Positions 1 through 32,000 of a DNA stretch of 32,000 nucleotides are shown piece after piece; the first letter of the stretch is position 1, and each line of letters opens with the position of its first letter. The stretch covers positions 2,730,001 to 2,762,000 of the forward strand of contig OZ245049.1 in NCBI GenBank assembly GCA_965224465.1, written 5' to 3'. The notes beneath the pieces were generated by a model. It was given only the letters and a program-made list of their open reading frames with translations, had not been told where the DNA came from and ran no database searches. The DNA is from Flavobacteriaceae bacterium. GTDB lineage: Bacteria; Bacteroidota; Bacteroidia; Flavobacteriales; Flavobacteriaceae. A program made the translations under genes and the position numbers.

Positions 1-5
1 AAAAC

Positions 6-13
6 TACCTTTG
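6..13 (+). promoter_or_regulatory. Candidate Bacteroidota -7 promoter box (TACCTTTG, TAnnTTTG type) upstream of the PorP/SprF gene
   Basis: Exact TAnnTTTG match about 110 nt upstream of the ATG at 123. The -33 region lies outside the window. Confidence 0.2.
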
Positions 14-122
14 CATTGATTTTCTAGTAGTTATAAGAAAACACACAGAACATCCTGTAAAAAAATTAATAAGTTACCCCATAAGCATGCATTCACAACG
101 CGCTTATCAATTTACGACACCC

Positions 123-1031
123 ATGAAACGATTGATATTTCTTTGTTTAGGAATTTATTCCTACACCCTCACCGAAGTAAATGCTCAACAAGAACCACAG
201 TTTACTCAGTACATGTATAACATGTTTATTATCAACCCCGCATATGCAGGATCCAACAATGTACTTACAGCTGTAGGATTTTACCGTTCTCAATGGAACG
301 ATATACCTGGAGCACCTAAAACTATTTCGTTTACAATGGAGAAACCATTGAGTAACGAAAAAATAGGCGTCGGTTTTACAGCGTATTCAGATCAAATAGG
401 TCCCTCCAAAGAATTATTTGCCAGTCTAAGTGCCTCCTACTCCATCCAAACCAGTCAGAATAGCGAACTCTCTTTTGGATTGAAAGCTGGAATTCACAAC
501 TTGGCAGTAAACTTTAACCAAGCGAATTACCAACATGAAGATTTGATAGAAAACTTCAGTAAATTTTCTCCAACAATAGGTCTTGGAGCCTTTTGGTACA
601 GTAATAATTGGTATGTTGGTGCATCGATCCCAAACATACTACAAACAAATTATTTAGATCCTGTCCTAAAATCTGAAGCTTCTAAAAAACCACATTATTA
701 CCTTACTGCTGGTTATATTTTTATGCTTAATGACAACTTAAAATTTAAACCAGCTGCATTATTAAAAGCAGTAACTGGAGCTCCTATGAGTTTTGATATC
801 AGTGCAAATTTTATGTTTAGCGATAAATTAACTTTAGGAACTGCCTACAGATTAGAAGATTCTGTAGCTTTATTAACAAGTTTTCAAATCACCGAACAAT
901 TAAATCTAGGATATGCTTTTGACTATGGCATAGGAGATATTTCCGAAATCTCTAAGTTCTCTCATGAATTTATGCTTAAATATGAATTCAATTCTTACAG
1001 AACACGTTCCTATTCTCCACGTTTTTTCTAA
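123..1031 (+). CDS. PorP/SprF family type IX secretion system membrane protein
   Basis: Signal peptide MKRLIFLCLGIYSYTLTEVNAQ, then the family-typical N-terminus QEPQFTQYMYNMFIINPAYAG. Beta-barrel-like alternating pattern ending in an aromatic C-terminus (RFF). Start moved from 87 to the ATG at 123, which gives a proper signal peptide. Confidence 0.8.
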   Translation: MKRLIFLCLGIYSYTLTEVNAQQEPQFTQYMYNMFIINPAYAGSNNVLTAVGFYRSQWNDIPGAPKTISFTMEKPLSNEKIGVGFTAYSDQIGPSKELFASLSASYSIQTSQNSELSFGLKAGIHNLAVNFNQANYQHEDLIENFSKFSPTIGLGAFWYSNNWYVGASIPNILQTNYLDPVLKSEASKKPHYYLTAGYIFMLNDNLKFKPAALLKAVTGAPMSFDISANFMFSDKLTLGTAYRLEDSVALLTSFQITEQLNLGYAFDYGIGDISEISKFSHEFMLKYEFNSYRTRSYSPRFF

Positions 1032-1351
1032 TCCAAAAACACTACCTACCTAACAGGGCATCTCAAAAAGGTGCTCCATAAAACCAACCTAATACACCCA
1101 GCCTGCGTAGTTCTACTATCACTTAGAAAATAAGACATACAATGGATAGATTTCTATCTATAACTAAAAAACAAGCGGAGGTAAATGATGTTAGAGAAGC
1201 CACACATCAAAGGACATTTGCTGCTTATTATTAAATTAGGACTTACATCGAGATCCTCACAGCGCCTTAGACCCGTATAACTTTATAATGCCGCATGATA
1301 CTTATTCTTTATTACACGCTATTTTAATGGGTATCACTTTTATAGTGCGAA

Positions 1352-1514
1352 AATAACACCAAACACCTTTTCAAGTCACGGTTTAGAAGTATCCTTATTT
1401 TTTGTTTTAGCTAACCGAAAAATCTAAGGATAGCTATTGCTATCGTTCTATTTTTAAACAAGGCTAGGACGTAAAACAAACTATTTATATCGCTTATTTT
1501 GGATTGTAATTGGT
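1352..1514 (-). repeat. Intergenic hairpin repeat, copy A (inverted relative to copy B)
   Basis: The reverse complement aligns end to end with 21923-22082 and 27687-27838. It contains GATAGC-AATA-GCTATC flanked by TTTGTTTTA / TAAAACAAA arms. Confidence 0.85.
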
Positions 1515-1600
1515 GTAATTCTATATAATGATACGGACTTAACAAATAAATTGGCATCGAACAGCATTCCATAGAGAAGAAACACCTTGATATATCACAT

Positions 1601-1636
1601 AAAAAAACCGCAACATCCAAAGATGTGCGGTTTTTT
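1601..1636. terminator. Bidirectional rho-independent terminator downstream of tRNA-Ala
   Basis: AAAAAAA-CCGCAACATC-CAAA-GATGTGCGG-TTTTTT: a 9-bp stem with one bulge, with an A-run on one side and a T-run on the other. Confidence 0.7.
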
Positions 1637-1637
1637 G

Positions 1638-1711
1638 TGGAGCATATCGGAGTCGAACCGATGACCTCTTGGCTGCCAGCCAAACGCTCTAGCCAACTGA
1701 GCTAATGCCCC
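1638..1711 (-). tRNA. tRNA-Ala (anticodon GGC)
   Basis: The reverse complement GGGGCATTAGCTCAGTTGGCTAGAGCGTTTGGCTGGCAGCCAAGAGGTCATCGGTTCGACTCCGATATGCTCCA folds as a cloverleaf. It has a 7-bp acceptor stem with the G3:U70 alanine identity pair, anticodon loop CTGGCAG and T-loop TTCGACT. CCA is not encoded. Confidence 0.93.
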
Positions 1712-1720
1712 ATTTTATTT

Positions 1721-2518
1721 TTATACATCGCCTTGTAAAATCAACAAAGGCATTCTGCATTCAAAATCTTCTTTCTTTACGCTATTGTCTTTCCAAAGTT
1801 TTTCAAAAAATCCTTTTTTCCGACGAATAACACATATTAAATCAGGAGAATTAGCATTCAAATGCTCAAGTAAACCCTGAAAAATAGTCCCGTTTTCCGA
1901 GGTTTTAAAAGTACTACAAATATTGGTCAACTCTTGATTTATTATCAAATCTTTTTCCTTGACATAAGGCGTTATCACTTGCAATAAATTCAATGTGATT
2001 TTAAACTCCGAATGCATTGTATGCAAAGGCAATAGCACATCGTCTCTTTTTAGAATTCCAGATTTAATTGCCATAAATACCCTTTGAATCGGTTTAAATA
2101 CATACGTATTCGGCACAATAATAATTGGACAATCTATGTTTTGGATCATATCTCCAGTAAACTTCCCGATATAAAGCTGCTGACTTCGGGTATTGGTACG
2201 TGTTTTCCCTATGATTAAATCAAGTTCTTCTGTCTGTTGTAATTCCCAAATGCAATCTAACATATTTCCCTTTCGACATAACTGAGTAATCGAAACTTTT
2301 TTACAATCCATAGATGCTATCAAAAATTTCAACTCATCAATCGCCAAAATTCGCATTGCTTCATCGACTCTGGTAATGGTATTTGCCATGCGAATCTCAC
2401 CATAAGAATGCAATACAATTAGCGTAGCATTTACTTCCGAAGCAAAATCAATAGCGTATTGTAGCATTGCGCTACTTCTCTCAATGGTTTTTATAGGAAC
2501 TAGAATAGTTTTCATCAT
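1721..2518 (-). CDS. Universal stress protein family protein (tandem USP domains)
   Basis: 265 aa. N-terminus MKTILVPIKTIERSSAMLQYAIDFASEVNATLIVLH is typical of USP-fold proteins. A second half repeats the pattern (VFMAIKSG ... LICVIRRKKG). Confidence 0.55.
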   Translation of the reverse strand: MMKTILVPIKTIERSSAMLQYAIDFASEVNATLIVLHSYGEIRMANTITRVDEAMRILAIDELKFLIASMDCKKVSITQLCRKGNMLDCIWELQQTEELDLIIGKTRTNTRSQQLYIGKFTGDMIQNIDCPIIIVPNTYVFKPIQRVFMAIKSGILKRDDVLLPLHTMHSEFKITLNLLQVITPYVKEKDLIINQELTNICSTFKTSENGTIFQGLLEHLNANSPDLICVIRRKKGFFEKLWKDNSVKKEDFECRMPLLILQGDV

Positions 2519-2526
2519 GCATTTAT

Positions 2527-2534
2527 TACATTTG
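2527..2534 (+). promoter_or_regulatory. Candidate -7 box TACATTTG for the GNAT-MATE-crotonase-QueD gene string
   Basis: Exact TAnnTTTG match 65 nt upstream of the ATG at 2600. Confidence 0.3.
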
Positions 2535-2599
2535 TTCTGGCAAACGTTTTACGAAGCTACAAAAATTATTCATTCATTTCAATTTTGTTTTAAAAAAAT

Positions 2600-3130
2600 A
2601 TGTCTATTCAACTTGCACAAAAACCTGACACTACGCCAATTATTCAACTTTTGAAATGCTGTGGTGAAGACTTAAGAAACAAGCAGATTTATCAATGGAA
2701 TGCGCATTATCCCTCTTTAGAAGTCATAGAAAAAGACATAGCACTACAGCAATTATTTATCTTAAAAAACAATGACAAGATTATAGGAACAATTGTTTTA
2801 AGTCCAGTGATGGACAGAGAATACAAGGATATAAACTGGAAGGATCTAAACCAAAAAGCACTGTACATACACCGACTTGCGATACATCCGTCAGCGCAAC
2901 AAAAAGGACATGCACAACACATGATGGATTTCGCAGAAACGTTCGCCTGTGAAAACAAGTATCAGAGTATCCGTTTAGACACCTTTAGTAAAAACAAAAG
3001 AAACCTACAATTTTACACACAAAGAGGTTTTGAAAAAGTAGGGAACATCTTTTTTCCATTGCAAAGTGATGCCCCATTTTACTGCTACGAAAAAAATACA
3101 AAAACAACCAATCCAGCTATAGGAGCTTAA
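2600..3130 (+). CDS. GNAT family N-acetyltransferase
   Basis: 176 aa. Acetyl-CoA binding motif region IHRLAIHPSAQQKGHAQHMMDFAE, followed by LDTFSKNKRNLQFYTQRGFEKVG. Confidence 0.75.
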   Translation: MSIQLAQKPDTTPIIQLLKCCGEDLRNKQIYQWNAHYPSLEVIEKDIALQQLFILKNNDKIIGTIVLSPVMDREYKDINWKDLNQKALYIHRLAIHPSAQQKGHAQHMMDFAETFACENKYQSIRLDTFSKNKRNLQFYTQRGFEKVGNIFFPLQSDAPFYCYEKNTKTTNPAIGA

Positions 3131-3133
3131 AGC

Positions 3134-4471
3134 ATGTACAAAACAACCATAAACTTTAAAAGCATAAACAAACTTGCCATTCCTGCTATCATCGCTGGAA
3201 TTTCCGAACCTTTGCTATCTATAACAGATACTGCAATTGTGGGAAACATACAGATAAACCCTACACAAGCATTGGCAGCGGTAGGAATTGCAGGCTCCTT
3301 TATATCGGCTTTGGTCTGGATATTAGCACAAACACGCTCTGCCATATCCGCTATTGTAGGTCAATATTTGGGTGCTAAGAAACTTCATGAAATTGCTACG
3401 CTACCAGCGCAAATTATTGCAATTAACCTAATTCTAAGCATCCTTATATACATAGTAACCATCTTTTTTATATCAGAAATTTTTACTTTATACAATGCAG
3501 AGGGCGTGATTCATCAGTATGCCGTAGATTATTATAAAATTCGCGCACTTGGATTCCCACTCACCTTATTTGTGTTTTCTGCTTTTGGAATCTTCAGGGG
3601 AATGCAAAACACGTTTTGGCCTATGATAATAAGCATTGTCGGAGCCATATTGAACGTAGGCTTAGATTTTGCATTGGTCTTTGGAATTGAAGGACTCATT
3701 GCCCCAATGCACATTGAGGGCGCAGCTTGGGCAAGCGTAATTGCACAAGGTGTCATGGCAATACTCACCCTAATTTTAGTCCTTAAAAAAACACCTTTTT
3801 CACTTAAATTAGTATTCCCATTTAATAAAGAAATCAAACGATTATTACAAATAAGTTTGAACTTGTTTATAAGGGCATCCGCCTTAAACATCGCGTTGTA
3901 CCTTGCCAATTCTTATGCCACCAGCTATGGAAATCATTATATTGCAGCGCAAACAATGGCCTTCCAAATTTGGCTTTTCTTTGCTTTTTTTATCGATGGA
4001 TATGCCAGTGTTGGAAACATTGTTTCTGGAAAATTACTCGGAGAGAAGGATTATCCAGCTATATGGAATTTGAGTCTTAAACTAAGCAGGTACAGTGTTT
4101 TTGTATCAGCACTACTGGCAGGAACTTGCTTCGTATTCTACCAACCCATAGGAAGATTATTTTCTCAAGACCCACATGTACTAGAAGCTTTTTATTCGGT
4201 GTTTTGGATCGTATTAATAATGCAACCTATAAATGCTGTTGCATTTGTATTTGATGGTATTTTCAAAGGATTGGCAGAAGCAGTAACCCTGCGTAACTTA
4301 TTACTTATTGCAACTTTTACAGGCTTTATACCTACGCTGTTAATTGCGGATTATTTTGGATTGAAACTACACGGAATATGGATGGCTTTTACTATTTGGA
4401 TGCTTTTACGCGGAGGAATTTTAGTCTCAAAATTTCGAAAGAAATATTTACACAAAAAGCAGTACCTTTAA
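3134..4471 (+). CDS. MATE family efflux transporter (DinF-like)
   Basis: 445 aa and about 12 hydrophobic helices. N-terminus NKLAIPAIIAGISEPLLSITDTAIVG is typical of MATE proteins. Confidence 0.8.
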   Translation: MYKTTINFKSINKLAIPAIIAGISEPLLSITDTAIVGNIQINPTQALAAVGIAGSFISALVWILAQTRSAISAIVGQYLGAKKLHEIATLPAQIIAINLILSILIYIVTIFFISEIFTLYNAEGVIHQYAVDYYKIRALGFPLTLFVFSAFGIFRGMQNTFWPMIISIVGAILNVGLDFALVFGIEGLIAPMHIEGAAWASVIAQGVMAILTLILVLKKTPFSLKLVFPFNKEIKRLLQISLNLFIRASALNIALYLANSYATSYGNHYIAAQTMAFQIWLFFAFFIDGYASVGNIVSGKLLGEKDYPAIWNLSLKLSRYSVFVSALLAGTCFVFYQPIGRLFSQDPHVLEAFYSVFWIVLIMQPINAVAFVFDGIFKGLAEAVTLRNLLLIATFTGFIPTLLIADYFGLKLHGIWMAFTIWMLLRGGILVSKFRKKYLHKKQYL

Positions 4472-4474
4472 GCC

Positions 4475-5230
4475 ATGGAAAACGGAAGTCTATACACCTC
4501 GATTCAACAAGGAATTGCCCACATCGAGTTTTATCATCAAGCGAGTAACTCACTCCCTTCAAACCTGTTAGAACGCCTAGCAAATGCATTCAACACCTTA
4601 AGTACGAACAACGAAGTACAGGTAATTATCTTAAAAAGCGAGAAGGAAAAGACCTTTTGTGCTGGCGCTTCTTTTACCGAGCTAACCGCCATATCGACTG
4701 CAGCTGAAGGCGCTGATTTTTTTATGGGCTTTGCCAATGTTATAAATGCCATGCGCAATTGCTCCAAACTCATCATTGGACGTGTCCAAGGAAAAACCGT
4801 AGGTGGAGGAGTAGGACTAGCGGCAGCCTGTGATTATTGTTTTGCCACTGAAGCAGCATCGATCAAACTATCCGAACTCACCATTGGAATTGGACCTTTT
4901 GTAATTGCTCCTGCCTTAGAACGCAAAATGGGTGTTGCTGCGTTGAGCGAACTCACATTAGATGCTACGCACTGGAAAAATGCTTATTGGGCACAAAAAA
5001 AAGGACTCTATGCACAGGTTTTTGAAAACATCAAGGACATGGATACATCCTTAAACTCATTCGCAGAAAAATTATCTAAGTACAATCCAGCTGCATTGAC
5101 TCAGATTAAAAAAACATTTTGGGAAGGGACAGAACACTGGGATATATTGCTAAAAAAACAAGCATTGATAAGTGGAAAATTAATCCTTTCTGATTTCACA
5201 AAACAAGCACTCAAAAAATTTGACATATAA
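4475..5230 (+). CDS. Enoyl-CoA hydratase/isomerase (crotonase) family protein
   Basis: 251 aa. Crotonase oxyanion-hole segments FCAGASFTEL and GKTVGGGVGLAAACDY. Confidence 0.75.
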   Translation: MENGSLYTSIQQGIAHIEFYHQASNSLPSNLLERLANAFNTLSTNNEVQVIILKSEKEKTFCAGASFTELTAISTAAEGADFFMGFANVINAMRNCSKLIIGRVQGKTVGGGVGLAAACDYCFATEAASIKLSELTIGIGPFVIAPALERKMGVAALSELTLDATHWKNAYWAQKKGLYAQVFENIKDMDTSLNSFAEKLSKYNPAALTQIKKTFWEGTEHWDILLKKQALISGKLILSDFTKQALKKFDI

Positions 5231-5412
5231 TGATGTTACACTTACTATCGATAGCGCAACAAATAGATATCGAAGATAAATTAGATAAAGCACCCAACGA
5301 CAGTTATCAAATTGGCGTAATAATAGGCACATTCCTACCGTTTCTTGTCTTGGCAGGATTGGCTTATTGGGCATTTCACAAAGCAAAAAACAGACAGGAT
5401 TTAGACGATTAA
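5230..5412 (+). CDS. Small single-pass membrane protein, function unknown
   Basis: 60 aa with one hydrophobic helix (IGVIIGTFLPFLVLAGLAYWAF). Its start overlaps the crotonase stop (TAATG) and its stop overlaps the queD start (TAATG), which suggests translational coupling. Confidence 0.5.
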   Translation: MMLHLLSIAQQIDIEDKLDKAPNDSYQIGVIIGTFLPFLVLAGLAYWAFHKAKNRQDLDD

Positions 5413-5864
5413 TGATGGCGAAAATTAGAATTACAAAACAGTTTGATTTTGAAACTGGACATGCCTTATATGGCTACGATGGAAAATGCAAAAACGTACA
5501 CGGACATAGTTATAAATTAGCAGTAACCGTTTTAGGAACTCCTATTGACGACATGTCAAACAGTAAATGCGGAATGGTCATAGATTTTGGAGATTTAAAA
5601 CGCATTGTCAATACAGAAATTGTAGAGAAATTTGACCATGCTACCGTATTTAACAAAAACACACCCCATGTAGAATTGGCTGAAGAACTAAAAAAACGCG
5701 GTCATGATGTTATTTTAGTTGACTACCAACCTACCAGCGAAATGATGTTGATAGATTTTTCAAAAAAAATACAAGCGCTACTCCCTGAAAACATTCACCT
5801 ATTCTCCTTAAAACTACAAGAAACTGGAAGCTCCCACGCTGAGTGGTTTGCTAGTGACCAATAA
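5412..5864 (+). CDS. queD: 6-carboxy-5,6,7,8-tetrahydropterin synthase (QueD / PTPS family)
   Basis: FDFETGHAL and the CxxxHGH motif (CKNVHGHSY). About 150 aa from the ATG at 5412. The 5367 start in the ORF track overlaps the upstream gene and is unlikely. Confidence 0.8.
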   Translation: MMAKIRITKQFDFETGHALYGYDGKCKNVHGHSYKLAVTVLGTPIDDMSNSKCGMVIDFGDLKRIVNTEIVEKFDHATVFNKNTPHVELAEELKKRGHDVILVDYQPTSEMMLIDFSKKIQALLPENIHLFSLKLQETGSSHAEWFASDQ

Positions 5865-5921
5865 GAAAAACACAAAGAACAATCCACTTCTTTAACAGAC
5901 ATCCTAAATAACAGTCTAATA

Positions 5922-5972
5922 CCAATTACAAAACATTTCTAAACCGTCACTTAGAAATGTAGCTGGTATTAT
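5922..5972 (+). repeat. Short form of the intergenic repeat (copy E): left end joined to right end, hairpin core absent
   Basis: ACCAATTACAA is an 11-nt match to the left end of copy A. TTCTAAACCGTCACTTAGAAATGTAGCTGGTATT aligns with the right ends of copies A, B, C and D. Confidence 0.65.
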
Positions 5973-5976
5973 GATT

Positions 5977-6000
5977 GCCAGCAGCCCTTTTTCTGCTGGC
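5977..6000 (+). other. GC-rich stem-loop between queD and tex
   Basis: GCCAGCAG-CCCTTTTT-CTGCTGGC, a perfect 8-bp stem. No T-tract follows on either strand. It ends 22 nt before the tex ATG. Confidence 0.5.
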
Positions 6001-6022
6001 ACAATGATAAACACTACTTTCT

Positions 6023-8152
6023 ATGACGCTTACCGCCTACATTCAACAATACACTCAAATCCCAACAAAGGGATTGACTGCTACCATTCAACTTTTAAAC
6101 GAAGACTGTACACTTCCATTTATCGCTCGATACCGGAAAGAACTCACTGGAAACCTAGACGAAGTAGCAATTGGAGAAATTATAACGTACAAAAAACAGT
6201 ACGAAACCATAGAAAAACGCAAGGAATCCATTCTAAAATCTCTGACAGAGCAAGGTGTATTGACCGATATTTTAAAAGATAAAATCGAAAAAACTCAAGA
6301 CCTAACCACATTAGAAGATATTTATTTGCCTTTTAAAAAGAAGCGAAAAACTAAAGCTGATACGGCCAAAGCAAACGGTTTAGAACCTTTGGCAAAAACC
6401 ATCATGGCACAGCGTTCCAATACAATAGAAAGCATTGCAGAAAACTACCTTAACAAAGAAGTTACAAATTCTGCATTAGCATTGGAAGGAGCAAGGCATA
6501 TTATTGCAGAATGGATCAATGAGCGTAGTGACATTCGTACACGTTTAAGGAAACAATTCAGTAAAAAATCTGCCATAACATCAAAAGTAATAAAAACAAA
6601 AAAAGACGATGAAAAGGCACAAAAATACCGTGATTATTTTGAATGGGAAGAACCCTTAAGTCGCTGTCCTTCCCATCGTTTACTTGCCATACTTAGAGCA
6701 GAACATGAAGGGTTTATCCGTTTTAAAATTGCAATCGATGAAGAAGATGCTCGTTTGGGTATTGAGGATAAAATTATTCATTCAGACAATCAGAGCGCAG
6801 ATCAAATTGCAGAAGCTATTGAAGATGCCTATAAACGCTTATTAGCCCCTTCTCTTTCCAAAGAAACACTCAAAACAGCCAAGGAAAAAGCCGACAACGC
6901 AGCAATTACAGTTTTTGCAAAAAACCTACAACAACTATTGTTAGGAGCGCCCTTAGGAGAAAAAAGCATTTTAGCCTTGGACCCAGGCTTTAGATCTGGA
7001 TGTAAACTAGTTTGTTTAGATGCACAAGGTGACATTCAACACAACGAAAATATCTACCCTCATGCACCACAAAATCAAAAAAACGAAGCCATAAAACGCA
7101 TTCAAATCTTGGTGAATAATTTTGATATAGAAGTGATTGCCATCGGAAATGGTACCGCCTCGAGAGAAACAGAAGCCCTCGTAAAAAGTATTACATTTGA
7201 TAAAAACATAGAGGTTTTTGTGGTCAGTGAAGCAGGTGCCTCCATTTATTCCGCTTCTAAAATCGCCAGAGAAGAATTTCCTGATTACGATGTAACCGTC
7301 CGCGGTGCAATCTCTATCGGAAGACGCTTGGCGGATCCTTTGGCAGAATTGGTGAAAATTGATGCCAAATCTATTGGTGTTGGACAATACCAACACGATG
7401 TAGATCAGACCTTACTCAACCATCAACTAGATACAGTAGTAGAACACTGTGTAAATAAAGTAGGCGTAAACATAAATACAGCAAGCATATCACTATTGAG
7501 TTATGTTTCTGGAATTGGCCCCAAATTAGCAGAAAACATCGTGAGTTATAGAGCTGAAAACGGTGCTTTTAAATCGAGAAGCGAAATAAAAAAAGTAAAA
7601 CGATTGGGCGCGAAAGCCTTTGAACAAGGTGCTGGTTTTTTACGTATTAAAAAAGCTAAAAACCCCTTGGATGATTCCGCTGTACATCCAGAAAGCTATG
7701 GCATTGTGAAACAAATGGCAAAAGACAGTAACTTAAGTATTCCAGAACTCATTGGAAACACGCAAGTACTGAGCAATCTAAATCTGAGAAGTTATTGTAC
7801 TGACAGCATTGGCTTGCCGACATTAAATGATATTGTATCCGAACTTAAAAAACCAGGATTAGACCCACGTGAGAAAGCAAAATCATTTTCATTTAACGAA
7901 CATATTCACAGTATAAACGACTTAATCGCTGGCATGGTACTTCCTGGAATTATCAATAACATCACCAACTTTGGTTGCTTTGTAGACATAGGAATTAAAG
8001 AAAGTGGATTGGTTCATATTTCCAACCTATCAACTACTTTTGTTAGTGATATCAATTCCGTTGTGAGCTTACAACAACAAGTAATGGTAAAAGTACTGGA
8101 GGTAGATATTGCTAGAAAACGTGTCCAATTAAGTATGAATTTCACAGAGTAA
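6023..8152 (+). CDS. tex: Tex-like RNA-binding transcription accessory protein
   Basis: 709 aa. N-terminal PFIARYRKELTG signature, a central YqgF/RuvC-like region (ILALDPGFRSGCK), an HhH region, and a C-terminal S1 domain (GMVLPGIINNITNFGCFVDIGIKESGLVHISNLS). Confidence 0.9.
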   Translation: MTLTAYIQQYTQIPTKGLTATIQLLNEDCTLPFIARYRKELTGNLDEVAIGEIITYKKQYETIEKRKESILKSLTEQGVLTDILKDKIEKTQDLTTLEDIYLPFKKKRKTKADTAKANGLEPLAKTIMAQRSNTIESIAENYLNKEVTNSALALEGARHIIAEWINERSDIRTRLRKQFSKKSAITSKVIKTKKDDEKAQKYRDYFEWEEPLSRCPSHRLLAILRAEHEGFIRFKIAIDEEDARLGIEDKIIHSDNQSADQIAEAIEDAYKRLLAPSLSKETLKTAKEKADNAAITVFAKNLQQLLLGAPLGEKSILALDPGFRSGCKLVCLDAQGDIQHNENIYPHAPQNQKNEAIKRIQILVNNFDIEVIAIGNGTASRETEALVKSITFDKNIEVFVVSEAGASIYSASKIAREEFPDYDVTVRGAISIGRRLADPLAELVKIDAKSIGVGQYQHDVDQTLLNHQLDTVVEHCVNKVGVNINTASISLLSYVSGIGPKLAENIVSYRAENGAFKSRSEIKKVKRLGAKAFEQGAGFLRIKKAKNPLDDSAVHPESYGIVKQMAKDSNLSIPELIGNTQVLSNLNLRSYCTDSIGLPTLNDIVSELKKPGLDPREKAKSFSFNEHIHSINDLIAGMVLPGIINNITNFGCFVDIGIKESGLVHISNLSTTFVSDINSVVSLQQQVMVKVLEVDIARKRVQLSMNFTE

Positions 8153-8219
8153 GACCTTCTTTAAATTATTAGATTCGTATCATTATACAAACTAATTTTT
8201 TCAAGATAAAAGATAGAAT

Positions 8220-8255
8220 AGCTTAGCATAGCATTTGTTATGGTAAGCTATTTTT
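8220..8255 (+). terminator. Probable rho-independent terminator of tex
   Basis: AGCTTAGCAT-(10 nt loop)-ATGGTAAGCT, a 10-bp stem with one mismatch, followed by ATTTTT. Confidence 0.45.
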
Positions 8256-8256
8256 A

Positions 8257-8347
8257 CAAATAGCTTATTTCACGTTCTAACATCATTAAAAAACAACACA
8301 ATAGCAAGGGTATTCATCCATTTTCAACCTAGCTAAAACAAAAAACA
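8257..8347 (+). repeat. Decayed copy (F) of the intergenic hairpin repeat
   Basis: CAAATAGCTTATTTCACGTTCTAAC...AATAGCAAGGGTATTCATCC...CCTAGCTAAAACAAAAAACA aligns colinearly with copy B at roughly 70 % identity by hand. Stems are eroded. Confidence 0.55.
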
Positions 8348-8379
8348 GGACGACAACTTGCTTAAGCAATCGCTATCCA

Positions 8380-9102
8380 TCATCCCTTGGTAACTGATTT
8401 TAAAGACGCATCTCTCCCTATCAATCGTACACTTCTTTCGATTTCTTTTTTCAACCGATCATCCTTAAGCTCATCATACTGAATACCCAAGAACAACCTA
8501 CTCTCAGAAACCCCAGACATGGCGCGAATTATTTTCCATTTCAATAAATCGTTATTAAGATTCGCGAAATAACAAGCATTTAAGGATTCAAAAACACCTG
8601 TTGACTTAGCGTAGAAATTAATATATCCAATCGCATCTATTAATTCGCTCAGAGCCTGCTGATTCGCCACTTCTAAGCCCTTTAAAAGTTCAGGAATAGC
8701 AATGCCTCCTATCCGTATCAACGTACGGCTCACAATATCCCTTGGCAACGGATAGCTGTCTTTTAAAAATAACTTTTGTGGTACAATTGCATGTTGATTC
8801 GTGCCAATTTTGGCTACATAAGTTAGGAGTGGTTTTATGGATATCTCTCCAAGTCCAGCAAGCGTGTTACAAATCTCAATTTTAGGATACAACTTTTGCT
8901 CAATTTCCAAAGCGCTTAGAAGAACGTTCACGGAATCGCTGGTTTTATTAGCTATTAACAAGCGGGCACCTAAAGTTCTTTTTGAGGCACTTTCTGCGTT
9001 CAATAAAGCAACTTTTTGATCGAAAGAAATGGTTAGATAGCCAACTGGAATTTCTTTAGAAAGCCAGCCACGATTGCGAAGGAGTTCTTCTTTAGTTGTC
9101 AT
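8380..9102 (-). CDS. HEAT-like (PBS-lyase type) repeat protein, function unknown
   Basis: 240 aa. Repeated helical pattern RTLGARLLIANKTSDSVNVLLSALEIEQKLYPKIEICNTLAGLGEISIKPLL. The family call is by pattern only. Confidence 0.45.
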   Translation of the reverse strand: MTTKEELLRNRGWLSKEIPVGYLTISFDQKVALLNAESASKRTLGARLLIANKTSDSVNVLLSALEIEQKLYPKIEICNTLAGLGEISIKPLLTYVAKIGTNQHAIVPQKLFLKDSYPLPRDIVSRTLIRIGGIAIPELLKGLEVANQQALSELIDAIGYINFYAKSTGVFESLNACYFANLNNDLLKWKIIRAMSGVSESRLFLGIQYDELKDDRLKKEIERSVRLIGRDASLKSVTKG

Positions 9103-9193
9103 TTTGCTAACTGATTAAAAATTTATAAAACAACGAGTATCAATATTCATAGCAATATAGTCGACAACTAAAAACAAAGTCCCAAAGGGAAAT

Positions 9194-9946
9194 CTACTTC
9201 AACTCTCGAATATCAGAAGCAAAAATCCAACCTATTTTGCCATCTGAAATTTTTATTTTTTTCCAATTGTCCACGGCATCTAGCACAATAACTTTTGTTC
9301 CCTCGTGCAAGTCAAACAATAGATCACTACTACTTGTAGGAGCGTTTTTAACTTCGGTTTTAGAGGCAAACACGATGGCAATTCTATTGTTACGAATCAC
9401 CTTAAAATTATGGAATGCAAAAAACACAGAAACCAGCAAAACAAGCACCGATAAGATCGTTAAATTAAAGAGCAACAGCTTTCTTCTACTAGAAACAGCA
9501 AAGTGATACCACAGAAACCATATCGCAGCTAATAAAGCCATTAAAACAGCAATATAAGCCCATGTATTGTAGGAGAATTTCATGATTACTATACGGTTAA
9601 ACTTCTGCAAAAATGTTGTTGGCAATACTTTGATATTATCAATGGTCATCCGCTTAGCAAAAGTCAAATTATTTTGGGCATCCGAATGCAAAGGGTTCAG
9701 CAACAATGCTTTTTCAAAATTATAAATAGCAGGTGCTATCTTATTTAATTTATAATAGGAATTTCCCAAATTAAAATACAGATCATCAGAAACAAGTCCT
9801 TTTGCCTCAATGGATTTATACAGGTCAATAGCCTTTGAATACGCCCCTTCTTTATACATGTTATTGGCTTCCATAAACAAGGCATCGGTTTGTTGAGCAT
9901 ACCCCATTGTCCATGAAAACAACACTAAGAAAATAATTTTTTTCAT
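9194..9946 (-). CDS. batE: BatE-like protein (TPR repeats, TM helices, C-terminal SH3b domain)
   Basis: Signal peptide, TPR motifs (AYSKAIDLYKSIEAKG, YFNLGNSYYKLNKIAPAIYNFEKALLLNP), two TM helices and an SH3-like tail (GTKVIVLDAVDNWKKIKISDGKIGWIFASDI). Last position of the Bat operon. Confidence 0.75.
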   Translation of the reverse strand: MKKIIFLVLFSWTMGYAQQTDALFMEANNMYKEGAYSKAIDLYKSIEAKGLVSDDLYFNLGNSYYKLNKIAPAIYNFEKALLLNPLHSDAQNNLTFAKRMTIDNIKVLPTTFLQKFNRIVIMKFSYNTWAYIAVLMALLAAIWFLWYHFAVSSRRKLLLFNLTILSVLVLLVSVFFAFHNFKVIRNNRIAIVFASKTEVKNAPTSSSDLLFDLHEGTKVIVLDAVDNWKKIKISDGKIGWIFASDIRELK

Positions 9947-10007
9947 TTTAATATATATTCAATAAATACTTTAACTCACAAACAGTAACTCAGGCATTCA
10001 ACCTAAC

Positions 10008-11780
10008 TTATAATTTTTTATCTAGTTTCACCAATATTTGTTTTGCACGTTCAAACTCCTGTTTCATTTCCACATCTGTTGCAGGAGAGTACCTTGCAAA
10101 ATCACAATCAATTAACACCGCAATAAAATCTTTAATCACATCACCTTCAACATTTCTTTGTTGTAATATTTCAGTAATTTTATCTTTGCTAATATCGCTT
10201 GTTTCAATTTGTAATTTAGCTTTCAAGAAATTGTGCAACGCTTTTTCTAAAGCGATATAAAAGGCTTCTTTGTTCCCTAATTCTTTTTTTGCTTTAGACA
10301 AGTACTTACGTGCTAATTTATCTGCCTTTCTAATTTTATTTCCAAAGATGTCGGCAGAACGTTCGGCGCGTTTCTTTCCTATAAACACCCCAATTGGAAT
10401 GGCTAAAAACGGCAAAAACAACAATAAGTAAAACAAGTTTGACTGAAAGAAATCTTCCGATTTAATAGCTTTAAAAGAACTACTTGTAGCGATGTATTTA
10501 AAATCGTTCCCACTCAAAATCACATTTTCTTTACCCTCAACAATTGCATTGTCTTTCTCCGAACTAGGCAATGGCTTCCCTTCAGAAACTTCTATAAAGA
10601 TAGGCGCCGATTTAATGGTTGCATATTTTTTGTCTTTTACGCTAAAATAAGTAAAACGAACGGATGGAATTTTATATTTTCCTTTGTATTCTGGAACTAC
10701 GGTATAGGTATCAGAAATACGTCCACGCAATCCTCCCAAAGCTGTATTCACATGCTCTTTATGTTCTGGTGTATATATTTCAAGTTGTGAAGGCGCTATA
10801 ATTTTTGGGATTTCAAATAATTTTAAATTCCCTGTCCCTCTCACTTCCACGTTTACTTGGGCGGTTTCATTGGCTTTTAGCACATTCTTATTAACGCTAA
10901 CTTGAAACGTAAAATCTCCTACAGCACCTGTAAAATCGACCGGTTTCCCTTCGATTGGCAAATCCTGTACATAAACAATTCGCTTGGGAGACGCTGTCGA
11001 ATAATTAACATTACGCGTAATAGGATTCCCAAAAAAGTCTCCTCTCCCTGTAGGAATACCAACATTAAAATCCATTTTAATAGGATCAATACTTAATTTT
11101 CCAGATTTTTGAGGAATTAAAATAGCACGTTTTAGAACAATATATCTATAGGTATTATCCCCATTATAAGTTCCTTTTTTAACTTTGATAGCTCCCACAT
11201 TAATATCTTGGTTCCAAAAACCATTGTACTGAGGACTCTCGCTAGTTCGCCAATCGCGCACGCTAATGTTTTCATTCACAAACAACTTGTAGACCACATA
11301 AATGCCTTCACCTACAAAAGGTTTGGTGTTTGAAATTTCTGCCACTAAGTGAATTCCTTCCTGAGCAGCATACAATGGATCGTTTGGATCCTTCGCAATT
11401 TTTACGTTATTGGTTACATTTATCTGAACGGTATTGGACTTCACCACTTTTCCTTTATATTCCAACGTAGCAGCAGGAATGGTAAACGTACCCACGCTTG
11501 TTGGCTGAATAATATAAATATAGGACAAGGCATAAGACACCTTCCCATTAATCCAAGATTGATTTACAGACTGCGTTGGCCCACCAACAATCCTAAAATT
11601 AGTGAAATTTGGAGGCGTAAAATTATCAGACCCTTGCTTGTCAATCGAAAATTCAATTTTCAAACGTTGATTCATTCCTAATTTACTTTTACTCACAGAG
11701 GTTTTAAACTCAATTTGAGCAAATAGCAACTGCGTAGAAAGCAGTATAAATGCAAGTATGTAACAGTGTTTCATTTTCAT
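10008..11780 (-). CDS. batD: BatD (oxygen-tolerance) family protein
   Basis: 590 aa. Signal peptide, long beta-rich periplasmic region, one TM near aa 455-475 and a C-terminal helical segment ending CDFARYSP. Sits between batC and batE. Confidence 0.75.
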   Translation of the reverse strand: MKMKHCYILAFILLSTQLLFAQIEFKTSVSKSKLGMNQRLKIEFSIDKQGSDNFTPPNFTNFRIVGGPTQSVNQSWINGKVSYALSYIYIIQPTSVGTFTIPAATLEYKGKVVKSNTVQINVTNNVKIAKDPNDPLYAAQEGIHLVAEISNTKPFVGEGIYVVYKLFVNENISVRDWRTSESPQYNGFWNQDINVGAIKVKKGTYNGDNTYRYIVLKRAILIPQKSGKLSIDPIKMDFNVGIPTGRGDFFGNPITRNVNYSTASPKRIVYVQDLPIEGKPVDFTGAVGDFTFQVSVNKNVLKANETAQVNVEVRGTGNLKLFEIPKIIAPSQLEIYTPEHKEHVNTALGGLRGRISDTYTVVPEYKGKYKIPSVRFTYFSVKDKKYATIKSAPIFIEVSEGKPLPSSEKDNAIVEGKENVILSGNDFKYIATSSSFKAIKSEDFFQSNLFYLLLFLPFLAIPIGVFIGKKRAERSADIFGNKIRKADKLARKYLSKAKKELGNKEAFYIALEKALHNFLKAKLQIETSDISKDKITEILQQRNVEGDVIKDFIAVLIDCDFARYSPATDVEMKQEFERAKQILVKLDKKL

Positions 11781-11796
11781 TGTAAAAACGGCTAAA

Positions 11797-12639
11797 TTAC
11801 CAATCTTTTTGTTGTTTCACTTTTCTTCCTCTGGCTTTTTTTGCGTTTAATTTTTTTTGTGTTTTATTTTCTTCATTATTCATCGCCTCGAGCAATTGCT
11901 TTATTTGCTCTGGAGACAGTTGACTAGGACGCTTCTGAGGGGGTTGATCTTTCCCCTTATCCTTTTCCTTATCTTTATTTTTATCTTTAGGCTGATCGTC
12001 TTTTTTATCATCACCCTTATCATCTTTCTTTTTATCCTTGTCTTTTTTATCGTCTTTCTTCTTATCTTTCTTATCTTTCTTATCTTTCTTATCTTTCTTA
12101 TCGCCGTCTTTCCCTTTTTTCTTATCCTTATCCTTCTTATCTTTATTCTTGTTCTTGTCTTTTTTATTCTTCTTCTTATCTTTTTGTTGCTGCTCTTTTA
12201 ACTTTTCTTGCGCCAAGGCTAAATTATAACGAGTTTCATCATCTTTAGGGTTGTTCCGCAACGATTTTTTAAAAGCATCTACAGCCGGAGCATATTTTTT
12301 TTCATTCATTAAAGAATTCCCTAAATTATGATAAGATGCAGCTTTAGCTTCTTTGGTTTTTAATGTTTTTTCTAGCGAAGAATACTCCTTAATGGCTTCT
12401 TTATTCCTATTTTGTTGATAGATAGAATTCCCTAGATTATACGCCGCTTTTTTATTATCGGGTGCTATTTCCAAGGCTTTTTTAAATGCCACTTCAGCAG
12501 CTATATAACTAGCAGCATTGTATAATTTATTCCCTTGACGAATATACTCACGCGCTTGACGCTGTAATTTTTCATCTCCTTTTTTTTCCTGTGAAAAAAG
12601 GGCAAAAGGAATGCATAGTATGATTAAAAAATACTTCAT
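11797..12639 (-). CDS. batC: BatC-like TPR protein with a long Lys/Asp-rich low-complexity tail
   Basis: Signal peptide, three TPR-like units (AAYNLGNSIYQQNRNKEAIKEY, ASYHNLGNSLMNEKKYAPAVDAFKKSLRNNP, RYNLALAQEKL), then a KDKK-type tract of about 90 aa. Confidence 0.75.
   Translation of the reverse strand: MKYFLIILCIPFALFSQEKKGDEKLQRQAREYIRQGNKLYNAASYIAAEVAFKKALEIAPDNKKAAYNLGNSIYQQNRNKEAIKEYSSLEKTLKTKEAKAASYHNLGNSLMNEKKYAPAVDAFKKSLRNNPKDDETRYNLALAQEKLKEQQQKDKKKNKKDKNKNKDKKDKDKKKGKDGDKKDKKDKKDKKDKKKDDKKDKDKKKDDKGDDKKDDQPKDKNKDKEKDKGKDQPPQKRPSQLSPEQIKQLLEAMNNEENKTQKKLNAKKARGRKVKQQKDW
12061..12102. repeat. In-frame 9-bp tandem repeat (CTTATCTTT x4 plus a partial unit) inside batC
   Basis: Direct reading gives cttatcttt four times, then cttatc. 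On the coding strand it encodes the KDK-repeat tract ...DKKDKKDKKDKKDKK.... Confidence 0.9.
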
Positions 12640-12640
12640 A

Positions 12641-13678
12641 TTATTTCTTTTGATTGAATAGGTTCAAACGTTGAATCCATCCTGTTTTTTTATCCAATAA
12701 AAACACGTCTAAAAACAAGAACAAGAGTCCAAAACCAATAAACCATTGGAATTGATCTATATAATCTGAAAATTGCTTGCTTTCAAATTCGTTTTTCTCT
12801 GCGTGGATTAATATTTCTGAAATCTTCGCTACTGTTTCGTTGGTTTTATTACCGTCAATATAGAGTCCATTTCCTTGGTCGGCAATCTCTTTTAGCAAAT
12901 CGGCATGTAATTTTGTAATAACCGTTTCCCCTTTCTGGTCTTTTTTATAACCGACCAACACACCGTTTCTCTTTAAAGGAATGGGAGCTCCTTTAGACAA
13001 TCCTACACCGACAGTAAATATTTTAATCCCCTCTTTTACGGCTTTCAAAGTAATGTTTTTCGAATTTTCTTGATGATCTTCACCATCAGATAGTATAAAT
13101 AAATATCGATTAGTCTGCTCGTTATTATCAAAATAAGTCACTCCTAAATCAATTGCTTCACTTATAGCCGTTCCTTGACTTGACACCATATCTGGGTTGG
13201 CATTTTTTAAAAACATCTTCGCTGCAGCATGGTCTGTCGTAATAGGCAACAGTGGATACGCATTTCCTGCATAAATAATAATCCCCACACGATCACTTCC
13301 TAATTTATCAATTACCTTATTTAATATCTGTTTGGCTTTTTCCAACCGACTCGGTGCAATATCCTCTGCCAACATGCTTTTAGACACATCCAAGGCAAAT
13401 ACAATATCTACCCCTTCTCGCTTAATGGTTTCTAATTTGGTTCCCATTTTCGGATTTACCAATGAGACCACCAACAATGTCAGAGCAAGGCAAATAAAAC
13501 CAATTTTTAAGGATGATTTAAAGGTTGATTTCTCGGGACTTAAACGCTGCAACAAATCGGTATCGGCAAACTTTTTTTGTGTGGATTTTTTCCACCAATA
13601 CATTAACATATACGCTACAAAAACAATAGGTACAATGGCTAAATATATAAAATATGATGACTCTTCTATTTGGTACAT
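12641..13678 (-). CDS. batB: BatB, VWA domain-containing membrane protein
   Basis: N-terminal TM helices, MIDAS motif ALDVSKSM and a C-terminal TM. One nt from the batC start. Confidence 0.8.
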   Translation of the reverse strand: MYQIEESSYFIYLAIVPIVFVAYMLMYWWKKSTQKKFADTDLLQRLSPEKSTFKSSLKIGFICLALTLLVVSLVNPKMGTKLETIKREGVDIVFALDVSKSMLAEDIAPSRLEKAKQILNKVIDKLGSDRVGIIIYAGNAYPLLPITTDHAAAKMFLKNANPDMVSSQGTAISEAIDLGVTYFDNNEQTNRYLFILSDGEDHQENSKNITLKAVKEGIKIFTVGVGLSKGAPIPLKRNGVLVGYKKDQKGETVITKLHADLLKEIADQGNGLYIDGNKTNETVAKISEILIHAEKNEFESKQFSDYIDQFQWFIGFGLLFLFLDVFLLDKKTGWIQRLNLFNQKK

Positions 13679-13698
13679 TCGGTTTGCTTAAAATTATT

Positions 13699-14703
13699 TT
13701 AAATAAAACTACGATACACGGTAAAACGCAATATCAACTCTATTAACACAAGTCCTAGGGCTAGCAAGACTAAACTACGATATTGCTCCGTATAATTGTA
13801 ATACTTAAACTCTTCTATATCTGTTTTTTCTAACTTATTAATCTCGTTGTAAATCTGCTGTAACTTATTATTATTGGTAGCTCTAAAATACTCTCCTCCT
13901 GTCTCCTTCGCAATGTATTTCAGCAAGGTTTCATCTATTTCTACAGGAGCATTTCTAAATAACAACTTGCCCGTTAGTGGATCTTTTGCATAAGGAAAAG
14001 GAGCATTTCCATTTGTTCCTAAACCGATGGTATACACTTTAATTCCCAAACCAATCGCCAATTCTGTAGCTGTTTTTGGATCTACAAACCCCGTATTATT
14101 AACACCATCTGTCAATAAGATAATCACTTTACTTTTTGCTTTACTTCCTTTCAACCTATTTACTGCAGATCCCAATCCCATTCCTATGGCAGTTCCACCT
14201 TCCAATTGCCCCCATTTAATTTCCGAAATGGTACGTCGCACAATGCGCTTATCACTGGTAATAGGTGTTTTGGTAAAACTTTCTCCGGCGTACACCACAA
14301 TTCCAATACGATCGTTTGGACGTTGATTAACAAAACGAGTCGCTACTTTTTTAAGTGCTTCCAACCTATTTGGCTTTAAATCACGCGCTAACATACTCGC
14401 CGACACATCAATTGCCATCACAATATCTATTCCTTTATTGGTTTTTCTTTTTGTACTTACCGCAACATTTCTAGGTCTTGCCAATGCCACTATCAACAAA
14501 ATAATAGCCGACAGTCGCAACACATAAAGCAATGGTTTTAGACGAGACCAAACAGACGGCTGGACTCTAAATCCTTCTGTATGTGGTATGATTAACGTAG
14601 CCACATCATCCTTACGCGTCATAAATTGCCATATAGCCATCAATGGAACGCCTATTAACAACCATAAAAATTGCGGATTTAAAAATTCAAAATTCTCGAA
14701 CAT
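13699..14703 (-). CDS. batA: BatA, VWA domain-containing membrane protein
   Basis: N-terminus MFENFEFLNPQFLWLLIGVPLM, MIDAS motif AIDVSASM, LLTDGVNNTG and a C-terminal TM. Confidence 0.8.
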   Translation of the reverse strand: MFENFEFLNPQFLWLLIGVPLMAIWQFMTRKDDVATLIIPHTEGFRVQPSVWSRLKPLLYVLRLSAIILLIVALARPRNVAVSTKRKTNKGIDIVMAIDVSASMLARDLKPNRLEALKKVATRFVNQRPNDRIGIVVYAGESFTKTPITSDKRIVRRTISEIKWGQLEGGTAIGMGLGSAVNRLKGSKAKSKVIILLTDGVNNTGFVDPKTATELAIGLGIKVYTIGLGTNGNAPFPYAKDPLTGKLLFRNAPVEIDETLLKYIAKETGGEYFRATNNNKLQQIYNEINKLEKTDIEEFKYYNYTEQYRSLVLLALGLVLIELILRFTVYRSFI

Positions 14704-14706
14704 TGT

Positions 14707-16293
14707 TTATGGGTTTATTTTGATAGAAGTTAAAATTCTCTGTGTTATTACAACTGCATCTTTATCACCTTTTAAATGACTCACAATCACTTGGCGCATT
14801 CCTTTTGGTGTCGCAAACAATAACAAGGTTACTTTATGTTCAACGTTGTTGTTGGAATAATAACCAATGGCCTTTCTTCCTTCAACCCCATTGTTACGAA
14901 TGGCTTCTTGTATGATTCCGTATGGCTCAAAACCAGTAACAGCTCTTATCTGTGCAAAAGCTCCATCTACACTATTGTCTAAATCAAAATCAGGTACTTC
15001 TTTTAAAAAGCTCGTAGAATTAACTGCTACATAAAAACTAGACATTAAATCTCCCTGTGTGTACACCGTCATATCTCTAATCACGTCCTCTAATTGTTCG
15101 GGCACCTGAATGGTCATTGCACGCAGCATTTCTGGAGTAGCTATTGTCACAGAAGGATACCCATACGTAGAGGTATGCCATTGTTTGGTACTTAACGCTA
15201 ACGTTGATTTTTCAGAAACATCCTGTTGAATGTATTGGTATCCAATATAAGCACCTACAAAAAGTCCGATTGCTAATAGCGCCCCAAATATAATCAAACC
15301 AATTACGGCAAAATTAGTTCGTTTTTTAGCGGTTTCTTGTTGCTTAATTAATTGAGTGTTTTCAGAAATTTCTTCTATTTTAGTCACCGCATTTTTAGTG
15401 TCAACCAACACCGTTTCTATCACGTTCCTATCGGACTGTATGACCCCTATCTCAGGAGCACTTTTCGCAAACTTTACTAAATCTGCTGTCTCTAATACGC
15501 CCTTTAACTGCAGAATAGTTTCTTTAGAAATCCCTAAATCACTACTTTCGTTAAAATCTGTCATAGTTTCCACCAATTCGTCGGTAGTCAATTCCAAGGC
15601 AGGAATGTGTATGTCTTTCTCTAAATAAGTCCGTACTATATCTGTCAATTCACTGTAATAGTGTTTGATTTTATGTTGTTTTAACAATTCTTTTTCGTCC
15701 AATTCTTTCAAACGCTGCATGGCAATTTGTATGGCAGGAATGTCTGCCAATATCCGTTGTCTTTTTTTACTTCTCAGTTTATAAACCAATACAAAAACAC
15801 CAATTATCAATAGCAATAATACAGCGATAAAAATCAGAAGAACCACCCAAGAATCGAAAAAGTTTAACAAATAATCTAGCAACGAAAATTTCTCACCACG
15901 AATCGCTTTGATTGGATACATGGGTTGGTTTACAGTATCCAAGGGAACTGTAGCCACATTTATACGAAGGCTATCTGTAAAAAAGCGTTGCTTATTTATC
16001 CATACTTCTTGACTAGGAATCACAAAACTTCCACTATCAAAACTGGTTAAAATATATTTTTTTTCCAACCGATTTTTTAAGGTATCCACCGCTAAGGCTT
16101 CTACCAATTCCAATTTATGCAAGCTGTCAGGAACAAATTTAGGAAACACTACATTTTCTACAGCATTTACTTTGATTTTATACAACACCTGTTCACCAAT
16201 ACGGATTTGCGTTGTATCAGCATGAATACTCACTTGTTGAGCAGAGAGTCCAATCGTAAAAATTAATAAAAAATAATGTAAATATGTTTTCAT
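14707..16293 (-). CDS. BatD-paralogous two-TM membrane protein (DUF4381-like middle region) with an extra C-terminal domain of about 175 aa
   Basis: Signal peptide MKTYLHYFLLIFTIGLSAQ. N-terminal module ILTSFDSGSFVIPSQEVWINKQRFFTDSLRINV parallels BatD IIQPTSVGTFTIPAATLEYKGKVVKSNTVQINV. TM1 at about aa 148-171. Helical region ending ADLVKFAKSAP parallels BatD CDFARYSP. TM2 at about aa 327-352. Start abuts the DUF58 stop (TAAATG). Confidence 0.6.
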   Translation of the reverse strand: MKTYLHYFLLIFTIGLSAQQVSIHADTTQIRIGEQVLYKIKVNAVENVVFPKFVPDSLHKLELVEALAVDTLKNRLEKKYILTSFDSGSFVIPSQEVWINKQRFFTDSLRINVATVPLDTVNQPMYPIKAIRGEKFSLLDYLLNFFDSWVVLLIFIAVLLLLIIGVFVLVYKLRSKKRQRILADIPAIQIAMQRLKELDEKELLKQHKIKHYYSELTDIVRTYLEKDIHIPALELTTDELVETMTDFNESSDLGISKETILQLKGVLETADLVKFAKSAPEIGVIQSDRNVIETVLVDTKNAVTKIEEISENTQLIKQQETAKKRTNFAVIGLIIFGALLAIGLFVGAYIGYQYIQQDVSEKSTLALSTKQWHTSTYGYPSVTIATPEMLRAMTIQVPEQLEDVIRDMTVYTQGDLMSSFYVAVNSTSFLKEVPDFDLDNSVDGAFAQIRAVTGFEPYGIIQEAIRNNGVEGRKAIGYYSNNNVEHKVTLLLFATPKGMRQVIVSHLKGDKDAVVITQRILTSIKINP

Positions 16294-17166
16294 TTAACGT
16301 CCTCCTTTATGTTTAAAATAACCCAGTAATTTTTTAACATAGCTTTCATCTATTCGTGTACTAATAGTTCCCGAACCACTATGACTAAAAGCCTTAGTAA
16401 AATAATCTACTGTTTTTAAATAATGTGCTTTATATTGATTTCGGATGCTTTTTGACGCTGTATTCACCAAAACAGTTGCATTGGTTTCTGCATCTAACAT
16501 AGCGACCATCCCTAAATTTGGAATTTCAACATCGTGCTTATCAAAAATACGAATTCCAGTTACATCGTGTTTTCTACCAGCAATTTTTAACGTATGCTCG
16601 TAATCAGTATCCATAAAATCAGATAAGACAAACACAATAGCCCGTTTTTTTATCACATTAGACAAATATTTAAGCGCTCCATTGATATCTGTTTTTTTAC
16701 TTTCAGGATGGTATTCAATCAATTCACGAATAATCCGTAATACATGACTCCTTCCTTTTTTGGGAGGAATAAAAAGCTCTATCTGATCCGAAAATAAAAT
16801 CAGCCCTACTTTATCATTATTCTGAGTAGCAGAAAAAGCCAAGGTCGCAGCAATCTCTGTAGCAGTATCACGTTTAAACTGCGTCATTGTTCCAAAAGAT
16901 TCTGAACCACTCACGTCTACCATCAACATCATGGTGAGTTCACGTTCTTCTTCAAAAACTTTGATATACGTTTCGTTATACCGTGCGGTGACATTCCAAT
17001 CTATGGCGCGAATATCATCACCATATTGATATTGTCTCACTTCAGAAAAAGTCATTCCCCTTCCTTTAAAGGAACTATGATACTCCCCCGAAAAGATATG
17101 ATTTGACAAGCGTCTCGTCTTAATTTCGATTTTCCGAACCTTCTTTAATAATTCTTTCGTATCCAT
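16294..17166 (-). CDS. DUF58 domain protein (MoxR-associated, VWA-like)
   Basis: FKGRGMTFSEVRQYQYGDDIRAIDWNVTAR signature and the degenerate MIDAS motif VDVSGSE. Canonical partner of MoxR in Bat operons. Confidence 0.85.
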   Translation of the reverse strand: MDTKELLKKVRKIEIKTRRLSNHIFSGEYHSSFKGRGMTFSEVRQYQYGDDIRAIDWNVTARYNETYIKVFEEERELTMMLMVDVSGSESFGTMTQFKRDTATEIAATLAFSATQNNDKVGLILFSDQIELFIPPKKGRSHVLRIIRELIEYHPESKKTDINGALKYLSNVIKKRAIVFVLSDFMDTDYEHTLKIAGRKHDVTGIRIFDKHDVEIPNLGMVAMLDAETNATVLVNTASKSIRNQYKAHYLKTVDYFTKAFSHSGSGTISTRIDESYVKKLLGYFKHKGGR

Positions 17167-17177
17167 AATCCCTCTTC

Positions 17178-17999
17178 TTAAGATTTAGGTAAATAGCGGC
17201 TATAATCCTCTTGATTTACGGTTTTTTCAACTACTTCTTTTGAAACAATCGTCTTTATTGATTCAAATGATTTCCTTACGGCCAATGTATCTTTTACCAA
17301 CATAACACGTTTGCATAAATGTGGATGGTATGCCAATTTTTCTGAAAACCAAGTCCAAAATCCTGCTTCGGTATATTGTTGTTTTAGAAATACTTCTGCA
17401 TTTATTTTTTTTGCTAATTTAGGGCCTCCTGCCAATACGAGTATTCCTTCTTCTGCACCTTTTTGATTCAAGCTATGCCCAATACCATCACAGGTATATT
17501 CACAAGCTCTAGAATACGCCTGTGTTAAAAACGGGACAAACTGCGCAGGAAAGGTCCATAATTTTTTATTGATATGATTTCGTTTGATATGCCCCAATTC
17601 ATGCCCTATTACAAACTCCACAACATCGGCACCTTTTTCATAAGACACCTCTACCAAATCGCTGTACAAAACCACATAATTAAAGCCTAAAAAATTGGTT
17701 GCAAAAGCATTAATTACACCACCAGACTCTACAATATATACTTTGGGAATGCGCTTGAGTTCCAACTGTTCAGATTGCTTGACTATTACACGGTAAATAT
17801 CTGGGAATTGATGTTCAGAAACCCGAATACCATTTCCTTTTACATACCCAATTAATAAGCCTTGCCCTACTAATACAAACAATGCCAGGGGTAGTAAGAT
17901 AGGCAACAAAATAAGCATTGGAATTGAAATTAGCACCGTAACAATAACCAATACAATAAAATATGTTTTCTCTTTTTTATCTACACGAATCTGCATCAT
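17178..17999 (-). CDS. M48-like zinc metallopeptidase, membrane anchored
   Basis: Two N-terminal TM helices and an HEXXH motif in VIGHELGHIKRNH. Lies 3 nt after the moxR stop and 11 nt before the DUF58 start. Confidence 0.7.
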   Translation of the reverse strand: MMQIRVDKKEKTYFIVLVIVTVLISIPMLILLPILLPLALFVLVGQGLLIGYVKGNGIRVSEHQFPDIYRVIVKQSEQLELKRIPKVYIVESGGVINAFATNFLGFNYVVLYSDLVEVSYEKGADVVEFVIGHELGHIKRNHINKKLWTFPAQFVPFLTQAYSRACEYTCDGIGHSLNQKGAEEGILVLAGGPKLAKKINAEVFLKQQYTEAGFWTWFSEKLAYHPHLCKRVMLVKDTLAVRKSFESIKTIVSKEVVEKTVNQEDYSRYLPKS

Positions 18000-18002
18000 A
18001 TT

Positions 18003-19010
18003 CTAAGGTACTTCTATTTCGTTTACAATTTTATTAATAATATCTTCTGACGTTACATTCTCGGCTTCTGCCTCGTACGTTAGTCCAATACGGTGACGCA
18101 ATACATCATGTACAACGGCACGTACATCTTCTGGAATTACATAACCACGGCGTTTGATAAATGCATAACATTTAGCAGCCATTGCCAAGTTGATACTTCC
18201 CCTTGGTGATGCTCCAAAACTAATCAAGCCTGTCAACTCATCCAACTTATAACGAGAAGGATAGCGCGTTGCAAATACAATATCTAAAATATACTTTTCG
18301 ATTTTCTCGTCCATGTACACTTCTTTCACCGCTTCACGAGCACGTAAGATTTGAGCCACACTTACTACAGGGTTAATTTTTTCATAAGTCCCTTTTAGAT
18401 TCGCTCGCATGATCAATTGTTCTTCTTCCATTTTTGGATAATCGATCACGGTTTTTAACATAAAACGATCTATCTGTGCTTCTGGCAATGGATAAGTCCC
18501 TTCTTGTTCTATCGGGTTTTGAGTTGCCATTACTAAAAATGGCGCATCCAATTTAAATGTTTGATCTCCAATAGTAACCTGACGCTCTTGCATGGCTTCT
18601 AGCAATGCCGATTGCACTTTTGCAGGCGCACGGTTGATCTCATCTGCCAATACAAAATTGGCGAAAATAGGACCTTTTTTGATAGAAAACTCGTTGTCCT
18701 TAATATTGTATATCATGGTCCCAACAATATCCGCAGGCAATAAATCTGGCGTAAATTGCACCCTACTAAAAGAAGCATCAACGGCTTTTGACAAGGTATT
18801 AATAACCAATGTTTTTGCCAATCCAGGCACTCCTTCTAATAATATATGTCCGTTTCCAAGCAATCCGATCAGCAATCTCTCGACCATGTGTTTTTGACCT
18901 ACAATTACTTTATTGATTTCCATAGTTAACAAATCGATAAAGGCACTTTCCTTTTCTATTTTTTCATTGATTGCCCTGATATCAATAGCCGCTTTGTTTT
19001 CTTCAATCAT
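18003..19010 (-). CDS. moxR: MoxR family AAA+ ATPase (AAA_3)
   Basis: Walker A GVPGLAKT and Walker B VLADEINRA. FLVMATQNPIEQEGTYPLPEAQIDRF is the typical MoxR core. Confidence 0.92.
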   Translation of the reverse strand: MIEENKAAIDIRAINEKIEKESAFIDLLTMEINKVIVGQKHMVERLLIGLLGNGHILLEGVPGLAKTLVINTLSKAVDASFSRVQFTPDLLPADIVGTMIYNIKDNEFSIKKGPIFANFVLADEINRAPAKVQSALLEAMQERQVTIGDQTFKLDAPFLVMATQNPIEQEGTYPLPEAQIDRFMLKTVIDYPKMEEEQLIMRANLKGTYEKINPVVSVAQILRAREAVKEVYMDEKIEKYILDIVFATRYPSRYKLDELTGLISFGASPRGSINLAMAAKCYAFIKRRGYVIPEDVRAVVHDVLRHRIGLTYEAEAENVTSEDIINKIVNEIEVP

Positions 19011-19215
19011 CTCTTAATATTTAATGCGTGAATGTACCACCCTTTATTTAGACATGCAAATACTTACTTTTATTTCGTTTACCTAGTTAAAAATAGGTTA
19101 AAACCAAGTAATTTAATAGATGTTTAACCTTCAAAAAAGCATTTTTTCAGCGCTAAACCAAAATATATATTTACTATTTACCAAGCCAGAAAGCACGTAT
19201 CCATCTTATTATATA

Positions 19216-19223
19216 TATATTTG
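19216..19223 (+). promoter_or_regulatory. Candidate -7 box TATATTTG for the TonB-dependent receptor gene
   Basis: Exact TAnnTTTG match ending 21 nt before the ATG at 19245. No clear -33 TTG. Confidence 0.3.
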
Positions 19224-19244
19224 ATATTGCTAAAAACAATCATT

Positions 19245-21920
19245 ATGATAAGAAAAAGATTCATTTATTCAATTATTACAACACTACTATTTGTATCACC
19301 TGTAATATCACAAACTCAAATTCGCATTTCAGGAAAAGTACTAACATCCTCAGGGGAAGGCATTCCATTTGCCACTATAATAGAACAAGGAAACGTCAAC
19401 GGAACAACATCTAATGAAAAAGGAGAATTTAACTTTAAAGTATCTAAAATTCCAACCAAGCTAAAAGCGTCCTTCATAGGTTTTAAAAACAACACAATAA
19501 GCATCCATTCAGCAACAAACATTCGCATTATTTTACAAGAAGACAACGTGAGTTTAGAAGAGGTAATAATTACAGGAAACAGGGCAAAACCAAGAACCGT
19601 TTTAGACTCACCCGTACCTGTAGACAATGTAGGTGTCGAAGAACTAAAATCGAGTGGGCAAACAAGTATTGACCATATGTTAACCTACAAAATACCGTCC
19701 TATAATGCAACACAACAGACCATCTCTGATGGAACCGCACATTTTGACCCAGCAGACTTAAGAGGCTTAGGACCGAGTAGAACACTGGTTTTAATCAATG
19801 GGAAAAGGAAAAATCAAAGCGCACTTGTGTATGTAAATGACACGCCAGGAAAAGGAGAAGTAGGTACAGATATGAAAAGCATTCCAATAGCAGCTATTGA
19901 ACGGATAGAAGTACTTAGAGATGGCGCCTCTGCTCAATATGGTTCTGACGCCATTGCAGGAGTTATAAACATCATCTTAAAAAAAAATGTCAGTTATTCG
20001 AACGTATCTATCACTTCTGGAATAAGCACTGAAGGAGATGGATTTAATATTGGTGCGGATCTAAACACGACATTAACTGTTGGAGAAAAAGGCTATATAA
20101 ACGTTACATTTTCTTATTACAAACAAGAAGAAACAAACCGCGCTGGAAAACCTGGATCCGATGTATTATTTGGAGTGGATGGTACCAACCCATGGGTTCA
20201 GAAAAATCCTGATTTAGGAATGACAATTGGGCAACCAAAACAAGAAAAAGGAGAACTCTTTTACAATGCCTCTTTTCCTTCAAATACAAATGAAAACGTA
20301 TTTTATACTTTTGGAGGACTCAATGTAAGAAAAGGAATAAGTTATGCTTTGTACCGCACCCCATATTGGGTAGGTGACCCGCACCATTTACTACATGCCA
20401 AAGGAACAGAATACCAAGGTTTTCAACCCACATTTGAGACCAGTATTCAAGACTTTTTTAACAGTCTAGGTTACACTTTTAATTTGCTAGGATTTAAAGC
20501 CGACTTGGGTGGTACTTTTGGATTAAACAATGTAAGATACACCATCAACAATACATTGAATCCATCCTTAGGCGCAAACAGTCCCACAAAATTCTATGCA
20601 GGAGGTTATCAATTTAACAGCCTGATAGGAAACTTTGATTTGGTACGTTCTTTAGGAGATATAAGTATTGCACTAGGCTTAGAGGCAAAAAAAGAAACAT
20701 TCAAAGCATCGGCAGGAGAAAAAGCGTCATATGCAGGAGGCGGCGCACAATCTTTCCCTGGAATACAACCTTCGAACGCAGTAAATGAATCCAGAAACAA
20801 CATTGGAGCATACATTAATTTGGACTATGATATTACAGCCAATTTTCTTTTAGGAGGCGCTTTTAGATATGAGGATTATTCAGATTTTGGAAACAACAGC
20901 TCTTGGAAAGTAAACACACGTTACAAACTGGGAACAAAAGGAGCTATCAGAGCATCCTACAGTACTGGATTTAGAGCTCCTAGTTTACATCAGATATACT
21001 TGAGTAATATTCAAACGCTCGTTTCTGGAGGAACCATCTCAAACCAAGGAACTTTTAACAATCACAACCCCATAATACGAGACCAATTAGGCGTCCCTCA
21101 ATTACATGCAGAAACCTCTAAAAACATCAGTGCAGGTACCACCTTAAAACCGATGAAAAACTTAACTATCTCTGCCGATTTTTACAACGTAAAAGTGAAT
21201 GATCGTGTCCTATTTACAAGTTCTGTAGCAGGAGATAGCGATGACAGTACCATAAACCCCGTAGAACAAATCCTATTAGACAACAAGATTACAAGTATGA
21301 AGTTTTTTATAAATGCAGTAAACACCAATACAAAAGGTGTAGACTTAGTGGTAAATTACAACAATATGGGACTAGGAAAAGGAACTTTAGGAATCACCTT
21401 AAGTGCTAATTGGAACGAAACTAAAATAGACGGTAAAATTAAAACCCCCGCAATATTAGCTGCCAATGGTTACGACATTTTTGATCGAAAAGAACAGTCT
21501 CGTATTACCTCATCCAGACCTAAAACAAAAGTGCTTTTAGGATTGAACTACACATTAAACAAGCTCAATATCAACTTAAACAATACGTATTTTGGAGACG
21601 TTACATGGAGGCATCAAAACAATGGATTAAACGGAGCACCTTTAGGACCAGGCGGATCATTATTACCTATAGAAGACAGTGCCTACGATCAAACCTTTGC
21701 GGGTAAAACAATTACAGATTTGAACTTCGGATATCAATTTACTGAAAAATTATCAGGAACATTTACAGTCAATAATTTACTAAATGTATACCCCGATGTA
21801 ATAGACACCAAAGGCGATTTTGTTACCGACTTAGGCGGGCGATTTAAATACCCTTGGGAAGTAAATCAATTTGGTTTTAACGGCACCATACTAAAGGCAG
21901 GACTCTCGTATCAATTTTAA
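19245..21920 (+). CDS. TonB-dependent receptor with N-terminal CarboxypepD_reg-like domain
   Basis: Signal peptide MIRKRFIYSIITTLLFVSPVISQ, then IRISGKVLTSSGEGIPFATII. Plug domain (LEEVIITG, DLRGLGPSRTLVLINGKR, IERIEVLRDGASAQYGSDAIAGVINI) and a beta-barrel ending LSYQF. The TTG start at 19221 in the ORF track is replaced by the ATG at 19245. Confidence 0.88.
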   Translation: MIRKRFIYSIITTLLFVSPVISQTQIRISGKVLTSSGEGIPFATIIEQGNVNGTTSNEKGEFNFKVSKIPTKLKASFIGFKNNTISIHSATNIRIILQEDNVSLEEVIITGNRAKPRTVLDSPVPVDNVGVEELKSSGQTSIDHMLTYKIPSYNATQQTISDGTAHFDPADLRGLGPSRTLVLINGKRKNQSALVYVNDTPGKGEVGTDMKSIPIAAIERIEVLRDGASAQYGSDAIAGVINIILKKNVSYSNVSITSGISTEGDGFNIGADLNTTLTVGEKGYINVTFSYYKQEETNRAGKPGSDVLFGVDGTNPWVQKNPDLGMTIGQPKQEKGELFYNASFPSNTNENVFYTFGGLNVRKGISYALYRTPYWVGDPHHLLHAKGTEYQGFQPTFETSIQDFFNSLGYTFNLLGFKADLGGTFGLNNVRYTINNTLNPSLGANSPTKFYAGGYQFNSLIGNFDLVRSLGDISIALGLEAKKETFKASAGEKASYAGGGAQSFPGIQPSNAVNESRNNIGAYINLDYDITANFLLGGAFRYEDYSDFGNNSSWKVNTRYKLGTKGAIRASYSTGFRAPSLHQIYLSNIQTLVSGGTISNQGTFNNHNPIIRDQLGVPQLHAETSKNISAGTTLKPMKNLTISADFYNVKVNDRVLFTSSVAGDSDDSTINPVEQILLDNKITSMKFFINAVNTNTKGVDLVVNYNNMGLGKGTLGITLSANWNETKIDGKIKTPAILAANGYDIFDRKEQSRITSSRPKTKVLLGLNYTLNKLNINLNNTYFGDVTWRHQNNGLNGAPLGPGGSLLPIEDSAYDQTFAGKTITDLNFGYQFTEKLSGTFTVNNLLNVYPDVIDTKGDFVTDLGGRFKYPWEVNQFGFNGTILKAGLSYQF

Positions 21921-21922
21921 CC

Positions 21923-22082
21923 CCAATTACAATCCAAAATGACAGATATAAATAGTTTGTTTTACGTTCTGAGCTTGTTAAAAAAAAGAACGATAGCAAT
22001 GGCTATCCTTCCGCTTTTTGCCTAGCTAAAATAAAAAATAATTCGATTTCTAAAACGTCACTGGGGAATGTATTTGGCATAA
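21923..22082 (+). repeat. Intergenic hairpin repeat, copy B (reference orientation)
   Basis: Starts 3 nt after the receptor stop codon. CCAATTACAATCCAAAATGACAGATATAAATAGTTTGTTTTACG...GATAGC-AATG-GCTATC...CCTAGCTAAAATAAAAAATAA...TTCTAAAACGTCACTGGGGAATGTATTTGGCAT. Confidence 0.85.
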
Positions 22083-22100
22083 AACACCTGTACAACAGCT

Positions 22101-22151
22101 ATCAAAAAGGGATGAAACAGCTTTTCAAGCACTGTTTTATCCCTTTTTGAT
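22101..22151. terminator. Strong bidirectional terminator hairpin between the convergent receptor and lpxH genes
   Basis: ATCAAAAAGGGATGAAACAG-(11 nt)-CTGTTTTATCCCTTTTTGAT: 13 perfect bp, one G-T pair and 6 further bp. T-rich after the stem on both strands. Confidence 0.7.
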
Positions 22152-22193
22152 TTAAAGACTGATCGTCCGTAAATTAACCTTTTCAATAAGAGA

Positions 22194-22258
22194 TTAAAAA
22201 AACAGAACGCGAGCCCTCCAAATCAGTTTTTCTAAACAAAAAAAACACCCTAAAAGTT
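22194..22258 (+). repeat. Possible right-half relic (G) of the intergenic repeat
   Basis: AAAAAACAGAACG is a 13-nt exact match to copy C. It is followed by a TCTAAACAAAAAAAACA and CTAAAAGT arrangement colinear with the right arm of copy D. Otherwise about 60 % identity. Confidence 0.3.
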
Positions 22259-22336
22259 AAAGAATTTTTCCTGCATGTACCTGTATCGTCCAGCAGACAA
22301 TATATTGAATCACTAAAACACAAAACGTTTCTATTA

Positions 22337-23092
22337 CTACAACAAGACGTCTTTTTCCAATTTCATTTCTCCATCCACTAAAACTCCATACGTAAAATGA
22401 GAAATCCAATCGCCAAGATTGATGTATTGAGCGCCCTTGTCTAGTGTTACAATCATCGGTAAATGTCGATGTCCAAACACAAAATAATCGGTGTGTTTTT
22501 CTGTGAGTTTTCGTTTTACATATTGCACCAACCACTCGTTATCTTCCCCTAAGAACACCACATCATCATCCCCTGAAATCAATTTATTTTTTACCGATAA
22601 ATACTGTGCAAAACGCACACCGATATCTGGGTGTAACCATCTGAACAAGCATTTTGAAAATCGATTTGTAAAAACTTTTTTCATGCGTTTATAACCAAGA
22701 TCACCAGGTCCAAGACCATCTCCATGTCCAACCAAAAAGGTTTTATTGTGAAACGTAAACTCTTTAGGTTTATAATATACAGGGATATTTAGTTCTTTTT
22801 CAAAATAATCGTCCATCCACAAATCGTGATTTCCAGCAAAAAAATAAATGGGGATCCCACTGTCTCTTATTTCAGCTAATTTCCCAAGCACTCGAACAAA
22901 ACCCTTCGGAACAACCGTTTTATATTCGAACCAAAAATCAAACAAATCTCCAAGGATAAAAATAGCTTCCGCATCTTCTTTAACACGATCCAACCACTGG
23001 ACAAATCGAATTTCTCGAGGTCTACTCAATGCGGGTGTGGGTGCTCCCAAATGTTGATCAGAAGCAAAATATACTTTAGTTTCTCTATTCAA
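22337..23092 (-). CDS. lpxH: UDP-2,3-diacylglucosamine diphosphatase
   Basis: Calcineurin-like phosphoesterase motifs in LpxH order: FASDQHLG, ILGDLFDFW, AGNHDLW, VGHGDG, FGHRH. Confidence 0.85.
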   Translation of the reverse strand: MNRETKVYFASDQHLGAPTPALSRPREIRFVQWLDRVKEDAEAIFILGDLFDFWFEYKTVVPKGFVRVLGKLAEIRDSGIPIYFFAGNHDLWMDDYFEKELNIPVYYKPKEFTFHNKTFLVGHGDGLGPGDLGYKRMKKVFTNRFSKCLFRWLHPDIGVRFAQYLSVKNKLISGDDDVVFLGEDNEWLVQYVKRKLTEKHTDYFVFGHRHLPMIVTLDKGAQYINLGDWISHFTYGVLVDGEMKLEKDVLL

Positions 23093-23120
23093 AATAATAC
23101 TTTAATAAAAAACAAAATTA

Positions 23121-24689
23121 CTACAATAAGTCAAGAGCATCTAATTCCATCACTTTTTTAATCATCGCATCCTCTTTTCTTAGGATGGTATAATATCCTA
23201 GATCGTCAAATAATTGTTGCGCTACTAATGCTTTCAAATACATACTTAACTCTTCTTTTACAGGTGATGCTAATGGAATATGATGCTCCTTTAAAAAAGA
23301 ATCAATCAAACCCTGATTTTTATCAAAATTAAGTACAAAATCGTCCAATTGCCATTTTTTTAAGGGGTCTCTATGGTTATCTACATACTTAAACACCCAA
23401 TTATTCAATTGAATAAACAACAGATTGCTCAGACTTGATTTAAGATCAATACCTACAAAAACATCCGGAATAATTCCGCCACCACCGTAGACTACTTTCC
23501 CCTTAGGAGTCACAAATTTTAAGGAATCCACCACTTTTATGCTGTCTTTCGAAACCAATTCTCCTGATTTCAACCGTTCAGAAAAACTGTGGTAATATTT
23601 TTCGTTAGATGTATTTGAATAAGGCCTTTGGATAGATCTACCCGTAGGCGTGTAGTAACGAGATGTTGTTAATCGTACGGCAGAGCCATCCCCTAAATCC
23701 ATTTCCTGTTGCACAAGTCCTTTCCCAAATGAGCGACGCCCAACAATAGTACCTTTATCATTATCCTGCAATGCTCCAGCAACTATTTCACTTGCCGATG
23801 CAGAATTCTCGTTGATCAATACATATAGATTTCCTGTTTCAAAAGCACCTTTTTCTGTAGCAAAAGATTTATCAATTTCACCATTTTTACTCTTGGTAAA
23901 AACGATCAATTTATCATCCTCCAAAAATTCATCCACAATACGATTTGCTATTCCCATAAAACCACCGGGGTTATTTCTTAAATCCAACACCAGGGTTTTC
24001 ATTCCTTTTCCTTTTAGTTCGGTTAAGGCAACCATAAACTCGTCGTAGGTTGTACGAGCAAATCGTTCTATAAAAATATATCCAATACGATCATTTATCA
24101 TATGATATCCAGAAACACTAGGTATGGAAATTTTATTGCGTTGAATGGATACAGAAATAACACTGTCCAAACTACGTCTATAAATGGTAAGATCCACTTT
24201 AGTGCGGGCATTTCCCTTTAAAAAATCCATAATTTTAGTGGACGTATATTCCTTGCCACATAAGGTATCATTGCCTGCAATCAATATTCGATCTCCCGCT
24301 TCCAATCCAGCAATATCACTAGGGCCATTCGCTATTATTTTTGTAATAGTAACCGTATCTTTATGCATAAGAAATTGCACGCCAATCCCATCAAATTTCC
24401 CCTGCATACTTTCGGTAATTCTTTGTAAATCTTCTTTTGGAATATATACAGAATGGGGATCTAATTTTTTTAACATTTGAGTAATTGCTCCGTCCAGTAA
24501 CTGGTCTACATCTACTTCGTCAACATAGTCATACTTAATATAATCCATTAAGTGTTTCATCTTAAGTTCACTTGTAGAACCCCGGAAAATTCCACTTCCT
24601 TTTTGATAGTTCAACAAATTACCAAGCACCATTCCAACAATAATGGCTATTGCCACAATAATAGGTAAATTCTTTATTTTATTACTCAT
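23121..24689 (-). CDS. S41 family C-terminal processing peptidase
   Basis: N-terminal TM, PDZ region (GIGVQF...IANGPSDIAGLEAGDRIL), catalytic Ser region NENSASASEIVAGALQD and Lys region GRRSFGKGLVQ. Confidence 0.85.
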   Translation of the reverse strand: MSNKIKNLPIIVAIAIIVGMVLGNLLNYQKGSGIFRGSTSELKMKHLMDYIKYDYVDEVDVDQLLDGAITQMLKKLDPHSVYIPKEDLQRITESMQGKFDGIGVQFLMHKDTVTITKIIANGPSDIAGLEAGDRILIAGNDTLCGKEYTSTKIMDFLKGNARTKVDLTIYRRSLDSVISVSIQRNKISIPSVSGYHMINDRIGYIFIERFARTTYDEFMVALTELKGKGMKTLVLDLRNNPGGFMGIANRIVDEFLEDDKLIVFTKSKNGEIDKSFATEKGAFETGNLYVLINENSASASEIVAGALQDNDKGTIVGRRSFGKGLVQQEMDLGDGSAVRLTTSRYYTPTGRSIQRPYSNTSNEKYYHSFSERLKSGELVSKDSIKVVDSLKFVTPKGKVVYGGGGIIPDVFVGIDLKSSLSNLLFIQLNNWVFKYVDNHRDPLKKWQLDDFVLNFDKNQGLIDSFLKEHHIPLASPVKEELSMYLKALVAQQLFDDLGYYTILRKEDAMIKKVMELDALDLL

Positions 24690-25111
24690 TACTCTTCTTT
24701 AAGATGTACAATTTCTACTCCTGCCGTTATTAAAAAATCGACTCCAGAAGTATCTTTATAAGCTTTTTGATAAACCACTCTTTTAATTCCTGCTTGGTGA
24801 ATAAGCTTACTACATTCTTTACAGGGCGAAAGGGTAATATACAATGTAGCTCCCTTACTAGATTGGGCAGAACTTGCTACTTTTAAAATAGCGTTTGCCT
24901 CTGCGTGTAATACATACCATTGAGTTACATTATCTGCGTCTTCGCAACAATTATCAAACCCTGTTGGAGCGCCATTAAAGCCATCGGATATAATCATGCG
25001 ATCCTTCACTATCAAGGCGCCAACTTTTTTACGTTCACAATATGATAATTTTGCCCATTCCTGAGCCATTCTCATATATGCTCTGTCGTATTTTAATTTT
25101 TTCTCGTCCAT
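24689..25111 (-). CDS. dCMP (deoxycytidylate) deaminase
   Basis: Zinc motifs HAEANAI and PCKECSKLI. 140 aa. Its stop overlaps the S41 start by 1 nt (TAATG). Confidence 0.85.
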   Translation of the reverse strand: MDEKKLKYDRAYMRMAQEWAKLSYCERKKVGALIVKDRMIISDGFNGAPTGFDNCCEDADNVTQWYVLHAEANAILKVASSAQSSKGATLYITLSPCKECSKLIHQAGIKRVVYQKAYKDTSGVDFLITAGVEIVHLKEE

Positions 25112-25167
25112 AAAAATAAATGCTACGCACGAAAATAAGGAGAATTAAGAAAAGGAAAGTTAAAATT

Positions 25168-25752
25168 TTACCAAAATTTTGAATTCATTAACATTGGGAT
25201 CACCAAACCGACTACAATTGCAGAACTAACCAAGACCCAATCACGCTTAGAAAATCTAAAAATACTACAGAAAACAAAGCCTAATAATAAAATAATAAAT
25301 GTTATAATAAGCTGCGCACACTCTATTCCCAGTGCAAATTCTAACAAAGGAAACAATAAATCATCTTCTTTACCAAGCAACATTTTAAATCCTCTAGAAA
25401 ATCCCAATCCGTGTATCAATCCAAAAAACAAGGCGAAAAATAAATTTATATTAAGCCCTGAATCACGTGATGATTTTTTAACCGTAAAAATATTAAACCA
25501 TGCAGTAATAAAGATAGTAATTGGAATTAAAAATTCTACCACCGAAGCTTTTACACTCACAACTCCATACGTTGCTAAAATCAAAGAAAAAGTATGACCA
25601 ATCGTAAATAAACTAATTAACAAGAACACTCTTCTTAGGCTATCAAATGTATAAATAACACATAATACAATCAAAAACAAAATATGATCATAGGCTTTCC
25701 AGTCCAGAACATGAAAAAAACCTTCTTTAATAAAAAACATAAACTGATCCAT
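25168..25752 (-). CDS. HupE/UreJ family membrane protein
   Basis: FIKEGFFHVLDWKAYDHILFLIVL N-terminus and GLIHGLGFS motif, with about 6 TM helices. Start set to the ATG at 25752, which has a -7 box 24 nt upstream. The 25815 start adds an implausible extension. Confidence 0.7.
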   Translation of the reverse strand: MDQFMFFIKEGFFHVLDWKAYDHILFLIVLCVIYTFDSLRRVFLLISLFTIGHTFSLILATYGVVSVKASVVEFLIPITIFITAWFNIFTVKKSSRDSGLNINLFFALFFGLIHGLGFSRGFKMLLGKEDDLLFPLLEFALGIECAQLIITFIILLLGFVFCSIFRFSKRDWVLVSSAIVVGLVIPMLMNSKFW

Positions 25753-25775
25753 AATGCAAATTTTAAGCGGAAACC

Positions 25776-25783
25776 CAAAGGTA
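25776..25783 (-). promoter_or_regulatory. Candidate -7 box TACCTTTG for the HupE/UreJ gene
   Basis: Exact TAnnTTTG match on the minus strand (plus strand CAAAGGTA), 24 nt upstream of the ATG at 25752. Confidence 0.35.
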
Positions 25784-25970
25784 GTAAACCTGATCATAAC
25801 CACCACATAAAACACTAAGAATACCTATCACCTTACAAAACAAGGCAACACACATGTTTACAAGAAGCTATCAAACATTGTCAACCAATACACAATAGGC
25901 GATGCACACTAAAACCTAAGTCCGAGTACGCATTCTTCTTATTAACAAGATAATTGTGGGGAAAAGTTAT

Positions 25971-26705
25971 TTAATTTAACACATTTAAGCGACTCAATAG
26001 ATTTGCACGGTTTCCTCTACTAATGGGAACCACTTCTCTATTTACAACAACGGAAGATTCTTCGATATCAACAATTTTTTTTAAATTCACTATAAACGAC
26101 CTATGTACTTGCACAAAAAGCGCTTCTGGCAGTTTTTCTTTCATCCTTTTTAAGGTAGAATGGACAATCAAGTTTTCTGATGATTCACGTTTTATAAGTA
26201 CATAATCACCTTTTGCTTCGACAAGCACAACGTCGTTTATATCTAACTTTACCAATTTTTTATTAATATTTACAAATACACTACCATCTCTATGAATCAC
26301 TTTATCGCTACGATCGTGCAATTTCTTCTCTAATAACAAGGGGGAATCAATAGCTTTGGCTCTTTTTTCTTTCACTCTAGCTATCGCTCTCATAAACCGA
26401 TCAAAAGGAAAAGGTTTTTTCAAATAATCAACCACATTATAATCAAAAGCTTTTACAGCATTTGCGTCATCCGCGGACAAAATAACTACGGGAGTACTCG
26501 GCGTGTTATTTAAAATATCAAAACCAGAAATATCCGGCATATTTACATCTAAAAAGATAACATCACATGCTGGCATATGATCTAATTCTTGTAAAGCTCT
26601 TACAGAATCTTTATAAACTGCGACGATTTCAATATTCAATTTTTCACAGTATGCTTTTAAAAAATCGATATAAAACTGATCGTCATCAATAATGATACAC
26701 TTCAT
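25971..26705 (-). CDS. LytTR family two-component response regulator
   Basis: Receiver with IIIDDD, phospho-acceptor context VIFLDVNMPD, ILSAD and YLKKP. C-terminal LytTR domain (VLVEAKGDYVLI...FVQVHRSFIVNL). Confidence 0.88.
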   Translation of the reverse strand: MKCIIIDDDQFYIDFLKAYCEKLNIEIVAVYKDSVRALQELDHMPACDVIFLDVNMPDISGFDILNNTPSTPVVILSADDANAVKAFDYNVVDYLKKPFPFDRFMRAIARVKEKRAKAIDSPLLLEKKLHDRSDKVIHRDGSVFVNINKKLVKLDINDVVLVEAKGDYVLIKRESSENLIVHSTLKRMKEKLPEALFVQVHRSFIVNLKKIVDIEESSVVVNREVVPISRGNRANLLSRLNVLN

Positions 26706-26765
26706 ACATTCGGTATTAAATTAAGGGATATTCTTTTTCTATTACAATCTAAATTCTCAAAACAC

Positions 26766-27422
26766 TTACGCAGAACACCTCAACTGAGTTAAAGCTATTT
26801 CTAGGTCAAAAAGCACCTGATGCACATGTACTATTTGAGCAACGGTATCATTTAAAATATGACTGTCTATTTTTTTCGATAACTGATGGGTTTCTTCCAT
26901 TTCTAACATGGCAAATTTCCCAATCAACTGATGCATATTTCTTTTAACTGCTCCAAAATTATTAGCAGTCAAATAGGCAGGTATTTCCAATAAACTATCC
27001 TCAAATTCTTTGATAATCAACCGCTTCAACTGATCCATAAATACAAGATCACCCATCGCATATTTCGCTAAAGTTATTTCAGAAACAATATTTTTTTTGG
27101 CAATAAACTCAAATAAAGATTCATATGTTAAAGCTCTCCTGCACACAGAAAAATGAACACCTGTTAAATCCAAGTCCTCGTCTAACTTACATAATATAAG
27201 CACAGGAATATTTGGAAGCACAGACTTTAAATACGAAAACGATTTCTGATCTAACTTTAAGTTACACACAACATGAGAATATGTTTCTGAATACAATGCT
27301 TTTGAAACAGCTTCCAAACCGTTTACAGTCGTATATTCCACAAACTTAGCACCAAACAACAGTACAGAAGCCTGTGAATCAGATGATTTCTCATCTTCTA
27401 GGAATAATATATTTACAGCCAT
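26766..27422 (-). CDS. Receiver-like (probably pseudo-receiver) domain fused to an Hpt-like domain
   Basis: N-terminus NILFLEDEK...HVVCNLKLDQ...PVLILCK has the receiver fold pattern, but Asn sits where the acceptor Asp is expected. The C-terminal helical region contains NMHQLIGKFAML, resembling the Hpt HxLKG motif. Confidence 0.45.
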   Translation of the reverse strand: MAVNILFLEDEKSSDSQASVLLFGAKFVEYTTVNGLEAVSKALYSETYSHVVCNLKLDQKSFSYLKSVLPNIPVLILCKLDEDLDLTGVHFSVCRRALTYESLFEFIAKKNIVSEITLAKYAMGDLVFMDQLKRLIIKEFEDSLLEIPAYLTANNFGAVKRNMHQLIGKFAMLEMEETHQLSKKIDSHILNDTVAQIVHVHQVLFDLEIALTQLRCSA

Positions 27423-27686
27423 TTTTTTTTGAGGTATTGAGGTTAAAAATCACAGTGTTCCATATTTTTACCTACTAAAACACCCGAAATTTACACTTAG
27501 CAATTTTTTTTATATAAATATAGTTGATTTTACTGATTACCAAAAATTAAATCTCCTAAAGACAACGTTCAGAATTAGACAAACAAAACAAACAATTATG
27601 TAACTTTACATTAACACCACCACAAGCATCTTTTTATTTTCAAAAAAACAACTAAACCAGCCTTACTTATAAACCACAAAAATAAT

Positions 27687-27838
27687 CAATTACAATCCAA
27701 AATGATTGATATAAATAGTTTATTTTACGTCCTATCACTGTTAAAAAACAGAACGATAGCTAGGCTAGCCCTACATTTTTCACCTAGCAAAAATAATTCT
27801 ATTCCTAAACCGTCACTTGAAAATATATTTGGTATAAT
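27687..27838 (+). repeat. Intergenic hairpin repeat, copy C
   Basis: CAATTACAATCCAAAATGATTGATATAAATAGTTTATTTTACG...GATAGCTAGGCTAGCC...CCTAGCAAAAATAA...CCTAAACCGTCACTTGAAAATATATTTGGTAT. AATTACAA is present at 27688-27695 and again at 27836-27843. Confidence 0.85.
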
Positions 27839-28038
27839 TACAAAACATTGTTTTAAGGTGTAACTTTAGTTACACAGCTATAAAAAAACCATTTCAAATA
27901 TTAAGACAGCCTCTAAACATGCGGTATTACTAGCAAGACAAGGTGGGATTATCTAAAAACAAACACCCAAACAAAACAGATTCAAAACCTACGTATTGGT
28001 TCTTTTAGTATTAACATATAATTGTGACTAAATATGTT

Positions 28039-28046
28039 TAAATTTG
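28039..28046 (+). promoter_or_regulatory. Candidate -7 box TAAATTTG for dsbD
   Basis: Exact TAnnTTTG match ending 25 nt before the ATG at 28072. A TTG lies at 28022-28024. Confidence 0.35.
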
Positions 28047-28071
28047 AAGCTTTTACATAAACATCTATAGA

Positions 28072-30060
28072 ATGAAAAAACTGGCAGCTCTATTACTGGG
28101 ACTACTCATAAATATCACCGTAAACGCTCAAATGAAAGTACCCGTAACATGGACTTCATCAATCGAAAAAATTTCGAACACCGAGTATTACTTAGTTTTC
28201 AATGCCTCCATAGAGGAAGATTGGCATTTATACTCACAATTGAATCCAGACGGAGCATCTTTACCACTAGAGTTTATTGCCGATGCAGAAGGAGACACTT
28301 TTGAATTTATAGGCAAAGCTGAAGAAAGTGAAACACACACAACATATAGTGAAATATGGGAAAAAGACGAAATCTATTTCGAATATGAAGCTACATTAAG
28401 GCAGAAAATAAAGCTCTTAAAAAACGATATCAAAAACATTGAAATAGAAATTAGCGGACAAGCTTGTAAAGATGCTTGCGTACCAATATCTGCTACTTTT
28501 AATTTCAGCATACCTGCACTTGACAGTCCGTTAACTGTTAAAAACAACACAAAAACAACAGCGTCTAAACCCGTTAGTACGTTTAAGGAAACCACCATTT
28601 CCACCGAAACACCAACAGAAAAAAAAGGCTTGCTTATTATTTTTGGACTGGCATTTTTAGGCGGAATTACAGCCCTCTTAACTCCTTGTGTTTTCCCAAT
28701 GATACCAATGACGGTTAGTTTTTTTACAAAACAAAGTAAATCCAAAGCAGCAGGGATAAAAAACGCCATTTTTTATGGGATTTCAATTATCATAATCTAT
28801 GTTGGATTAGGCTTGGCAGTGAGCACCATCTTTGGTCCTGCCGCATTAAATGCCCTTTCTACGAATGTATGGTTCAATGTAATTTTCTTTGTATTGTTAG
28901 TTGTATTTGCACTTTCGTTTTTAGGAGCTTTTGAAATCACACTGCCAAGTTCTTGGGGAACAAAAATAGATTCACAAGCAGACCGTGGCGGATATATCGG
29001 TATCTTTTTTATGGCATTGGCTTTGGCCATTGTATCCTTTTCTTGTACAGGCCCCATTGTTGGAACCTTATTGGTTGAAGCAGCATCTGGAGGAGGTTTT
29101 ATAGGCCCTATTGTTGGAATGCTCGGTTTTTCTTTAGCATTGGCTATTCCCTTTGCTCTATTTGCAGCCTTCCCTGGATGGTTAAATTCTTTACCAAAAT
29201 CAGGAGGATGGTTAAACACCGTAAAGGTGGTCTTAGGATTCTTAGAATTGGCCTTGGCTTTCAAATTCTTATCAAATGCCGATTTAGTATTGCAATTACA
29301 CTGGTTAGAACGCGAAACATTCTTAGCCATTTGGATTGTTATTTTTGGAGCATTAACCTTCTATTTATTTGGAAAAATACAATTGCCACACGATTCTCCA
29401 TTAACAGGAGGAATATCTGTAGGGAGACTCTGTTTAGGTATTTTAACAGGAACCTTGGTTGTTTATATGATCCCTGGATTATGGGGCGCACCGTTAAAAA
29501 TAATTAGTGGATTCCCACCTCCAGCACATTACAGCGAATCTCCTTATGGAGTTGGATTCAAAAAACTTGGAGGCGGAGCAGCCGCACATACAAAACTACC
29601 AGAAGGGGCGCATTTAGGTCCACACGACATTATTTCTTTTACAGATTATGAAACAGGAATGGCATATGCAAGAAAAGTAAACAAACCAGCATTGGTAGAT
29701 TTTACTGGGCATGCCTGTGTAAACTGTCGTAAAATGGAAGATTATGTATGGTCTCAAGAAAAAGTATTGAGTATTTTAAATAATGATATTGTATTAATTT
29801 CTTTATATGTTGATGACAAACGTCAATTACCAAAAGAAAAACAATACATATCAGAACAAACAGGTAAAAAAATCAGAACCATCGGTAACAAGTGGAGCGA
29901 ATTTCAAACCATCCATTACAAAGCAAATGCACAACCTTACTATATACTAATAGACGGAGATGCCAATAAATTAAACGAACCTTCTGCCTATAACACAGAT
30001 GTAGATGCTTACTATAACTGGCTAAAAGAAGGGATCAATAAATTTAAACAATCTCTTTAA
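28072..30060 (+). CDS. dsbD: Thiol:disulfide interchange protein DsbD family (N-terminal domain, CcdA-like TM core, C-terminal thioredoxin)
   Basis: Signal peptide, N-terminal domain with CKDAC, TM-core cysteines (LLTPCVFPMIP and SFSCTGPIVG) and a C-terminal thioredoxin CxxC (GHACVNCRKME). Confidence 0.88.
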   Translation: MKKLAALLLGLLINITVNAQMKVPVTWTSSIEKISNTEYYLVFNASIEEDWHLYSQLNPDGASLPLEFIADAEGDTFEFIGKAEESETHTTYSEIWEKDEIYFEYEATLRQKIKLLKNDIKNIEIEISGQACKDACVPISATFNFSIPALDSPLTVKNNTKTTASKPVSTFKETTISTETPTEKKGLLIIFGLAFLGGITALLTPCVFPMIPMTVSFFTKQSKSKAAGIKNAIFYGISIIIIYVGLGLAVSTIFGPAALNALSTNVWFNVIFFVLLVVFALSFLGAFEITLPSSWGTKIDSQADRGGYIGIFFMALALAIVSFSCTGPIVGTLLVEAASGGGFIGPIVGMLGFSLALAIPFALFAAFPGWLNSLPKSGGWLNTVKVVLGFLELALAFKFLSNADLVLQLHWLERETFLAIWIVIFGALTFYLFGKIQLPHDSPLTGGISVGRLCLGILTGTLVVYMIPGLWGAPLKIISGFPPPAHYSESPYGVGFKKLGGGAAAHTKLPEGAHLGPHDIISFTDYETGMAYARKVNKPALVDFTGHACVNCRKMEDYVWSQEKVLSILNNDIVLISLYVDDKRQLPKEKQYISEQTGKKIRTIGNKWSEFQTIHYKANAQPYYILIDGDANKLNEPSAYNTDVDAYYNWLKEGINKFKQSL

Positions 30061-30072
30061 TAAAAACACAGT

Positions 30073-31536
30073 ATGGAACGTTATTTTCAACAGTTTAGAG
30101 ACAACATTATTGGTTCAGATAAAACCTTTGAATCACCCTATGGTGTAAAAAAAATAATTTATACAGATTGGACGGCAAGTGGACGCTTATACCGTCCTAT
30201 TGAAGAAAAAATAATCAATGAGTTTGGACCATTTGTAGCCAACACACATACCGAAACTTCCGTAACAGGATCTGCAATGACACTGGCATATCACAAAGCG
30301 AGAGCCATTATCAAAACGCATGTAAACGCAAGTAAAGACGATGTGCTGATTACCGAAGGAACAGGAATGACAGGCGTTGTAAATAAATTTCAACGTATTT
30401 TAGGACTCAAAGTATCTGAAAACCTAAAAGCATATACACAGATACCAGACCGTTTAAGACCCATCGTATTTATATCACACATGGAGCACCATTCCAACCA
30501 AACTTCTTGGTTAGAAACCATTGCTGATGTAGAAATTATCCCTTGTCAAGAATCTGGACTAATTTGTTTAGATAGTTTTAAAACCATCTTGAAAAAATAC
30601 CAAGACCGCCCCATTAAAATAGCTTCGATCACAGCATGCTCCAATGTTACAGGAATCAGAACAGATTATCATCAAATCGCAAAGATAATTCATCAGCACG
30701 ACGGTCTTTGCTTTATAGATTTTGCTTGCTCTGCTCCTTATGTAGATATAAATATGCACCCAGAAGATCCCGAAGCATATTTGGATGCTATTTTCTTTTC
30801 TCCACATAAATTTTTAGGAGGTCCAGGTACAAGCGGTGTTTTAATATTCAATAAAAAATTATATAAAAATATAGTTCCAGACAATCCAGGAGGAGGAACG
30901 GTAAACTACACCAACCCATGGGGAGATCACGATTATATAGACGATATAGAATCTCGTGAAGACGGCGGAACTCCAGGTTTTTTACAAACCATTAAAATTG
31001 CATTGGCCATACGATTAAAGGAAAAAATGGGCGTTGCTAATATTTTAAAACGAGAACATGAAATTAACAATATCGTTTTTGATAAATTATCAAACATACC
31101 AAACCTGCATATTCTAGCAGAGCAACATACAGACAGGTTGGGGATTTTTTCTTTTTATATTGATAAAGTTCACTTTAATTTAATCGTAAAACTATTAAAC
31201 GATCGTTTTGGAATTCAATCCCGTGGTGGCTGTTCTTGCGCAGGTACTTATGGACATTTCTTATTAAATGTAGATAAAGAAACCTCAAAAAGTATTGAAG
31301 CAAAAATATCCGAAGGATGCCTAACAGAACGTCCTGGATGGATCCGTATGTCCATCCATCCTACCATCACCAATGATGAAATATATTTTGTCTGCGACAG
31401 CATCTTACAAGTCTCTAAAAACTACCAAGAGTGGGCTAAGGACTACCATTACGACATGGACAAAAACGACTATGTACACAATACATTTGAATCAACAGAA
31501 ATCAAACTTGTAGAACGTTGGTTTGAGGAATCATAA
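30073..31536 (+). CDS. Class V aminotransferase-fold PLP enzyme (cysteine desulfurase / selenocysteine lyase-like)
   Basis: 487 aa. SNVTG, PLP-lysine context FSPHKFLGGPGTSG and a C-terminal RGGCSCAG cysteine loop. Confidence 0.7.
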   Translation: MERYFQQFRDNIIGSDKTFESPYGVKKIIYTDWTASGRLYRPIEEKIINEFGPFVANTHTETSVTGSAMTLAYHKARAIIKTHVNASKDDVLITEGTGMTGVVNKFQRILGLKVSENLKAYTQIPDRLRPIVFISHMEHHSNQTSWLETIADVEIIPCQESGLICLDSFKTILKKYQDRPIKIASITACSNVTGIRTDYHQIAKIIHQHDGLCFIDFACSAPYVDINMHPEDPEAYLDAIFFSPHKFLGGPGTSGVLIFNKKLYKNIVPDNPGGGTVNYTNPWGDHDYIDDIESREDGGTPGFLQTIKIALAIRLKEKMGVANILKREHEINNIVFDKLSNIPNLHILAEQHTDRLGIFSFYIDKVHFNLIVKLLNDRFGIQSRGGCSCAGTYGHFLLNVDKETSKSIEAKISEGCLTERPGWIRMSIHPTITNDEIYFVCDSILQVSKNYQEWAKDYHYDMDKNDYVHNTFESTEIKLVERWFEES

Positions 31537-31542
31537 CATCTT

Positions 31543-31575
31543 AAAAACCGTTTCGTCTATCGCGAAACGGTTTTT
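31543..31575 (+). terminator. Rho-independent terminator of the aminotransferase gene
   Basis: AAAAA-CCGTTTCG-TCTATCG-CGAAACGG-TTTTT, a perfect 8-bp stem with a T-tract, 7 nt after the stop codon. Confidence 0.8.
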
Positions 31576-31669
31576 ATATCCCCCATTGAGGGAGAATACC
31601 TCACACCCATGTAAGGTTGACACAATCAGTGCACACACTACAAGCAGTGATTTTAGCTACAAAAAAACC

Positions 31670-31800
31670 AATAACACCAAATACATTTCCGAGTGACGTT
31701 TTAAGAATGAATTATTTTTTTGTTTTAGCTAGGCGGAAAATCTAAGGATAGCTATCGTTCTGTTTTTCCACAACGCTAGCACGTAAAACAAACTACTTAG
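31670..31800 (-). repeat. Intergenic hairpin repeat, copy D (inverted; apical loop collapsed, left end divergent)
   Basis: The reverse complement reads TAGTTTGTTTTACGTGCTAGCG...AACAGAACGATAGCTATCC...CGCCTAGCTAAAACAAAAAAATAA...TTAAAACGTCACTCGGAAATGTATTTGGTGTTAT. Confidence 0.8.
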
Positions 31801-31953
31801 GGCTTGCTGATTTTATAAGCGATTAACTAAACTTCAGATTAGATATATATCTATTTTCATGATAATAACCACTTCTATTAAAAAAACAGAAGAACTTATT
31901 TGATTCATTTTTTGAACAAATACTATTTTTATTCCTTTTTTAAAAAAGGCATA

Positions 31954-31981
31954 AAAAATAGCATATAGATCTGCTATTTTT
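31954..31981. terminator. Terminator-like hairpin in the ORF-free window end
   Basis: AAAAATAGCA-TATAGATC-TGCTATTTTT, a 10-bp stem with built-in A and T runs. The associated gene is unknown and may lie beyond the window. Confidence 0.35.
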
Positions 31982-32000
31982 AATAAAGTTACTAGATTCA

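Follow-up and report, generated by a model that had tools for sequence, protein, structure and literature searches.

A 159-bp intergenic repeat in a Flavobacteriaceae genome is probably a MITE with a three-base TWA target-site duplication

What kind of sequence is the repeat of about 160 bp that recurs between the genes of a single stretch of marine Flavobacteriaceae DNA? The initial annotation of this stretch (32,000 nucleotides, here called the window) had described several copies of a repeat built around a long imperfect hairpin, and had proposed three interpretations: a non-autonomous element of the MITE or PATE kind, a REP/BIME-like structural repeat, or a multi-copy structured small RNA. 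The analysis reported here favors the first of these. With a probability that we put at about 85%, the family is a MITE, a DNA transposon that is 159 bp long, has no coding capacity, and ends in imperfect terminal inverted repeats (TIRs). The ends of the element, the triplets that flank them, one filled site with an exactly matching empty one, and the absence of the element from three further sites were observed directly.

Copies were recovered by an exact-seed repeat search, MAFFT alignment, and nhmmer with a profile HMM of the long copies, A to D. Of the copies in the window, three are complete (A, B, and C), one lacks an end (D), one is a short form of 49 bp (F), and one is a decayed relic (E); nhmmer E-values were 1e-44 to 1e-51 for A–D, 1e-15 for E, and 3e-6 for F. 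The complete length is 159 bp, composed of a 155-bp core (in A, B, and the copy of the related genome NORP150) and two terminal nucleotides per side. Copy A (1357–1515, minus strand, 159 bp) lies between a PorP/SprF gene and tRNA-Ala, with TAA at 1354–1356 and 1516–1518 on the plus strand, which reads TTA on both sides in the orientation of the element. Copy B (21921–22079, plus strand, 159 bp) consists of CC, the core CCAATTACA...TGTATTTGG, and CA. It sits between the stop codon of a TonB-dependent receptor gene and a strong hairpin at 22100–22152, and its target-site duplication is TAA at 21918–21920 on the left, which is the receptor's stop codon, and TAA at 22080–22082 on the right. Copy C (27684–27834, plus strand) keeps both ends and is 151 bp long, with a 7-nt internal deletion and a 1-nt deletion at the apex; it occupies the divergent spacer between an Hpt-like gene and dsbD, and has TAA on its right (27835–27837) and an ambiguous triplet on its left (AAT, or TAA if shifted).

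The other three copies are incomplete. Copy D (31675 to ~31812, minus strand), downstream of a class-V aminotransferase gene, has an intact right end (CA followed by CCAAATACA... on the plus strand) flanked by TAA at 31672–31674; past ~31800 the left terminal repeat is either gone or degenerate. Copy F (5920–5968, plus strand), between the PTPS and Tex genes, is an internal-deletion derivative that retains both termini (TA CCAATTACAA...TGTAGCTGG TA) and is flanked by TAA (5917–5919) and TTA (5969–5971). Copy E (~8232–8352, plus strand), between the Tex gene and a convergent gene, is 64–75% identical to B and C in its center and has unrecognizable ends. The claim of four full copies therefore stands for A, B, and C and fails for D, which is not full because its left end is missing. 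The core-less short form first placed at 5922–5972 and the relic first placed at 8257–8347 were both recovered, as F and E, while a further possible relic at 22194–22258 was not upheld: it scored E=0.42 in a 5.7-kb nhmmer search and rested on a 13-nt match. Truncation, decay, and internal deletion, as seen in D, E, and F, are the usual fate of such elements.

Ungapped pairwise identity between copies is 75–88%, close to the 75–85% first estimated by hand for the full copies. Because the copies have diverged by 12–25%, the family may no longer be active. All six copies in the 32 kb are intergenic and both orientations are represented, as had been stated. The element has no coding capacity, and no ORF is confined to it; the ORFs that overlap copies are mechanical calls, one at 1411–1683 spanning copy A and the tRNA gene and one at 5971–6282 touching the flank of copy F. 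Together the copies sum to 777 bp, or 21.8% of the ~3.56 kb of non-coding DNA in the window, so the earlier figure of about a fifth was right.

The hairpin next to copy B (22100–22152) has a 20-bp stem with an A-run on one side and a T-run on the other (ATCAAAAAGGGATGAAACAGC...GCACTGTTTTATCCCTTTTTGAT). The TonB-dependent receptor and LpxH genes converge on it, and it has the look of an intrinsic terminator that serves both directions; the hairpin that relatives have at this position is a different one. In the JGI relatives L101–L106, at the locus orthologous to window positions 19221–21920, the receptor is a 105–113-aa N-terminal remnant adjoining ~0.8 kb of non-coding DNA, the gene being intact (891 aa) in L107, L108, and the window; within the clade this is either decay of the gene or a polymorphic deletion. 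Around copy C (27423–28071), L101 has four extra genes between the Hpt-like and dsbD orthologues, and the copy C spacer is thus a rearrangement point in the clade. Elsewhere in the window, the gene at 11797–12639 (minus strand), coding for the TPR protein of a Bat/MoxR operon, contains degenerate 9–12-nt repeats at 11989–12198 that correspond to a lysine/aspartate-rich stretch (KKDKKDKKDKK...). The composition of the window is 33.5% A, 31.1% T, 20.1% C, and 15.4% G, and the marked excess of C over G on the plus strand is in line with the location of most genes on the minus strand.

The element ends in imperfect TIRs (TACCAATTACAATCC... on the left and ...GGAAATGTATTTGGTA on the right). Aligning the left end of the consensus, TACCAATTACAATCCAAAATGACCGAT, with the reverse-complemented right end, TACCAAATACATTTCCAAGTGACGGTT, gives matches at 20 of 27 positions; MITEs are recognized by TIRs of at least 10–15 bp and by a non-coding length of about 50–800 bp, a range that includes 159 bp. 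With the terminal dinucleotides, the consensus ends read TA-CCAATTACAATCCAAAATGAC... and ...GTCACTTGGAAATGTATTTGG-TA. These two outermost nucleotides per side (consensus TA) are less conserved than the core, and the CCAA...TTGG just inside them is invariant in all end-bearing copies, F included. The whole element is an imperfect palindrome that folds end to end, and so extends beyond the central 95 nt first noted.

Outside the ends, the element is flanked by a 3-bp TWA target-site duplication. In element orientation, the left and right triplets are TTA/TTA in copy A, TAA/TAA in B, TTA/TTA and TTA/TTG in the copies of the related genomes NORP167 and NORP150, TAA/TTA in F, and AAT/TAA in C, where the left flank fits the TWA rule uncleanly; D is informative on its right side only, with TTA. 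Direct TWA repeats are thus perfect in A, B, and the NORP167 copy, and have one mismatch in the NORP150 copy and in F. Counting a truncated fragment in the relative L123, TWA occupies 12 of 14 flank triplets, against a background of 7.8% in the intergenic DNA of the window (P ~4e-12). Agreement at the middle base is perfect in three of five informative copies, which is no better than chance given TWA on both sides. The case for a duplication therefore rests mainly on the stop codon at copy B, a 162-bp length match at an empty site, and the direct arrangement of the triplets. The receptor's C-terminus, GLSYQF*, is identical in the window and in the relatives L107 and L108, so that the TAA to the left of copy B is host sequence that was duplicated after the element.

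Two other ways of drawing the ends were considered and rejected. A 2-bp TA duplication of the IS630/mariner type predicts an insertion of 161 bp and leaves the conserved TWA triplets unexplained, while the 3-bp model fits the 162-bp difference between filled and empty sites. A TIR extending through the triplets would pair TTA with TAA, a pattern found in F alone.

LpxH, Tex, and an MBL-rhodanese protein served as queries in the protein searches that turned up related genomes, whose loci were then compared. These form a small clade, which shares 83–91% amino-acid identity and 77–83% gene DNA identity with the window. The nearest relatives of the source are Flavobacteriaceae MAGs from the North Pond subseafloor, and full-length copies outside the source occur in two of these, NORP167 (locus L056) and NORP150 (locus L085), at 80–85% identity to the window copies. 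A contig scan with the 15-mer TAGTTTRTTTTACGT was unspecific: among the 100 loci listed, 98 were chance matches and two were the true copies. Nine window proteins were found in the protein collection, and each is the sole member of its 90%-identity cluster; the source species is therefore one without close sequenced relatives.

The comparison of filled and empty sites, suggested from the outset as a check on mobility, was decisive at the NORP150 copy. This copy lies in a 265-bp spacer, with the MBL-rhodanese gene on one side and the following rhodanese gene on the other. In four relatives (L118, L119, L120, and L122) the same spacer is 103–104 bp long, aligns on both flanks, lacks the element, and has TAA at the aligned position. 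The difference of 162 bp is exactly the sum of the 155-bp core, the two terminal nucleotides on either side, and a 3-bp duplication. In L123 this spacer is 147 bp and is likewise without the element. An allele empty to the base was available at this one site, the intergenic DNA of relatives at the A, B, and F sites being too diverged to align; at the orthologous sites of these three copies, the relatives (77–83% identical in gene DNA) have no copy and shorter spacers. Presence and absence at orthologous sites, exact at one and at the level of the spacer at three, is what insertion of a MITE leaves behind.

Across ~150 kb of non-redundant DNA from relatives there was no full copy and one truncated fragment, compared with six copies in the 32-kb window. 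This contrast in density points to lineage-specific amplification. The fragment (L123, TULL18 scaffold_126, 16557–16612; E=2e-8) is a right end of the MITE terminating in TTGG-TT-TAA. Upstream, a gene for a 110-aa Nitro_FeMo-Co-domain protein (16244–16576) runs into it, and the last codons and stop codon of this gene are therefore MITE-derived.

The hairpin that had drawn attention to the repeat is genuine. In a 54-pair consensus structure of six sequences, 90% of cells pair, compared with 41–49% when the partner is slid by one to three columns, and the fold of copy B has a z-score of −2.6 for the strand as given and of −4.0 for its complement. RNAalifold applied to all seven sequences returned the apical 6-bp stem only, and the long hairpin was taken from the five complete copies. 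Its existence follows from the palindromic character of the element, and it will arise in the RNA whenever transcription runs through a copy, where it could affect mRNA stability or termination.

A hairpin of this quality raises the alternative that the repeats represent a structured small RNA present in multiple copies, or an RNA module acting in cis, whose function depends on it. Such a module might be a 3′-UTR stabilizer, an RNase target, or a terminator, and the repeats would then be gene copies or exapted elements selected at the RNA level. Besides the well-formed fold, this explanation can draw on a strand asymmetry: in all seven sequences the predicted fold is 1 to 15 kcal/mol more stable for the complement of the B orientation. 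The asymmetry arises because mismatches in the arms mostly read as A-C on one strand but as G-U on its complement; those giving G-U on the B-complement strand outnumber the converse by 34 to 18. The B-complement strand also shows an apex stem followed by a T-run, the pattern of a simple terminator, and copy B probably lies inside the 3′ UTR of the TonB-dependent receptor gene. The copies share ancestry, however, so the asymmetry amounts to about one observation; it may have been inherited from the founder sequence, and we do not count it in favor of an RNA function. Nor does the earlier argument from covariation survive. The basal helix was said to be maintained through base changes, yet none of the 54 pairs is altered on both sides (six sequences, low power), and the covariation score is equaled or exceeded by 453 of 500 shuffles of the same six sequences; the A..T pair cited from copy C is an alignment effect, its 7-nt deletion having removed the partner arm. 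An Rfam 15 search, which included Flavo-1 as had been recommended, gave tRNA-Ala(GGC) as the sole match at gathering thresholds in the whole window. At E<=10 around copy B nothing credible fell on the element; the matches fall on the hairpin at 22100–22152, which is the source of spurious sub-threshold matches to miRNA families. Inspection of the consensus by eye found no exact match to the Bacteroidetes promoter TAnnTTTG on either strand. Copies lie in either orientation to the flanking genes, and copy C lies in a divergent promoter spacer. Since this reading also leaves the TIRs, the duplication, and the empty site unexplained, we consider it improbable. It is somewhat less doubtful, though still unlikely, that an element of transposon origin has been recruited as an RNA module specific to one strand, with the B-complement strand acting as a 3′-UTR stabilizer, processing site, or terminator; such roles have been reported for Correia and ERIC elements. 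On that model the transposon family would double as a dispersed post-transcriptional regulator in the lineage.

The remaining explanations concern how the repeat spreads and whether it still does. REP/BIME palindromes spread by a RAYT (an IS200/IS605-like Y1 enzyme), and PATE derived from IS200/IS605, resemble the present family in being intergenic, palindromic, multi-copy, and in both orientations, frequently close to the 3′ ends of genes and to other hairpins. REP/BIME sequences, however, have a palindromic unit of 20–40 nt, usually in clustered alternating arrays, are RAYT-associated, and lack a target-site duplication; here the unit is 159 bp, the copies are single, and a duplication is present. 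PATE lack both TIRs and target-site duplications, have subterminal hairpins, and insert 3′ of a fixed tetra- or pentanucleotide, and for this reason do not fit an element with true TIRs and 3-bp direct TWA repeats, which are absent from elements of Y1 transposases. Nor did the Pfam-scanned ORFs of the window include a RAYT or TnpA(Y1) gene, and the Rfam families tied to IS605-type ends gave no match, making this the least probable of the readings weighed. Alternatively, the family could be an immobile, functionless relic of an old dispersed repeat, its patchiness the result of differential loss. The 12–25% divergence and the frequency of truncated or decayed forms (D, E, F, and the L123 fragment) accord with age, and the related copies in NORP150, NORP167, and L123 show that the family predates the split of these species. 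Loss would nevertheless have had to be precise to the base, leaving a 103–104-bp spacer with a single TAA in four relatives, and the six copies in 32 kb against one fragment in ~150 kb speak for amplification in one lineage. We regard this as very improbable; it speaks to present activity alone, and a MITE origin could hold alongside it. The MITE reading, by comparison, accounts at once for the TIRs, the 3-bp duplication, the exact pair of filled and empty sites, the three further empty sites, and the retention of both ends in F.

If the element is a MITE, it should have been moved by a transposase acting in trans. No transposase was found among ten ORFs of the window scanned with Pfam, in agreement with the first inspection, which had seen neither a transposase nor a RAYT-like gene; orthologues of the remaining window genes are ordinary housekeeping genes. 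The exact end motifs occurred, among the related loci compared, only in the two known copies, with no autonomous partner. BLAST searches of plasmids and phages did not find the element, a 42-nt left-end query against plasmids returning only chance matches of 18–23 nt; viral contigs had no match, and neither of two specific-pattern scans of JGI metagenomes gave a true one. A single metagenome match (L117) was rejected as a chance occurrence inside a coding gene. A literature search with sequence strings of the element brought up nothing relevant. The search for an IS with the same ends, which had been proposed as a check, thus came back empty in related loci, plasmids, phages, viral contigs, and JGI metagenomes, and the partner is therefore one that we infer. 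The 3-bp TWA duplication makes a DDE transposase of the PIF/Harbinger–IS5 lineage the likeliest driver, and the family was probably mobilized by an IS5-family or PIF/Harbinger-like enzyme of this kind. Encoded elsewhere in the genome, such a transposase would bind both ends of the element, excise or copy it, and insert it at TWA (TTA or TAA), where staggered cuts and repair would duplicate the trinucleotide.

The main consequence is one of annotation: a single MITE family makes up about one-fifth of the non-coding DNA in this region, and should be masked before promoters, small RNAs, or regulatory motifs are sought. Its TWA target and defined ends offer a means of tracing, in the full genome, the transposase responsible. 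The higher density here than in the North Pond relatives marks a lineage-specific burst, which could make the family a marker of strain or lineage. Copy B, inserted at a stop codon, and copy C, inserted in a divergent promoter spacer, may affect neighboring genes, and in L123 a gene takes its 3′ end and its stop codon from a fragment of the element.

Among known systems, the closest in overall build are the Correia (NEMIS), ERIC, RUP, and YPAL MITEs, which are likewise ~100–170 bp long, non-coding, bounded by TIRs, palindromic with a long hairpin, and dispersed between genes. They are often co-transcribed with flanking genes, have short AT-rich target duplications, and include size variants formed by internal deletion; RNase III or RNase E processing and promoter or terminator activity are features of families of this type. 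We know of no sequence relationship between them and the present element, and the comparison is one of description. They differ in host, being known from Proteobacteria and Firmicutes, whereas the present family is in a member of the Flavobacteriaceae, and in target: Correia and RUP (and, it is believed, ERIC) duplicate the 2-bp TA, the present family the 3-bp TWA.

In its duplication the element is more like the Tourist-like MITEs and PIF/Harbinger, a likeness that lies in the target-site duplication (3 bp, at TTA or TAA). The PIF/Harbinger superfamily is recognized by its 3-bp TWA duplications, and its prokaryotic relatives in the IS5 family, the ISL2 and IS1031 groups (as classified in ISfinder), typically make 3-bp duplications too; the present element, with its 3-bp duplication at a TWA/TNA target, conforms to both. 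Canonical Harbinger elements generate 3-bp target-site duplications, and PIF/Harbinger and ISL2EU cluster with the IS5 family (PMC12730594). Elements of the ISL2 and IS1031 groups are present in Bacteroidota, in Amoebophilus (PMC3196728). A census of 46,051 Bacteroidota genomes counted 81,380 different MITEs, thousands of them in Flavobacterium (PMC11602168), so that an element of this kind is to be expected in the phylum, and the current understanding of bacterial MITEs, a common and well-known kind of element, is unchanged. The present family is probably a new one of narrow distribution: among the sequences compared, it occurs only in the source genome and a few of its North Pond relatives.
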